Virus record (IMG/VR): IMGVR_UViG_3300026088_000015
Span: 8,472 to 72,471 of that record
DNA length: 64,000 bases
From: a virus
Lineage: Duplodnaviria; Caudoviricetes
Strand: one strand, 5' to 3'
Position 1 is the stretch's first letter, and every line of letters begins with the position of its first letter. A model generated the notes under the pieces. It was given only the letters and a program-made list of their open reading frames with translations. It was not told where the DNA came from and did not search any database. This document shows, one piece after another, positions 1-64,000 of this stretch. The position numbers and the translations under genes were made by a program.

Positions 1-2
1 AC

Positions 3-437
3 GGACCTATAGACTTTTATCCAAGCTATAGTGATACTCGTAGACACTTCGACTTCCAAGAAAGTTGGTCAGCCAGCGGCTCTACTAAGAAAGCCAAGGA
101 GCATCTTAACTTATTCCCCGATGTAGAGTTTAATGGATCAATAAAGGTTCCTTGCGTTAAGCTAGATACTTGGTATGCTTTTCATGCCTTCCCTCGTCCT
201 ATAGACTTCGCATGGGTAGACCTTAATGGATCAGAAGAAGATTTTATTTTAGGAGGGATAAATACACTCAGTAATCATACCAGATTCTTATACATAGAAT
301 TCAGCGATAAGGAATTGTATGAAGGACAGATTACCAAGAAGAAGATCCTGGAAATGCTTCCTAATTTTATTCTTATTGATATATTCAACTTGGGTGAGAA
401 CTTTGGAAATCTATTACTTAAAAATACCAAGATATGA
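3..437 (+). CDS. FkbM-family methyltransferase, C-terminal part (5' end outside window)
   Basis: Own translation, frame open from 3 to TGA 435-437: ...KVPCVKLDTWY...IDFAWVDLNGSEEDFILGG...FLYIEFSDKELYEGQ, matching the FkbM 'LD..IDFxxxDxxGxE..L.G...YxE..LYxGQ' pattern. The stop overlaps the next ATG (ATGA). Confidence 0.75.
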   Translation, partial: GPIDFYPSYSDTRRHFDFQESWSASGSTKKAKEHLNLFPDVEFNGSIKVPCVKLDTWYAFHAFPRPIDFAWVDLNGSEEDFILGGINTLSNHTRFLYIEFSDKELYEGQITKKKILEMLPNFILIDIFNLGENFGNLLLKNTKI

Positions 438-1021
438 ACTTCGAAGTAGTAGAAGAATTTGAGAAAAAGATAGCTGAGTTCTTTGGAGCTCCTTTCGCTG
501 TTATGACCGATAGCTGTACTCATGCAATAGAGTTATGTTTAAGATACAGGGAACAAGATCATATTTGCTGTCCGAATCATACATACCTATCGATCCCTAT
601 GTTAGCTAAAAAGCTAAATATAAAATTATCTTTTAACGATAGAGATTGGAATGATTACTATTGGTTGGATCATGAAATAATTGATGCTGCTGTTCTATGG
701 AAAAAAGATTCGTATTTACCTAATACATTTATGTGTGTCAGTTTTCAATATCAGAAACACTTAAGCTTGGGTCGAGGAGGAATTATTTTATGTGACAAGA
801 GAAATGATGCATTGCAACTTAAGAAGATGTCCTACGATGGAAGACTTCCTAATATTCCTTGGAGAGATCAAGATATTGATACAATGGGCTACCATTATTA
901 CGCCACGCCAGAAACCGCTGCACTAGGGCTACAGAAGCTTCCAGAGGCAATAGCAACAGAACCAAGAAAATGGTCAGTAGAAAACTGGCCCGACCTAACT
1001 AAGATGACAATTTTCAAATGA
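434..1021 (+). CDS. Compact DegT/DnrJ/EryC1/StrS-family PLP aminotransferase
   Basis: EEFEKKIAEFFGAPFAVMTDSCTHAIELCL N-terminus and SFQYQKHLSLGRGG PLP-lysine motif; only 195 aa. Confidence 0.8.
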   Translation: MNFEVVEEFEKKIAEFFGAPFAVMTDSCTHAIELCLRYREQDHICCPNHTYLSIPMLAKKLNIKLSFNDRDWNDYYWLDHEIIDAAVLWKKDSYLPNTFMCVSFQYQKHLSLGRGGIILCDKRNDALQLKKMSYDGRLPNIPWRDQDIDTMGYHYYATPETAALGLQKLPEAIATEPRKWSVENWPDLTKMTIFK

Positions 1022-1995
1022 AGAAAGTATTAATAACAGGCGCGGGGGGCCAAACGGCCTCGTATCTTGCTGAATATTTATTATCCCTTGGAGGGTTTAA
1101 AGTATTTGGAATGATACGAAGAAATAGCACTCCAGAGAACCAGGAGAACAGAATATCACATCTTGAAGATAGGATAACTACCTTCTACGGAGACCTTACT
1201 GATCCCGCTTCAATTGATATGATATTGAAAGCAATAAAGCCAGATTACATTTTTAATCTGGCGGCACAGTCCCATGTTCGTATTAGCTACGACATCCCAT
1301 CTTATACTGTCCAAGCTAATGCTCTTGGCGTTCTTAATTTATTAGAATCGATGCGCGTTAATTGTCCCAAGGCAAGGCTACTACAGGCGAGTAGTAGTGA
1401 AATGTTCGGAGATAGCGTAGATGAGGACGGATATCAAAGAGAGAGCACTCACATGACACCAGTCTCTCCTTATGGATGTAGTAAACTATTCGCTTACTCT
1501 TTAATTAGAAATTATCGCATAGCCTATAAGTTGCATCTCTGTAATTCCATCTGCTTTAACCACGAGTCTCCGCGCAGGGGATCAAATTTCGTTACCAATA
1601 AAGTAGTAAAGGCTGCAGTAAGAATTAAACTTGGCCTTCAGGATAAGTTGGAACTTGGCAATATGGATAGTTACCGGGACTGGGGACATGCTAAAGACTA
1701 TGTAAAAGCTATGTTGATGATTATTATCCAGGAAGAACCTTCTGATTACGTGGTATCTACCGGGGAAACCCGATCAGTAAGAGAGATGTGCGATTATGTT
1801 TTTAGCAAACTAGATCTTGATTACACCAACTACGTAGTGCAGAATCCTAAATTCCTGCGACCTCAAGAACTTCCATATCTAAAGGGAGACTCCAGCAGGA
1901 TAAGAAGAAAAGGATGGAAGCCTACTTACACCTTCGAGACCATGCTAGATGAGATGATAGGTTACTGGGAATCAGTGTATAAAGAAAAACTTTAA
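1018..1995 (+). CDS. gmd: GDP-mannose 4,6-dehydratase
   Basis: LITGAGGQ, NLAAQSHVRISY, QASSSEMFG, SPYGCSKL, FNHESPRRG, RDWGHAKDYV motifs. Confidence 0.95.
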   Translation: MKKVLITGAGGQTASYLAEYLLSLGGFKVFGMIRRNSTPENQENRISHLEDRITTFYGDLTDPASIDMILKAIKPDYIFNLAAQSHVRISYDIPSYTVQANALGVLNLLESMRVNCPKARLLQASSSEMFGDSVDEDGYQRESTHMTPVSPYGCSKLFAYSLIRNYRIAYKLHLCNSICFNHESPRRGSNFVTNKVVKAAVRIKLGLQDKLELGNMDSYRDWGHAKDYVKAMLMIIIQEEPSDYVVSTGETRSVREMCDYVFSKLDLDYTNYVVQNPKFLRPQELPYLKGDSSRIRRKGWKPTYTFETMLDEMIGYWESVYKEKL

Positions 1996-2001
1996 GTCTT
2001 T

Positions 2002-2032
2002 ATTGTTTTATTGAATTATTATTGTACCTTTG
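2002..2032 (+). promoter_or_regulatory. Bacteroidota-type promoter (-7 TACCTTTG) with phage-repeated upstream element
   Basis: TACCTTTG at 2025-2032, ATTG 19 nt upstream; TTTTATTGAATTATTATTGT is shared (1 mismatch) with the sites at 16544 and 56571. Confidence 0.7.
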
Positions 2033-2039
2033 AAATACA

Positions 2040-2342
2040 ATGAAGAAATTGTATAATCAAGGCAAGAGTATATTGATAGATCCATCCAATGTAGAGGTAT
2101 GGAGAATGGTTGGGTTTGTGATTCTTTTATTGCTGTCAGTTACAGTAACGCTCACTTGGTTCGCGCATGAAATCATAAAAATTATTTACGATCAGAACGG
2201 GGATGGATTCAAAATTCTCATGAACTATATAGGCACCTTATGCTATGTAGTGGTAATAACATGCCTGATTGTTTATGGGAATATTAAGATTTATCGGATG
2301 GTGAAGTATAACTTAATTAAATTCAAGAAAAATATACATTAA
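2040..2342 (+). CDS. Small two-TM membrane protein
   Basis: Two long hydrophobic stretches; directly after the promoter. Confidence 0.6.
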   Translation: MKKLYNQGKSILIDPSNVEVWRMVGFVILLLLSVTVTLTWFAHEIIKIIYDQNGDGFKILMNYIGTLCYVVVITCLIVYGNIKIYRMVKYNLIKFKKNIH

Positions 2343-2343
2343 T

Positions 2344-3075
2344 ATGTCAACAGAAATAGCAAAAAAAGATCCCATTACTACCGCTTCTAAAGATTTGAAT
2401 ACCAGCGTAGCGTCAGTGCTTACTGCCGATGGCTTATTTGGTTTTGAGAAGGCTCATCTTATCTCTACTGCAATAGTAGAGCTAAAGAAGAATCTAACCC
2501 CCGAGTACATGAAAAACATCATGGCCATGCAGGGGAATAAGCTTGGTTTTCGGACCGACAAGGATGACAAAGGTGGTTATCCGGAAGATGTAGTTAAGAA
2601 CTGTCTTATTGAGGCGGTGCTTACTGGGGTACAACCTCACAGTAACCAGTTTAATATTATTGCTGGTAACATGTATATCACCAAAGAAGGTGCTGGACAC
2701 TTACTGAAGAACATCAAAGGATTGAAGTACGACATCGTACCAGGGTTGCCCCATGTGAATAGCGACAAGAGTAGTGCTGCTATTACTATGAAGATATCAT
2801 GGACCTACAATGGTGAGTCCCAAGAGAAAGAAATCCCGATCCCGGTTAAAATGAATGCTTACATGGGTCTTGATGCGGTGATCGGAAAAGCTACCCGTAA
2901 GGCACGTGTATGGTTGTTTAATACTATCAATGGTACTGAAATCATGGATGGAGACGCTGGAGAGACAAGAGACATATCTCATACAGTGGTGGATAATGAA
3001 GATAAGAAAGAGCAGGCCAAGGCTAATGTAGGCAATCTATTCGGAGATAAAAATCCTGCTGGAGAAGCTAAATAA
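2344..3075 (+). CDS. Probable single-strand annealing protein (RecT/Red-beta-like)
   Basis: Coupled to a YqaJ-like exonuclease; LIEAVLTGVQP..NQFNIIAGNMYITKEG core and acidic tail. Confidence 0.6.
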   Translation: MSTEIAKKDPITTASKDLNTSVASVLTADGLFGFEKAHLISTAIVELKKNLTPEYMKNIMAMQGNKLGFRTDKDDKGGYPEDVVKNCLIEAVLTGVQPHSNQFNIIAGNMYITKEGAGHLLKNIKGLKYDIVPGLPHVNSDKSSAAITMKISWTYNGESQEKEIPIPVKMNAYMGLDAVIGKATRKARVWLFNTINGTEIMDGDAGETRDISHTVVDNEDKKEQAKANVGNLFGDKNPAGEAK

Positions 3076-3755
3076 TGGGATTCTTTGATGATAACGAAGA
3101 GTGGAAGAAACAGAGACTAGGCAAGTTTACCGCTAGTCGGATCAATGATCTCAATCAGGTAAGCAAGAAGAAGGGGAAGATTTTCGGAGTAACCGCTATG
3201 AACTATATCCGGGAAATTCGAGGAGAGATTGTTTGCCTTGAATCGGCTTATGATCTTACTGGAATACCATCGGCTGAGCACGGCCACATGTACGAAGGAG
3301 AAGCGATAGAGGCCTTTTGTGCCGAAACAGGGTTCCACGTGGAACATTTTGGGAATAATAATCCTAAATTCTTTCTTCATCCTACATTTCCACAGTTCTC
3401 AGGAGCTAGTCCTGATGGGATGGAGGTAAATAAGGATTTTGGAGTTGAAGTTAAGTGTCTCCAGTGGAAAAAGCATGATATGTGTCTTGAGATAGTGGAT
3501 AACACTTCCTTTGAAGAGATAGAAGAAGATTTCTATGGTCAAATACAATGGAACATGCTATGTTCTAGAGTCCATAATTGGAAAGCTATTTTCTATCATC
3601 CAGCAGCGAAGCTAGAAGAGTTTAAATTACATTGGCTAGACGTGACATACGATCAGAATTACATTGACAAGACCAATATTCGCCTTGAATTAGCTATCGA
3701 AGAGCTTACTTCTGGAGTATATGGAAAAAGGTTTGAAAAATACATTAAATCATGA
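3075..3755 (+). CDS. YqaJ/lambda-exonuclease-like recombinase nuclease
   Basis: WKKQRLGKFTASRI, HGHMYEGEA, GASPDG, VEVKC, YGQIQWNM motifs. Confidence 0.9.
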   Translation: MGFFDDNEEWKKQRLGKFTASRINDLNQVSKKKGKIFGVTAMNYIREIRGEIVCLESAYDLTGIPSAEHGHMYEGEAIEAFCAETGFHVEHFGNNNPKFFLHPTFPQFSGASPDGMEVNKDFGVEVKCLQWKKHDMCLEIVDNTSFEEIEEDFYGQIQWNMLCSRVHNWKAIFYHPAAKLEEFKLHWLDVTYDQNYIDKTNIRLELAIEELTSGVYGKRFEKYIKS

Positions 3756-3943
3756 ACATTTACAAGATCAACACACGCGAAGGAGCGGTCATTTTCCAAA
3801 AGGGGACAAGTGAAGACTCTGCTATTTATAAAGCTGACCTATCCTGGTCACAAATAGAAGAAAATGGAATAAGGAAACTCGATGCTGAAGAACAAGAGAT
3901 GTATCGGGAATGGGAAGAAAAACAGGAGGCAGAGAATGAATAA
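3752..3943 (+). CDS. Hypothetical protein
   Basis: ATGA-coupled ORF in operon. Confidence 0.6.
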   Translation: MNIYKINTREGAVIFQKGTSEDSAIYKADLSWSQIEENGIRKLDAEEQEMYREWEEKQEAENE

Positions 3944-4176
3944 TATATGATTTAGAATACTACAAGCATTTTATAAGTAAATTTGGGTCCATGGAGATAA
4001 GAGTATCTTTTGCCGGAACTTTGAAGACACTGCATCATAAATATAGTTTACCCAGATCTTTCTATAAGGGCTATAGTTTGATAAACTGCTCCATGGAGTA
4101 AGGAAGGTTGTTGATTATCCTTCCCAAGTCATTGGCAGAATGCGTGTAAGGCTTAATTTTAAAACGAAATATAGAT

Positions 4177-4730
<554 letters not shown>

Positions 4731-4863
4731 GCGTAGCTCGAAAATATTTTAACTATGGAACATCTTCATCCAGCAGCCCAGGTGGTTGCAATAATATGTA
4801 TTGCAGTATGTGTGTTAGGAGTATTATGGTTAATGAGTAAGGGAGTAGAGTAATTATATAGAA

Positions 4864-5115
4864 ATGAAAAACATAACCCATAAAAACCGCTTCCCCGGAG
4901 TAGACATAACCATCTTTGCCCAAAACCTCTCCACCATCATCCGCGCAAAGAGATGGAGCAAAAAGGAAGCAGCTATCGTCTTCGGGTATCCAAATACCCA
5001 CCGCCTATATGATCTTACTGCAGGGAATCAATATCCTCAACTAGAAGAACTAATTCAAATGTCAAACATCCTAGAGATATCAATAGATACTCTGGTTAAA
5101 CAAAGGTTAAAATAA
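4864..5115 (+). CDS. XRE-like helix-turn-helix regulator
   Basis: FAQNL..I...WSKKEAA..FG....G..YPQLEELIQMSNILEISIDTLV. Confidence 0.75.
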   Translation: MKNITHKNRFPGVDITIFAQNLSTIIRAKRWSKKEAAIVFGYPNTHRLYDLTAGNQYPQLEELIQMSNILEISIDTLVKQRLK

Positions 5116-5116
5116 C

Positions 5117-6400
5117 ATGAATCAAGAAACAACTCAAAAATCTGAATTAGCCCTGATCGTAGAATCCAGCGGACTAGAAAAAACTAAAGCTCAAATACTC
5201 CTTGATAAATTCACAGGGTACTTTGAAATAGCTGCTGAATGGGAACGCAAGACCAAAGAACTTGTCATTACCGACATTTCCCAGAAAGCTGAAATGAAGA
5301 TGGCCCGGGAAGCACGCTTGTTTCTCAAAGAGAAACGTGTAGAGGTAGAAAAGACCAGAAAATTCCTCAAGGATGACTCCCTACGTGAAGGGCAGACAAT
5401 CGATGCCATAGCCAAAGTTCTCAAGAACCTTATCGAACCCATTGAAACACAACTGGAGCAGAAAGAAAAGTTCGCGGAGATCCAGGAAGCCAACAGAAAA
5501 GAAGCACTAAGACAAGAACGGGCGGCAACATTGGAAAAAATGGGTGACTATGCCATCACTTCATTCCGTATGAGCACTCTTAATCTAGGGGAAATATCCC
5601 AAGACGAATTTGATGCCTTCAAGAATCAGATCGAAGTTGACATAATGAAGCTTGAGCAACTTGCTCAGAAAGATGAGGAAGAAAGACTCGCCAAAGAACA
5701 AGCTGAGCTCCAGGAAAGAGAACGCATTAGACTGGAGAACGAAGCACTCAAAAAAGAAGCTGAAGAGAAACAACGTCTCCATGATGAGCAAGTGAAGAAA
5801 ATGGAAGCCGAAAAGGCCGCCCTTGAAGAACAAGCTCGTATCCTTGCCGCAGAAGCCAAAAAGAAACAAGAGGAAGAACTCGACAAACAAAAGAAACGTG
5901 AAGCAAGACTTACTATACTCATAACGATCGGTGCTCAGGACAAAATCGAAGCTCTGGACATGTCAGACGCAGAATGGACCACTTTCTATAACGACCTCTT
6001 CCAAAAACACCAGGAAGAAGTTAAAAGGAGCGAAGCTCAAAAAATTGCACAAAAAGCCGAAGCCGATCGCATAGCATTCGAAAACGCAGAAAAGCTCCGC
6101 ATCGAAACAGAACAACGTCAAAAACTCGAAGCTGAACTTCTCGCCAAGAAACTTGCCGAAGAAAAGGCCATAAAAGACACTCAGGAGAAAGAAGCAGCAG
6201 AAGCTAAGGCTAAGATAGCTGAAGAAAAGAAAGCTGCCAGACAGCCCGATAAGCTTAAAATAGTCAACTTCGCCAATCTATTGGATAGAATAGAAATCCC
6301 AACAGCATCTTCTGAAGAAGGACAAGCGATACTTTCTTCCTCAAAAGACCTCCTAACTAAGATATCCAAGTTCCTTAGAGAGAAAAGCGATACGTTATGA
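5117..6400 (+). CDS. Long coiled-coil phage protein
   Basis: 427 aa, E/K/A-rich heptads. Confidence 0.7.
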   Translation: MNQETTQKSELALIVESSGLEKTKAQILLDKFTGYFEIAAEWERKTKELVITDISQKAEMKMAREARLFLKEKRVEVEKTRKFLKDDSLREGQTIDAIAKVLKNLIEPIETQLEQKEKFAEIQEANRKEALRQERAATLEKMGDYAITSFRMSTLNLGEISQDEFDAFKNQIEVDIMKLEQLAQKDEEERLAKEQAELQERERIRLENEALKKEAEEKQRLHDEQVKKMEAEKAALEEQARILAAEAKKKQEEELDKQKKREARLTILITIGAQDKIEALDMSDAEWTTFYNDLFQKHQEEVKRSEAQKIAQKAEADRIAFENAEKLRIETEQRQKLEAELLAKKLAEEKAIKDTQEKEAAEAKAKIAEEKKAARQPDKLKIVNFANLLDRIEIPTASSEEGQAILSSSKDLLTKISKFLREKSDTL

Positions 6401-6765
6401 CCTTTGAGCTACAACGACTACAAAACAGGGTGTTAAAACTTAAGACAATTCGAATAAAAGAATTAGCCTTACGGTACCACCCCAGGTTTACTCCTAACCA
6501 AAGAGCAGCAGGAGACGATGTGTTTCTGTGTGACTGCTGTAGGATCAAAAGCAGCATTTCTCATATTATAGACCCAAATAACGCCAGTGAACCAGATTTA
6601 AATGTCTGCAATCACTGCCACATGATGATATATAAGATCTGGAATAAACACGATATAAAGCCAGCCTTGAATAAAGAGTTCAGTAAAATAAAGTATCAGA
6701 ATCAAATGAATTGGTTTGAAAAGATGTTAGTCAAAATAAAAAAAAGAAGGAAGTGTGATGTCTAG
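6397..6765 (+). CDS. Hypothetical Zn-finger-like protein
   Basis: CDCC...CNHCH; ATGA coupling. Confidence 0.55.
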   Translation: MTFELQRLQNRVLKLKTIRIKELALRYHPRFTPNQRAAGDDVFLCDCCRIKSSISHIIDPNNASEPDLNVCNHCHMMIYKIWNKHDIKPALNKEFSKIKYQNQMNWFEKMLVKIKKRRKCDV

Positions 6766-7223
6766 GAGAACCAACCTGTATACACACCCCCGGTATGTCC
6801 CTGTTTTTAAAACGGGATTTGACAGACCATTGGGGTCGAAATACGGGGATTCTCGCCCAAGATAAGCAACCGATAAAGCAAATGACTGACATACAACAAC
6901 ATAAAGCAAATAAAGCATTTCCGTATAATATACTCAATATTATACGATCATTAGAATTGTGCCTCTTTGCGCTCTGTTTTAAAGGTTTTAAATGTAGTGA
7001 AAGTGAGCGTTCTTGGAAATGTTATACTAATTCGGATATACCCTCGGGATATTTCGCACTATTTAACGGGAAAGTTCTATTTAACATAACGTTATTTCGT
7101 TATTGTTTTGTTATTCAAAGCTTTATATTAGCGTTTGCCTTCTTTAAAAGAAGTAGCCACGCATTTGTTTCACCTTTTGCTTACAATTTTAAACATTGCT
7201 AATAATAATCTTAGGTAGTTTTT

Positions 7224-7391
7224 ATGGATATAAACGACATTAGAATAGCAAAGATCTTAATATCAATGAGTTTGCTAGGTATTTTATCAATATGGGCATT
7301 ACGATCCGGATTATTGAGTGACTCTGAGGTTATATGGATAACAGGGCTGTTGGGTTATTGGATCGGTACATATAGCAATAGAAAGCAATAG
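7224..7391 (+). CDS. Small two-TM protein (55 aa, not in ORF track)
   Basis: Own translation MDINDIRIAKILISMSLLGILSIWALRSGLLSDSEVIWITGLLGYWIGTYSNRKQ; stops 1 nt before the next ATG. Confidence 0.55.
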   Translation: MDINDIRIAKILISMSLLGILSIWALRSGLLSDSEVIWITGLLGYWIGTYSNRKQ

Positions 7392-7392
7392 G

Positions 7393-7944
7393 ATGCCCGT
7401 ATTAGAACCATCACGTAATAAGAAGAGGGATAAGAAGGCAGGAGTTTGTCCTCTCTCTAATGGCTCTGAATTGCTTCGTTTCATGGCATATCAAAAACAA
7501 GTGCATAAATTCAGTAAGAAACACTATCATTTGAATTTCTACGAGGTCATTATCTTGTCTATTGTTTCGTGCATAAATGCAGAGGAGGGTAATAAAGGGG
7601 CTTCAATGCAGGATATTACACATTACATGAGTTGGGATGAGTCAAGACGGGGGCGATTCTTTTTAGCTCGGTTGTGTTTGGAAGGCTGGTTGATTGATCT
7701 TAACGCCCTAACGGGGCACACCCCCCATAAGTATAAGCTTGTACTGTCTCTTAAGTGTACTGAGGCAATGAAAGCTATTGAAAGGCATTGTGAAGTGTTG
7801 TTATCGGCTAAGCCCCCCAAGAGGGTGGGTAAGTATGTCTCCCCCAGGAAGCCGGGGAACTCGGGGTTATTAACAGGGTATTTAAGAGGTAAGAAGAAAC
7901 CAAAGGGCTTTGATGATGGGATAGAGTTTGTGGGGCATAGTTAA
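7393..7944 (+). CDS. Possible winged-helix DNA-binding protein
   Basis: LNFYEVIILSIV...ASMQDITHYM...LARLCLEGWL MarR-like layout. Confidence 0.5.
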   Translation: MPVLEPSRNKKRDKKAGVCPLSNGSELLRFMAYQKQVHKFSKKHYHLNFYEVIILSIVSCINAEEGNKGASMQDITHYMSWDESRRGRFFLARLCLEGWLIDLNALTGHTPHKYKLVLSLKCTEAMKAIERHCEVLLSAKPPKRVGKYVSPRKPGNSGLLTGYLRGKKKPKGFDDGIEFVGHS

Positions 7945-7979
7945 AATAGTATTTAGACTGATTATAAACAAACATATTT

Positions 7980-8174
7980 ATGGGGATAACATACAGTAGT
8001 GACCAAGACGGGAAAGGCTTTTTAACTAGAGCAGAATTTGAGGCAGAAATGTTGATAATCAATAAACAGACCCGTGAGGTTATGATTGACCTGTTGCGCA
8101 AATGCATAGACCCTCCTTTCATATTAGAGGGAGGATTTAAGGGCAAATGGAAGTCTGATATTAAGGATGAGTAA
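7980..8174 (+). CDS. Hypothetical protein
   Basis: ORF track, AT-rich leader. Confidence 0.5.
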   Translation: MGITYSSDQDGKGFLTRAEFEAEMLIINKQTREVMIDLLRKCIDPPFILEGGFKGKWKSDIKDE

Positions 8175-8547
8175 AGAATGTACAGGCACTATTAGGCTTG
8201 TCTAATTTATATATGACTTCAACCTGCATGGAAAAATCTTCAGCGGTTCCCGTTATAGCGTCCCTGTGTTCTGGTGCTAGAAGGTATCCATCAAATGCCT
8301 TAACAATGATATTGGTTACTGTCATTGCGTTTTCAGCTTCATTATAAATACTACCAACTTTTAAAGGCTTAGAGCCAATAAGTTTTCTTAAAAAGGCATG
8401 CTCTGTAATACATACGGTGTTTTCCTGATGACTAATAAATACAAATATTGTTCCGGCCATAAAAATAGGGTTAAGTGATTCCCAATATAGCAAAAATGAG
8501 TAAATTACATATATGAAAAAGCCTGCTAAAAAAGCCACTAAGCCCAA
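8161..8547 (-). CDS. Hypothetical protein (start uncertain, possibly MAGTIF)
   Basis: ORF track; fills an otherwise empty interval. Confidence 0.4.
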   Translation of the reverse strand: MGLVAFLAGFFIYVIYSFLLYWESLNPIFMAGTIFVFISHQENTVCITEHAFLRKLIGSKPLKVGSIYNEAENAMTVTNIIVKAFDGYLLAPEHRDAITGTAEDFSMQVEVIYKLDKPNSACTFFTHP

Positions 8548-8632
8548 AGAAAAGCCCTTAAATGTGAATGCTACCTTTGATCAGTTAATGAAATTAGTGG
8601 CTGAGCACAAGCCAAAGAAAAGCCCCAAATGA
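8513..8632 (+). CDS. 39-aa basic peptide (not in ORF track)
   Basis: Own translation MKKPAKKATKPKEKPLNVNATFDQLMKLVAEHKPKKSPK; ends in a hairpin. Confidence 0.5.
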   Translation: MKKPAKKATKPKEKPLNVNATFDQLMKLVAEHKPKKSPK

Positions 8633-8645
8633 ATGGGGCTTTAAA
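8618..8645. terminator. Bidirectional hairpin terminator
   Basis: AAAGCCCCA-aatgaa-TGGGGCTTT between convergent ORFs. Confidence 0.7.
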
Positions 8646-8648
8646 ATT

Positions 8649-9500
8649 TTAGTAACTGAAATACTTTGAACTTATATCAGTCCCTCGATCAATAGAAGTC
8701 ACTCCGCTTGGTCTGCCATTAATGTCAAATCCATAAGTATAGGTCGTATTATATGGAGAAGTAAACAAATGATAATCTCTCTTTTTTATTAATTTAGGAA
8801 ATTGTCTCCCAAAATATCCTTTAAACATTTGAGCTATATTTAAGGATGTCATCATATTGCCAAGTGCAACATTGTATATATTATATCCTACTATAAAATT
8901 CATAGCATTATATATACCCACTTGGTCAAGTGTATCATAATATGTAAACGTTCCACTATATGACCCACTACCTGATCCTTCATTATAATTCGTATAATTA
9001 TATCCTACCGTCAAATTCCCTATTACACTATAATTAGTCCCTAAATGATAATTGACTATGGGCCCCGAAACTGGCATACACTTTATCTTTGAATCAGTGG
9101 CCACGATGATTCTATTTACATTGTAAGTTATAGTAGTGGTATCCCAAGTCCTATCCCCAGTATTAGGAGTATTCCCATCATATCCATATATTTCATAAAG
9201 ATCCCCATAACTATTCACGCGCCCTATAGTATCATCATATTCAGGATGATCTTGATAAGAAGTGATTAAATAGGAATTGACTATATTGATGTTAATAACT
9301 AATGGAGTTGATCCTCCGGTATCAATAGAACAGGTAGTTATACGTCCCTGATCTGTAGTGCACATTACAGTAAATTCATTATTGTAATTAATTTGCTTAA
9401 TCCAATAAGAAATATTTGAATTAATAGGTGCTGGGTCAGAATCTTTAGAAGTTCCACAGCCCATTAATAACACCAATGCAATGAATAGTCCAGTCTTCAT
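8649..9500 (-). CDS. Predicted outer-membrane lipoprotein (moron-like)
   Basis: MKTGLFIALVLLMGC lipobox, S/D/P linker, then Y/T/N-rich beta-strand body. Confidence 0.7.
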   Translation of the reverse strand: MKTGLFIALVLLMGCGTSKDSDPAPINSNISYWIKQINYNNEFTVMCTTDQGRITTCSIDTGGSTPLVININIVNSYLITSYQDHPEYDDTIGRVNSYGDLYEIYGYDGNTPNTGDRTWDTTTITYNVNRIIVATDSKIKCMPVSGPIVNYHLGTNYSVIGNLTVGYNYTNYNEGSGSGSYSGTFTYYDTLDQVGIYNAMNFIVGYNIYNVALGNMMTSLNIAQMFKGYFGRQFPKLIKKRDYHLFTSPYNTTYTYGFDINGRPSGVTSIDRGTDISSKYFSY

Positions 9501-9769
9501 TTTTTAGTTGTTTGTCCGCTGTACCAGGACGGGGTGAGTATATAAAAATTGCGTGGTACTCAGCCGTTTCGTATTCAGAGGTACGACCAAGCACCTATAC
9601 ACGGAAACAGACCAAGCCCACGCTTGCGTGTGCCATGTATCTGAATCCCGTGTATCTTTTAAATTTGGTCGTTTAGTGAATACGGATTCCGACTATCGCA
9701 ATTTTTTTAAGTATTTTCTATATCTTCAAATTCTGTTATTGATTTGTTATTGTAAATATAAGAATTTTT

Positions 9770-10183
9770 ATGCTTTCAGATAGAGAGGTTTTAGAAAAAA
9801 TCAAACAGGGGAATGACTATAATAAAATGTATTTCCGTGAAGAAATAGGGGATTGGCTCCCGTTTTTGGAGCAATTAAGCGAAAAAGGATACGTTACGTA
9901 TTTTACTCAAAATGCTCAGATAACAATTACCCAATCAGGGAGAGATTATTTGACTACAATTACCAGCGGGAGCATATCAAATAACCACATAATAAATACC
10001 CAAGTGCCCATTGCTAACCAATTGGCGATAAAACCAACTAACAACATTCGTAAAAACGTTTCAGATTTCTTTTCTTCCAATGGTAGAGACATAGTTAAGG
10101 ATATTATAGTTGCTTTGAGTGTGCTGGCTATTTCATCTTTTGTTGTGTGGATAGCAATGCTTATTTGGGATACAATTAAGTAG
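9770..10183 (+). CDS. Hypothetical protein, wHTH-like N-terminus and C-terminal TM helix
   Basis: FLEQLSEKGYV...ITITQSGRDYL wing-like motif; hydrophobic C-terminus; convergent with the transposase. Confidence 0.55.
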   Translation: MLSDREVLEKIKQGNDYNKMYFREEIGDWLPFLEQLSEKGYVTYFTQNAQITITQSGRDYLTTITSGSISNNHIINTQVPIANQLAIKPTNNIRKNVSDFFSSNGRDIVKDIIVALSVLAISSFVVWIAMLIWDTIK

Positions 10184-10201
10184 CTCTTTGGAAATTGCCT
10201 C

Positions 10202-11125
10202 TCATGCCCTTTTTATCAATTCCCTGTAAGGTAAGCGTACATTACTTAATGTAACTGCATATTCCAACCGCTCAACCTCTGCCATCTTGCGAGTGTTGTA
10301 ACGGAACGCAAACTCATTTGTATAGCGGTGCAAATGTTGTTTGCTGGCATGGTGATAAATACCATAGATACCACGTTTCATAAATCCCCAAAATCCCTCA
10401 AGGCTATTAGTATGGAAATTACCATTTACAAATTGGCCTTTCTCATGATTAATAATAACGTGGTTAAATTCCTTTCCTAAATTAGAATACCCACCAAAGC
10501 CGTCGGTTATAAGCGTTGAATCTTTGGAGAGCATTTCTCTTATGATAGGTTTCAATGTAGAACCATTCGCCTCTGTTAAGACCTTTGTAACAACCTTACC
10601 GTTTCTTTGCAACATCCCGAAAACGGGAACCTTGTTAACGTAGCCAGTACCTTTATTGATTCTCTTTTGCTCTGCCTGACTCTTATTTGCCTTGCGACCT
10701 CCTATATAGGTCTCGTCACATTCAACCTCGCCACTCAGATACTGTGGAGCATCTTGCTCTAACATTTTGCGAATCCTGGAAAGCATAAACCAAGCTGTCT
10801 TTTGTGTTACCCCAAGGTCTTTCCCTAATTGATGAGAACTAACTCCCTTTTTATGTGAAGTGGTTAGATATAATGCAGCTAACCACGTAGTGAATTTGAT
10901 GTTACTATTCTCAAATATCGTCCCGTACCTAACTGTGAATTTCTTGTAACACTTGTTATTTGCACACTTATATAATTCGCTATTCTTAAACTTGTATAAC
11001 TTCTGACTCGCACAGTGTGGACACACTAGCTTGCCCTTCCATATTAAACTCTCTACGTACTCCCTAGCCTTATCCTCGGTATCGAAATACCGGATAAGCT
11101 CTGATAAGTTTCTAAAAGGTTTCAT
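10202..11125 (-). mobile_element. IS1595-family (ISXO2-like) DDE transposase; element ends not resolved
   Basis: Zn ribbon CPHC...YKCANNKC, HTH GVSSHQLGKDLGVTQKTAWFM, catalytic VECDETY / LITDG / HTNSLEGFW. Confidence 0.92.
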
Positions 11126-11154
11126 AGTTGTTAGTTTGAAAGTTAATAGTTACT

Positions 11155-11481
11155 TTGAAGTGCATTAATCTATTTTCTATGACAAAACAAGCTACTGTAT
11201 TTTATACCGATAACACCTCTTTGGATTTTGATATTATCCCATTGCAGAAACTCGACATTGATGGCGAATTTATCTATATGATCGTAGAAATGGACGGATT
11301 AGAATACTATCCATTAGAAATAAACCACACAGACAATATAAAGGCATTAAGCGAATCTAAGTTTGAAGACGCAAGCCTGTTAAGTAAAGGAGCGACTCAT
11401 TGGATGTTGTTCTTAGTTAAAACCTCAATGAATGTTGAGCAGGTAACCACCCAACTTAAACTTAGATTCGGTATCCATTAA
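11155..11481 (+). CDS. Hypothetical protein (probable start ATG 11179)
   Basis: ORF track; divergent from the transposase. Confidence 0.5.
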   Translation: MKCINLFSMTKQATVFYTDNTSLDFDIIPLQKLDIDGEFIYMIVEMDGLEYYPLEINHTDNIKALSESKFEDASLLSKGATHWMLFLVKTSMNVEQVTTQLKLRFGIH

Positions 11482-11705
11482 GTATATTTCTGGTCAGTCG
11501 TTCTGTCAATCCCATCATGGGTACGCTCTTCTTTTGGTACCCAAGGATGAATACATGTAATAGGAAGGCCATTAATTACAAATTGGGCAAATATCCCGCA
11601 ACACTGAACCGTATTGGTGTAATCATAATCCCTGAGCTTAGCTGTTAACTCTAGTATTCTCAGCCTAGCCTCTATTTTCGCTATTTCTAATTTCTCACCT
11701 TTCAT
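11478..11705 (-). CDS. Hypothetical protein
   Basis: ORF track. Confidence 0.45.
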   Translation of the reverse strand: MKGEKLEIAKIEARLRILELTAKLRDYDYTNTVQCCGIFAQFVINGLPITCIHPWVPKEERTHDGIDRTTDQKYT

Positions 11706-11746
11706 TTGGTCAAGGTACTATATCATAACCAAAATAACAAGTATTG

Positions 11747-11777
11747 TTTGATTATTTAATTAATATTGTTACCTTTG
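11747..11777 (+). promoter_or_regulatory. Consensus Bacteroidota promoter
   Basis: TTTG(11747-50)-N19-TACCTTTG(11770-77). Confidence 0.75.
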
Positions 11778-11944
11778 TTTTCGGCGTTCGCCGGAATTTT
11801 AGTTAAGAATGAATGAAAAGCTTGACCCTTTTTATTTGCAGATCAAGACTAATGCTAGTCGGACGGGCTGGCATTATTTGTTTTCACCCTCCCCGAAGGC
11901 GGGGATTACGCAATATCTCCTAATTTATCCAAAATCTTGACATT

Positions 11945-12109
11945 TTATCTCTCCCTGATAAACTTCATGCCGTCGATCAATACTAATGTATATACAATGC
12001 CCTTTACTGGCTTACCGTTGTTTGCAGCCTGCCTAACGGCTTGGTCTGTTACTCCCAACTCCCTGGCTACTGTACTAATTCGTTTGAGTGTGCTAATGTC
12101 TACTACCAT
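11945..12109 (-). CDS. Small HTH protein, Cro/excisionase-like (54 aa, not in ORF track)
   Basis: Own translation MVVDISTLKRISTVARELGVTDQAVRQAANNGKPVKGIVYTLVLIDGMKFIRER; TAACTTTG -7 box upstream on minus strand (12136-12143). Confidence 0.7.
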   Translation of the reverse strand: MVVDISTLKRISTVARELGVTDQAVRQAANNGKPVKGIVYTLVLIDGMKFIRER

Positions 12110-12240
12110 AATCTCATAGGTTTTTGTTCCTGTTTCAAAGTTACAACAAAATAATTGATTTTTTATTGAAATTTTTCTCCCTTATTATCAGTGAGTTATA
12201 AAGTATTTTAAATATTTACCGTATAATATGAAACATATTG

Positions 12241-12271
12241 TTTGGAGATTCGATATATAGTTGTATATTTG
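12241..12271 (+). promoter_or_regulatory. Consensus Bacteroidota promoter of the early operon
   Basis: TTTG(12241-44)-N19-TATATTTG(12264-71). Confidence 0.8.
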
Positions 12272-12295
12272 AAACATCAAACAATTAAATATCTT

Positions 12296-12424
12296 ATGAA
12301 AAGCTGGACAATCTCAACTACAACAAACGGAGTACTAACAATAGCGGGATATAATTTCCCAGAGGCTATTAAATCTCTACCTAGTAACATAGGCAATATC
12401 ATATCAATACAATCAGTTAAGTAA
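12296..12424 (+). CDS. Small early protein (42 aa)
   Basis: ATG downstream of the promoter, within the tracked ORF. Confidence 0.5.
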   Translation: MKSWTISTTTNGVLTIAGYNFPEAIKSLPSNIGNIISIQSVK

Positions 12425-12452
12425 TTCACCCTTTATAAACTCACTAAGCACA

Positions 12453-12824
12453 ATGAAAACTACTGCAAAATTGACCGATAAAATGCTGAAAAGATTGATC
12501 GAAACTATGGATAGTCCATTAGCTACCGATGTGATTCAGGATATTATAGACACTTCTAAGGAAGATAGGATAAACTATATAGATGACGTTATTCATCATG
12601 GGTGTTCGTCTGGAATAGCGACTGGCCTGATATACTATTCAGATACTCAGAAATTTTTTGACAAGCATTCAGACGAAATATTTGAGCTATTGGAAGACTA
12701 TAAAGATTCCTATGGGGAGGAGTTTTCTAACTACAAATCTGGCAACCGCAAAAATGATCTTGCGTGGTTTGCATACGAAACCATAATGGATAAAATAGCC
12801 AATGAGCTTGAGCTTGAATTTTAA
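12453..12824 (+). CDS. Acidic Ocr-like early protein (candidate DNA mimic)
   Basis: D/E-rich, HGCSSG..GLIYYSDT.KFFDK..DEI...KNDLAWFAYE motif; early position. Confidence 0.55.
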   Translation: MKTTAKLTDKMLKRLIETMDSPLATDVIQDIIDTSKEDRINYIDDVIHHGCSSGIATGLIYYSDTQKFFDKHSDEIFELLEDYKDSYGEEFSNYKSGNRKNDLAWFAYETIMDKIANELELEF

Positions 12825-12875
12825 CTCACTCCCTACTAAACTGGTAGGGTAATAGACAACCTTAAAACTACTGAT

Positions 12876-13649
12876 ATGGAAAAGAAATATAAAATTGAAT
12901 TCGGAAAATCTAGGACTGGAACAGAAATGATTAGAATTACTAATCAAATGGCAGGAATTGGGGCGTGTGATTATTTCATAAAAATGACGCCTAAAAGAGA
13001 AATAGTGAACGTTTACAATGACTATCATGAATTTTCACCAATAAATTACGGCTATAATTTAGCTGGAACCGAGGCCGGGGTGCTAGTTGACAACATTTGT
13101 AAACACCTGCAATCGTATAATTGCCTATTCAACGTGGGACCATCAGACGAATTATACGCAATTCGTGACGCTAAAATGCTTGCAACTTACTTAGGAAGAT
13201 TTGAATATGATTTCACGCTCACTGAAGCGAAGGCAGAAATTAAGGAAAGCACGTATCTTAAGTACGTTTTAAGTGACCTTTTTGAAGAAAAAAGAAAAGC
13301 TGAAAGCCTCAAAAAATGTCTCGATTTAATGCAAAACTATGGCACATTGGACACAAAAAAGATTGAAAAAATCAAAAAAGAGCGTGAAAAAGCTGCTTTA
13401 AAAGCTGAAAAATTGAGACTGAAATTGCGTAAAGAAAAAATTGCAGAGAACGTAAGGTCTTTAAAATTGAAAATGAAAGAAGGCTATACCCATATTGCAG
13501 TTGTTCGGGCATATTCCAATAAAGGGCGTAAATTTCATGGCGAAACGCTTGAATTTAGAAAAGAAAAACCAACGACTCGCAATTATTTCACGCTTGAAAA
13601 AGAAAATATTCAAAGAAATGCAGAGGGGCTGTTAGCTTACAATATTTAG
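12876..13649 (+). CDS. Hypothetical early protein
   Basis: 257-aa ORF in operon. Confidence 0.65.
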   Translation: MEKKYKIEFGKSRTGTEMIRITNQMAGIGACDYFIKMTPKREIVNVYNDYHEFSPINYGYNLAGTEAGVLVDNICKHLQSYNCLFNVGPSDELYAIRDAKMLATYLGRFEYDFTLTEAKAEIKESTYLKYVLSDLFEEKRKAESLKKCLDLMQNYGTLDTKKIEKIKKEREKAALKAEKLRLKLRKEKIAENVRSLKLKMKEGYTHIAVVRAYSNKGRKFHGETLEFRKEKPTTRNYFTLEKENIQRNAEGLLAYNI

Positions 13650-13749
13650 GGGTAACGACCAACCCCACCCCCTGAAAAGTAGTACGGGGGACCTTCTTTA
13701 CACAGGACAATTAAGTAAAATCAATTTCACAATTTAAACTAAAAATATT

Positions 13750-14136
13750 ATGGCAACTAGATCAACAATCGCAGTAGAGCAGGAAGATGGAACAGTTAAG
13801 GCAGTATATTGTCATTTTGATGGATATTTGGAAGGCGTTGGAGCTAAATTGAAAGCATATTACAATACTCTTGAAAGAGCCAACGCACTTGTAGCACTGG
13901 GATCGATTAGCTGTTTACGTGAAAAATTAGAGGGTACTGAAAATCACACATTTGATACCCCTGAAGAAAATGTAACGATTGCTTACCACCGCGACAGAGG
14001 CGAGAAACTTACCCAGTACAATAGTAGAAGTATAAGTCACTGGACCAATAGCGGAAATTTTGAAGAGTATAATTACATCTTTCAAAATGGAGTTTGGAAT
14101 CTCTGCGAAAAAGAAATTACCATTAAACCCTTTTAA
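13750..14136 (+). CDS. Conserved phage early protein, YCHxDGY family
   Basis: MATRSTIA...AVYCHFDGYLEGVGAKL...AYHRDRGE...EEYNYIF. Confidence 0.7.
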   Translation: MATRSTIAVEQEDGTVKAVYCHFDGYLEGVGAKLKAYYNTLERANALVALGSISCLREKLEGTENHTFDTPEENVTIAYHRDRGEKLTQYNSRSISHWTNSGNFEEYNYIFQNGVWNLCEKEITIKPF

Positions 14137-14138
14137 CG

Positions 14139-14348
14139 ATGCTATTAATATTTGAAAGCAAGAAAGGGGCGGTATACGTTCACAACGGAAGCACCACCAT
14201 CCGAATACGGAGAGGATGGTTTAATGACGCTGAAAAGTCTACTGAAGTTATAGGCTTTGATAAAAAGGTAATGGAGTTTGTGTATAAATCTAATTTATCG
14301 ACCTTCAAATGTTCGGACTGTAAATACCATGTTTTACTTAAACAATAA
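14139..14348 (+). CDS. Hypothetical protein
   Basis: ORF in operon. Confidence 0.5.
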   Translation: MLLIFESKKGAVYVHNGSTTIRIRRGWFNDAEKSTEVIGFDKKVMEFVYKSNLSTFKCSDCKYHVLLKQ

Positions 14349-14354
14349 AATCTT

Positions 14355-15005
14355 ATGGGTTATTTGATATTCTTTCTACTGATCGTAATTCTGTCTATTT
14401 TTTCACTTTTAAAACCTGAATACTTCAAATGGTTTAGGTTTCCAAAGCTTCCATCCTTCCCAAAATGGGAGTGGAAAAGAGTCCCAAAAGCCAACCCTTT
14501 ACAATTGGAATTGGAATTTTGGAAACAAAGGGCAATCGCTGCAGAACTTGAGGCGAAGACCTGGCAAGAAAAAGCCCCTAAAATGGCCTTTGAAATGTTT
14601 GGCCAGTATAAAAACGAAGAACTGGTACGTATTAGGGAAGAACTTTATAAAAATGCAGACAAAAACGCTGAGGATAAATATAAGTTAGAACTTGAGCGCT
14701 GGAAGGAACAATGGGAACTTTATTTCAGGCAAGACGCAATACAACGAAGCCAAAGTGTAATTTTGGGTAAAGTTTCAGAGCATTTGATCCCGTTTTCAGG
14801 GGCTTTCCCTTTCAATCCGAAAGATGCAAGATTTATAGGCAGCCCGATAGATTTGATAGTATTTGATGGATGCGATGCTGAAGAGCCGATAACAATTTAT
14901 ATCATCGAAGTGAAAACCGGGAACTCAGGACTCAGCACCAGACAGCGGACAATCCGGGAGGCGGTCGAAACTGGAAAAATAAAATGGCGAGAGATTCGGA
15001 TATAA
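14355..15005 (+). CDS. PD-(D/E)xK Holliday-junction-resolvase-like nuclease (Endonuc_Holl type) with N-terminal TM
   Basis: GKVSEHLIPF..FPFNPKDARFIGSPIDLIVFDG...IEVKTGNSGLS.RQ. Confidence 0.85.
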   Translation: MGYLIFFLLIVILSIFSLLKPEYFKWFRFPKLPSFPKWEWKRVPKANPLQLELEFWKQRAIAAELEAKTWQEKAPKMAFEMFGQYKNEELVRIREELYKNADKNAEDKYKLELERWKEQWELYFRQDAIQRSQSVILGKVSEHLIPFSGAFPFNPKDARFIGSPIDLIVFDGCDAEEPITIYIIEVKTGNSGLSTRQRTIREAVETGKIKWREIRI

Positions 15006-15176
15006 TATCCACACAGGACGGCCAGGTAAATTTAAAATCAGGAAAACATGACAGAAACTTTAGATATTCAAAGAGAAAAATCCAGGACAAAAATTGTTCT
15101 GTGCCTCAATCACCCTTCTTTGAAGTATGAGGCTGTCACACTAACCATTTTCTTGCACAAAAACTAAAAAAGCATT

Positions 15177-15371
15177 ATGAGAAACGGAGAAGAAGTAAAG
15201 CGTATGCTGAAGAATTTTAGAACCCTTCTAATTCTTCATAAAATTGAACCTGAGAGCATCGTAGCAAAAACAATAGAGGAAGCTAGCGAGAGATCTGAGG
15301 AATTCTCTGAGGCTCTTAAAATAGAAATTGAGACTTACGGAAAGATTTTAAAAAAGGAGAAGGTATTATGA
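15177..15371 (+). CDS. Hypothetical protein
   Basis: ORF in operon. Confidence 0.5.
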   Translation: MRNGEEVKRMLKNFRTLLILHKIEPESIVAKTIEEASERSEEFSEALKIEIETYGKILKKEKVL

Positions 15372-15715
15372 AAAATTTAAAAGTTATAAAAGTAGATTAT
15401 GATTTTATTGAATTTGAAAACGGAGTTAAATTGCATTCTGATCATCGCCAAGATTGTTGCGAAAATCATTATTTATCTTTTAGTGATTTGACATTAGAAG
15501 ATTTTAAAGGACTTGAATTTGATTTAGGAAATGATGATTTCTTTAAAAGAATAGAAAATTATGGTATCGAATTGATTCCCATAGTAGGCTGGCCTATAAA
15601 AGTGCCAGGATATGGCAGTAACAATGGGTATTACTCTTCTAATATGTCATTAATCTTAACCGATGATAAGGGATTTACCAAGGGATACGATATAACTGAA
15701 TGTCAAAATTATTAA
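15368..15715 (+). CDS. Conserved phage hypothetical protein
   Basis: HRQDCCENHY and GSNNGYYS motifs. Confidence 0.6.
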   Translation: MKNLKVIKVDYDFIEFENGVKLHSDHRQDCCENHYLSFSDLTLEDFKGLEFDLGNDDFFKRIENYGIELIPIVGWPIKVPGYGSNNGYYSSNMSLILTDDKGFTKGYDITECQNY

Positions 15716-15722
15716 TATTACT

Positions 15723-16526
15723 ATGACACTACTCGAAGCAATAATTGATAATAAAAACGTCACACCCTCAACTATGAAGAACTTAAAATCTCTTCAGAAC
15801 TTTATGGCTGAGTTCCTGAACAAGGAAATGAAGAAAAAAGACGTTCTACTTAAATCTGTTGACCAAACTTTTTGGAAAAAATTCCAAGAATTTTCCCTAA
15901 AAAAAGGCAGCAGTCACAACTATATCATCACACAAGTTCGCTATCTAAATGCAATGGTGAAAAGAAATCAAGCTTTCTTTCAGATACCGACACCCATTAA
16001 AATTGTTTCTGGATCAAAGCCAAAGCACAAATTTCTGACTAAAGAACAAGTGGAGGCGATAAAGCAATCTGAGCCCTCATTATACAAAGACTGGTTTTTA
16101 TTCCAGTGCTACACCGGGATGGCTTTCGATGATCTTAAAAGGCTCAGCAAAAAATCTATTCTTGAAACTGAGGATGGGCCACTATTGGAGTACATTCGCG
16201 GGAAGACTGAGAAACGCTCAGGGGAGCCTTGTAGGCAACCTATCGACTTGAGGGCACTAGATATACTATTCAAGTACAAATACACATTCACAACGCCTTA
16301 TTCAACGTATAACGACGGCTTGAAAAGGTTAGGAGAAGAGCTTGGATTCCCTCTTTCTACTCACATGGCCCGTCATACATTTGGAACCAACGCAGTAAGT
16401 GACGGCTGGCCTCTGGAACAAGTAAAAGTAATGATGGCTCACAGTTCCATTCTCACTACTCAGAGATATGCTTTTGCCAACACAAAAAGCCTGTTTGAAA
16501 TGAAAAGAAAGATAGACTCAAAATAA
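15723..16526 (+). CDS. Short tyrosine recombinase lacking an arm-binding domain
   Basis: FQCYTGMAFDDL, YIRGKT, STHMARHTFGT, MMAHSSILTTQRYA; the canonical catalytic box-I Arg position reads A in YTGMAF. Confidence 0.85.
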   Translation: MTLLEAIIDNKNVTPSTMKNLKSLQNFMAEFLNKEMKKKDVLLKSVDQTFWKKFQEFSLKKGSSHNYIITQVRYLNAMVKRNQAFFQIPTPIKIVSGSKPKHKFLTKEQVEAIKQSEPSLYKDWFLFQCYTGMAFDDLKRLSKKSILETEDGPLLEYIRGKTEKRSGEPCRQPIDLRALDILFKYKYTFTTPYSTYNDGLKRLGEELGFPLSTHMARHTFGTNAVSDGWPLEQVKVMMAHSSILTTQRYAFANTKSLFEMKRKIDSK

Positions 16527-16543
16527 ATCATAAACTTCTTTTC

Positions 16544-16571
16544 TTTTATTGAAATATTATTGTTAGGTTTG
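16544..16571 (+). promoter_or_regulatory. Phage-repeated promoter element with -7 TAGGTTTG
   Basis: TTTTATTGAAATATTATTGTTAGGTTTG; 23-nt identity to the minus-strand site at 56578-56600. Confidence 0.65.
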
Positions 16572-16596
16572 TTTAAGATTTAAACCAATAAAAAAT

Positions 16597-17337
16597 ATGA
16601 TATCTAAAATATTGAGTTTCGCTAAAAAGAAGGTCGCTGTTCCTATTGATGTTAATGCAATAATAGAGCAAATTCACCAAGAATTCTTTACAGCATCTGA
16701 TCAGATTGTAAAGGAGGCCAATAGAATTATAAATAACCTTCCTGTTACAAACGCTGATAAGGCCAGCAGGCTTCGTAGCATAGGATTTGGTAATACCTCA
16801 GAGGCGGTTGTAGACCTTCAAAGAAGGCAAATGGAAGGTTCTGCGCAAAGAAAGCTAGAGAACGTAATGTATTTTTCTAATACTTATCCTCAATACAGAT
16901 ATATTGATAACGATGCAATTGATAGGATTTGTACAAAATACAATCTTGTTTTTGGAAAAAGCAACAGATATAAGGGATTTGTTCCAGAAAAAAATCTTAG
17001 AGAGATAGAGCGGTTCAAGATAAAAGAAGAGGATTGTTTCTATACAGAAGAAACTCCTTATAGGACGCATGAGATAGATTTTGAGGAGTATAAAAAGCCG
17101 GAAGCAAATATGTACGGCATTCATTTATATAGAAGAAAATCTATGGACAGCACACTTTACATCTGTGCTCCCCTAAAAGACATGGACACCGAAAATGCTA
17201 AGGTTGTAGGGAATAGAATAATAGAATTCCCTGATCCTATTGTCTTGAGAAGAGTAAGAAGTGGTGGGTATTTAATACTTACTGCGTGGGGAGCAGAGGC
17301 TAGTGACCCAGAAGTTATAAATAGTAAAATGAATTAA
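16597..17337 (+). CDS. Conserved phage hypothetical protein
   Basis: 246 aa, ends in DPIVL...GGYLILTAWG.EASDP. Confidence 0.7.
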   Translation: MISKILSFAKKKVAVPIDVNAIIEQIHQEFFTASDQIVKEANRIINNLPVTNADKASRLRSIGFGNTSEAVVDLQRRQMEGSAQRKLENVMYFSNTYPQYRYIDNDAIDRICTKYNLVFGKSNRYKGFVPEKNLREIERFKIKEEDCFYTEETPYRTHEIDFEEYKKPEANMYGIHLYRRKSMDSTLYICAPLKDMDTENAKVVGNRIIEFPDPIVLRRVRSGGYLILTAWGAEASDPEVINSKMN

Positions 17338-17579
17338 TAATCTTCATCTCTATCCGGTCCAAAGGCTTGGAACTTGTAACAAGGGGATCAGACCTCTATG
17401 CCTTGAAAGAGCAGGTAGCTAATGAGGGTTACAAGAGATTTGATGGCATTGTCAAAATCAGGCGAGTGTTTAAAGGGAAATAATTAACCTGATTCAAGTT
17501 GTCCCACCTGCCACCCATGAACATTAGGAGAGGCAATTGACAATGTAAAAACCATAGAGAAGCTTAACCTAAAATTCAA

Positions 17580-17876
17580 ATGCCAAAGAAAGTATTTACG
17601 CCACCTACATTCGAAGAACTTAAATCCTATTGCATTGAGAAAGGCTTTGAACATTTGGCTAAGCAAATATACGATTACTATGTAGAAGGTGACTGGCATG
17701 ATTCAAATGGAAAGAAAGTGATCAACTGGAAGCAGAAACTTTGTGGGGTGTGGTTTAAAGAGTCGAATAGAAACAGTACTCAACAGCAACTATCCAAGCC
17801 TACTAAACTAGATTTGCTTATGCAGTCTTCTAAAGGGGCTGATAAATATTTAGATCAAATGTTCCCTAATGAGTAA
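17580..17876 (+). CDS. Replication-initiator C-terminal-like protein
   Basis: FTPPTFEELKSYC...YDYY..GDW..SNGKKVINWK. Confidence 0.6.
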   Translation: MPKKVFTPPTFEELKSYCIEKGFEHLAKQIYDYYVEGDWHDSNGKKVINWKQKLCGVWFKESNRNSTQQQLSKPTKLDLLMQSSKGADKYLDQMFPNE

Positions 17877-18654
17877 CATACAATTAATATCGCAGGTACC
17901 AGGGCTTACCCCCGAAGAACAAGTCGCGCTGAAGGCGGCTGATGAGAAGCGTATTATTTCTATACAAGAATTTGAAATGAAAGGGTCAGTGAAAAAGATG
18001 ATTACTGATGCTCTTTTTAATAATGGTCAAAATGCTTTAGGAGATTCAGATTTAGCTTTGATGACTGGAAAGATTATCCACGAACTGAAGAGAAATTATT
18101 CAAAGTTGACAATTTCAGAAGTTTCTCAGGCCATGGAACTGGGTAGCAAAGGAAAGCTTGGAGACTTTACTCACCTTTCAGTGAGACAAATAATAAAATG
18201 GCTTGACGAATATATCATCAAAATACGCAGAGAGGCCAACCATAAACTCAAGGATTTCCAGGAGAAAAAGGAAGTTGAAGTGAATCTTGAAAAGGAAGCA
18301 AAGAGAATAAAAGAGTTTGAAGAGAGAATAGTGCAGACCTATGAGGATTTCTCAATAGGAGACGATATAGGACACGTAGGGCTGGCTTCAGTAATTTACC
18401 AAGCCTTAGAGAAAAGAGGCAAGGTAGACCTCGATCCAGAGTATTTAGAGGCTATCACAGACAGGGAAGCTTCCGATTATTATGAAAAGATAGAGAAGCA
18501 AGAGCTTTCCTTTTCTGAAAAGGCCCAATTGAGGCAAAAGGGGGCAGCATTGGCGCGGTATCATGAAATAGAAATAAAGACGCGAGTACAGGCAGAAGCA
18601 TTGCTTGCTTTGTTTACAAAATGGAAAAATCAAAACTATAAACTTGAATTATGA
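17869..18654 (+). CDS. Possible replication/helicase-loader protein
   Basis: Follows the initiator-like gene; LTISEVSQAMELG...LSVRQIIKWL. Confidence 0.45.
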   Translation: MSNIQLISQVPGLTPEEQVALKAADEKRIISIQEFEMKGSVKKMITDALFNNGQNALGDSDLALMTGKIIHELKRNYSKLTISEVSQAMELGSKGKLGDFTHLSVRQIIKWLDEYIIKIRREANHKLKDFQEKKEVEVNLEKEAKRIKEFEERIVQTYEDFSIGDDIGHVGLASVIYQALEKRGKVDLDPEYLEAITDREASDYYEKIEKQELSFSEKAQLRQKGAALARYHEIEIKTRVQAEALLALFTKWKNQNYKLEL

Positions 18655-19109
18655 GAATAAACGCTGAAATACTCGCTTACATCCTTGACATAAAAAAGGA
18701 AGATGCTAATAAGAAAATAGTATGTTACAAAGAACGACTCGCTGGTAATGATGAGCTGGAGTTAGATCCTAATCTTATCGGCAAGAAGGCAGATAAAAAG
18801 TACACAGACAATGAATATTGTGATGTTCCTGGTCTTTCTAAATACTTAAATATGGACTTGGCTTTTGCTATGAAAAACATTCATGATACTTTCATGACTT
18901 CTCCTACAACCAAAGGGTTTATTTTGAACTATCCTTCAAGTAAATTAAAGCCCAACGCTAAGACTGGTAGAATGCCTGGAAAGATTTCTATTCCTAAAGT
19001 TCTCAGACAATTATTGTCGCAGGAAGACAAAGAGCTTATTGTCCGTTTGTGGCAAGATAAATACAAAACATACACAGCTTCTAATCACGTTAAATTCTGT
19101 ATATCATGA
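18651..19109 (+). CDS. Hypothetical protein
   Basis: ATGA-coupled. Confidence 0.6.
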   Translation: MRINAEILAYILDIKKEDANKKIVCYKERLAGNDELELDPNLIGKKADKKYTDNEYCDVPGLSKYLNMDLAFAMKNIHDTFMTSPTTKGFILNYPSSKLKPNAKTGRMPGKISIPKVLRQLLSQEDKELIVRLWQDKYKTYTASNHVKFCIS

Positions 19110-19429
19110 ATAATAATATAAGAAATTGCAAGAGAAGGCTTGGATTAGTAATTGGAGCATTAGATGCTCAGAATTATGGCATATCTAAGAATGAGGCCTT
19201 GGAATGTCAAGGAGATTTATCCTATATCGAAGATGAGATGGATGAAATGGAGACGGAGATTGACAATTTGAAATCTACTGTAGAGGAATTCGAAAGAGAA
19301 CCAGTGGAATTAGGCCCCTTCACTGAACAACACTTTGAAGCAATGAATGACATGCGCAAAGCAGAGCTTCTTGCTGAGAACTGGGGTAAGTTCACCCTAG
19401 AAGATGTAGAGAAGATGCTTGGTATTTAA
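19106..19429 (+). CDS. Hypothetical protein
   Basis: ATGA-coupled. Confidence 0.6.
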   Translation: MNNNIRNCKRRLGLVIGALDAQNYGISKNEALECQGDLSYIEDEMDEMETEIDNLKSTVEEFEREPVELGPFTEQHFEAMNDMRKAELLAENWGKFTLEDVEKMLGI

Positions 19430-19449
19430 ACCTACAGGAGTGTTAAGAT

Positions 19450-19671
19450 ATGAAACTAAGCGAAGAGTATTTTCAGAAAAACATTGTAGATAAAAATGAT
19501 TATTCATTTGATCTAATTAAAACCTACGGCCTCATCAGAGAGATAGAGGGAAAGAGAGAACTGGCTTTTAATACCTTAAATGACCAATGTGATGATCCGG
19601 AATACTGGGAATCATTAGTACTTGAATATGACACCGAACTCACCACCATAAGAAAGAAAGCAGGATTATAA
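19450..19671 (+). CDS. Hypothetical protein
   Basis: ORF in operon. Confidence 0.55.
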   Translation: MKLSEEYFQKNIVDKNDYSFDLIKTYGLIREIEGKRELAFNTLNDQCDDPEYWESLVLEYDTELTTIRKKAGL

Positions 19672-19982
19672 TGGGAGAAATATTACCAGACGGTTCAATA
19701 CAGGGATATGTAGGATACTGTGATGTTTGTAAGCAATCATGTGAAATGAATATTCAAGGGAATATATTAAAGCATAATTGTTCTAAAAGATTTAATGTTA
19801 TCGTTAAGAGGGGAAAATATTTGTCTGGCCGCAGTTATGCTACAGGCATAGGAGAGTCTTACCAATGGTCAAAAAATATTGAAGACGCAATTCATTATAA
19901 CTGCTTAAGTGACAATACGACTTCTAACGGAATTCACCTAGCAAGTATAATTAATGGTAAATTAAAAACTATACAATTATGA
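19671..19982 (+). CDS. Hypothetical protein with CxxC
   Basis: Coupled ORF. Confidence 0.55.
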   Translation: MGEILPDGSIQGYVGYCDVCKQSCEMNIQGNILKHNCSKRFNVIVKRGKYLSGRSYATGIGESYQWSKNIEDAIHYNCLSDNTTSNGIHLASIINGKLKTIQL

Positions 19983-20389
19983 CCATCCACCCCGAAAGCC
20001 CAGACTATAGTAGTGTGCCGCCTATTGCATATAATCCTAAAGATATAAATGATCTCAAGGAGATGGTAAGGTATCTTTCAGAATTAAAAGTTCCAACGAT
20101 GAGCATATTGTCATCTTCATTTACTGATGAATACGGGAAAAACAGGTTCTTATTGTTTAAAGCTCCCTTCGCTACTATTCATAAGGAGTGGGAGGAAGGG
20201 AAAGCAAAAGAAATATCAGGACTAGTAATTTCAGATAATCCAAAAGCTGATTTTGTAGGGAAGCCCACTCTACTAGTACCTACACAGGAAGAGATATACA
20301 ACCACTGTCAGATATATTTTGGATCAGAAAATAATTCATTCGCTGCATGTAAATGGATGCGTGACGAAATAATTAAACGAAATAAGTAA
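19979..20389 (+). CDS. Hypothetical protein
   Basis: Coupled ORF. Confidence 0.55.
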   Translation: MTIHPESPDYSSVPPIAYNPKDINDLKEMVRYLSELKVPTMSILSSSFTDEYGKNRFLLFKAPFATIHKEWEEGKAKEISGLVISDNPKADFVGKPTLLVPTQEEIYNHCQIYFGSENNSFAACKWMRDEIIKRNK

Positions 20390-20396
20390 AGAAGAT

Positions 20397-20690
20397 ATGG
20401 AAAATTTAAAAGAAGGACAATCACTAGTAAATAAACTATCAGGTCTTGTTGCGACAGTTGTATCAATTAATATTGATTCAGATACACTAGAAGTTAGATT
20501 GTCTAGTGGTAAAATAACAGAATATGATTTGAGTACTTCATGTCTATTATGGGTTACGTGTGACTCTTACGACCGCCTGAGGGCAGCGTTTGAGAATCTA
20601 CTCGGATGTTATACAGAAAACGATGATCTTAAATTTGAACACAGAAATAGAGCAGGCCTATTACCTGATAAGGGAGAGCAGGAAGGATGA
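20397..20690 (+). CDS. Hypothetical protein
   Basis: ORF in operon. Confidence 0.55.
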   Translation: MENLKEGQSLVNKLSGLVATVVSINIDSDTLEVRLSSGKITEYDLSTSCLLWVTCDSYDRLRAAFENLLGCYTENDDLKFEHRNRAGLLPDKGEQEG

Positions 20691-20884
20691 GAAAAATAGC
20701 AATATATACAAAGGTGCTACAGGAAAAGCCGGGTAAATATGGAGGCAAAATACGCAGGCTCAACCCTTGGAATCCATTAAGCTATATTCTTATAATAATG
20801 ACCTTCTTAGTTGGATTTGTATTATATGGTTTTGTAGGAATTTGGAAAGAATTAGATTTTAGAAATCCATTTAAATATTCATAA
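20687..20884 (+). CDS. Small membrane protein
   Basis: RRLNPWNPLSY followed by a TM helix. Confidence 0.6.
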   Translation: MRKIAIYTKVLQEKPGKYGGKIRRLNPWNPLSYILIIMTFLVGFVLYGFVGIWKELDFRNPFKYS

Positions 20885-21002
20885 CCATGCCAGAAGAAAA
20901 CAACACACCGAAGAGTATTTGTAAGAAATGTGGTAAAGTTCATAATACTGTATATGCTATAATATTTAATAAATGTCCTTTTGAAATAAAAACAACTGGC
21001 TT

Positions 21003-21485
21003 ATGAAAGAGTGGATAAAAGCAAGTAAGGGGTTTCCTATAGAAGGACAGCCAGAGAGTTTGATTGGAATGCATTGCAGATGGGCTAGAACTGAACAACC
21101 ATTTCAATTCTTAAGCCTTGGTGCGTATGGTAATTTTAGATATTGTATGGACGGTCAATGTAAAAGTCAATATGTGAACGATTGTATTGATAACATCGAA
21201 TGGCTCAAGGAAACCCAAGAAGAACCTAAGACCAATAACGACAGCAAGGTAATGAGTCCTAAAGAATGGTATATAAATAAGTATCCAGGAATAGATCTAA
21301 TATCTGATGCTGATTATGAAGATATGAGAGCTTACGCTTCCTACGTATTGCAGCACTCAGCGAGTAGGCCGGAGATAAAGCTGCCGGAAATAAAAAATGA
21401 AACTATTATACAATACAGAGAACAATTTATAGGCTGGAATAATTGCATAGAAGAAATTAAACAACTTAACGGCATCACAGAATGA
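21003..21485 (+). CDS. Hypothetical protein
   Basis: ORF in operon, ends in GWNNCIEEI. Confidence 0.55.
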   Translation: MKEWIKASKGFPIEGQPESLIGMHCRWARTEQPFQFLSLGAYGNFRYCMDGQCKSQYVNDCIDNIEWLKETQEEPKTNNDSKVMSPKEWYINKYPGIDLISDADYEDMRAYASYVLQHSASRPEIKLPEIKNETIIQYREQFIGWNNCIEEIKQLNGITE

Positions 21486-21751
21486 AAGACGAAGAAATAA
21501 TACAAAAACTTAAAGATAAAAGTCAGGACTATAACGAGTTTAATGTGCTTATTGATACTGATGAAGCTATTAGCATTGTTAAACAATGTGCCCGACAGGA
21601 AGCTATAGGGTTTGCTGAGTGGCTTGGCAATAATTATTCTCCAACAAATGTTGTATATGTATGGAAAAAAGATGGAGGAGGATTTACTACAAAAGAGCTT
21701 TACGACCAATACCTTTTACACCTTGAACAACTTAAACAAGAGAAGAAATGA
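21482..21751 (+). CDS. Hypothetical protein
   Basis: AIGFAEW...TTKELYDQY. Confidence 0.55.
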   Translation: MKDEEIIQKLKDKSQDYNEFNVLIDTDEAISIVKQCARQEAIGFAEWLGNNYSPTNVVYVWKKDGGGFTTKELYDQYLLHLEQLKQEKK

Positions 21752-21924
21752 AAATAACATTTAGCATTAACCTGCATAGCTCAGACGGAGAAGTTCAAAA
21801 TGAAGGAATATTTCTGCACATAGAAGATCGTTTAATATTAGGTTTAAAGTCTTTTGAAGAGCTTAAAGAAATGATAAAATCACTAGAGAAGGTTAGAGAC
21901 GAAATATCAGATGTATACCAATAA
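21748..21924 (+). CDS. Hypothetical protein (58 aa, not in ORF track)
   Basis: Own translation MKITFSINLHSSDGEV...; ATGA-coupled. Confidence 0.5.
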   Translation: MKITFSINLHSSDGEVQNEGIFLHIEDRLILGLKSFEELKEMIKSLEKVRDEISDVYQ

Positions 21925-21996
21925 AATCAACCCTCCCAGAGGATAAATAGATAACAAAACAGTTCATTATTAACGGTAAAAAATGTAAATTTAAGT

Positions 21997-22560
21997 ATGG
22001 GGATAGGCATAAAAGGATTTACAAAAGGACATCGACATAGTGAACAAACAAAGAAGAAAATTGGAGATAAGCATAGGCGTTCAATTCTATTTGATTGTGA
22101 TTATTGTAGGAAACAATCATTAACTAAGCCATCACATTATAATAAAAAGAAGAGGCATTTCTGTTCAATGAAATGTTATGCTTTATATAGAAAGCACATA
22201 TTGCCAATGCAGGAACAGCCTTCTTATAAGGGGGTAAGAAAAAACGGGGAAAGCCGGCAAATATACCATCGTAATTATTGCAAGAAAAACCCAGAAAATA
22301 TAGCTCATTTAAAAGCTAGAAGATATGCCAGGGAAAGAAATGCGCCTGGCTCTCACTCATTAAAAGAATGGAATGACATAAAATTAAAATTTCAACATAA
22401 ATGTGCGATATGTGGCGAAGTAAAAAAGTTAACAAAAGATCATATAGTTCCCTTATCAAAGGGTGGCTCAGATTATATAGATAATATCCAGCCCCTATGC
22501 AAGGGCTGTAATAGTAAAAAACATAACAAATTAATATTCACGATAACCCCGAACTATTAA
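21997..22560 (+). CDS. HNH homing endonuclease with NUMOD3-like N-terminus
   Basis: GHRHSEQTKKKIG; CAICG...TKDHIVPLSKGGSDYIDNIQPLCKGCNSKK. Confidence 0.9.
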   Translation: MGIGIKGFTKGHRHSEQTKKKIGDKHRRSILFDCDYCRKQSLTKPSHYNKKKRHFCSMKCYALYRKHILPMQEQPSYKGVRKNGESRQIYHRNYCKKNPENIAHLKARRYARERNAPGSHSLKEWNDIKLKFQHKCAICGEVKKLTKDHIVPLSKGGSDYIDNIQPLCKGCNSKKHNKLIFTITPNY

Positions 22561-22804
22561 ACAGTCCTTCCTCATAGTAGGGAGACAACAAAATTATAGG
22601 TTGGGATCAACATACATGAGTATCTGAGCCGGAACTTTAAAGCCGTTGCATATAAATTGACTTACTCCTATCTGTTTTGTGGGTCAATTTGGATAAAGCT
22701 AGGTCACGTAATAATCGAAGGCAATGCACGGAAGGCTAATTATTAATTTCACACTCCCTTCTTAGGTGGGGGAGATAAACAGAGAAAAGTAAACTAAAAC
22801 AACT

Positions 22805-23149
22805 ATGAAAATCACAAAAAGACTTATCGATGCTATTGTTAATATAGCTCAAGAAAAAAATAGAAAGCAAGAAAAAGAAGAGATTGAATCATTGAAAAGA
22901 AATAAGTCTTTGATAAAAAAGGCTGCCGAGTACAAGTCATATCTCCATAAAATACCCGTAGAGGTTCGTAAAAAAATGTACTATAATGAAAAAGATTTTC
23001 TTGATGTGCTGGTTGACATGCAACCAAAAAAAACTCCATTTTTTAATAGATGGGTTACTGAAAATACAATAATAGTTGAAGCTGAGCAAAGTAAAAACCT
23101 TGATGAATTATTCAAAAGACTTAAACTAGACATGCCGAAAGGCTTTTAA
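22805..23149 (+). CDS. Hypothetical protein
   Basis: ORF track. Confidence 0.55.
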   Translation: MKITKRLIDAIVNIAQEKNRKQEKEEIESLKRNKSLIKKAAEYKSYLHKIPVEVRKKMYYNEKDFLDVLVDMQPKKTPFFNRWVTENTIIVEAEQSKNLDELFKRLKLDMPKGF

Positions 23150-23195
23150 CCTCTCTTCCCCTGAGTAAGTAAGGAACGAAACAAAAGATAAAGAT

Positions 23196-23867
23196 ATGAG
23201 CAAAGACGCATTAATTAGAAATAAATGGATGTCCTTCTATACTGGATTCCATAAAATAGCAATCAAAATAAGTCTAGCATCTTACTTTGATACTAGGGCA
23301 ATGATAGTACTATCACTCGGATGGGGACAATTGTTCTTACATCTCCCAATAAGATCAAAGATTGATGATGCAGAATATCCGGTATGGGGATTCTATTTCT
23401 ATGGTGAAACCAAATGGTGGTTTGATACTTTCTGGGTGTGCCTTGGAAGGAAAATAAAATGCTTTCACATGCCTTGGCAATGGGATTGGGTCAGAACCAG
23501 TAATCTTAGAAAAGATGGAAATTGGGAGCATGAGACAAAGAAAGATAGAAAGTCTTTTTATGAAAAAAAATGGGATGATATAATTCACTATGAAGAGCAT
23601 CCTTTTGTATATACGCTTAAAAGTGGAGAGGTTCAAAATAGAACCGCAAGAATAAAAACAGAAGAAAGAGAATGGAAATGGAGAGGTTTTAGATGGCTTA
23701 AATATCCTTCTATGATTAGGCAGACGATAGCAATTGAGTTCAGTGATGAAGTAGGTGAAGAAACTGGATCATGGAAAGGCGGCACTTTGGGCTGTTCTTA
23801 TGATTTATTGAAAGGAGAAACTCCGCTGCAAGCTTTAAGAAGGATGGAATTAAACAGAAATTTCTAA
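23196..23867 (+). CDS. Conserved Trp-rich phage hypothetical protein
   Basis: EVGEETGSWKGGTLGCSY.L..GETPLQALRRME. Confidence 0.65.
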   Translation: MSKDALIRNKWMSFYTGFHKIAIKISLASYFDTRAMIVLSLGWGQLFLHLPIRSKIDDAEYPVWGFYFYGETKWWFDTFWVCLGRKIKCFHMPWQWDWVRTSNLRKDGNWEHETKKDRKSFYEKKWDDIIHYEEHPFVYTLKSGEVQNRTARIKTEEREWKWRGFRWLKYPSMIRQTIAIEFSDEVGEETGSWKGGTLGCSYDLLKGETPLQALRRMELNRNF

Positions 23868-24262
23868 TGATCCAATGTACCTGCGGCCGATACAATAAGA
23901 GCAACAAAGAGGAATGTCTTTGTGGGAAGGCCGCTGTGGCTGTACCACATAAGGATTTAAAGAAGCTTCGCAAGTCTACAGTTAATAAGGTAAGCGAGAA
24001 GCGACAGACCTTGAACGAGCTTTATTCTATTGTGAGGCAGGTGTATTTGAACCTGGTTCCGGTGTGCGAGGCAAAGGGTTGCAATAGGCTGGCTACTACA
24101 ATACACCACAAGAAAGGAAGATTGGGCAATAACGGCACCATACCGCTTTTGATCGACATGCAGAACTTCATGAGTTGCTGTATAGAGTGTCATCAAAACA
24201 TCGAAAACTCGCCTGAGTGGGCGATTGAACAGGGATATTCAATTAAAAGGACAAACTTATGA
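23867..24262 (+). CDS. HNH-like nuclease (NinG-like position)
   Basis: CEAKGC...TTIHHKKGR...FMSCCIECHQNIE. Confidence 0.7.
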   Translation: MIQCTCGRYNKSNKEECLCGKAAVAVPHKDLKKLRKSTVNKVSEKRQTLNELYSIVRQVYLNLVPVCEAKGCNRLATTIHHKKGRLGNNGTIPLLIDMQNFMSCCIECHQNIENSPEWAIEQGYSIKRTNL

Positions 24263-24546
24263 AAAATGAAGAAATTAAAGTGGGCCAAAGATTATACCAT
24301 ATAATTTTTGGATGGTGCGAGGTAACTCATCCAGTAAATGGAGAAGGGAAAACTCTCATTAATCTTGACGCAAAGGAGATTTCTTACTATAAAATGGGAG
24401 AAGGATACGTATCATATAAAAAGGACCCACAAGGTCAAAATATTGTATATACTCCAATTGTGGATTTAGTTAAAGATGAAAAAGTGCTATTGTCAAAAGA
24501 CCAGATGTTAAAGAGGGCAGCAATGAATTGCACTATTACTTATTAA
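24259..24546 (+). CDS. Hypothetical protein
   Basis: Coupled ORF. Confidence 0.55.
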   Translation: MKNEEIKVGQRLYHIIFGWCEVTHPVNGEGKTLINLDAKEISYYKMGEGYVSYKKDPQGQNIVYTPIVDLVKDEKVLLSKDQMLKRAAMNCTITY

Positions 24547-24577
24547 TTTTAACAACCAGTAACTAAAACAGACAAGG

Positions 24578-24796
24578 ATGAAAAACTATTTAAATTTATT
24601 AAACTCAATATCAAAAGGAATGCTAGTATTCTCAATATTAACAGCAATGGGCTACTTAGTATTCTCATTTAACTATCTTTCATTTAATCCTCATAACTGG
24701 ACTTTTCAGGCTCGGACTGTATTTGCTGGCTGCGATATAGGAGCTATTTTAATAGGTACTATTGTAGGCTTCTGTACACATAATGATGTTAAATAA
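24578..24796 (+). CDS. Small two-TM protein
   Basis: Hydrophobic segments. Confidence 0.55.
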   Translation: MKNYLNLLNSISKGMLVFSILTAMGYLVFSFNYLSFNPHNWTFQARTVFAGCDIGAILIGTIVGFCTHNDVK

Positions 24797-24822
24797 TTTT
24801 TAACAATAAGGAGAGACAGACA

Positions 24823-25167
24823 ATGAAAGAGTATCCAAAAGCAATAAAAGACCTTGAAAAGTTACTTAGTGATTTAAAAAGGGATCATGACCTCTATGAA
24901 GAAAGGAAAGATAATCCTGATTTTGACGAATGGAGGGAGGCCAGAAATAGGCTTACATTCCAAGAGGGTAAAAAGCTTTGGTTAGAAGTAGAGGTAAAAG
25001 ACAGGGAATCTTTTGAGGCACTTTATTATATGCTTTATAACAAAGATGAAAATCAAGTAAGAGTATGTCCATTGGGATGTCAACTTGAAGTTATTCATTT
25101 TATTGCGCCAGGAGCTGATGAACTAAAACAAAAAATGAATACTCTCATAAATTCATATAATCAATAA
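24823..25167 (+). CDS. Hypothetical protein
   Basis: ORF track. Confidence 0.55.
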   Translation: MKEYPKAIKDLEKLLSDLKRDHDLYEERKDNPDFDEWREARNRLTFQEGKKLWLEVEVKDRESFEALYYMLYNKDENQVRVCPLGCQLEVIHFIAPGADELKQKMNTLINSYNQ

Positions 25168-25444
25168 TTTATGACCAAATCCGACCTACAGAAGCAATGG
25201 TTTTTTATTGCAAGCTTTGGGAGTTGAGCATAAAGGAAAAGAAACCAAGAAAAAAGAAATAAAACTACCTGCTGAATACAAACAGTACAATATTGGACGT
25301 GAGTGCCTGAGTATAATCCTGCTAAGAGGGTGATGTTTGGGGTAAGATACTCAGTAATGGATTCGTCCCGAGGGTATTCCACTTAGAAATGGACGGGTAG
25401 TTTTTATTAAAATAGTTTTGACCACGTAAACAGAGGATAAAGAA

Positions 25445-25765
25445 ATGATACAAAAAGATGCAAGTTGGCCTATGTATGCCACCAGTATTAATCCAGCCCC
25501 TGGTATGGAAGGAACTATAAAATTAGGAACAGAACTTACAGGTGTTGTCATAACTGGTCCATCGTTAATGTTTCAAAATCCACCGGAAGCGCTGCCCTTC
25601 CGTCCTGAGATACCAGTATATAGGGTGGTGCTGGCAGACGCTCATGAAATATTTAAGATAATACTTAGAATTGGGGCTCCCGATCGTAGTTTTGAAACTA
25701 AGAGAGGCGCTACATGGTATTGCTATGAAATTTCAGCCTCAGAAAGGAAGAGTAAAAGACAATAA
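25445..25765 (+). CDS. Hypothetical protein
   Basis: ORF track. Confidence 0.5.
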   Translation: MIQKDASWPMYATSINPAPGMEGTIKLGTELTGVVITGPSLMFQNPPEALPFRPEIPVYRVVLADAHEIFKIILRIGAPDRSFETKRGATWYCYEISASERKSKRQ

Positions 25766-25834
25766 AACCTGCAATAATTGACATTACCAATTCTTTTATC
25801 TATTTTTGAATGGTTATTAAATAATTATTGACAA

Positions 25835-26041
25835 ATGGCTAAAAAAAAGGCTCAGAAGCCAAAAAGAACATATATTTGCAAAGAAGGGTACTTGAAAAAG
25901 GCTCAAAGCATATTGAAATCTAAGGGATTGGACTACTCTTTACCTCACATTAGCAATACTGCTAGGAGATACCAATCAAATCCAGTTATCCTGGAGGCTA
26001 TTTTAGAGGCTAGGACATCACTTGGACTCTCGGTAGACTAA
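25835..26041 (+). CDS. Small basic protein, possibly DNA-binding
   Basis: K-rich; last gene of the + strand block. Confidence 0.5.
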   Translation: MAKKKAQKPKRTYICKEGYLKKAQSILKSKGLDYSLPHISNTARRYQSNPVILEAILEARTSLGLSVD

Positions 26042-26135
26042 CGTTCTATTTGTATTCCGCGATGCCTGTAATAGTCTCTTTCGTAGTGAGGGGTGCATGA
26101 GCAAATTACAAATATGAAAAAGATCACTACTATCT

Positions 26136-26744
26136 TCATCTTTTGATCAAAATAAAACGATTAGAAGAAATTCTAGTATTGGGATTCTTGCTTATTATCT
26201 CTGACTTATACGATACTTTTCCCATTTTAATTCCCAATATCCTGGCCCTTTCTTTATAGACAATTTGATCCAAGCTATCGGCATAAATTATGGAACCTGA
26301 AAATATATCCTTTCTTATTATGCCAGTGACATTTATATACTTGTCAGAGTATCTTATAAGACTTATAGTATCAGAATTGTTAATGGTAGTGTCTTTGATT
26401 TTGATGTTTATCTTGGTGCTATTTTCCATTGTAGTAGTATTTAATGCTAGTGTGTTTTTAGGCTTCACTCCCAGTCTCTGCGTCAATTCATATATTTGAG
26501 AACTGTGATCATCGGCTATGTTTTTAAATGCTGCCATGGACATTATATTGGCCTCAGATTGAATATGCCACATTGAATCTTTATCGCGATAAATCTTATC
26601 TGTTTTTTCTGAAGCATTTTTATAGTAACCGGAAATATCCTTCTCTCCCTCCAATTTATGAGTCAGATGCTGGATATAAAAGAGAGATACAAGGCTAAAA
26701 ATAGCCACCCCTCCAATCAAGTACCATTTAAGATTGCTTATCAT
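26136..26744 (-). CDS. Probable spanin (Rz-like)
   Basis: N-terminal TM plus periplasmic domain; last gene of the lysis cassette. Confidence 0.55.
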   Translation of the reverse strand: MISNLKWYLIGGVAIFSLVSLFYIQHLTHKLEGEKDISGYYKNASEKTDKIYRDKDSMWHIQSEANIMSMAAFKNIADDHSSQIYELTQRLGVKPKNTLALNTTTMENSTKINIKIKDTTINNSDTISLIRYSDKYINVTGIIRKDIFSGSIIYADSLDQIVYKERARILGIKMGKVSYKSEIISKNPNTRISSNRFILIKR

Positions 26745-26955
26745 CCGATATCGTTTTTACAGTAAACTTTCCAATAAGCATCATAAGTCCTAGTATGACA
26801 CTGAGCTTTTGTTTTAATTCTAAAGGGACTACGCTTGCGGGAATTACTTCTAAATATTGAAGTAATTCAGTCATAAGAATAATTGAAGGAGGAATGATCA
26901 TTAAGATCTTCCCAGCTATACTACTTTCGGTTTTCCATCTTTCTTGTAGTGTCAT
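26728..26955 (-). CDS. Probable holin
   Basis: 75 aa with two hydrophobic helices, next to the endolysin. Confidence 0.5.
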   Translation of the reverse strand: MTLQERWKTESSIAGKILMIIPPSIILMTELLQYLEVIPASVVPLELKQKLSVILGLMMLIGKFTVKTISDDKQS

Positions 26956-27464
26956 ATATTTGGGATTACAAATCCTATTAAGTTTAATTTATCAGGAGAA
27001 ACGGTATAGTCTACATGTCTTGATTTCTCCGCTACTTCAATCCCCTCTCTACCTCGCTGTCCATCAGTGTTGCCTTCGATTGACTTAAAGATGACAGGAT
27101 TCATTATTTCTGAAACTATTCCTACATGGCCCTCCCAAGATACGCCATGTCTCCAAATAGCGAGTGCTCCCAACACTGGGACTTTTGATACATTCCAAAC
27201 CGGATCTACATCAAATCTTTGATAGGTAGCAGTCGCAGATGAAGCAAATAGCGTATCTAATAAACCATATATTTTAGGATTATATTCTAAATAAGCTTCC
27301 TTCCATACGAGTTCTGCAAAATAACAGCACCAAGCTTGTGATTTTTGCCAGCCTACGGAAATCATCTTCTTTTCGAATGTGGAATCAAGGAAGCCAGAAT
27401 TGGCTGGTTTCTCATGTTGGCCAAGATACTTTTTAGCGATTTTTATTATCTCTTGATTTATCAT
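26952..27464 (-). CDS. CHAP-domain endolysin
   Basis: QAWCCYFAELVW (Cys), GHVGIV (His), SIEGNT. Confidence 0.9.
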   Translation of the reverse strand: MINQEIIKIAKKYLGQHEKPANSGFLDSTFEKKMISVGWQKSQAWCCYFAELVWKEAYLEYNPKIYGLLDTLFASSATATYQRFDVDPVWNVSKVPVLGALAIWRHGVSWEGHVGIVSEIMNPVIFKSIEGNTDGQRGREGIEVAEKSRHVDYTVSPDKLNLIGFVIPNI

Positions 27465-27676
27465 TTCTCTTTATGTCCAGTTATGCCAAGCCATTTAAAT
27501 AAGAGTCCAATAAGTACTGCTCCGATAGCACCGCCCATCCCTCCTACCAATGCCAATGAGAATGCTTCCATCCATTTGTCCTGAAAGTGATGCCATTGAT
27601 CTGCTATTGTAATAGCACCTCCTACTACAGCACCAGGGATGGCTAGTATTCTATTTTTTATTTCAATCAATACCAT
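27461..27676 (-). CDS. Holin/antiholin-like membrane protein
   Basis: Gly-rich TM helices upstream of the endolysin. Confidence 0.5.
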   Translation of the reverse strand: MVLIEIKNRILAIPGAVVGGAITIADQWHHFQDKWMEAFSLALVGGMGGAIGAVLIGLLFKWLGITGHKEK

Positions 27677-27740
27677 TTAATTTATCGCTTTTTTTCTGTA
27701 ACCTTATAAATGATCCTTCAATCAAACTTGATTTTATGAA

Positions 27741-29033
27741 TCACATAGTCAATAGTTGTGGATATATATATAAATTTACTAATACATCCCGGCCTGTTAC
27801 AGTTAAGTGTATTTTATCCCCTTGAAAATATGTTGTATTATTAGAGGCGCCATTTATCCCAATATTGATATCGTTAGTAAAGTCAGCAATTGCATCAGAG
27901 AATGACAAATGGTTGTTTATAATCAAATTATTAAATATCACCCTTTCAGACTCATATGTGGCTGCTGAAACTGTCAAATTCCCCGTTCTAGGTAACAACG
28001 TTACGCACATTGTTTTAAATCCGGCATTCCTTAGCGTCGTGTGATTTGTTACAACTTTTGTATAAAGAGTAGATCCAGTTTCAGTGCCGGTGGCAATATC
28101 ATTTGTTCCAACAAATATTATTACAATATCTTTTATTCTAGATGAGTCTCTTTTTGATAGTACATTATTGGCAATATCAGAAGTATTCAAAGCGACCCCT
28201 GATCCTCCGGTAGCAATAATTAAATTATTCCATGATGAATCTATCAGTTGTCTAAGCCTAACAGGATATCCATTGGTAGTTGGATCGCTGGAGGTATGAG
28301 AATCCCCCATTGTTATTACATTTTTAGGGAAACTAAATTTTGATGGAATTTTATATCTTGAATTAACATATACATTCCACTGGCTAATTTCATTGATATT
28401 TAATGCCCTATTGTATATTCTTAATTCAGCTATATTTGACCCTGATAAAAAAGAGGCTGTTGGGAAATTGGATATTCCATTCAAACTAAACACATCTGTA
28501 TTTAAGAAACTAGCCGCAGTTCCTACTTGTGCTGCACAAGTATATCCATTTTCATAAAAAACCGGAGTTCCTGTCGGGGCCCTTACACATACAATATGGG
28601 TGTAATCTAAAGAACGTATTCCTGTATAATATGAAGCTTGTTTACTATTGCATTCATAAGAAAATGGTTGATTTGTTTTGCCAAAATAATTACTATTCGC
28701 TATACCGGTTATAACATTTCCAATATCTAAAATATTATTATTTTTCCAAACCAAACATATTGTATGTGTATTTCCCAAAGACTGTATAGGTAAATCTAAC
28801 CTACTACTAGTACCGTTAAATATAACTACTGGCTGGGAATTTATAGCATTACTAGAAAAGACAGGCTGATTAGCAGGAGTTGATTGTGACGCCACCAATC
28901 CACCTATAGAATCTGTCCATGAGGCCACACCGCTCCCATTAAGAACTATACCACTATCGGCCCTAAATAAATAAGTGGTATTACTCGGAGGGATACTTGA
29001 TTCTGATGATATTAAAGAATGAAAATAACTCAT
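27741..29033 (-). CDS. Tail-associated LamG-like plus SGNH/GDSL esterase protein
   Basis: ITMGDSHT, IFVGTND, DKIHL blocks; N-terminal WTDSIGG..QST.ANQPVF concanavalin-like segment. Confidence 0.85.
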   Translation of the reverse strand: MSYFHSLISSESSIPPSNTTYLFRADSGIVLNGSGVASWTDSIGGLVASQSTPANQPVFSSNAINSQPVVIFNGTSSRLDLPIQSLGNTHTICLVWKNNNILDIGNVITGIANSNYFGKTNQPFSYECNSKQASYYTGIRSLDYTHIVCVRAPTGTPVFYENGYTCAAQVGTAASFLNTDVFSLNGISNFPTASFLSGSNIAELRIYNRALNINEISQWNVYVNSRYKIPSKFSFPKNVITMGDSHTSSDPTTNGYPVRLRQLIDSSWNNLIIATGGSGVALNTSDIANNVLSKRDSSRIKDIVIIFVGTNDIATGTETGSTLYTKVVTNHTTLRNAGFKTMCVTLLPRTGNLTVSAATYESERVIFNNLIINNHLSFSDAIADFTNDINIGINGASNNTTYFQGDKIHLTVTGRDVLVNLYIYPQLLTM

Positions 29034-29251
29034 TAATATAATAGAAATATTTTATCATCCTCAATCCTAATCGTCATTTCCGTGCCATCAACTATGGGTA
29101 TCTCAATGCCTCTACTACAAAATACTATAGATATAAAATCTTTATACTTTTGTTCAACACTATTAAGTTCCATTCGCATTTTTTGTACTTGAATAGAAGT
29201 GCTTTCAAGCAATTCTTTTTCTTTTTGCGATATTTCAAATCTGTTTTCCAT
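29033..29251 (-). CDS. Small coiled-coil protein (fibre chaperone-like)
   Basis: 72 aa between fibre genes. Confidence 0.45.
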   Translation of the reverse strand: MENRFEISQKEKELLESTSIQVQKMRMELNSVEQKYKDFISIVFCSRGIEIPIVDGTEMTIRIEDDKIFLLY

Positions 29252-29255
29252 ATAT

Positions 29256-30665
29256 CTATGCTAATAAACCTATTCTTTTTAAAGCAGCAACTATTTGACC
29301 TCCCGTATATCCTCCCCATGTAGCAGTATCATTTGCTATTCCAGATGTATTTGCCACAAAGGCAGCAGCGGCAATAGCATTAGTTGGCTGCACATCCGGT
29401 GCTGTATTCCAAAATCCTATTTTTTGAAGATTTGTCAATCCAAGCTTTGATCCTGTTACAGTATTAAAAGCAAAGTTAGCTCCATCCTTAATGGAAAAAT
29501 TAAGGGATGTAATAGTTATTTGTGGTGATCCACCAACAGCCAGAATAAGTGATGATCCATTTACAGTGGTTGCGCCAGCAGATGTTTGTTGAATAGCATA
29601 TCCATTTGTAGTAGATATCGAAAACTGAGACAACATCATATTGCCTGTTGTAGCAGAATATAATCTTGCTTGTCCTAATATATGAGTGGAATCAACGTTT
29701 GGATTTGCCGTTATAGTTGTTCCTACCACTAATGCTTTAGCTATACCTACACCACCCGTTACTATAACAGCACCAGTTGTTGTTGTTGTTGAGTCTGTAG
29801 AATTTGAGAAAGTATTTACTGCGCTAAATGATTGTGTTGTTCCCAATCCAGCCAATGTTTCATTAGCCGTATTGGGAAGAGTCCAAGTCGTTGTCTGTGG
29901 CACTGATAATGTTGCATTGAAAGCACCGGTAGTTGTAAGATTCCCTCCCAATGTGATAGTCTTAGAACCATTATTTACTCCAGTTCCACCATTTGTTCCA
30001 GTAAGAAGTCCTGTTACGGTAGAGGTTGTTAGGGCTATAGTAAATCCACTACCAGTAGCACCGCTTGTAAGTGTCCCTACGGTAGTAATACTAGATTGTC
30101 CAACATACGATGAGGAAATATCAAAAACATTAGCAACGCTTACTGTGACCCTATTGGCAGTTCCTGTTAATGCTACCGCTCCAGTTAAACTATTTACACT
30201 ACTAACTCCTGTTACAAGAGCAGAAGTATTTCCATTCAACTTCTGAATAGCTTGAAGAATATTATCAGTAGCCACCACTGTACCGGCACCAGAAACATAA
30301 CCTGTAAGAACCTTTCCAATTACCGCTGAGTTAGTCAATGTCACTGCAAAAGATCCTGTGCCAGATCCTGTAGCTTCACCGGTAAGAGCTATTGTCTGAT
30401 CACCAGTATTGGTTCCAGATATAGTAGCATTACCAGTAGCGGTCACCATAAATGTTGACAATGTCAATGTGCCTGTACCAATAGTCAAGGTATTGCCATT
30501 CACTGTTGTCGGAGTGATGGCGCCCAATGTAAGAGTGATGGCAGGAGTGGTACTAGGATTAGCAACAACTGCGGATATGCCATTAGCGGTAACTACAGAG
30601 ACTGAGGTTACTGTACCTGATGAACTAGTACCTGCTTTAGGGAATTTTAAAGAAAAATCAGTCAT
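29256..30665 (-). CDS. Tail fibre protein
   Basis: T/G/S-rich beta repeats, VSSVNSLTGAVAL, AVIVTGGVGIAK motifs. Confidence 0.75.
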   Translation of the reverse strand: MTDFSLKFPKAGTSSSGTVTSVSVVTANGISAVVANPSTTPAITLTLGAITPTTVNGNTLTIGTGTLTLSTFMVTATGNATISGTNTGDQTIALTGEATGSGTGSFAVTLTNSAVIGKVLTGYVSGAGTVVATDNILQAIQKLNGNTSALVTGVSSVNSLTGAVALTGTANRVTVSVANVFDISSSYVGQSSITTVGTLTSGATGSGFTIALTTSTVTGLLTGTNGGTGVNNGSKTITLGGNLTTTGAFNATLSVPQTTTWTLPNTANETLAGLGTTQSFSAVNTFSNSTDSTTTTTGAVIVTGGVGIAKALVVGTTITANPNVDSTHILGQARLYSATTGNMMLSQFSISTTNGYAIQQTSAGATTVNGSSLILAVGGSPQITITSLNFSIKDGANFAFNTVTGSKLGLTNLQKIGFWNTAPDVQPTNAIAAAAFVANTSGIANDTATWGGYTGGQIVAALKRIGLLA

Positions 30666-31138
30666 TATTGTCCAAAGTTTTTACACGCTATGTAATAATT
30701 TGCTCCTATTTTTTTTATTGATAGGATATATTTGTCTCCTGACGCACCTATTAGTGATGCAGTATTATCACCTGAAGCAATCCCTTCACTTATACAAAGC
30801 GATGTTATTGGAAATGTATATATGGCAGATGTCGTATTTAATATTAATTCTATGGTAATATCATCACCAATATAAGATATAGTAAATGTCCTAGTCGGTG
30901 ATGAACTTGTAAGAGTATGTTTAGTATTAGTTAAATTTATAGTAGCTGAATCACTTAATGCAATTGCTGTATTGGCAACATCCTTCTTTAATAATAGTTG
31001 ATCATAAATTAATTTTGCTGAAGGATATTCTGTGTTACTAGATGCGACATTTATACTAGTTACTTTATTGGCAACATTCTCTGGAGTATATGCGAAAGTA
31101 CTCCCACTTTTAGGAAACTTTAGAGAGAAGTCTGTCAT
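30665..31138 (-). CDS. Short tail fibre-like protein
   Basis: YTPENVANKVTSI...YPSAKLIYD; same N-terminus MTDFSLKFPK as the next gene. Confidence 0.65.
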   Translation of the reverse strand: MTDFSLKFPKSGSTFAYTPENVANKVTSINVASSNTEYPSAKLIYDQLLLKKDVANTAIALSDSATINLTNTKHTLTSSSPTRTFTISYIGDDITIELILNTTSAIYTFPITSLCISEGIASGDNTASLIGASGDKYILSIKKIGANYYIACKNFGQ

Positions 31139-31139
31139 A

Positions 31140-31604
31140 TCAATAAACTACATCGAATGTTATCTCTTGCCCACCACCGCTAGCATCATAAACTATCGGC
31201 CTGATGCTATTATTAGAGTTCAACGATTCTACTTCATTAGGCTGCCATGGCTTACCATCGATCGTAGAGGTTACTGTCCCGCTTATGGTGATCATAATGG
31301 TTCTATAAAGAGTCCTGCAAGTTCTTACTACGTCTCCGGTTACATTGGAAGAAAACCCCTCACCAAGAATAAGAATAGTATCATCCTGGATACCCTCTAT
31401 TTGCCTTAATTCATTGGTGGTAGTACTATAAAGCCAGTCACCTTCTACCATTTCAGTGGTAAAAAGACTGCCCGTACCGGTAACTACCGTATCAATAGAA
31501 TTAAATGTTCCTGTTAAAAGTCTGCTTGTAGGAAGGGTTCCCTTATTGGGGAAGCCATCTACCCCGGTTATAAATCGTTCTGGATTACTTCTAGGGATTG
31601 GCAT
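31140..31604 (-). CDS. Probable tail/virion protein
   Basis: VTGTGSLFTTEM..GD motif of phage tail proteins. Confidence 0.55.
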   Translation of the reverse strand: MPIPRSNPERFITGVDGFPNKGTLPTSRLLTGTFNSIDTVVTGTGSLFTTEMVEGDWLYSTTTNELRQIEGIQDDTILILGEGFSSNVTGDVVRTCRTLYRTIMITISGTVTSTIDGKPWQPNEVESLNSNNSIRPIVYDASGGGQEITFDVVY

Positions 31605-31743
31605 AGTGAGGTCTTTTCCCTAAAAATACGTAAGGATGCCTCTTAATTGGATATTATAGGCATCTACGATAGTATTTGTAAAAATATTTGCATAGGTCAA
31701 AACATTTAACTATGTTTCAACGTTCAAACTAAAAACTATCTAT

Positions 31744-32193
31744 ATGAAAAAGCTATTATTAATTATTTTAATGTTTGTCTCTGCTGTTTGTATTGCACAG
31801 ACTGAGAAGCAAATTAGAGCAATATTCCCACGCATTGACTTTGCTCATTTTAATCGATCAGATATCGAATTAAACAAGAGTGGTAAATCAACTATCCTTG
31901 CTGGAGTATCAGGAGACAGTGTATTCCTATGTTATATTACTAATAGAAAAGTAGAGTCCATTGATATTTATGCACGATACAGATATAATGACCAAGAACA
32001 TGGCACGTTTTATTATATCGAAAATATTCAAGCTGCCTGGATACCTATCAGCAAAAAAACTATTATTGCTAAATGTTATATAGGCAATATAAAAGATATT
32101 GAATTATCAATAAAAGGGTACAAATACGAAATCCTTCTTACAGAACATGCCCATAAGAAGGAGTATACGCTTTATGAAATAATTATTTACTAA
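31744..32193 (+). CDS. Secreted protein inserted antisense in the tail module
   Basis: MKKLLLIILMFVSAVCIAQ Sec signal peptide. Confidence 0.65.
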   Translation: MKKLLLIILMFVSAVCIAQTEKQIRAIFPRIDFAHFNRSDIELNKSGKSTILAGVSGDSVFLCYITNRKVESIDIYARYRYNDQEHGTFYYIENIQAAWIPISKKTIIAKCYIGNIKDIELSIKGYKYEILLTEHAHKKEYTLYEIIIY

Positions 32194-32519
32194 GACTTGA
32201 ACTTAGGATTAAGCATTTTAGCTTTATACTTAATCGTCTTTTTCTTCTCTTTAGGTGTAAGGGTACTCTTTTGGGTACCCTTATATTGACCTGCATCATT
32301 TAATGTGCCTAATCCCTTTTTAAGAGCCAGCGGAACATTATTGTTTCTCATGACAGTTTCGTTGACTGCTTTTTTAACACGAGGATCAGCATTCATTCTT
32401 TTTGCTACATCCTTACGATCTTGAGCATTATCCTTAGCTCTATCGGTATAAGGCTTAGCGGCTAATTTTGCTTGTTTTCTTTTACCCGGGCCAGGGCCTT
32501 TTGCTATTTTGTAGTCCAT
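32190..32519 (-). CDS. Small highly basic protein
   Basis: K/A-rich, 109 aa. Confidence 0.55.
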   Translation of the reverse strand: MDYKIAKGPGPGKRKQAKLAAKPYTDRAKDNAQDRKDVAKRMNADPRVKKAVNETVMRNNNVPLALKKGLGTLNDAGQYKGTQKSTLTPKEKKKTIKYKAKMLNPKFKS

Positions 32520-32531
32520 AGTAGTTTGAAT

Positions 32532-35500
32532 TTAATGTTTCTTTTTTTTCTTTTTAATGCCAAATATTTCTTGTTTTGCTTCTATAGTTGCTTCTCTTTT
32601 GTAAGAGTCAATTTCATCCTTCACATCCCCAGGAGTCATTTTATCTAATTTCCCCATGTTAGCAATTATTCTTTTTTTAATAAATGCTCCACGAGCCTTA
32701 CTATATTCATAATACTCTCTGTCGCTTACTTCTCCTTCCCATCCTGTATCATTTAAACTAGATTGCAATTGATTCTTACTGACTTTACCTATCCATGCTT
32801 TATTATTTATAATAACATCCCATGCTGCTGCAGTCTGCGCATCATCAATTTTATTGTAAGATACAAATTTATCCGTATCCGGCACAATAGGGTCACCCAA
32901 GGCATTTACCATATCATACATTCCGGAGTCCAGCCCAGGTATATCACGGTAAAAGTTGTGCCAGAAGGAAGATGTTTGCTTCATAGGAGTGTCCGTTGTG
33001 GCCATGATATCCTTGGCAATCTGAGTATAAGCATTAGGAACTACATATCCTTTTGCTGCACTGGCCAATACCTTTTTAAGAGTGTTTACACTAGCCGTAG
33101 GAGTATCTTCAGAGAAGGCAGACATAAACTCACTCATACCCTTTAAGAAGGTCATATCAGTTATAAACTGCATTCCCTTCCATGTATTTATGAATAATGT
33201 TTCTGCTATGGTTTTATCGTCCAACGATTCCGATTTATACTTTTCATTGTCGCGCAAGTTGCCAATAATAGCGAAAGGAATAGCGAAAGGAGTATTTAGA
33301 TATGAATACCATTTGTCCCCTATTTTGATTGAATATTTTTGCCATCCTTTTTGGGCTAATTCATAGTTCTTTTTAACATCTCCAGTCCCATCAGCGGTAA
33401 TCCTAATAAGCCCGTCATCATCATCTGACATAGCATAAGCAGCCATCATGGCAAGCACTCCAGCAGTTGCTTTTATGGTAGCCTTCTTCTTTTCATCGGC
33501 AGAATATTGCCGTTTATACTTTTCAGTTGCAAGAGATCCTGTTCCAAATATGGCCCTTTTATACCCCCATGGGGTCCATTCTACATATCGATTGGCCACA
33601 TTGGAGACAATTCTTGTAAAAGGAACTACATATTTCAAAGGTTTTATGCCTTTAAATCCTACCTTTTCTACTACACCAGCAACAGCATCGGTGATCATCC
33701 CTAATGTTCCATCAGCGGGGCCATTGAATGTACTGCGCAATGCAAAATCTGCACTATCTTCGATTATCTCTTGACTTCTATTTTGTTCAAGAATCTCAAC
33801 TACTCTTCTTTTTAAATCCAGGCCACTTAATCCTTCTTCTTTAGCCTGTGCTTCAGCAGCTACTTTCTTTTCTTTGGTATTATTAAGCGTTTCAGATACA
33901 GCCTCCCATATTTTAGTATCCGGAAATTCCTTTTTCTGAACTCGCGCCATATCAGCAGCCATCTCTGAAGCCCTCATTTCTCTCAATCCAGAATAAGCAA
34001 CTGCATCAGCAGCGCTCATCAGTCTTGATACATACTTCCATGCAGTGAAAGGATGTTTTATTTTTATATCCGTGAATGGTATTCTTAATTTTGGAGCCAC
34101 TTCTAAGGCGTTAGGACCTTCTACCTTCTCGTTTTTAACAGGAGAATATCCAGTAGCTAGCGTCGCTCTTGCCTCTAGTAGTCCTTTTCTATATCCACTT
34201 AATAACCCTCCTACTAATATTCCTGTATTTTTCGGCTGCTTAGCCATAGACACAGTTAGCTCTCCCACCGTCTCCACAGCGTTGGCAAAAGAGTTTGTTA
34301 CATGAGTTTTATATCCAGAAAGAACATTCGCATACCACACGGAAGTAGCTATATCGGTCCAGTTCACACCCTTAAGGGTGGTTTGAAATTTATACAAATC
34401 CTGAATAGCTCTTGACTTCTGAAATCCTTCTGGAGTAGTTTGTACCCTATTGGCCAGTTCGCGTAGTTTTGTAGTCTGTTCTTCGGTTAATTCTTTAGCA
34501 GAAAATTCATCTGCATAAATTTCAGATAGCGCCTTTTCATCTACCGATCCAACATTGCTAAGTTCTATTACTTTTTCGTAAGCTTGCTTAAGCTTTTTAG
34601 GATAAACCTTGTCTTGAAATTTAGTTTTTGCCTTCAGGATAGATAGTTTTTTTTCATTTGACAACCTATCAAAAGTATCTTCCACTAGTTTTGCTAATTG
34701 AGCCGCATCTGATTCAGAGATATCAAGATCATCAATTAATTTATCTACTAAATCAGATTTTTTCTTTTGTACTTCGGAGTAATGCTGAGTGACTATTTTA
34801 TCAAAAGTCTCATCAATATTTTCCTTAACTACTCTCTCTGTCTTATTTTTTATCTTATCAGACTTAGCCAAAGAAGATAATTTCTGTCCCTCATGAGAAG
34901 CGTTCCATATATCATCAATATAAGGCTCCGAATCATCTCCAAGTTCAGCACGCATCTTTCTTGACCACGACTTAAAATCATAGTAACCTTCTTTGATAAG
35001 GTAGTATCCATACTTAGCTCCTTCAGCCAATATTTTAGCTGTCAACTGAGGATCGATACCAGAACTAGCCCTAGAATTTAATTCCTTGAAGAGATTAGAA
35101 AGATTATCCTTAATCTCCTTTTTGGCCTTATTTATCTTCTGTCTTTCAGTTTGCTCTTTTTCTTCAGTACCTTTTTCTTTCTTAGGTTTTCTTTCTTTTA
35201 TTTGATCGAGTTTACCTTGGATTCTTTTATCTTTTCTGGTTTGCCCGGCAATATTTTTGTTGGTGTCGTTGAGCTCACTAGCAAGGGTTGCAAAGCGACC
35301 CTTGTTCTTTTCTTTGTATTCATCTCTTAATTTATTAATAGCACTGTTACTGGCAATGACATGCACCTCCGGAGAAGCATCTTTCATTAATTTATAAGCG
35401 TTTGCCGCTCTACCAGTTTCAGTAGCCTGTTCTTTTACTGCTTGGTCAATAATTTGACTTTGTATCTGAGCATATTCATTGGCCACAACTTTATTTCCAG

Positions 35501-38123
35501 CTTTGATAGCTTCATTGTATTTTTTTGCAAAATGCTTTAATCCTGAAGCACGAATAGCTACTTTAACGTGTTCTTTTACACTATCAGGAATATTGAGAAC
35601 ATAAGCCAACGCCTGATCATCTCCTCTTGCAATATGTTCACTCAATAAATCATCCGCTTCTTTAGCTGTAACGGCTAGACTTTTTACTGGATAAACCGCA
35701 TTAGCGAGCGCTCTGGCCTTTACTTCTTGGGGAATGTCAGATCTGCCCTGAATAGTAATTGCCGTCTTTCTAATAGCCTCTGATGGCTTTGTTTTAGGCA
35801 ATTTAGCCTCTTCTATAAGTTCCTGATCTGGACTTTCCTGGGTTCCGGTATTTACTTCCTGCGACTCTTCCCCGCTTTGCTGTAGGCTATTGCTATTGCC
35901 TGCCTGATTGCCGCCTCCTTCGATTTGGGGTGCGACATTCCTATTGCTCCCTTCTTCTTGAAGCTGTTGATCAGTTCGGATATGTTCTGCTGAATCACCT
36001 CCGGTTTCTTTCCTTCTTCTAGTGGCATCTTCTTGAATATTTAAATTTGCTATTTGCTCTTGCGCTTTTTGGATATACTGATTCCTAAGAATTTTCTTCC
36101 TTGCGTTATATTTTTCCTTATAAAGTCCTATCAATTCAGATCCTATCTCCTTTTCTCTTTCTGCCGCTTTCTGAATTTGAATACCAGTGGTCGCGGAAGA
36201 ATATGCCAGTTCCCTCTCCAAGATTAAATCTTTTATCCTAGCATCTATTCCAGATGTCTTACGAGTAAGATCATCCATCATAGGCTTATTAATATCCTCC
36301 TTCTGAATTTCCAGCATTTCTAACTGCTGAATTTCATCATTGGAAATATTGTCTTTTTTATCTAAAATCTCAGTAACCCCATTGTCAATATTTTGAATTC
36401 TTGCAGCACTTTTAAGAGTTTGATTTTCTGATTGCAGTGTCTCTACTTCCTGCTGTTTTTCAACAACATAATCAATAGACTTTTGATATTCTGCTTTTTC
36501 TTTTGGATCTGTCGCAGTATCTCTTCTGTATTTAAGCCCAGAAGATACTCCGCTTAAAGTGCCTCCTAATAAGCCTCCAATTAATCCTGCCTCAATCAGT
36601 CCGTCTGTCCACTGCCTTGTTTCATCATAAGATAAACTTGCGTCCACGTTAGAGAAGAATTGCTGAGCAACCTCGGTAGCGGCTTCTTCGCTAAACCCCT
36701 TGGCACCATTAACTATCATAGAGGTAATTCTAGTTTTTAATCCTCCTCCACTTAAATCATCAAGCCTGTCAAAGAATTTACCAACAGGAAGGGCTTCAAG
36801 AGGAGCGGAAATAATGGCATTTCTCATTCCTGAGTTCCATGCTTGATTTCTAGCCTCTTCTTCATCTACTCCTTTTTCACGAAGAGTAGTATAGGCTTGT
36901 TCATATTCTGAATTGAATATCTGGGTAGTAGATATTACCGATCCAGGACTTGCTACATAAGTGCCTAATTCTTTAAAGGCACCAATAGTAACATTTGGAT
37001 TCCTAAGAGCTGTTTGGCTCAGCATTTGCGTACTACTCTTAACTGCTCCACCGCCTCCTATAAATATGGTCATTAAATCAGCAATAGCTGGCATTACTTT
37101 GGCCTGCAAAGAAGTATCAAATTCTTTTAATCCTCCACTTTCTGTTGGATTCCAAAGGGAATACCATTCTCCATTTCCGAGATATTTATTAGTGAAATCC
37201 CTATAAGAATCAGCCCATTGGCCACTTACGTAATCTTCATAAGGTTTATCTGGATTTGTTTCAGTTGCTCTATCTAAATAATAAGCACCTCGTGCCACAA
37301 AATCAAGGACAGAAGCAGGAGTCTGAAAAAATGCCTTATTAAATCTAGCCCCAGCATCATTTAATGGATACATTGTGGCTTCATAAGCATTCATTTGAGA
37401 ATAATTAGCATCTTTTATTGCCTCATTCTCTTGTTCTTGTTTTTCTAATGCTTTTTCTTTAAAATATTCAGATTTCTGCTGATTATTCAAAGGGTCTGCG
37501 GCAGGAATACCATTCTCTGTTCCATTTTGACTGCGTTGCGCTGCAGATATTGGATTATTAAGAATGTTTGGATTATCCGTTTGTGTAGTCTGTAGGAAGG
37601 GACTCGTCTTAGCAGGTCCACCTTCAATAGGAATAACAGTAGACGGTTGATTAGTAGAAGGCTCCGCTGCAAGCTCTTCATCAGTCACTCCTCCTTTAGG
37701 TGCTAAATCAGGAGCAAAAGTTGTAGGTAGTGAATTTTTATACTGATCAAATACATTCTGAGCATCAATTGGTGGAGCAGAAAGCGTCCCAGGCTGATTT
37801 GCACCTGCGAATAAATCTCCACTTGTTCCAGCCGGTGAATTTGGGCTGAGCGGGGGCGCTTGGCTTTGGTCTTGGGGTGTATTTCCTTTTTTTTTTACTA
37901 CTGCAGGTCCACCATAAGCACCCACAAAAGTGGTACGGAATTCTCCATAGGTTTTAGCTGCAGTCTTGCCTTCTGACTTAAGCTTATTATACCCTTCTTG
38001 TAAAGAAGTCTCAAAATCAGCAGGATCATTATATAGCTTTTCCTTGATAGCATCGTATTGTGATGTATCTCCGCCATAATATTTATTGACTACAAAATCT
38101 ACTAATGGATTAGGTCCTGGCAT
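32532..38123 (-). CDS. Large ejection/cargo protein (large polyvalent protein-like)
   Basis: 1863 aa, mostly helical; C-terminal GWQKYSIKIGDKWYSY..PF segment resembling LPD38-like tails; position after the muzzle. Confidence 0.7.
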   Translation of the reverse strand: MPGPNPLVDFVVNKYYGGDTSQYDAIKEKLYNDPADFETSLQEGYNKLKSEGKTAAKTYGEFRTTFVGAYGGPAVVKKKGNTPQDQSQAPPLSPNSPAGTSGDLFAGANQPGTLSAPPIDAQNVFDQYKNSLPTTFAPDLAPKGGVTDEELAAEPSTNQPSTVIPIEGGPAKTSPFLQTTQTDNPNILNNPISAAQRSQNGTENGIPAADPLNNQQKSEYFKEKALEKQEQENEAIKDANYSQMNAYEATMYPLNDAGARFNKAFFQTPASVLDFVARGAYYLDRATETNPDKPYEDYVSGQWADSYRDFTNKYLGNGEWYSLWNPTESGGLKEFDTSLQAKVMPAIADLMTIFIGGGGAVKSSTQMLSQTALRNPNVTIGAFKELGTYVASPGSVISTTQIFNSEYEQAYTTLREKGVDEEEARNQAWNSGMRNAIISAPLEALPVGKFFDRLDDLSGGGLKTRITSMIVNGAKGFSEEAATEVAQQFFSNVDASLSYDETRQWTDGLIEAGLIGGLLGGTLSGVSSGLKYRRDTATDPKEKAEYQKSIDYVVEKQQEVETLQSENQTLKSAARIQNIDNGVTEILDKKDNISNDEIQQLEMLEIQKEDINKPMMDDLTRKTSGIDARIKDLILERELAYSSATTGIQIQKAAEREKEIGSELIGLYKEKYNARKKILRNQYIQKAQEQIANLNIQEDATRRRKETGGDSAEHIRTDQQLQEEGSNRNVAPQIEGGGNQAGNSNSLQQSGEESQEVNTGTQESPDQELIEEAKLPKTKPSEAIRKTAITIQGRSDIPQEVKARALANAVYPVKSLAVTAKEADDLLSEHIARGDDQALAYVLNIPDSVKEHVKVAIRASGLKHFAKKYNEAIKAGNKVVANEYAQIQSQIIDQAVKEQATETGRAANAYKLMKDASPEVHVIASNSAINKLRDEYKEKNKGRFATLASELNDTNKNIAGQTRKDKRIQGKLDQIKERKPKKEKGTEEKEQTERQKINKAKKEIKDNLSNLFKELNSRASSGIDPQLTAKILAEGAKYGYYLIKEGYYDFKSWSRKMRAELGDDSEPYIDDIWNASHEGQKLSSLAKSDKIKNKTERVVKENIDETFDKIVTQHYSEVQKKKSDLVDKLIDDLDISESDAAQLAKLVEDTFDRLSNEKKLSILKAKTKFQDKVYPKKLKQAYEKVIELSNVGSVDEKALSEIYADEFSAKELTEEQTTKLRELANRVQTTPEGFQKSRAIQDLYKFQTTLKGVNWTDIATSVWYANVLSGYKTHVTNSFANAVETVGELTVSMAKQPKNTGILVGGLLSGYRKGLLEARATLATGYSPVKNEKVEGPNALEVAPKLRIPFTDIKIKHPFTAWKYVSRLMSAADAVAYSGLREMRASEMAADMARVQKKEFPDTKIWEAVSETLNNTKEKKVAAEAQAKEEGLSGLDLKRRVVEILEQNRSQEIIEDSADFALRSTFNGPADGTLGMITDAVAGVVEKVGFKGIKPLKYVVPFTRIVSNVANRYVEWTPWGYKRAIFGTGSLATEKYKRQYSADEKKKATIKATAGVLAMMAAYAMSDDDDGLIRITADGTGDVKKNYELAQKGWQKYSIKIGDKWYSYLNTPFAIPFAIIGNLRDNEKYKSESLDDKTIAETLFINTWKGMQFITDMTFLKGMSEFMSAFSEDTPTASVNTLKKVLASAAKGYVVPNAYTQIAKDIMATTDTPMKQTSSFWHNFYRDIPGLDSGMYDMVNALGDPIVPDTDKFVSYNKIDDAQTAAAWDVIINNKAWIGKVSKNQLQSSLNDTGWEGEVSDREYYEYSKARGAFIKKRIIANMGKLDKMTPGDVKDEIDSYKREATIEAKQEIFGIKKKKKKH

Positions 38124-38141
38124 TATTAATTATTTTATATT

Positions 38142-39875
38142 TTACCATTGTGCCGGAACTATTGCCGGAGTACTGGTGCTTGTTGCTACATTTTTAAGAT
38201 TCAGTGCTGGATTATAAAGCTTGCTATCTATCTGCTGCTGAGTGATACCATAGTTGGCTTCCATCTGCTTATTTACTTGATAATAAGGTACTCGAACTGT
38301 ATATTGATAGATGTTTTTCCCTATTCCCTTAATCTCGTCTCCCGATGCCTGAGCATCAGCTAATACTTTCTGATATTCTGGACTATTCTTATCGTAGTCG
38401 CTCATGTCAACAGTAACAGTGCCATTTACATAAGGGACGTATTGAACGCCAGAAGTTTTTCTTATTTGGCTTTCATTTTCCACTAAAACCTTTCCACTTG
38501 AATTAGTTGGAAGAAGAGATACTCCTGTAGGCTTAAATTGAACGCCACTCACATATTTACTTGCAAGCTTTTTATCATTAAGCACATCGGCAAATGGAGC
38601 ATTTACCTCTACATTGGTAATATTGTTTGGCGTAATAACAATAGGTTTCAATTTAGATTGCTCCAAATACACAGTACTTGGAACCCATCCAGTCTTAATA
38701 GCAGCCCTGCTAGACCCTTCTCCTACTGGGTTATTGAAGTTTGTTATATAGAAATTCTTGTTTTGATTAAGCTCGGTAGCGGTTCCAATGGAATCATTAG
38801 ACCCAATACCTCCTTGAACTGCTTCCTCCTCTTGACTATATTCATAAGTCTTTTGAACAGACTGCTTATTTCTGCTTTCAAGATCTTGTCGAGCGATATC
38901 CCTAACAAGGTCATCTTGTTTAAGATTCTTTCTAACTGGATCTCCATTCTGACGAATCTGCTGATAAATCTGATCTCCTTCCAATCCTGCATATTGAGGA
39001 TATAGTTCAGGGTGAGCTTTTATGTAGGCCACATCTGCATTATATATTTCTGGGAGTGTTTTATTTGCATAGTAATCTTTTACTGCTCCATAATCAAGAT
39101 AGTTATTCAATACATCATCGGAAACACCAGGAGAATAGGTTCCATCATTGTTTCTTTTCATGTATATGCCATTCTTGATATTTTGAACTACGGTAGTATA
39201 AGGTCCGTTTTCAATATCAGTCTTATTGGCAAATTCATTTAATCCAAGCTGCTTATAATTGTTAGTAAAATTATCGGCAGCGGCTTCAATATTATAAAGA
39301 TCAGGGTTTGCTTTAGGATCATATACGCTTACTTGCTCTTGCTGTCCGTATTTGTTTGTTCGCGTGATCGTTCCACTATACGTTCCGATCGGAGTAGAAT
39401 TATAATTTACATTACTCAGTGTAGTGGCTTCTCCTTGATTATATTCGTTCTTTCCAAAAGCTGAAGCGTAATCAGGGATAGTCTTATCAATATCATTCAA
39501 ATAAGAAGTATGCTCATTATTACCTGTCTCTGCAAATGAATTTATATCAGCATTTAAAGCTGCCAATCTTTGTACGTCTACCTGCCCACTATCCAGCATT
39601 GCTGCCGCTTCTTGATTAAACCTGCCTTTGTATTTTTCGTACTGAGGAGTATGCTTTCCCTCAGCGTTAACGAAGTTGAATTTATTGATTTGATCTTGAA
39701 GTGCCTTTTGTCTTGCTGCTTCAGCCTTTGCCTTCTGATCATTAATTTGAGCCTGCAATTCAAAGCCGCGCATGTCCAGCGGTGGGACCTGATTAGAGGA
39801 CACGCCAGCTTCGCCATACCCTACACGTGGGTCAACTCCTAATAACTTCTGAGATATAAGATCCGTTTGGGCCAT
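38142..39875 (-). CDS. Ejection/cargo protein
   Basis: 577 aa, Q/N-rich; podovirus cargo position. Confidence 0.6.
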   Translation of the reverse strand: MAQTDLISQKLLGVDPRVGYGEAGVSSNQVPPLDMRGFELQAQINDQKAKAEAARQKALQDQINKFNFVNAEGKHTPQYEKYKGRFNQEAAAMLDSGQVDVQRLAALNADINSFAETGNNEHTSYLNDIDKTIPDYASAFGKNEYNQGEATTLSNVNYNSTPIGTYSGTITRTNKYGQQEQVSVYDPKANPDLYNIEAAADNFTNNYKQLGLNEFANKTDIENGPYTTVVQNIKNGIYMKRNNDGTYSPGVSDDVLNNYLDYGAVKDYYANKTLPEIYNADVAYIKAHPELYPQYAGLEGDQIYQQIRQNGDPVRKNLKQDDLVRDIARQDLESRNKQSVQKTYEYSQEEEAVQGGIGSNDSIGTATELNQNKNFYITNFNNPVGEGSSRAAIKTGWVPSTVYLEQSKLKPIVITPNNITNVEVNAPFADVLNDKKLASKYVSGVQFKPTGVSLLPTNSSGKVLVENESQIRKTSGVQYVPYVNGTVTVDMSDYDKNSPEYQKVLADAQASGDEIKGIGKNIYQYTVRVPYYQVNKQMEANYGITQQQIDSKLYNPALNLKNVATSTSTPAIVPAQW

Positions 39876-40723
39876 TATTTACTATAAGATCTAACTCGTG
39901 GTTTTATACCAACTTTCTTCAATAGGTTTCCTCCAAAATTAGAACTCCCTGGATTATCTGGATTGTTACCATATTGATCACCAAAATTACTTGTCCCTGT
40001 GCCCATATTTCCGCCAATAGAAGCGTTTGTGTCTTGGAGTTGCACCCCTTGAGCATCAGCCTGCATATTGCCTCTATATTGTCCATTTTGGCCATTTAAA
40101 GCTTTGCTATACAAGGAGGAAGTAAGTGCATCATTTGCCAGTTGTCCGGCACTCCCTAATGCACCCTCAAGATTTCTATTGGAAGCATCAGTAAGCGCCT
40201 GCTTTCTTAAGACTTGGGTTTGATATGGCTGATTTTTGTTATAATCGAACATATTAAGCTCTTCTCCTTGTTTCATGGCAAGAGCATTGTTTAAATTCTG
40301 TTCAGATTGAAGTCTGTAATCAGCACCTTGTCCAGCTAATTGATTTAAGCCTTCGCGTTGGTTCCTGTCTGCCGCAGTAAGACCCGCAATGGCTTCCGCA
40401 GAACTATTGCTAGTCTGTTGTGCTTTATTTGCGGTCTGGGCTGTCTGTTGACCTAACAAGTTTTCATAATATGCCTGATTAGGAAGACGTGTGGAGTTCG
40501 CCATAGTTCTAGCGCGATTCTCAAATTCTTGAGAAGCTGCCGTTCTATTTAAAGTAGGCCGCTGCGCATTGATACCATTAGCCAGCTTTTTTTGTTTAGC
40601 TGCCCTGATAGCTTGTATGATAGCGCTACCTGCCTGAACTCCAAGCCCAGCAAGTGCTAATGGAGGAAATGCCGCGCTTCCTGCGCCTGCTGCTGCTCCT
40701 AATGCGTTTCCTAAATTTGGCAT
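39875..40723 (-). CDS. Ejection/cargo protein with Gly/Ala-rich membrane-inserting N-terminus
   Basis: ALGAAAGAGSAAFPPLALAGLG N-terminus followed by Q/N/A coil. Confidence 0.65.
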   Translation of the reverse strand: MPNLGNALGAAAGAGSAAFPPLALAGLGVQAGSAIIQAIRAAKQKKLANGINAQRPTLNRTAASQEFENRARTMANSTRLPNQAYYENLLGQQTAQTANKAQQTSNSSAEAIAGLTAADRNQREGLNQLAGQGADYRLQSEQNLNNALAMKQGEELNMFDYNKNQPYQTQVLRKQALTDASNRNLEGALGSAGQLANDALTSSLYSKALNGQNGQYRGNMQADAQGVQLQDTNASIGGNMGTGTSNFGDQYGNNPDNPGSSNFGGNLLKKVGIKPRVRSYSK

Positions 40724-40750
40724 AACGTAAATCTATGAATTATTTTTGTA

Positions 40751-43700
40751 TTATTTATTGGTTCTCTGATTTATTTGACTATAAAGAGTAAGGAATCTTA
40801 GCCTGGATAACCCAGTAGAATTACTCTCTATTTTCATTCTCAGTACATTGGAAGTCATTAAAGGTCCATTATAATAAAGAGCCGCCCTTTGATCAGTTGC
40901 TCCATTATAATCCCCCAAGATATCTGCACAATACACGTTTTCAATAAGTTCTATATCATCATCTATTAAACGGGATATTTGACCATTTTGATTAGTTATT
41001 TCCGGGGCAGACCATTTAACATTGGATTCCTGCTCCATATTGTTGAAAATCTTCTGATCGTTCTGCTGTTCGTTGAAAACTACATTCATCGATGGCTTGT
41101 ACTGTGTTCCATAGAAGTTATTGTTCAGTACATTGCTATTATGCTTCCACAGTACCCCATCCTTAAAGGTGAACATGTCAGTATTTATATACGCATATCT
41201 TTCCGGAAGGAAGCTGTAGAAGCCATTATAGGTATCGCTCATGTAGTTATATCCTATGGTTTCATCTACGAAAGACAGCAATGAAAGTTTGAATGTAGGA
41301 TCTATGCCACCATGCACTAGCCCAGTATTCATGTATTGAGTTCCCTTGGCCAGGAAATAGGTTCTGGCCTTATTTTGGCTGATAGGGAACATTCCATTTG
41401 AATTATTATATCGAACATGAGCCCCTTTAAGATCACTGAACCAAAAGGCTTCACTACCATATTTGAATACGGACTCCGGATGAGTTGTGCCAAAATCGCC
41501 ATCTAATCTACGCGGATTATTCACATAGTTATCAGTCAATAACACTTGGGAATCTCCAGCGGCATTCTGGAAGGTGGACTGTTCTATATAACAAACACTC
41601 GGCTTTCTTTCGTTCACAAATACTATCAGGGTATCAAAGCCTATGAGTCTTCTGATGGCACCATAATCGTTAGGGACATCTAGGGAGTTTAACTCTTCAA
41701 ATGCACACAACCCATTGACCTTAGAATCCTCAATAAGTCTATTTGAATACCTGAACAAGGTCGTTCTTTTAAGTTGCTTATCGCCATTTATATTGACAAT
41801 ATTTGGCCTTCCGAGTGCCTTTTCCCAGAATCCAGCCCTTTTATTAGGATTAGGATTCATAGAATAGAAATCTACGAAATAATGATTCCCGGTATTATAA
41901 GAGAAGTTTGTTGCATATAATGGGACATGGTGCATAGTATGCACATCCCCCTGCCAAACAAAATGAGAGGGCTGATGAGTTTTACTACCATCTGAAGCAT
42001 ACACAAACTGATATGTTTTACCACATTCATAGTATATTACCGTCTGATCATTTTTTCTTGGAGTATATGTTTCGATAAATGTTCCTGGACCGATTGGAGT
42101 AGTTGTAGTGTACTCTGCGCGATATGGAATCACAAGATATCTTCCCAACTGAACACTTTTTATCTCTTGAGCAAGCACTCCAAGGTATGTTCCATCAGAT
42201 TTATAGTAAATATTTACCTGATCTCCTGTAGCAAACACATAGGGAGTATTATTAGATGGCTGAGTAGTGTTTTTTACTCCATTGAATATTGTAGTATTGT
42301 TATTCCAGTTATAAATGTCGAGCCAAATATCTATGGCATCCGACAAATTTGTTGGTAAATAATTCGTGATAGGGTTTCCATTGGAATCTAACCCTAAATA
42401 AAATATAGGGTTTCCAGATCCGTCATGACCTATAGGAACATCGCGCTGTTCATTAATAGATAAGAAATCACCACCACCGCTACAGTCGGTGGTAAGATTG
42501 TGCATTCTTTTTTCTACTACTCTGACCAATATAACCCCATCATCAGACTTGCCACCTTTTCTGATAGTCCCATAATATGGAGTATCTATATTATTTTCCT
42601 TAGCTGTATAAAATCTACTGGAAATACTATTTACTCCTAAATATAATTCACAAGTATTAACATCTCCATCTGTTGTTCCAATGATAGGATCAATGAAGAT
42701 AGGATTGCCATTCACATCATATCCGGAAACATAATTCACATCATTGGTTACTCCCTGAATAAATGCCGATACTGTCTGGTTTTCAGAAACAACTATCTCA
42801 TAGGCTTGTGCCCATGCAGGAGGATCGGTAGTAATTCCAAACGATACAGCCCATTGTTTATATCCTTTCTCTATAACCCCTCCAGTAATTATCTCCCCAG
42901 CATTCCAGAATTCAGGAGGAACGTTTATAGCAAGTTCAGAAAGAGTGTAAACACTACTCTTTCTTCCAGCAGAATCTATATAAACGATTCCTATAGAGTA
43001 TTGACTGTTATTTTTAAAAGACAAGAAGTTTGCTCTTGTTATTCTTCCATCTAAAGTATTAAGAGGAATATTGAAGAAAGATTGAGTTACCGCATTAACA
43101 CCAAATGGAACCTGATCATAACCCTCAGTACAGTTGGCAAGATCTATTCTATTCTTAGCAAATGTGAGTGCTTCGGCAAGTAGTGGAACTGAGTCAAATG
43201 GAATATCCGTATCAGCTTCATCTATTACTGGATAGCTTTGGTCATTTTTAAATAATATATCGGCAAGATAATTAGTGGACGTATAATCAGCGAAGTTTAT
43301 TCTCTTGATTAATTTAAACGGGCTATTCCCTTCTGAAGAATCAGGAGTATTAGCCCTGAATGCTACGTCAATATATTTTATAAATCTCTTATAAATATCT
43401 ACCTGTGATGGATCAGCTAAATAAGTATTAGGATTAAAGCCAATTGTCGGCAAAGGAAATGATAATCTTACTGTATCAAATGTTTTTGTCTGCTTATATG
43501 AACAAGAAATAAACGGAGACACTGCTGCCCACCTAGAGTTCTGGTTGTCATGGTAAACATATCTATATGTAAATTGACCATTTACATTTTTAAGATTATT
43601 GATATCTGAAGAGGGGTTAGAATCGAATACTTCTCTTATGATAAGAGGGTAAATAGGAGGCCTTTTAATTAGTTCAAATGCTGATAGATACTCATTAGTA

Positions 43701-44203
43701 TTTAACCCATTAAAATCAGTATTGATGTTTATTTGTCGCGGCCCATTGTTATCTACCCAGAATAATAAACCAGAACCATTGTTATTAACAAGCTCTACTC
43801 CATTAATAAGATAATCTATCTTGAAATTAAGCCCATCAGTCATTCCTAGTAATATTTGATCACCAGGAGAAAATGGAGTAGTTTGCACGATAGTTCTTAT
43901 CGTAACGCCATCATAGATGTAGATACCATTATAATGGTTGCTATTAAAGTTGAACCAGATGATTCTATTGTTCAGCTCATCGGAAAATGCTCCCAATGTT
44001 TTATTCGTACCTGATGGAAGCGTGAAAGAATTTGCATCAAATATATTGGTATTACCTTTAATAGATTCTACCACTCCATCACTTCCTGAAGTTACTGTAT
44101 TGACAATAATATTCAGTGCAGAACGGTAATCGCCCTGTTCAAAAAATTCATCTGCATCATCGAAGTTGCAACGCCTGAAATATCTCTTGTCAATTACCTG
44201 CAT
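40751..44203 (-). CDS. Tail muzzle/stabilisation protein (P22 gp10/crAss muzzle-like)
   Basis: 1150 aa, D.D..F..GDYRSALNI N-terminus, beta-propeller-like composition, FGTTHPESV. Confidence 0.75.
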   Translation of the reverse strand: MQVIDKRYFRRCNFDDADEFFEQGDYRSALNIIVNTVTSGSDGVVESIKGNTNIFDANSFTLPSGTNKTLGAFSDELNNRIIWFNFNSNHYNGIYIYDGVTIRTIVQTTPFSPGDQILLGMTDGLNFKIDYLINGVELVNNNGSGLLFWVDNNGPRQININTDFNGLNTNEYLSAFELIKRPPIYPLIIREVFDSNPSSDINNLKNVNGQFTYRYVYHDNQNSRWAAVSPFISCSYKQTKTFDTVRLSFPLPTIGFNPNTYLADPSQVDIYKRFIKYIDVAFRANTPDSSEGNSPFKLIKRINFADYTSTNYLADILFKNDQSYPVIDEADTDIPFDSVPLLAEALTFAKNRIDLANCTEGYDQVPFGVNAVTQSFFNIPLNTLDGRITRANFLSFKNNSQYSIGIVYIDSAGRKSSVYTLSELAINVPPEFWNAGEIITGGVIEKGYKQWAVSFGITTDPPAWAQAYEIVVSENQTVSAFIQGVTNDVNYVSGYDVNGNPIFIDPIIGTTDGDVNTCELYLGVNSISSRFYTAKENNIDTPYYGTIRKGGKSDDGVILVRVVEKRMHNLTTDCSGGGDFLSINEQRDVPIGHDGSGNPIFYLGLDSNGNPITNYLPTNLSDAIDIWLDIYNWNNNTTIFNGVKNTTQPSNNTPYVFATGDQVNIYYKSDGTYLGVLAQEIKSVQLGRYLVIPYRAEYTTTTPIGPGTFIETYTPRKNDQTVIYYECGKTYQFVYASDGSKTHQPSHFVWQGDVHTMHHVPLYATNFSYNTGNHYFVDFYSMNPNPNKRAGFWEKALGRPNIVNINGDKQLKRTTLFRYSNRLIEDSKVNGLCAFEELNSLDVPNDYGAIRRLIGFDTLIVFVNERKPSVCYIEQSTFQNAAGDSQVLLTDNYVNNPRRLDGDFGTTHPESVFKYGSEAFWFSDLKGAHVRYNNSNGMFPISQNKARTYFLAKGTQYMNTGLVHGGIDPTFKLSLLSFVDETIGYNYMSDTYNGFYSFLPERYAYINTDMFTFKDGVLWKHNSNVLNNNFYGTQYKPSMNVVFNEQQNDQKIFNNMEQESNVKWSAPEITNQNGQISRLIDDDIELIENVYCADILGDYNGATDQRAALYYNGPLMTSNVLRMKIESNSTGLSRLRFLTLYSQINQRTNK

Positions 44204-45007
44204 TTAGTTCTTAGGAGTCTGCATGACACCACTTCTGAATATTTGAATAATCTTGTCCCATGTAAGATCACTTGTTCTTCTGTAAGCTAATCTCTCCTGG
44301 TTCCTGTACTGATCCTCTGCTCTTTGCTTTTCACCGAGTCCTCTATTAGGGTCGTTTTCACAATCTCTCCAAAGGATATAATATTTTATCGCACGTTCAA
44401 TAACTTCGTCTACTAGGCTTCCTCCGGAAGGATTAATTCCATTGGTTACATACTCAATATAAATAAGCTTGTTTGCGTATCTGGAGTCAAATACAAACCT
44501 TCTATTGGCGCTATCAATCCTGAACTGACCATCGCCCTGTACACCTGCACCAAAGCCATAAATGGCTCCGGAAGTATCTGCATAGGTTCCCCAGTTATTT
44601 AGCCAGAAACCATTGCTGTCTGCTTCATCTATTCCTGAGTTTTGATCGAATCCAAGTATGGAATAATTTGGCACGTACTTGGCATTCTTTACTGGAAGCC
44701 CACAATCATCAGTATCATTAGTAAGAATCAAACGATTATTTACCGTAAATACTTTAATTCTATCTCCTTCCTTATGTCCAATTTTTGTCCACTTGGCCAT
44801 GTCTTTAGGGAAAGGAACCGAAAGGGTGTATTGATCTATCGTATAAGAAGTAGTTTTTATCTCCTGGGCAACGTCAATTCTCATCTCTTGAAGTGACTCA
44901 AGAGCCCACATCTCATACTTTCTGTACTTTTTAAGGCTAAGGTCATCCCTCTCCTCGCAAGCAGAACGTATAATTGAATCCAGTGTTACATACCCCTGAG
45001 TACTCAT
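44204..45007 (-). CDS. Tail ring protein
   Basis: Third of three ~220-270 aa genes before the muzzle. Confidence 0.6.
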   Translation of the reverse strand: MSTQGYVTLDSIIRSACEERDDLSLKKYRKYEMWALESLQEMRIDVAQEIKTTSYTIDQYTLSVPFPKDMAKWTKIGHKEGDRIKVFTVNNRLILTNDTDDCGLPVKNAKYVPNYSILGFDQNSGIDEADSNGFWLNNWGTYADTSGAIYGFGAGVQGDGQFRIDSANRRFVFDSRYANKLIYIEYVTNGINPSGGSLVDEVIERAIKYYILWRDCENDPNRGLGEKQRAEDQYRNQERLAYRRTSDLTWDKIIQIFRSGVMQTPKN

Positions 45008-45663
45008 AACTGACGTTTAACCGGGTTGGTATTAGAAAGATCATCCTGTGGAATCTGTGGAGACATCAATTTATAAACATAGTCTATAATTTGTTGCTCC
45101 AGGTCCATGGAAATATTTATGGCTTCCGAAGAAGTTGTTATTAATTGCAATATAACTTTTTTTATGCCAAGCTTATCAAGATTCTGATCAAAATAAGCCC
45201 TGTTCCCTTCTCCCCAGAACCCTACATTACCTTGTAGAAACGCCCCTTTATGAGAATTTACAAAATTCAATCCTCCATTTCCAATAGGAATAAAGGAATT
45301 GAGCTGAGCTACCGTAGGAGTCATTGACGATGGGAAACTTGCCGGATTAGGGCGTATGCTTTTAAGTCCTCCATTCTTAGGAAGACTTAAGTACTGAGCA
45401 GGAATATCTACATAGTTCAGAAGAAGTTCTTCATCTTTCTGTACAGTCACACTTGGAAATGTAACGGTATAAGGCTCCGGAATATCAGTATCGCCAGATC
45501 TTATTCCTTCCAGGATAGAAATTTTTACGAAATAGGCCAGCGCCTGATCTACGTAAAGTTGTATCTCTCGATTATCATATACCGAATCCGCGGATGGTGC
45601 ACCACCATCTAAAAGACGGTGTATCTGTTCTGCTATCTGTTGTTTTTTAGTAAATGGGATCAT
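45004..45663 (-). CDS. Tail ring protein (start corrected to MIPFTKK)
   Basis: ATG at 45663 overlaps the previous stop; DNREIQLYVDQA. Confidence 0.6.
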   Translation of the reverse strand: MIPFTKKQQIAEQIHRLLDGGAPSADSVYDNREIQLYVDQALAYFVKISILEGIRSGDTDIPEPYTVTFPSVTVQKDEELLLNYVDIPAQYLSLPKNGGLKSIRPNPASFPSSMTPTVAQLNSFIPIGNGGLNFVNSHKGAFLQGNVGFWGEGNRAYFDQNLDKLGIKKVILQLITTSSEAINISMDLEQQIIDYVYKLMSPQIPQDDLSNTNPVKRQL

Positions 45664-46331
45664 GCCATACCTCCTTTTTCGCGTTCGGCAGTAGCGCCCT
45701 GATACAATTCGCCATCTCTGGTAGAAAGACCAATATAGGTAAGAATAGTAGCACAAAGCTCATTGTGTGTAATTTCAGGGAGCGTCCAGTTTACGCTTGT
45801 GTTCGGATCATATATCGGAGGTGTTCCAATACCTGACCAGCGCGGAGCGACAGGATTTGAGATATAGGTGAGCCGATATTTCATTCCACCTTTCTTTGGA
45901 TACACATCGAAGTACGTCCCGAAGTCAACGGCGATAGGATAGAAGTTATCGGGTTGAACGATGCCACTATTGAGATAATAATTTTTTCTGTCCTGAGTTA
46001 CACTTTTTACTTCCGTCCAGGTATTGTATCCATCATTGGCTATGCAATCTGTTGCATTCTTAAAGATGAAAGACTCCAGGTTTACCTGATAAATAAAATC
46101 ATCGGGCTTTGTAAATCTTCCATTTGAATCCAGTGCATGCTCAACAGTTTTAATGACAGGAGATAATTCATCAGACACAATGGAGGTAAGTTCATACTGA
46201 AGTCTAAGTTTCTCGATCTTGTCAAGCTGTGCTTGACGGGCATACAGATTGAAGCCATCTATATTTAGATAGCCAATCTGGTTCTTACGAGCCAACGCGA
46301 AGATGTAATCTTTTGCTTGTCCTATATTCAT
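45660..46331 (-). CDS. Tail ring/adaptor protein
   Basis: GYLNIDGFNLYARQAQLD...YISNPVAP.W...LPEITHNEL. Confidence 0.65.
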   Translation of the reverse strand: MNIGQAKDYIFALARKNQIGYLNIDGFNLYARQAQLDKIEKLRLQYELTSIVSDELSPVIKTVEHALDSNGRFTKPDDFIYQVNLESFIFKNATDCIANDGYNTWTEVKSVTQDRKNYYLNSGIVQPDNFYPIAVDFGTYFDVYPKKGGMKYRLTYISNPVAPRWSGIGTPPIYDPNTSVNWTLPEITHNELCATILTYIGLSTRDGELYQGATAEREKGGMA

Positions 46332-49300
46332 TATATCGTTACCTCAAAGAGTTCAATGTGGGCGAACCAGTTAATAGTCTTACTAGCTACGCCTGTTACT
46401 TGTACTTTTAATGACTTGTTTACATTGTCAGCAGTAACTGTTACTATTGTAGCAGAAAGTCCCGCATCAGTATCTCCTTGAGATGGCGTTATGGCAGCCA
46501 CTAAAGATACTGTTCCAGAAACATTTTTGAGCACTCCGGCAAATGTTTCTATGGTAGAATCACCAGGAGTGCCTGCTGCACCTCCGGTTTGTCTGCCTAC
46601 AACAGTTCCTCTTAATCCCCATGTTTTTCCTGTTGGAATAATTGCTCTTACTGAAGAGCCATCAATAAACATCTCTGTTATTGTGGCATTTGTAGTAGAA
46701 ACGATAAGATAAATATCCGACTTTTGAGCAGATCCAGCAGTATTAAATCCACTAGAAGCTCTTGCCATCTGACTATTTAAATATGCTACTGCATTATTTC
46801 CTCCAGCATGAGAAAAATCACCAGAAGCTACTGTAGTACTTCCTTCTGAGTGGGCTCCTTGGCCACTAGCCTGTGTTACTGAACCTTCTGCATGAGAAGT
46901 TGAGCCACTGGAAGTATTTCCACTTCCTTCAACAAAAGAAGCGAATCCACTGGAAGTATTATTAAATCCTAATGCTTGTGCTCTATTGCCACTAACAATA
47001 AGATTTACTCCTAACGCTTGTGCATTATCAGAACTAACAGTATTGCTAGATCCAGAAGCAAAAGAATTTTCTCCTGTTACTACATTGCCAGCACCTTGAG
47101 ATAAGGATTGATTTCCACTAGCTTCATTTGATATACCTATTACTTCAGAATTTGTTCCTGCTGCATTGGATCTTGATCCAACATTAAACGCATTAGCAAC
47201 TGAAATATCGGTACCATCGTTAGTTAAAGCTGAACTAGCTACAGGAGTGCCAGTAGAATCATATCGTATAGTTTGAGTATCCGTCCCAATAGGCAATGAA
47301 CCATAGGCAACCTTATATGCCTTCCATGCTCCAGCACTTAGATCGTAATAAGTATAAACCATTACATTTCCACTAAATGCTTCTGCATCAGTAAGAGCTA
47401 TTCCTGCGATTGTTACCGTATTGGATGCTGTCGTGCAAATAGACTTCCATACAATTACAAAATGATCTCCATCTACTATTCCAGCAGGGGTACTCATTGT
47501 GATAGTATAAGAAGCGGCCAATGTTACTGTACCATTGAATACTTGATGTTCCTTACTAGTTCCAGGAACAAGAGTAATAGTCGCGCCTCCAGATGCTACG
47601 TTTGTATCTGTAGTTCCTGAAATTGGAACAGAAATACTTGCAGCACGAGAGAAATCCTCATTAAAAGTTATTGGCGTTGCTACGCTGCCTACACCCTTCC
47701 AAACAGATCCAGTAGTAAGTGCAGTTGTTTGAATATCAGATCTTGATCTTACTTCACCAGAAGTTTCTCTAGTAAGCACTGCTACATTTGTAGATGTAGC
47801 TGGAGTTGGAATTATTTTAACTGTTCCATTAGTTGTATCTACAATTACATTATCCGACCCATCGTAAAGAGCAGACTTATTTCCCACATAGGCCCACCAT
47901 GTGTTATTTATAGCAGTAGTAGCTGGAGGATTAGACCCAGATCCCGCTGCCTGAATACAAACATAAGTATAGGTTGGGCTAGTATTTCTAAGCACTGGTT
48001 TACCAAGTGAATAATCAGGGCCATTCACCCAAAACTCTAATCCTTCCTGTCCTGCGGAAGCTACTGTTCTTCCAGTGATACTCACATACCATGTAGAAGT
48101 GCCAGTATCATAAACTGCATACACTGTAGAGTTTCCACTGGCTGCTTCCTGGTCAGTTAAGGCAATACCAAAAATGGTAATGTTATTTCCATCTAGTACT
48201 TTTGTTCCACTATATATAACAGTAAAACTATCCCCATCTACAAATGACCCAGTAGGAAGTGCCACAGTATAACTGGAAGTCATTGTTCCACTACCAAGTA
48301 ATACCTGAACCTTATCAGATACTCCAACAGTAAGATTTAATGTACCTCCTCCATTAGGAACAGATACTGTTGTAACTCCTCTGCCTTCTTCAGGTATACC
48401 AGCAGCCCTAAAGGCTGTAACCGATAGATCCTGAGATTGAAGAGCATTAAGTATTAAGTTTTTATAAGTATTGGTAAGTCGTACAGTATAGGTCGTTGTT
48501 GATCCAACTGTTGCTGCTGTTACATCGGTTCCAAAACTTCCATCTCCAGCAACTACTACTGTGTTTCCACCTCCCGATCCCCCACAGAATGGGATAACCT
48601 GAATAGGTGCGGATGTATTATCATTGCAACCACAATTTTCATCGAAGTTGCCTACTTCCATTATCTTAGCAATCCATACTGCAGCATCAGCAGGCTTGCC
48701 ACATTCTCGCGCATTAATCCAGTTTGCCATCAAAATATTGATCTGCATCAACTGGTAGAATACTACTTTTGCCTGACCAAAATTACCTACTGATTCATAT
48801 TGATAAAATAGATTAGTAAGGCTCTTCATCCCACAATAGATCGTACACTGAGATAGCGTACAATCATTATGAATCTCATCTGATCCTGTAATGATCCACT
48901 GAACCATTAAATCATCTGAGAAAGTATACCTGATAGTAGAAGTTACTTTCCCAGTATAAGTTCCAGTATATACATTTGGATAAGTAGCCTGAAGAATAAC
49001 ACCACTTCCAGTAAGATTCGTAAGTTCAAGATTTGCAGGATAGAATAATTTATGAACCCTTGTGATCGTAGGAGTTACTCCCTTAATCGCATAGCTAGTT
49101 ACATCAGTACTTGTTACGGTGGCACAGTCACAGTCTGCTTCCAACGTAAGTGCTACCGTAGGTTTCACATAATCAGAACAGAAATTATACTCTATTGGAT
49201 CAGTAGAGTATTCTCCTGGCTGAGTGCCACCTGTAATTTGAACTTGATAAGTAATGGTATAAATTCCTATGACAGGGTTCCCATCCACATCATTTGGAAT

Positions 49301-49528
49301 AACTACCGTATCAAAAACAAGGCTAACATTTCCTACAATATCCGGATCACCAAAGTCTGTATTCTCATAAATAAGACCTGCTGGCCCTTCTATCTTAAAG
49401 ATACCAGCTACATCAGACAATGCTATCCCTTCATCAGAATAAGGAGTAGTATCAGTAAGTGTAAAGAACTGATCAGTGGAGTTCTGAAAGTCGAATAAGG
49501 TGGTGAATGTTAGTGTATTTGGTAGCAT
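46331..49528 (-). CDS. Multi-domain tail fibre/hub protein with YadA-head-like repeats
   Basis: Cys-rich N-terminus, duplicated ~90-aa domain, 14-aa S..EG..T.ASG repeats near the C-terminus. Confidence 0.7.
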   Translation of the reverse strand: MLPNTLTFTTLFDFQNSTDQFFTLTDTTPYSDEGIALSDVAGIFKIEGPAGLIYENTDFGDPDIVGNVSLVFDTVVIPNDVDGNPVIGIYTITYQVQITGGTQPGEYSTDPIEYNFCSDYVKPTVALTLEADCDCATVTSTDVTSYAIKGVTPTITRVHKLFYPANLELTNLTGSGVILQATYPNVYTGTYTGKVTSTIRYTFSDDLMVQWIITGSDEIHNDCTLSQCTIYCGMKSLTNLFYQYESVGNFGQAKVVFYQLMQINILMANWINARECGKPADAAVWIAKIMEVGNFDENCGCNDNTSAPIQVIPFCGGSGGGNTVVVAGDGSFGTDVTAATVGSTTTYTVRLTNTYKNLILNALQSQDLSVTAFRAAGIPEEGRGVTTVSVPNGGGTLNLTVGVSDKVQVLLGSGTMTSSYTVALPTGSFVDGDSFTVIYSGTKVLDGNNITIFGIALTDQEAASGNSTVYAVYDTGTSTWYVSITGRTVASAGQEGLEFWVNGPDYSLGKPVLRNTSPTYTYVCIQAAGSGSNPPATTAINNTWWAYVGNKSALYDGSDNVIVDTTNGTVKIIPTPATSTNVAVLTRETSGEVRSRSDIQTTALTTGSVWKGVGSVATPITFNEDFSRAASISVPISGTTDTNVASGGATITLVPGTSKEHQVFNGTVTLAASYTITMSTPAGIVDGDHFVIVWKSICTTASNTVTIAGIALTDAEAFSGNVMVYTYYDLSAGAWKAYKVAYGSLPIGTDTQTIRYDSTGTPVASSALTNDGTDISVANAFNVGSRSNAAGTNSEVIGISNEASGNQSLSQGAGNVVTGENSFASGSSNTVSSDNAQALGVNLIVSGNRAQALGFNNTSSGFASFVEGSGNTSSGSTSHAEGSVTQASGQGAHSEGSTTVASGDFSHAGGNNAVAYLNSQMARASSGFNTAGSAQKSDIYLIVSTTNATITEMFIDGSSVRAIIPTGKTWGLRGTVVGRQTGGAAGTPGDSTIETFAGVLKNVSGTVSLVAAITPSQGDTDAGLSATIVTVTADNVNKSLKVQVTGVASKTINWFAHIELFEVTI

Positions 49529-49544
49529 GTCTTTTATTTAATAA

Positions 49545-49575
49545 ACATGCCCATAGCGCTATGCTACAGGCATGT
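49545..49575. terminator. Hairpin between head and tail genes
   Basis: ACATGCC-CATAGCGCTATG-ctaca-GGCATGT. Confidence 0.45.
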
Positions 49576-49600
49576 GGTTTAATGTGTATGTAAACTTGAG

Positions 49601-50623
49601 TTACTCTTCTTTGCTATCATTGGCAACTTCCTCTAATTTTGTAGCAGCCTTTCCTTTAGTTGTCTGCTTGCTACCTATGATTTTCTTAGTTTCAGCAGGG
49701 GTCAAGTATTGCTCAATTCCATGCTTTTCTATCATATTATCAACATAAGCAAGCTGTCCTCTTCCTATTGTGCTTTCGAAGAAATACTTCATCAAGTCAT
49801 CATAAGGATCAGCACCTGGAGGAACTTGTTTGATTATTTTTCTTGTGAGAGGAAAATTCCAAACATGGGAATTCTCTTCATAAGCAATAATTTCAAGTTC
49901 AACGGCCTTATTAATTGAGTGGATGATAGGTGTTCTTGTATCCACTGCGCCACCTAAGAATTTCTTAAGATTAGCGTAATTGTTTTTATTGTCAGTGATA
50001 AAGTCAATAAGCTGAATTTCATTCTCCTGCTTGGTAGCTTTCACTGGCTTCTTCAAGACACTTAATTGAGTGGCGAGCTCAGGTGCACTCATACCAAATA
50101 TGATACCTTTCGCATTATGAAGCTCCTTCTCAATATTAACTCTCTTAGATGCTATCTCCTGATCTTTAACTTCTTCAAAGATATGACCAGATCCTCCTGG
50201 TGGCGTTGAATGAGGGTTTGTCCTGTTGTAATTACAAGCTCTCAAGTAGTCAATTATATATTTCTTATGGGGCTCCCTACCAGAAAATGTAAGTTTGTTG
50301 TCCCCAATTTTAGTGAATTCAATTTGTTCGAAAGTCCACTGGTTGTTTTTACTATCCCAGCTTTTCGGTACGCCTATCTCAACATTTCCTCCCGGTTCCA
50401 TTCCTGGCCCATTATCTTTATATGGGTCATAGATAATATCCGTAGGAGGGATATTGACACTGGCTCTAAATATTTCAACTTTATTTCCCTGTGTATCTCT
50501 AGTATGCTTGGGATTACCAAGATTTCTAAAGGTTACAGATTCATTTGGCTTGAGGGTTTTATCCCATCCAAGTTCTTTTTTTAGCTCATCGCTTATTTTA
50601 TTATACTCTGGTCTTTGTGTCAT
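49601..50623 (-). CDS. Conserved protein downstream of MCP (structural or assembly)
   Basis: Position; 340 aa. Confidence 0.55.
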   Translation of the reverse strand: MTQRPEYNKISDELKKELGWDKTLKPNESVTFRNLGNPKHTRDTQGNKVEIFRASVNIPPTDIIYDPYKDNGPGMEPGGNVEIGVPKSWDSKNNQWTFEQIEFTKIGDNKLTFSGREPHKKYIIDYLRACNYNRTNPHSTPPGGSGHIFEEVKDQEIASKRVNIEKELHNAKGIIFGMSAPELATQLSVLKKPVKATKQENEIQLIDFITDNKNNYANLKKFLGGAVDTRTPIIHSINKAVELEIIAYEENSHVWNFPLTRKIIKQVPPGADPYDDLMKYFFESTIGRGQLAYVDNMIEKHGIEQYLTPAETKKIIGSKQTTKGKAATKLEEVANDSKEE

Positions 50624-50649
50624 GATTTCTTTACAGTTCTAGTCTGTTA

Positions 50650-50676
50650 AAAAGCGGGGGAAATTTCCCCCGCCCA
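50650..50676 (-). terminator. Intrinsic terminator after MCP
   Basis: Minus strand GCGGGGG-aaattt-CCCCCGC then TTTTT. Confidence 0.8.
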
Positions 50677-50696
50677 TTGTTTGATTTATCTCTTTC

Positions 50697-52085
50697 TTAG
50701 ATGTTAGCTCTACGTGCGATAATTGCTTGATTCGCAAGTGCTACTGCAACTCCGAATTCAGTCAAATATCTGTAGTTGATCTCATCCACTTCACTTCCTT
50801 TTCCTGGTGAGCTATCTCCACCCATACCGAATTGGAACTTTCTGTCGAAGTTATTTCCGTGCGGACCTGGAGCAGACTTGTAACCAAGTTGAACAGTGTA
50901 ACCTGCCTTACCAGTTACTGGATCTTTGGTCATAGCCACCGGAGTGATCATGATATACCATGGATATGGTTGGCCTGGAGCAGCAGTGATTTTAGGGTGG
51001 TTAAATTCTACAGCTTGTTTAGTGTAGAACATAAATCCGTTCAAGTAGAAACCATTGTAACCGAAGTCCACCATTCTAATTTTCTTAGAAGTAGACCCAG
51101 TATAGGTATCGTTAAGGTAAAGTCTTGCGCCGTTTTTCATCACGTCTGTAACTAGCTTCTCAACATCAGCGTGGGCATTGTTGCCCATCTTCATGTCATG
51201 CTCGTTGCCCGCTCTTTCTCTGATAAGGATTTTAGTAAAGTTGTACATATCCTCCAGTGTTACTGTAGTATTGTACAAGTAGTCGTTACCTCTTTCGAAG
51301 ATTTGTCTTTCAACACCCTTAGAAATTGTAACAGTATCTCCATCAGCATCAATAGCTGTACCACCAGCACCTAGCAATGCTTGGAATGAAATCTCTTCCT
51401 TGTGAAGGATAAAGGTTTTCATATCATCCTCATCAGGCTGATACATCGCTCCGCTATAAGAAGCACGTTGTTTCAATCTTAGAGTAGCGGCAGTACCAGA
51501 AAGCGTGATTTTATTTTTAACAATACCAAGATCCTCATCGAAGAGAACTGGAATGTTCATCATACCTTCATTGTATGATTTTCTCTCTCCGTACTGGTGA
51601 GCAATAGGGATAACAGTTTTACCAGCAGCGATAACAGTGTTAAGTGTTGCAGTAGCTGAGTTGCCTATAGGTTGTACGGTGATGGTGTGTGCGAATGCAA
51701 CTGACTCATCTTTAGAACGAATAAATAAGTCGGTAGTACCGAGCTTAACAGTCATGTTAGGAGAGAAAGGTGATCTTGTACCAGTCTTCTGGTAAGGGCC
51801 GTCGATGGTGATTACAGCAACAGCACCTGGAGTAGCTCCACCTGTGAAGGATTGTACAGTGATGTTGTTAGTAAGCCAACCTTCTTCGTGCCATCTGATA
51901 ACGTTATCTTCTGCTACTGTCCAAAGACCATTAGCCTCAGAAAATGTCAAGAAGTCTCTTTCATCTGCTTGAAGGAAAATCTCTTTCCACAACAGGGAAT
52001 CCGCTCTTAGGAACTCACCTGTATTCGTCGGGGTGAACGAATTTAAAATGACCCCATTACTACTATTTGCAATTATGTCTGCCAT
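50697..52085 (-). CDS. Major capsid protein (crAss-like)
   Basis: 462 aa after an acidic scaffold, followed by a strong terminator; IRWHEEG and YLTEFGVAV..NQ features. Confidence 0.8.
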   Translation of the reverse strand: MADIIANSSNGVILNSFTPTNTGEFLRADSLLWKEIFLQADERDFLTFSEANGLWTVAEDNVIRWHEEGWLTNNITVQSFTGGATPGAVAVITIDGPYQKTGTRSPFSPNMTVKLGTTDLFIRSKDESVAFAHTITVQPIGNSATATLNTVIAAGKTVIPIAHQYGERKSYNEGMMNIPVLFDEDLGIVKNKITLSGTAATLRLKQRASYSGAMYQPDEDDMKTFILHKEEISFQALLGAGGTAIDADGDTVTISKGVERQIFERGNDYLYNTTVTLEDMYNFTKILIRERAGNEHDMKMGNNAHADVEKLVTDVMKNGARLYLNDTYTGSTSKKIRMVDFGYNGFYLNGFMFYTKQAVEFNHPKITAAPGQPYPWYIMITPVAMTKDPVTGKAGYTVQLGYKSAPGPHGNNFDRKFQFGMGGDSSPGKGSEVDEINYRYLTEFGVAVALANQAIIARRANI

Positions 52086-52105
52086 GATTTCTTTTTACTT
52101 TTCAG

Positions 52106-53305
52106 TTAAACATTCCTTCTGTTGGCGGCAAACTTTGCAAATTGATCTCTGGCTGTTTCTACTACTGGAGCCTCCATCTTCGTGGAAGTCTTCGGTGGTT
52201 CAGCATTCCTGAGTTGCCTAAGTTGAGTCTCCTGGAAATTAGCTCTACCTGTGTTCTTAGCTTCTGCGAGAATTTTTTCGAAATTAACATTCCTCATTAT
52301 AAACTCGAATAAAGCTTCGTGATCGGTATTGCCATTATCATCGGAAATAGCCTCCATTATAAATCGGATAGGATCATACATTGCATTTTGGATGATATCA
52401 CGAGAAGCCGGGTCCATCGGGATCGAAATCTCAGTCTCACCAATACTATATGCGACTCTATCTGCATTATCTAAAACATAATCTACGCTACCTCTCCATG
52501 CCTGATTCCTTTCTTCGGTATCATCTGGAGTTTCTTGAGTTTCAGCACCTCCAAGAGTTTCTGCTTTCAGGACATCCTGAAAAGCTTTCATTTTCTCTCT
52601 GGCCTCTCTTGCATCTTCCTGAAGTTTCAATCGAATAAAATCCTGATCTTCTTCTTCCTCAATGGTCTCGTAGTCTTTTTTATAATTTCTTTCAAATTGC
52701 TTAGAAAGGAAGTCGATGGATTTACCTGAATTTTCAAGGAAATAAATCTGACGAAGTATCTCCTTTTCTGGTAAAACATCAGCGTTTACAGAGGTAACAC
52801 GGTCATAAAGATTTGGATCACCAAACTTCCGCGCTACAGCTATACGCCTTTTTTCATCCTCACTAAGACCAGAAAACTCCTTCTGAGTAGTCTTATATTG
52901 ATCCCTTAATTGAAGGGCTTCTGTTATTTCTTTGAATGAATTAACACTTATCCCAGCCTCTTGTAAGACCCCAACTACATCATATTCATCGAGCTCTCTT
53001 ACACCTTGATCATCATCCGCCGCTGGCTGATCGTCAACGTTTTGAGATCCATCATCACTTGGTTGTGGAGCAAGATCATCTACAATTTCTTGCTCTAGTT
53101 GTTCTTGAACTGCCTCCGGTCTAACTTCAACTGGAGCGGCAACCACAGGCTGTTCTTGGGTTATTGGTTGTGCTAGTGTTTGAGGAGTGACTGAAATATC
53201 TACAGGGCCTCCTTCTTGCCCTTGTCTTATACCGAGCATTGCCTCGGCCACCTTGCTTCGGTCGTATCCGAGAGCTTGTGAAGATTCTTGTTCTTCGTTT
53301 GGCAT
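52106..53305 (-). CDS. Acidic scaffolding-like protein (start corrected to MPNEEQ)
   Basis: Very D/E/Q-rich, immediately upstream of MCP. Confidence 0.65.
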   Translation of the reverse strand: MPNEEQESSQALGYDRSKVAEAMLGIRQGQEGGPVDISVTPQTLAQPITQEQPVVAAPVEVRPEAVQEQLEQEIVDDLAPQPSDDGSQNVDDQPAADDDQGVRELDEYDVVGVLQEAGISVNSFKEITEALQLRDQYKTTQKEFSGLSEDEKRRIAVARKFGDPNLYDRVTSVNADVLPEKEILRQIYFLENSGKSIDFLSKQFERNYKKDYETIEEEEDQDFIRLKLQEDAREAREKMKAFQDVLKAETLGGAETQETPDDTEERNQAWRGSVDYVLDNADRVAYSIGETEISIPMDPASRDIIQNAMYDPIRFIMEAISDDNGNTDHEALFEFIMRNVNFEKILAEAKNTGRANFQETQLRQLRNAEPPKTSTKMEAPVVETARDQFAKFAANRRNV

Positions 53306-53384
53306 ATTTTTTTTATTAAAAATACGGGTAGATTCATTTTTTTTGTCTAAATTAGGCGCAGAAGAGTATTTGAGAGTATAAAGT

Positions 53385-53708
53385 ATGAACCCAAGAAAAA
53401 TACAGACTGAAATAAAAAATAATGTCATTGTTCTCCCCACATGGGATTTCTACCAAATGCTTCTCTTTCAAAGAAACAATTATCATCGATGGCTTAATTA
53501 CAATGTTATAAGATGTGGGATAAAAAATAGAGACTACTTTCACATAGACAATTTCTCCAGTCTCCAGGAAAAAAGAAAAAGGGTAAGGCTATTAATCACA
53601 ATAGATTTTGCTATAGCGCTTACGTACAGAGAAGAATCGTATCTGTCTAAGTCAATGAGAATGGAATTAGAACGAATAAAATCAGAGCATCCAATAACTC
53701 CTAGATGA
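53385..53708 (+). CDS. AntA/AntB-like antirepressor-type protein
   Basis: YHRWL...GIKNRDYF...LITIDFAIAL resembles the AntA core. Confidence 0.45.
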   Translation: MNPRKIQTEIKNNVIVLPTWDFYQMLLFQRNNYHRWLNYNVIRCGIKNRDYFHIDNFSSLQEKRKRVRLLITIDFAIALTYREESYLSKSMRMELERIKSEHPITPR

Positions 53709-53765
53709 GTTTATTTTTAGCCTAACGTATTGATTGCCGTATTTTTAATAAAAAAATATACAACT

Positions 53766-54026
53766 ATGGCAATCCTAATAACACTCCACGTAGTAAAAGG
53801 TCATGCAGTAGAGCAAGTTCTTACTGCTGCAACTGCGGTAGACGTAGCTTTCAATACAGCATTTATTGTTGACGCTCAAAGCTTAGATAGCTTCGCTACT
53901 CAGCCTTCTGGCGCTAGAACAACTTTCCGTTATGCAGATCCTTCCTCTGGCAGAGGAGCAGATCAAGTAGATGTAACTAATCCTTACTCTGCTGTTGTTG
54001 CTGCATCAAACGCTCCATTAGCTTAA
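53766..54026 (+). CDS. Small A/V/T-rich protein (possible virion decoration)
   Basis: MAILITLHVVKG...; composition typical of structural proteins; 3' end overlaps the GT gene. Confidence 0.5.
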   Translation: MAILITLHVVKGHAVEQVLTAATAVDVAFNTAFIVDAQSLDSFATQPSGARTTFRYADPSSGRGADQVDVTNPYSAVVAASNAPLA

Positions 54027-54987
54027 TCCTAAGCTGATTTACCGTTTTTAGCTGACAATTCTCCTGAATGAATTGCCATGATTGCTTGTGAAGTGATTCT
54101 AAATCATATTCGCCTGTGATCATGGCTTTCAGCTTTTCCTTGAAGTCAGATCCATAATTTACTATTCCAGGCCGGTGCCATTCGGCAGTATCCGGAGCTA
54201 AAGTTACAGCTCCCGCATAAGTTCCCTCTATCCAAGCATTATTGCTATGACACATTGAATAGGGAGAACTTCTATTTAACATAACAACATTAATACTGCA
54301 TCTGAGAGTAGGAAGATATGCAATGTAATCAACTACCGATCGGAAGTCATGATACTTGGCATTATGAAACTTTCTAAGGAACAAAGGAGATAGTCCCAGA
54401 AAATCAACGTGCCACTCATGCTCATTAATTACTTCTACTAGATCATTGGAGAAGTCTTGCACGTCCTCCATGTGGGCATAGGAGCCCCTGTGAAGAAGGT
54501 TCTGTGTTTTATTAAACTCTGGGGCCTTGTTAAAAACAAGTGGCTCATAAGCGTTCCTAATGATGTGAACATTGGTCCCAACCCCGGCTTCGTATTTTAG
54601 ATATCCTGCAAGAGTTTCGGTGGATACCCAAATCTGATCAGCAAGCCACATACATTCTTTAGCGATATCATGCGTTTGCTTACTATTGAACTCTGAGGCT
54701 CCGGCAATGTGCCCAGGAACCTCAAAAATATAATCATCAATATCCACAATTACTTTAACGCCTAATCTCTTGGCAAGCTTAATGTTATCCAAATCAGCTT
54801 TCTTGTACGGAGACTTTACAAATATTATGTTAAATAGAACTAGAAAGTCCCAAGTAATTGGCTGTCCAGAATAAGGAATAACCTCAATTTCTGGGTACTC
54901 TTTCTGCAGTATTGCAAAGGGAAGCCTACTCCGATAAAAGGAAATAGCACTGGAAGTGTTGGCTGTTAGGTCAAGGATTTTGATCAT
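53977..54987 (-). CDS. Glycosyltransferase (GT-B-like)
   Basis: SFYRSRLPF, VIVDIDDY, IWVSTETL, SNNAWIEGTYAG motifs of phage glycosyltransferases. Confidence 0.8.
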   Translation of the reverse strand: MIKILDLTANTSSAISFYRSRLPFAILQKEYPEIEVIPYSGQPITWDFLVLFNIIFVKSPYKKADLDNIKLAKRLGVKVIVDIDDYIFEVPGHIAGASEFNSKQTHDIAKECMWLADQIWVSTETLAGYLKYEAGVGTNVHIIRNAYEPLVFNKAPEFNKTQNLLHRGSYAHMEDVQDFSNDLVEVINEHEWHVDFLGLSPLFLRKFHNAKYHDFRSVVDYIAYLPTLRCSINVVMLNRSSPYSMCHSNNAWIEGTYAGAVTLAPDTAEWHRPGIVNYGSDFKEKLKAMITGEYDLESLHKQSWQFIQENCQLKTVNQLRIKLMERLMQQQQQSKD

Positions 54988-55511
54988 TGAATATATTTTG
55001 GATTAGGCATACCATTCTTATAGGGGAACTCAATCACTTCCTTCCTGTGTTGGAAGCAATTCATATTTTCAGGGTTTGCTGTATTGGGTTCTACCTTTGC
55101 CTTTTTATTAAACTTTGTACACCATATTTTTGCTCTGTGCATGAAGTAGCAATCACTACAGCTACAGTCAAGATTTTGACACCAAATAACTTCTTGTCGT
55201 TTAGCTTCCGCTAAAATATCTTTTCTTACTGGCTTCCATAGGTTTGGAGTCCAATATCCAGGTAACACGTCAATATTTTCCTTTGTTAATCGTTCTCCGC
55301 TCACTGAACAAATAGGGCTTGGTCTCCAATAAAGGTGCTCTAATTCCCCCAATGAATTGGTGATGAAGAATTGCTCACGACCTGTCTTTCCTCCCTGTTC
55401 AATCCAATCTCTATAGAATTTTTGAAGATCCCAAGTAAGACAAGCGTAGATAAAGAATTGCTTATCGCTCCATTGATAGTTAAATTCATATTTTTTCTTA
55501 ATCGGATTCAT
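54984..55511 (-). CDS. Hypothetical Cys-containing protein
   Basis: Coupled to the GT gene; CSVSG, CSCSDC. Confidence 0.55.
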   Translation of the reverse strand: MNPIKKKYEFNYQWSDKQFFIYACLTWDLQKFYRDWIEQGGKTGREQFFITNSLGELEHLYWRPSPICSVSGERLTKENIDVLPGYWTPNLWKPVRKDILAEAKRQEVIWCQNLDCSCSDCYFMHRAKIWCTKFNKKAKVEPNTANPENMNCFQHRKEVIEFPYKNGMPNPKYIQ

Positions 55512-55550
55512 TAATCTATTAGTCTATACCTTTACTAATGACTCTGTTTT

Positions 55551-56543
55551 TTAAAACTTCACCAATTTCTCAAATTTCTCCACTCCATAGGCATTGGTTT
55601 TTTTGAGCAGTGGGAGGAGTTCATCAGCCCGCATCACCTCCTTAGTGATCTTATTTTGCTCCATCCAACTTTTGACCCCCATCTCACAGGACCCTGTGAG
55701 CAGCCTATAGTGATTCACTGTGATCATTGTGTCTTTCTCAATCGGCTTATTCTTAAGCTTTTCTGCTACGATCTTGAACTGCAAATCTCCAAATGCTTTC
55801 TGTAGATCTTCGCCATGTGCGTAATATTCCCCCTTGTTTACCACGAAGAAATGCTCGTCTCTGTTAACCTTTTTTGCAGAATAAATTTTGCACGTCTCTT
55901 CGTTGATCGTCTGCTGCTTCTCGCTCAGAACTTCGCAGAATATACCGTCGATGTAAGCATAAATCTTGTCGTTCTTTTCCCAGAAAAAGTTGCGGTTCAC
56001 TTTAGATCCGATGTGCTTGTTGCCGTTTTTCCAATACAGGCTCCCGCCCACGGTGGGGTTGAAATTCTCGGGAATCGAGGTCAGCGAGCCAAGGTACAGG
56101 CCCCCGCCCACGGTGGGGTTGAAATTCTCGGGAATCGAGGTCAGCGAGCGAAGGTACAGGCTCCCGCCCACGGTGGGGTTGAAGTTGTCGGGAATCGAGG
56201 TCAGCGAGCCAAGGTACAGGCTCCCGCCCACGGTGGGGTTGAAGTTCTCGGGTATCGAGGTCAGCGAGCGAAGGTCCAGGTCCCCGCCCACGGTGGGGTT
56301 GAAGTTCTCGGGTATCGAGGTCAGCGAGCGAAGGTCTAGGCGCCAGCCCACGGTGGGGTTGAAGTTGTCGGGAATCGAGGTCAGCGAGCGAAGGTACAGG
56401 TCCCCGCCCACGGTGGGGTTGAAGTTCTCGGGTATCGACGTCAGCGAGCGAAGGTACAGGTCCCCTTCTATATTTTCCTCGCCCAAAAACTGGGCGACGG
56501 TTATTTTGTGATTCTTGCAGAAATCTTTTATCGGAGTAGTCAT
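55551..56543 (-). CDS. LRR-like tandem-repeat protein, copy 1 (7 full 20-aa units plus a C-terminal YAHG/TGSC domain)
   Basis: (G/W)xLxLxSLTSIP(E/D)NFNPTVG x7; ATG 56543 preferred because the tracked TTG lies inside the promoter. Confidence 0.9.
   Translation of the reverse strand: MTTPIKDFCKNHKITVAQFLGEENIEGDLYLRSLTSIPENFNPTVGGDLYLRSLTSIPDNFNPTVGWRLDLRSLTSIPENFNPTVGGDLDLRSLTSIPENFNPTVGGSLYLGSLTSIPDNFNPTVGGSLYLRSLTSIPENFNPTVGGGLYLGSLTSIPENFNPTVGGSLYWKNGNKHIGSKVNRNFFWEKNDKIYAYIDGIFCEVLSEKQQTINEETCKIYSAKKVNRDEHFFVVNKGEYYAHGEDLQKAFGDLQFKIVAEKLKNKPIEKDTMITVNHYRLLTGSCEMGVKSWMEQNKITKEVMRADELLPLLKKTNAYGVEKFEKLVKF
56041..56460 (-). repeat. 7 x 60-bp GC-rich coding tandem repeat
   Basis: Units line up on consecutive 60-nt rows; one unit counted at 37/60 GC in an AT-rich genome. 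Confidence 0.97.
56463..56531 (-). repeat. 69-bp perfect inverted repeat, arm 1
   Basis: Reverse complement is identical to 63743-63811. Confidence 0.95.
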
Positions 56544-56570
56544 TTTATCTTCGGTTAAGTTTATTTTTTT

Positions 56571-56600
56571 CAAACTTACAATAATATTTCAATAAAAGAA
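56571..56600 (-). promoter_or_regulatory. Phage-repeated promoter (-7 TAAGTTTG) driving LRR copy 1
   Basis: Minus strand TTCTTTTATTGAAATATTATTGTAAGTTTG. Confidence 0.7.
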
Positions 56601-56743
56601 ATATTTATCAAAATAAAATATTTTGCCTTTCTGTTTACTTTTTTAATAATTATTGTATATATTTGAAACAAATACTGGTAAGGACAGTATAGGTAGAAAG
56701 CATTATCAAAGACAATTTCTTAGGAAAGACGTCTCCCATGCAG

Positions 56744-56780
56744 AAGCTCAGCGTCCTTACCGCTGGGCTTTTTGCGTTTT
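56744..56780 (+). terminator. Terminator/attenuator-like hairpin in the long leader of the GIY-YIG gene
   Basis: AAGCTCAGCG-tccttac-CGCTGGGCTT then TTT. Confidence 0.55.
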
Positions 56781-57074
56781 ATACCACCAAGCCCAGCCAC
56801 CTCTAACATGCCCGGGATAGTAACGGTTCGTGTTAGTTGTACAGCGGTAAACGTGGTGAGGACCGCAGGGCAATTAAGAGGCAGCCTACCCCCGGATAGC
56901 ACACTCGATTCCGAATAGTCTTATATGTATACAAAGTGTGATTGTATACTGTGTCGTTCGATGCGCCCGACAGGACTCAGAACTAAATCGAATAAACACG
57001 ATTGTTTCACTAGGGACAATTGTGTCTTCTCCTCAACCCTCTTGATCTAGAACTAAGTTATTTTAATTAATACT

Positions 57075-57659
57075 ATGTATACAGTATATAAAATAGAGAA
57101 TATTAAAACTAAAATGATTTATGTCGGATCTACTAATAACTTTAGGGTTCGAAAATCAGAACATCTTAGTCAACTAAGAAAAGGAACCCACCCTAATAGA
57201 AAACTACAGCGTGCATTTACTGAATTCAAAGAAGAAAATTTTGAATTTTCAATAATTACAGAAAATTTATCTTCAAGAGAAGATATGCTCCTTCGTGAAT
57301 ATGAAGTAATACTTAAAACATGGGACATTAATTACAATGTAAATAAAACATGCCCAGTAGTATCAAATAAGCAATCTGGATTTTCGTATAGAAAAAATAA
57401 GGTTGGCCAGATGATAATACAAAAAGAAGGATATAAGATAGGTAAAGAGCGTAGGAATCTCCGTAATGAAAGGAAGAAAAAAAGTCCAGCACTTCAACGA
57501 ATGTTAACATTTGACAGAAGGGCCACTAGGCTGGGAATAAAATTAAAAGGGAACACTCCTGATGATGCATTAGAGCGTAAGAGAATACGGGAAGCTAGAA
57601 TTAATGGAAATAAATTCAACGAAATAGCAGATGATCTTTGCGCAAAAGAAATAAATTAG
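57075..57659 (+). CDS. GIY-YIG homing endonuclease
   Basis: VYKIEN...IYVGST...R...H...H.NRKLQRAF..F..ENFEFSII. Confidence 0.9.
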   Translation: MYTVYKIENIKTKMIYVGSTNNFRVRKSEHLSQLRKGTHPNRKLQRAFTEFKEENFEFSIITENLSSREDMLLREYEVILKTWDINYNVNKTCPVVSNKQSGFSYRKNKVGQMIIQKEGYKIGKERRNLRNERKKKSPALQRMLTFDRRATRLGIKLKGNTPDDALERKRIREARINGNKFNEIADDLCAKEIN

Positions 57660-57768
57660 TATATTTGGTTATCAATCTACGTTACTCGGGGATCACTAGT
57701 CTCCTGGGGTGTTTCGTCAAAAGTTTCCATTCAATTAAATACCACTGCTGCAAACGGTGGTATTTTTT

Positions 57769-60210
57769 TTATGATCCTACCTGCAATGTATTTGTTTTCA
57801 CTCTATCAATATTCCCCATCACCTTCTTATCGGTAATATGAGCGTCTATTTGTCCCTGACGTTGTAATTGATCGGTTTTAACTAGCCCTTCCAGTTTCTT
57901 AAGCTGCATCTGGTATTCAAACTTCTGCTTCTCTGTAAGCCTTCTTTCGTTCTCCGTAGCCTGAATTATTCTTATCTGGGAAGCTTCATTCATTTGGAGT
58001 TGAGCGACCTGCGCCTGTTGGCTAAGCTGCGCTGTCTGTTGATCTTGCTGAGCCTTTGTCTGTTGCATTTGGAGTTGTTGCTGCTGGGCTTCTCGCATGT
58101 TTTTTCTGATTGCGACATATAAGTAGGCGTTTGCTTGTTTAATAGTTTCACATTCTTTTATTCTTCCAGCATCAGAAAGTGTAATGCCGCCCTGATCCAA
58201 AGGAGTTGCTATTGCTTGAGCGATCATTTGATTGAATTCTTGCCATTCTTGAGCAGTAGGCTTGAACTCTACCATAATTGCATAGTCGTACAATGAAGTC
58301 TCTTTGTTTATTTCAAAGAACTCATATACTCCACCCAATCCTGTTCTTATTCCTTGTGCTCTGCCTTCGGCTATTGAATCCATGCCCATCATGGCCTTAA
58401 GATTCATAAGATCTTGGTATAGGTATTTCTTCGCACTGAAGAGATGCTTTATAGAATAGTCCGCTGTATCGATAGCCAAATTCGCTACCTCTTTCCCAGT
58501 ATACTGAACATTTGACCCTGCGGCAACAGAACTGAATCCTGTTATCTCTTGAAGCATGTAAAGATAGAACTTAAGAGATTCTGCCCATTGGCCGAAGCTC
58601 GATCCTAGCCCTCCTTCAATCTCTTGGAAGGGACGTGCCCCACTGTTTACCCCAGCAAGGTTCTTGGTGGACATAGGAATTATGTTATGGATAAGCATGT
58701 TTTCCATAACCTTTTCAAAGTCGTAACCATGGGCACCTAGTCCTTTGGTAGCTTCAAATAAAGCATCAGTATTGAACTCGAATCCAGGTGGCCTGGCGTG
58801 AGCTGTAGCGTTCTGCATCTGCTGCCAAGTAAGATTAGCTGCATCTGCAATTACTTTTATTTCTTCCAAGATAGAGGCAGATTTACCATTTCTCATCAAT
58901 GGTGCCTGGATGAGGATAGGAAGCTTGGTGTCTACCGGATCACTTTTAGTACGGGCCATGTTCCGGTAGAGGCCGTAGTTATAAATATAGTCTGTGCCCA
59001 CCAACCATGTTCCCTTGTAGATATTCTTAGTCCTTGTTCTGTAAAGTTCCTTATCCGGATTATTCTTCTTGAAGTCTTCTTCTTTCGGACCGTTGTTGGA
59101 TCTGCCACTATAGTATCCAAAGGCCATTTTGTCTACGCGCCTATTCCCATTTCTGTCGTTTTTAGCTACATAGGTATCTTCATCGTATGAGTAAAAGTAC
59201 ACATCCAGTACGAGAATTCTATTTTTGGCATAGACGTAATCCATATTCCTAAACCCAGCTCCTTGGGAGTAAGGGTTCCATAGTACTTGATTTCCATATC
59301 TACCTACGTTAAATTGTTCAATTTCTGAATAACAATCAGCAAGATCCGCATTGATATCTTCCTGCACTAGCTCATTCATGGTGATCATCCTGAATTTTCC
59401 TACTTCTTGATTATCTCGGAAGTCCTCATTATTACTCCACCCAACAAGTAGACTTCTTGGATCTACACGCTCAGACATTGGATTTCCATTGGCATCGTAG
59501 CATTCTTCTACTGCTACTACCCCACAGGAAATGAGGTCAAGGTCTCCTTCAGTAAGCTTCTGGTCTAATCCATTGAGGTAGCTTATATACTTCAAATAGG
59601 ATTCTATATTCATCGCTGCCTGATACGGCAATGATTCTGTCATCTTAATTTGCTCTTCAATATCATCAGCCGGAAGATCATCAAATCCTGCATCGGACAG
59701 GACTTGTAAAAGATCTGGATTGTCAAGCTGTTCAGCAAGTAATTTTATTTGTGTGGCAGCTTGAATCTTTGCCTTATATTCCTTCATGTGCTGACGCGCA
59801 AGAGGATTGACAGGAGTAGCCGTAATGGAGAACTGTACTTCAGATAACTTGCCTAATAGAATTCTAACGTATTTTGAAAGGACATTTAAAAAACGCTTAT
59901 CATAATTTACTGAAGCTACGTTCTTAGTTTCTGCTTTATTTTGATCGGCACGTTGGATGTATTTACCTGGATCGATTAGTCCTTGGAAGTATAAAATATT
60001 CTCATCCCACTGAAGGCGATTGTTAAAAAACATATTGGGGAAGTATCGATTGTAATCGACATAGATGGATTTTATATTGGCTAGAATCCACTCCTTGCCT
60101 TTTTTCTTCTGATCTATGAGCCCAGACGGCCTTCCGGAAGTAGTTATTAAGTTACCAAATTGGTCTTCATGGTAAGTTCCGGTATTGGTAACTCTGGTCT
60201 TAAATTCCAT
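57769..60210 (-). CDS. Portal protein (crAss-like, 813 aa)
   Basis: Directly after TerL; size and Q-rich coiled C-terminus. Confidence 0.85.
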   Translation of the reverse strand: MEFKTRVTNTGTYHEDQFGNLITTSGRPSGLIDQKKKGKEWILANIKSIYVDYNRYFPNMFFNNRLQWDENILYFQGLIDPGKYIQRADQNKAETKNVASVNYDKRFLNVLSKYVRILLGKLSEVQFSITATPVNPLARQHMKEYKAKIQAATQIKLLAEQLDNPDLLQVLSDAGFDDLPADDIEEQIKMTESLPYQAAMNIESYLKYISYLNGLDQKLTEGDLDLISCGVVAVEECYDANGNPMSERVDPRSLLVGWSNNEDFRDNQEVGKFRMITMNELVQEDINADLADCYSEIEQFNVGRYGNQVLWNPYSQGAGFRNMDYVYAKNRILVLDVYFYSYDEDTYVAKNDRNGNRRVDKMAFGYYSGRSNNGPKEEDFKKNNPDKELYRTRTKNIYKGTWLVGTDYIYNYGLYRNMARTKSDPVDTKLPILIQAPLMRNGKSASILEEIKVIADAANLTWQQMQNATAHARPPGFEFNTDALFEATKGLGAHGYDFEKVMENMLIHNIIPMSTKNLAGVNSGARPFQEIEGGLGSSFGQWAESLKFYLYMLQEITGFSSVAAGSNVQYTGKEVANLAIDTADYSIKHLFSAKKYLYQDLMNLKAMMGMDSIAEGRAQGIRTGLGGVYEFFEINKETSLYDYAIMVEFKPTAQEWQEFNQMIAQAIATPLDQGGITLSDAGRIKECETIKQANAYLYVAIRKNMREAQQQQLQMQQTKAQQDQQTAQLSQQAQVAQLQMNEASQIRIIQATENERRLTEKQKFEYQMQLKKLEGLVKTDQLQRQGQIDAHITDKKVMGNIDRVKTNTLQVGS

Positions 60211-60274
60211 ATATCAGCGTGATTTTTGTCCCTAATATACGAATTTAAATTTATTATGTTAAATAGATGGTTTT

Positions 60275-62320
60275 TTATTTGAAATATCCCCACATTTTAT
60301 GTATAGGCGTAGGGTCGGCCTTGGGTTCATAGGGAGCCTCAGCAGCCAAGATGGCAAACCCAGCAGCTACTGTTAAATCTCGCTGACCTCTGGTATCGTA
60401 GGTAAAGTCAAGAAAGTCCTGTATCATCCTCTTCCCGCGCAAGGCATGACCTCTTTTGGCTATATGGGTTTTTAGCCTTGTAATATACAGGTCGATGATA
60501 GAAGAGGAGGCAGAGGTTCCCAGGGTGCCTTCTATCTTCTTTTTAATGTCCATAGTGGTATTCTCCGGACGGGTCATGATGAATTGCTTATAACCTCTTC
60601 TTTTGAAGTGGTTATATATGTCAAATTTCTGGTTCTCGATGTGGATTTTACATCCAAAGAAGTGACAGGCAATGATCATGTCTTCATAGAAATCAGAAGG
60701 GTCATCTGGGTCAAATAGGTAATCTGCTATAAAGGTATCAGATCTATTTTCGCGGTGATTCATATCATACTTTCTGAAGACTGCTGCTGCTGCCTTAGAC
60801 TGTCCGTGTACGGCCTCTGACCCAGAGTTTACTGGGTCACATCCCATGGCAAAGCGTTCATCATTTTCTGGGGCATATTTATTTTCATCGAATCCATTAT
60901 CGGACACCCTGTTTTGCTGGGCTTCTATATGAAGGAAGTTTACAAACCATTTACCGGACATTTCATTAGGAGTGAACATAGCTTTTTTATCCACTTCTGC
61001 CCAGATAAAATCTCCGCGAATCTCAAGGTCTTCCACGTCATCTCCAGTAAGATTCATGCAGTATTCCTTTACCTTGGTAAGCTCCATTACGTTGAATGGA
61101 CACTTCTGAGAGTCTGTCATGAAGAGCTCGTTCTCATTGAGAGGCTGCCTTCTAATCTGAGCTGCTAGTTCTTTAGGATTCCCCTCAAGGGATTTACGAT
61201 CCTCCATAATCTTCTTAAGGTTCCCTTTGATATCAGGATTCCCATATTTATCAAAGTTCATCGCCCGATCAGCAGGCATGAAGAACTTATAGAGCCCTGA
61301 TTGGGTCCTACCATTTTCTCCCTTATTAAGAGGATTGGAGGCGTGCCACAGGATGGCAAAATTACCCCCACCATCTTCCTTATCTTCAACTGTAGTAGTG
61401 TACAGACATTTTCCTATTATTTCAGTTCCTACGGTACAGCAAAACTTAACAACGTTATGCCTTTCATAAATATCGTGCTTTACGAGCTTCCCACACTCGT
61501 CGGAGATATATCTTTTTAACTTCGATCCATCATAAGACAGCGGATCGGCAGCCTTAAAATCTATTACTGAGTTAAGTTCCTCCTCGAAGAAGGTAAGAAC
61601 ATCATCACCCTTACGGATTGTCTTGGTAAAAGAAAGCTCCCCTTTAGGGTTAGCGCCTTTGTCTTCATCGAAGATAGGCTTGAAGAAGTCTACAAGATGC
61701 TTGAATGGTGCTATGATCGCATTCCTGTAAACCGAATCACGCGCATCTACGTCGGTTTTTGATTGTATTCCTCCGCGAGAGTTTTTAGTCCTGGATATGT
61801 ATTCATAGGTAGCAGCACCAGCAAAATAGGTCTTTCCTCCGCGACGAAGAGTAGCTTCAATCATTCCAAGACAATCAGGATCTTCACAGCAATATTGCCA
61901 GAAGAGAGACTTCTCTCTGTCATTTATCCTGTACTCAGGATAGCCATCATCAATCTTCCAATGGGTTAAATAAAAATATAGCAGCCCTGTAATATAAGTA
62001 GGGTGTCCATCGTTCATAAACCATACGCCATTCAATCGTCGTTGCCACTCTGTAGTCTTAAGTACCGAAAGCTTATCGTCTTTAAAATCAGGATTAGCCT
62101 TCTGCATTCTTAGCTCAGCAGCACGCTTGGTATTGTAATCTTTAATATCAAATGGCCTTCTCCAGTACTGATCCTTTTTTTCTTTGTCAGCAAATAGTAT
62201 TTCAGTGGGCACAAGCTCTCCTGTTCCTGAGTAATAATCAGGAACAAATCCTACAGGAGGAATATGAATCTTCAGCCCCTGTATCTTTTCTATTGTGCCA
62301 CCAGCGAAAGGGGAGAACAT
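60275..62320 (-). CDS. terL: Terminase large subunit
   Basis: LRRGGKTYF Walker A, YISDECGK Walker B, AMGCDPV nuclease Asp, DLTVAAG. Confidence 0.9.
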   Translation of the reverse strand: MFSPFAGGTIEKIQGLKIHIPPVGFVPDYYSGTGELVPTEILFADKEKKDQYWRRPFDIKDYNTKRAAELRMQKANPDFKDDKLSVLKTTEWQRRLNGVWFMNDGHPTYITGLLYFYLTHWKIDDGYPEYRINDREKSLFWQYCCEDPDCLGMIEATLRRGGKTYFAGAATYEYISRTKNSRGGIQSKTDVDARDSVYRNAIIAPFKHLVDFFKPIFDEDKGANPKGELSFTKTIRKGDDVLTFFEEELNSVIDFKAADPLSYDGSKLKRYISDECGKLVKHDIYERHNVVKFCCTVGTEIIGKCLYTTTVEDKEDGGGNFAILWHASNPLNKGENGRTQSGLYKFFMPADRAMNFDKYGNPDIKGNLKKIMEDRKSLEGNPKELAAQIRRQPLNENELFMTDSQKCPFNVMELTKVKEYCMNLTGDDVEDLEIRGDFIWAEVDKKAMFTPNEMSGKWFVNFLHIEAQQNRVSDNGFDENKYAPENDERFAMGCDPVNSGSEAVHGQSKAAAAVFRKYDMNHRENRSDTFIADYLFDPDDPSDFYEDMIIACHFFGCKIHIENQKFDIYNHFKRRGYKQFIMTRPENTTMDIKKKIEGTLGTSASSSIIDLYITRLKTHIAKRGHALRGKRMIQDFLDFTYDTRGQRDLTVAAGFAILAAEAPYEPKADPTPIHKMWGYFK

Positions 62321-62596
62321 TTATTCTGGTTTATATACTTTTTCTGAAAAGTGATTGATGTAGTCATCAATACTTTTTAGATTTATATCAATGTCATTCT
62401 GCTGTGAAATCCATGCCATCCACAAAGTAAATTTTCTTGTGAAATCATAGGTAAGATCAGCATGAAATAAATCCTCACTTTTCTCTGATTCAAATGCCTT
62501 ATCTTCTACAAGAAGCCATTGTGCGGCTTTCTTATTATGAAGTTGAGTTAATTTATGGAGTGCTTTAATAACTTGTTTTTCTTCTGCCATTACCAT
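62321..62596 (-). CDS. Hypothetical protein
   Basis: ORF in operon. Confidence 0.5.
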   Translation of the reverse strand: MVMAEEKQVIKALHKLTQLHNKKAAQWLLVEDKAFESEKSEDLFHADLTYDFTRKFTLWMAWISQQNDIDINLKSIDDYINHFSEKVYKPE

Positions 62597-63246
62597 TTTC
62601 TGTTTATAGTTGAAATTTCCTCTGGAGTAGTGAGCATTAGATCAGAACTCTTATAAGTCTTAGCCACATCATCATTATCACCAAAGAACTCTTTGTAGTA
62701 ACCTTTTAGTCTCTCACGTATTTCGTCACATTCTTTTAAGATAGCACTTTTGTTTTTTGCTGCAATGGTTACATCCTTCTCATCTGTACTCTGCAATGGC
62801 TTCGCGATGATACCATGAAACTCATAGAGCGCCTGCTCTGCTGTAACAATACTAGAGAGTAATGTATTCTTCTGAATCTTGATGAAGGTCATGATCATCT
62901 TAAACACCTTCTCTTCCTTCAGATCAAAAAGCTCATCCTTTACTTTATCCCCATTAATTTCCTTAGAATCAAAGCCAGCCATCTTGGCGGCATTAAGTTT
63001 CCTTTCTCCTAAGTTGTCTCGGAAGTTCTTGATGAGCGGAGACCGCTCCGAGTACATGTAGTTGATATAATGGATAACCTTATCCCGGTTAAGCATCCCT
63101 TCAGGAGTTCCTCCATAGGAAGTAAACTCTTCATACTTCCTTATGGAGGGAGATAATTGCAGTGGGTCTCCTGCAATATTATGTATCTTTAAAAATAAAT
63201 CCTTAAACTCATCGTCAGGGAGTTTGCTATTCTTTGGTGTTATCAT
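62590..63246 (-). CDS. Possible terminase small subunit
   Basis: Helical 218-aa protein upstream of TerL; inferred from position only. Confidence 0.35.
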   Translation of the reverse strand: MITPKNSKLPDDEFKDLFLKIHNIAGDPLQLSPSIRKYEEFTSYGGTPEGMLNRDKVIHYINYMYSERSPLIKNFRDNLGERKLNAAKMAGFDSKEINGDKVKDELFDLKEEKVFKMIMTFIKIQKNTLLSSIVTAEQALYEFHGIIAKPLQSTDEKDVTIAAKNKSAILKECDEIRERLKGYYKEFFGDNDDVAKTYKSSDLMLTTPEEISTINRKW

Positions 63247-63595
63247 AATCTTCTATAATTATCTCTATTTTTTGAGATTTTCTATCTACTAAAACCTGTT
63301 TAGTAGAAAATTCGACAACTATTTTAGGGCTATCGTCAATTATTATCTTGGCATCCTTAAGGCAATCCATCGGAAGCTTTACCGAAGCTGACGCATTGTC
63401 CCAGTCCATAAATCTATTACAGTACCTTATATACGTAATTTTTACTGGTCCCTTATGCCTATTTAAAGTCTGGGAGCGTATTTTAATAAAATACCTATCC
63501 TTTCTTTTCTTCCTTGCTGAAAAGTGCTCTCTTATTAATCCTTCAGTTCCATTTAACCCTGGAGGCAATTCATCAAGCACTAATCTGGTAATCAT
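63227..63595 (-). CDS. rusA: RusA-like Holliday junction resolvase
   Basis: LPPGLN...MDWDN..K..MDCL..AKIIIDDS acidic motifs. Confidence 0.75.
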   Translation of the reverse strand: MITRLVLDELPPGLNGTEGLIREHFSARKKRKDRYFIKIRSQTLNRHKGPVKITYIRYCNRFMDWDNASASVKLPMDCLKDAKIIIDDSPKIVVEFSTKQVLVDRKSQKIEIIIEDYDNTKE

Positions 63596-63655
63596 CGACG
63601 TAAGCTACAATAATTATTCTAAATAGACAAATCGTAGAAATAATTTGATTATTGT

Positions 63656-63687
63656 TTTGTTATTGTCGAATCGATTTCCTATGTTTG
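63656..63687 (+). promoter_or_regulatory. Consensus Bacteroidota promoter driving LRR copy 2
   Basis: TTTG(63656-59)-N20-TATGTTTG(63680-87). Confidence 0.75.
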
Positions 63688-63730
63688 TTTTACAGTAAAA
63701 ATAATGGCAATTACAAAATTAAACTATAAT

Positions 63731-64000
63731 ATGAGCGAGAAAATAAAAGATTTCTGCAAGAATCACAAAATAACCGTCGCCCAGTTTTTGGGCGAGGAAA
63801 ATATAGAAGGGAGCCTGTACCTTAGCTCGCTGACCTCGATCCCCGAAAATTTCAACTCCACCGTGGGCGGGGACCTGAACCTTGACTCGCTGACCTCGAT
63901 CCCAGACAATTTCAACCCCACCGTGGGCGGGGGCCTGTACCTTAGCTCGCTGACCTCGATCCCCGACAACTTCAACCCCACCGTGGGGTTGAAATTGTCT
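63731..64000 (+). CDS. LRR-like tandem-repeat protein, copy 2 (open to window end; alternative ATG 63704)
   Basis: Own translation MSEKIKDFCKNHKITVAQFLGEENIE-GSLYLSSLTSIPENFNSTVG-GDLNLDSLTSIPDNFNPTVG-GGLYLSSLTSIPDNFNPTVG-LKLS. Confidence 0.9.
   Translation, partial: MSEKIKDFCKNHKITVAQFLGEENIEGSLYLSSLTSIPENFNSTVGGDLNLDSLTSIPDNFNPTVGGGLYLSSLTSIPDNFNPTVGLKLS
63743..63811 (+). repeat. 69-bp perfect inverted repeat, arm 2
   Basis: Identical to the reverse complement of 56463-56531. Confidence 0.95.

Follow-up and report, generated by a model that had tools for sequence, protein, structure and literature searches.

The WD40 repeats of the Podospora genes het-d and het-e are 80–100% identical within a gene and undergo concerted evolution, and they carry a few hypervariable sites under diversifying selection as well as a polymorphic number of units (PMC11761791). 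Repeat mining uncovered LRR proteins in Dictyostelium purpureum and a cell-surface LRR locus in Flavobacterium psychrophilum (Altae-Tran et al. 2020) that have a few hypervariable positions on one face, with variable residues rich in Y, D, H, and N; these proteins differ in how many units they contain, and their units are reshuffled by recombination (PMC10392669). Here, we analyzed a repeat array in a tailed phage contig of 72,471 nt (IMG/VR record IMGVR_UViG_3300026088_000015; Caudoviricetes), working from a window of 64,000 nt whose end is also the end of the contig. The original prediction had described this array as a hypervariable LRR array possibly diversified by adenine-directed mutagenesis or by cassette shuffling.

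We found that the array belongs to a gene present in two copies on opposite strands, the coordinates of which are given in Table 1. The copy 1 ORF remains open up to a TTG at 56573 (55551–56573, 340 aa), with the 60-nt array in frame inside it; the more likely start is the ATG at 56540, which precedes the beginning of identity with copy 2 by 9 nt and has an equivalent in an ATG of copy 2. Copy 2 is broken by the contig end and resumes at contig positions 1–905, outside the window, where the first ~900 nt hold six further complete units, one unit cut at the edge, and the C-terminal domain. The fold-back that terminates the contig, in which the strand switches at CCCAC-C-GTGGG, is most likely an assembly artefact. 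Tandem Repeats Finder reported a 60-nt period at 56035–56465 (7.2 copies, 92% matches) and a second array at 63809–63987 (3.0 copies); the units within the copy 1 gene are thus at least 80% identical (92% matches), with few hypervariable sites. An Rfam scan of 55000–64000 gave no match, and a tRNA search found none.

Table 1. Features of the two gene copies in the window (window coordinates).
Feature	Position	Strand	Description	Basis
Copy 1 gene	55551..56540	-	329 aa from the likely ATG at 56540; stop codon at 55551-55553	ORF list
N-terminal cap MTTPIKDFCKNHKITVAQFLGEENIE	56466..56540	-	Two short predicted helices, H4-10 and H15-19	AlphaFold
69-nt stretch	56463..56531	-	Equals 63743-63811 of copy 2	Alignment and exact string match
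Array	56046..56465	-	Seven LRR-like units of 60 nt (20 aa) each, in which codons 2, 4, and 6 are hypervariable	
C-terminal domain	55554..56045	-	164 aa; opens with a degenerate eighth unit, GSLYW	Alignment, AlphaFold
Copy 2, 5' part	63731..63982	+	ATG at 63731, cap as in copy 1, three units from 63809	
Fold-back at contig end	63983..64000	.	Exact reverse complement of 63904-63921	

The repeat unit is G-X1-L-X2-L-X3-SLTSIPENFNPTVG (in full, G-X1-L-X2-L-X3-S-L-T-S-I-P-E/D-N-F-N-P-T-V-G). Comparison of all 16 complete units of both copies, including the contig-start part, confirmed the hypervariable array, with amino acid change almost limited to X1, X2, and X3. Specifically, X1 was encoded by GAC, AGC, GGC, or CGC, X2 by TAC, GAC, or AAC, and X3 by CGC, GGC, AGC, GAC, CAC, or AGT, while outside these codons the only changes that were not silent were an alternation of E and D at codon 13 and single G→W and P→S substitutions. 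As predicted, the variable codons are all NRC inside the window, CAC and the single AGT being confined to the contig-start part of copy 2, and the stretch CCGTGGGCGGG..CTCGCTG of this array has no fixed A outside X2. Within the two arrays, the X codons (9 of the 60 positions, i.e., an expected share of 15%) hold 90 of the 173 pairwise nucleotide differences, an excess with a binomial p of 7e-30, which is computed over unit pairs that are not independent. All four unit pairs with an identical scaffold differ at the X codons.

The same pattern runs through the family. Among 69 arrays (407 units), the within-array pairwise difference was 0.36–0.51 at X1 positions 1 and 2, X2 position 1, and X3 position 1, and 0.25 and 0.34 at X3 positions 2 and 3, compared with ~0.1 at silent sites and ~0.04 at scaffold codon positions 1–2; the X-codon share of the differences exceeded 15% in 65 of 66 related arrays. 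The X1 and X2 codons of the homologues are NNY, with C or T tracking the GC content, and those at X3 are AGT, AGA, AGG, CGC, CGG, and GGA. The uniform NNC appearance of the array studied here is explained by the residues in use (Y, D, N, S, G, R, and H), most of which are NNY-coded, combined with an array GC3 of 0.88. This GC3 value, in a genome with a GC content of 38%, falls outside what our best explanation (see below) accounts for.

The original prediction raised the possibility of DGR-like adenine mutagenesis. Under this hypothesis, a template repeat would serve a DGR, or a different mutator specific for adenine, to rewrite the AAC-type codons of every unit. The NRC codons in the window and the intervening scaffold, which lacks a fixed A except in X2, fit this idea, and the ~60% completeness of the contig estimated by CheckV means that genes might be missing. 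However, we found no RT in the 72-kb contig (RVT_1, PF00078, unmatched at E ≤ 10), and a search of 43 related viral records, of which 15 are at least 90% complete, was likewise negative, while control genomes were matched. Nor did the contig hold a template-like copy: blastn of three units against the whole contig with a word size of 7 returned the two arrays and 12- to 17-nt chance matches only. Variable sites in the homologues were not confined to adenines, as A in the scaffold did not vary more than the other three bases; the 425 majority-A scaffold positions (codon positions 1–2) were 88% invariant and no more variable than those with G or T. Within the X codons, variability at positions with a majority of G, C, or T equals or exceeds that at majority-A positions, the middle base of X2 is A in 385 of the 407 units, and NNT, AGA, AGG, CGG, GGA, GAA, and TGG also occur in homologues. 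Corresponding units were identical between samples, which differed by whole units and not by point changes, a comparison that covers assemblies only. Finally, the target here would be a multi-unit array, whereas known DGRs target a single variable region, with which a gene for a C-type-lectin or Ig fold ends. Taken together, these results largely refute adenine-directed mutagenesis, which we consider very improbable; GC3 bias with positive selection, raised as a caveat by the prediction itself, is the better explanation.

Several lines of evidence indicate that the array is LRR-like. The AlphaFold model of the full protein reached a pLDDT of 84.7, with values of ~90 or more over most repeats and ~72–84 in the last two, and predicts a short strand at X1-L in each unit and a parallel-sheet solenoid. 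In agreement with the predicted placement of X1–X3 on a strand, these residues lie on either side of the two leucines that are conserved in the beta strand. The top 25 VIA-align matches were nearly all LRR domains (Z 7.4–11.9, 147–170 residues, rmsd 3.0–5.0), the best being 8z5u_0 (Z 11.9), LRR1 (10.1), IpaH7.8 (9.3), SspH1 (8.6), and YopM (8.6), although Z 8–12 is the range in which repeat proteins can match by arrangement alone. The 20-residue unit, xLxLxSLTSIP, lacks the Asn position of the LxxLxLxxN/CxL consensus, and the protein itself matched no Pfam LRR family at E ≤ 1, its Pfam matches being weak and irrelevant. A relative that is 41% identical to it and has the same cap and C-terminal domain (P0076) carries 22-residue units, LxLxxNxLTSLPxGFNPTVGG, and scores above the Pfam cut-offs of LRR_4 (50.4 bits against 27), LRR_8, and LRR_1. 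P0076 and P0167 also match the LRR regions of SlrP and SspH2 (E = 8e-23 for P0076, and 8e-23 and 3e-22 among family members), and an ESM Atlas search with P0107 yielded clusters of viral hypothetical proteins, in one of which LRR_1 occurs in 10% of the members.

The C-terminal domain, which was modelled with a pLDDT of 89.8 and is half beta-strand in the model, is present in at least 1,711 clusters at 50% identity. The family alignment revealed nine invariant residues (D33, H77, K91, R114, T117, G118, C120, G123, and G154), among which Asp, His, and Cys were considered as a putative catalytic set. A Pfam search of 36 C-terminal domains gave no match at E ≤ 1, and a PDB sequence search gave nothing below E 0.4. 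Structural searches, which barely covered the helical tail (residues 102–164), were similar: Foldseek against the PDB gave nothing at E ≤ 0.001, the best hit of a wide VIA search (Z 5.1) lay under the noise level stated for the tool, and BFVD matches comprised only five uncharacterised phage proteins. We also considered a NEL-like domain. The NEL fold is helical, whereas the predicted C-terminal fold is half beta-strand; no NEL structure appeared among its fold matches, and no NEL Pfam match was obtained in the 36 domains, although the matches listed would allow a distant relation.

Family searches retrieved more than 600 close relatives of the protein, the cap being conserved as xFCKKHNITEDQFxGKEKI. 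In the search for viral loci, a single-protein query found 1 locus and an alignment-based query found 80. A tblastn search of the phage collection matched only Tetrasphaera phage TJE1 and two Riemerella phages, and megablast of 8 kb against the same collection gave no match. PHROG matches of the protein were weak and fell into two families of unknown function, neither of them structural; PADLOC gave no match, and NCBIfam returned nothing relevant for this protein. Searching the literature for the repeat motif gave no match, and broader searches yielded analogues only, so this large phage family appears to be undescribed. Several phages encode 2–3 paralogues, and many family loci lie at contig ends. 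The identified neighbours are mostly helicase, RecT, RecE, methyltransferase, NinG, and SSB genes; most neighbours belong to no shared family, and no neighbour gene is conserved across the loci beyond this general replication/recombination setting. This context bears on whether the protein could be an adhesin displayed on the virion, its C-terminal domain anchored on the capsid or tail and its LRR array binding a variable host surface. Copy 1 here adjoins capsid, scaffold, and portal genes, and portal genes are found near family members in a few loci, but the replication/recombination neighbourhood of most loci and the non-structural nature of both PHROG families make virion display unlikely.

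Comparison of near-identical phages revealed differences at the level of whole units. A phage from another sample (L082) is identical over 2,505 nt downstream, while its array interior differs by whole units; one unit of its array, which occupies the copy 1 position, equals a copy 2 unit. Similarly, three relatives (L017, L045, and L048) with flanks 98.6–100% identical differ in array length, with 17, 7, and 5 units, while the unit sequences that make up their arrays are identical. Since all arrays come from short-read metagenome assemblies, in which such repeats are known to be mis-assembled, the differences in unit number and order between samples may be partly artefacts; short reads also mis-assemble the fungal repeats (PMC11761791). 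The cassette-shuffling part of the original prediction thus holds insofar as units are gained, lost, and replaced between near-identical phages, with the reservation that assembly could mimic this.

A more specific form of shuffling would be programmed: the outward-facing inverted paralogues would recombine at a quasi-palindromic unit core, as in a shufflon, thereby inverting the 7.2-kb portal–terminase block and swapping array segments between the two genes. The inverted arrangement of the copies, the perfect 69-nt leader common to both, the CCCAC(C/G)GTGGG in every unit, and the copy 2-identical unit inside the copy 1 array of L082 would all suit such a process. However, the contig has no serine invertase or resolvase match, and its sole tyrosine recombinase (contig 24557–24952) lies ~40 kb away. 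Moreover, since paralogues are in direct orientation in other phages (L001, L018/L051, L022, L025, and L029), an inverted arrangement is not characteristic of the family. The same products would be expected from general homologous recombination, and the chimeric L082 unit could itself be an assembly chimera; programmed inversion is therefore an unlikely explanation.

The reading we favor, at a probability of roughly 0.65, is concerted evolution combined with diversifying selection on an LRR binding face, with reshuffling of units and no templated mutator. Both genes would encode cytoplasmic phage proteins in which a short helical cap precedes an array of bacterial-type LRRs of reduced length, followed by the conserved C-terminal domain (~160 residues). 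Frequent in-register recombination within the array, and probably also between paralogues, would homogenise the scaffold through duplication, deletion, and conversion of units, while diversifying selection on the binding surface would keep X1, X2, and X3, predicted to be solvent-exposed around the strand leucines, different between units. New diversity would then arise by ordinary point mutation and whole-unit reshuffling and not by a templated or base-specific mutator. The published LRR and WD40 analogues evolve in the same manner (PMC10392669; PMC11761791). The argument from dN>dS compares non-independent unit pairs, without a formal codon model.

The protein probably functions by binding a host protein. 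In the favored reading, the array would bind a host protein that varies, plausibly one that acts in defence or another host factor encountered at an early stage of infection, and would bring the C-terminal domain to it. Taken a step further, the array may be a retargetable binder, in which units reshuffled within and between paralogues steer a C-terminal effector onto rapidly changing host proteins such as those of anti-phage defence; we regard this extension as tentative and on balance improbable. The array could instead read a polymer (nucleic acid or glycan) in a TALE-like manner, with each X1-X2-X3 triplet recognizing one element. The near-identical units with few hypervariable residues, the almost binary X2 (D in 192 and Y in 169 of 407 units), and the non-independence of the triplet positions (chi-square p = 8e-6 for X1-X2 and 2e-7 for X1-X3) are consistent with such a code, and the LRRs of D. 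purpureum, with variable pairs rich in Y, D, H, and N, have been read likewise (PMC10392669). However, 115 different triplets occur in the 407 units, and there is therefore no small alphabet. LRR concave faces usually bind proteins, the set of Y, S, D, G, N, and R is typical of protein-binding paratopes, and Pfam scans of the protein and of the C-terminal domain returned no nucleic-acid-binding domain. A recognition code likewise seems unlikely, and protein binding under concerted evolution and diversifying selection remains our preferred interpretation.

The DGR idea made the locus look exceptional; the pattern corresponds instead to a known evolutionary mode, in which repeats that are nearly identical carry hypervariable binding residues. 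The remaining interest lies in a very large phage family with no Pfam match and weak, unnamed PHROG matches only, in which a minimal LRR scaffold of 20 residues is joined to a domain that was modelled with confidence and has no fold match. If the binding of host factors is true, the family would point to targets of phage–host conflict and provide a compact, naturally evolved scaffold for binders, each unit of which has three defined positions that vary. If the retargetable-binder reading is also true, the family would represent a viral analogue of hypervariable LRR receptors in cellular immunity. In practical terms, such arrays break or scramble short-read phage assemblies.

Among known systems, DGRs of the Bordetella phage BPP-1 Mtd type are likewise phage-borne and place variation on exposed residues of a binding protein, and the variable codons end in C in this one array; unlike in DGRs, we found neither an RT nor a template repeat here, no specificity for adenine, and no point variation on comparing near-identical genomes. 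TAL effectors share near-identical tandem repeats, few fixed variable positions, and, as proposed for the phage arrays, recombination that reshuffles units, but their repeat is helical, 34 residues long, and reads DNA with a four-letter code, whereas the phage units are LRR-like with 115 triplets. The type III effectors IpaH, SspH1/2, SlrP, and YopM also have short bacterial-type LRRs with LxxLP (alignments at Z 8–9) and are organised by the same logic, in which an LRR that confers targeting comes before a conserved C-terminal domain; their repeats are not near-identical, however, and no NEL E3-ligase domain was detected in the phage protein. Compared with the hypervariable LRRs of F. psychrophilum, which are secreted (signal plus T9SS) and have ~22-residue units, and those of D. 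purpureum, which are eukaryotic, the units of the phage family are 20 residues long and lack the Asn position, a conserved C-terminal domain is present, and inspection of the sequence noted no secretion signal. The Podospora het-d and het-e repeats resemble the phage arrays in their near-identical repeats, hypervariable sites, and apparent differences in unit number, although the former are WD40 repeats of a eukaryotic NLR receptor and the latter 20-residue LRRs of a small phage protein.

Each of the two paralogous LRR-repeat genes, copy 1 and copy 2, carries an array of 60-nt (20-residue) LRR-like units, in a window whose GC content is 34–44% by 1-kb windows. This window spans positions 8472–72471 of one viral contig 72,471 nt long. 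Copy 1 probably starts at the ATG at 56540, given that its identity with copy 2 sets in 9 nt downstream and that copy 2 has an ATG (63731) in the corresponding position; a perfect 69-nt match is common to both copies (56463–56531 = 63743–63811). We found that nt 1–905 of the contig hold six more complete units, one unit cut at the edge, and a C-terminal domain with 93.5% DNA identity to that of copy 1, and the genome is therefore very probably circular or circularly permuted, with copy 2 split where the assembly broke. The last 18 nt of both window and contig (63983–64000) are the exact reverse complement of 63904–63921, with the strand switch at the quasi-palindrome CCCAC-C-GTGGG, and this fold-back is most likely an assembly artefact. 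Many viral contigs carrying the family also begin or end within the repeat array (e.g., L002/L072, L020/L054, and L032/L053), and in some the gene is split, its N-terminal half lying at one contig end and its C-terminal half at the opposite end; family arrays are systematic breakpoints in short-read phage assemblies.

Features of the two LRR-repeat genes and their surroundings (window coordinates)
Feature	Position	Strand	Description	Source
ORF holding first array	55551-56573	-		ORF list
Copy 1 protein, part 1			cap (N-terminal segment) of 25 residues	
Copy 1 protein, part 2			seven units G-X1-L-X2-L-X3-SLTSIPENFNPTVG	
Copy 1 protein, part 3			C-terminal domain, 164 residues	
60-nt array, copy 1	56035-56465		7.2 copies, 92% matches	Tandem Repeats Finder
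GC-rich intergenic stretch	56690-56960	+	between copy 1 and GIY-YIG-like gene	
194-aa ORF	57075-57659	+	adjoins copy 1; N-terminal GIY-YIG-like motif (YKIENIKTKMIYVGST...)	
Copy 2 5' part	from 63731	+	three units, then contig end	
Second 60-nt array, copy 2	63809-63987		end of window and contig	Tandem Repeats Finder

Across the 16 complete units, non-silent change was limited to codons 2, 4, and 6 (X1, X2, and X3), except for E/D at codon 13, one G-to-W, and one P-to-S change, which confirms the near-fixed scaffold with three varying residues originally noted. Specifically, the nine X-codon positions accounted for 90 of 173 within-array pairwise differences (52% vs 15% expected), and X codons differed in each of the four unit pairs whose scaffolds are identical. 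Every variable codon in the window is indeed NRC, as originally described; CAC and AGT occur in the contig-start part of copy 2.

The metagenome protein sets contained >600 relatives at E ≤ 0.001 (best, 63% identical), nearly all of them unnamed, in which the scaffold is uniform within one protein and different among proteins (SLTSIPEGF, SVTSLPDGF, SLTSIPKGF, SLTSIPDTF, and others), while X1, X2, and X3 vary unit by unit. Variability was expressed as the mean within-array pairwise difference per site, using 69 distinct arrays and 407 units extracted from 80 fetched viral loci. This value reached 0.37 and 0.40 at X1 positions 1 and 2, 0.51 at X2 position 1, and 0.36, 0.25, and 0.34 at the three X3 positions; in the scaffold, it was about 0.06–0.19 at third codon positions and mostly <0.05 at the first and second. 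In 65 of 66 arrays, more than the expected 15% of differences fell in X codons; therefore, hypervariability is a property of the family and not a peculiarity of the window phage. The residues found were S, Y, D, N, and G at X1 and R, S, N, G, H, and D at X3, with D (192/407) and Y (169/407) at X2, making X2 nearly binary, with Asp or Tyr in 89% of units. The three positions are mutually dependent, as Tyr at X1 favors Asp at X2 and Asp at X2 favors Arg at X3. In several phages the gene is present as two or three paralogues (L001, with three copies, L022, L025, L029, and L018/L051), generally in direct orientation at distances of a few kb.

The original prediction had proposed adenine mutagenesis by a diversity-generating retroelement (DGR), pointing to variable codons that were all NNC. 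Most X residues of the family are NNY-coded, and at X1 and X2 NNC (41–57%) and NNT (41–53%) were used according to local GC content; TGG is also present at X1, and X3 is encoded by AGT, AGA, AGG, CGC, CGG, GGA, and GAA. The all-NNC appearance of the window array thus arises because its residues are mostly NNY-coded and its GC3 is 0.88 (56046–56465), and it is no mutational signature. An AAC-templated mutator would alter the A at X2 position 2, which is kept in 385 of 407 units. At scaffold codon positions 1 and 2, majority-A sites varied in 12% of arrays versus 11–17% for T and G, and at position 3 in 32% versus 22–30% for other bases; within X codons, majority-G, C, or T positions were as variable as majority-A ones or more so. 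Variability tracks structural position rather than base identity, contrary to a confinement to template adenines. The suggested search for a reverse transcriptase and a template repeat yielded neither: RVT_1 had no match in the contig at E ≤ 10 or in 43 related viral records at E ≤ 0.001 (15 of them ≥90% complete; control genomes matched), and a low-stringency blastn search of the contig with three units returned the two arrays only. Since none of the four defining features tested was found, we reject the locus as a DGR, and adenine mutagenesis with it. The contig encodes no serine invertase and a single tyrosine recombinase, about 40 kb away.

Close relatives point to a different process. The neighboring 175-aa protein is identically encoded on contigs from other samples, and L082, a related viral locus, shares 2,505 identical nt with the window, covering the last units, the C-terminal domain, and sequence past it. 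In the L082 array, three other units (one of them an exact copy 2 unit) separate unit 3 from units 5, 6, and 7, a place that unit 4 occupies in the window. Likewise, three loci with flanks 98.6–100% identical (L017, L045, and L048) have arrays of 17, 7, and 5 units made of identical unit sequences in register. Therefore, close relatives differ by whole units, with zero point differences at the X codons of corresponding units, which is the product expected of unequal recombination or conversion and the opposite of site-directed hypermutation. Cassette shuffling, offered originally as an alternative, thus gains support from near-identical phages, with the caveat that the arrays come from short-read assemblies, that many family loci are at contig ends, and that long reads are known to be needed for such repeats (PMC11761791). 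The 17-unit array (L017:9815-10834) shows higher-order periodicity with recurring blocks (e.g., GDLDLR-GYLDLR-RSLYLH-GDLYLSR-GNLYLR), suggesting multi-unit duplications or assembly loops. The best-supported mechanism is shuffling of units combined with diversifying selection.

The AlphaFold model of full-length copy 1 (pLDDT 84.7; about 90 or more for most units and about 72–84 in the last two) places a short strand at X1-L of each unit, and the X residues flank the two strand leucines. In solved LRR proteins, the equivalent positions contact ligand on the concave face. Foldseek of this model against the PDB gave nothing significant; when its non-significant candidates were re-aligned, nearly all of the top 25 were LRR domains, including 8z5u_0 (Z 11.9, rmsd 3.0, 159 residues aligned), LRR1 (Z 10.1), a repebody (Z 9.7), IpaH7.8 (Z 9.3), SspH1 (Z 8.6), and YopM (Z 8.6). 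The window protein matches no Pfam LRR model. The homologue P0076 shares the cap and C-terminal domain but is built of 22-residue units (LxLxxNxLTSLPxGFNPTVGG), passes LRR_4, LRR_8, and LRR_1, and matches LRR regions of SlrP (E = 8e-23) and SspH2 (E = 3e-22); thus, on sequence comparison, the 20-residue unit appears to be a bacterial-type LRR shortened by two residues and lacking the Asn position.

The C-terminal domain was modeled confidently (pLDDT 89.8) as eight strands, a long helix, and a small helical part with a YRxITGAC motif, and an alignment of 36 domains has invariant D33, H77, K91, R114, T117, G118, C120, G123, and G154. It had no Pfam family, PDB sequence match, or PDB fold match (best Z 5.1), and BFVD returned uncharacterized phage proteins only. 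A profile search of 1.84 billion representatives found 1,711 clusters at E ≤ 0.001 (1,107 at E ≤ 1e-10). Among the 150 best hits of these 1,711, the domain is always C-terminal. It is preceded by several LRR-like unit types (e.g., GTxITSLPDNLTVGG and GCTGLTSLPENLTVGG) as well as by a GATFQADQLTTIGG unit; the variable strand, xLxLx or xVxVx, is common to them all.

No neighbor gene is conserved across family loci. Most of 148 neighbors matched no shared family, portal genes were rare, and those identified were most often helicase, RecT, RecE-like exonuclease, DNA methyltransferase, NinG/Rap, SSB, ParB, and HNH. These neighbor types, the paralogues, and the lack of an evident secretion signal in the sequence favor an intracellular protein made with replication and accessory genes. 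We infer that the LRR face may bind a variable host protein and would thereby bring the conserved C-terminal domain to it. The window array, with its GC3 of 0.88, is much richer in GC than its surroundings: the C-terminal domain of this gene has a GC3 of 0.59, and GC makes up 0.38 of the genome. Over the family, array GC3 is higher than C-terminal-domain GC3 in 35 of 49 genes (median, +0.15; Wilcoxon P = 4e-5, with non-independent genes). Recombining repeats may undergo GC-biased conversion, which is one idea for this excess, and recent transfer out of a GC-richer phage is another. The GC-rich intergenic stretch gave a more stable fold than its shuffled versions (MFE −84 kcal/mol, z −3.1), contains a terminator-like hairpin (56742–56772), and matched no Rfam family or tRNA. 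The adjoining 194-aa ORF, between the LRR and portal genes, is suggestive of a homing-endonuclease-type gene.

In the papers searched we found no occurrence of the repeat motif, and neither Pfam nor PHROGs names this large uncharacterized phage protein family, whose C-terminal domain is without known fold. By unit type, its closest counterparts are the LRRs of the IpaH, SspH, SlrP, and YopM effectors. High-internal-conservation repeats of fungal NLRs evolve in the same mode as the phage arrays (PMC11761791), and so do the hypervariable LRR proteins of Flavobacterium psychrophilum and Dictyostelium purpureum, both found by repeat mining (PMC10392669).
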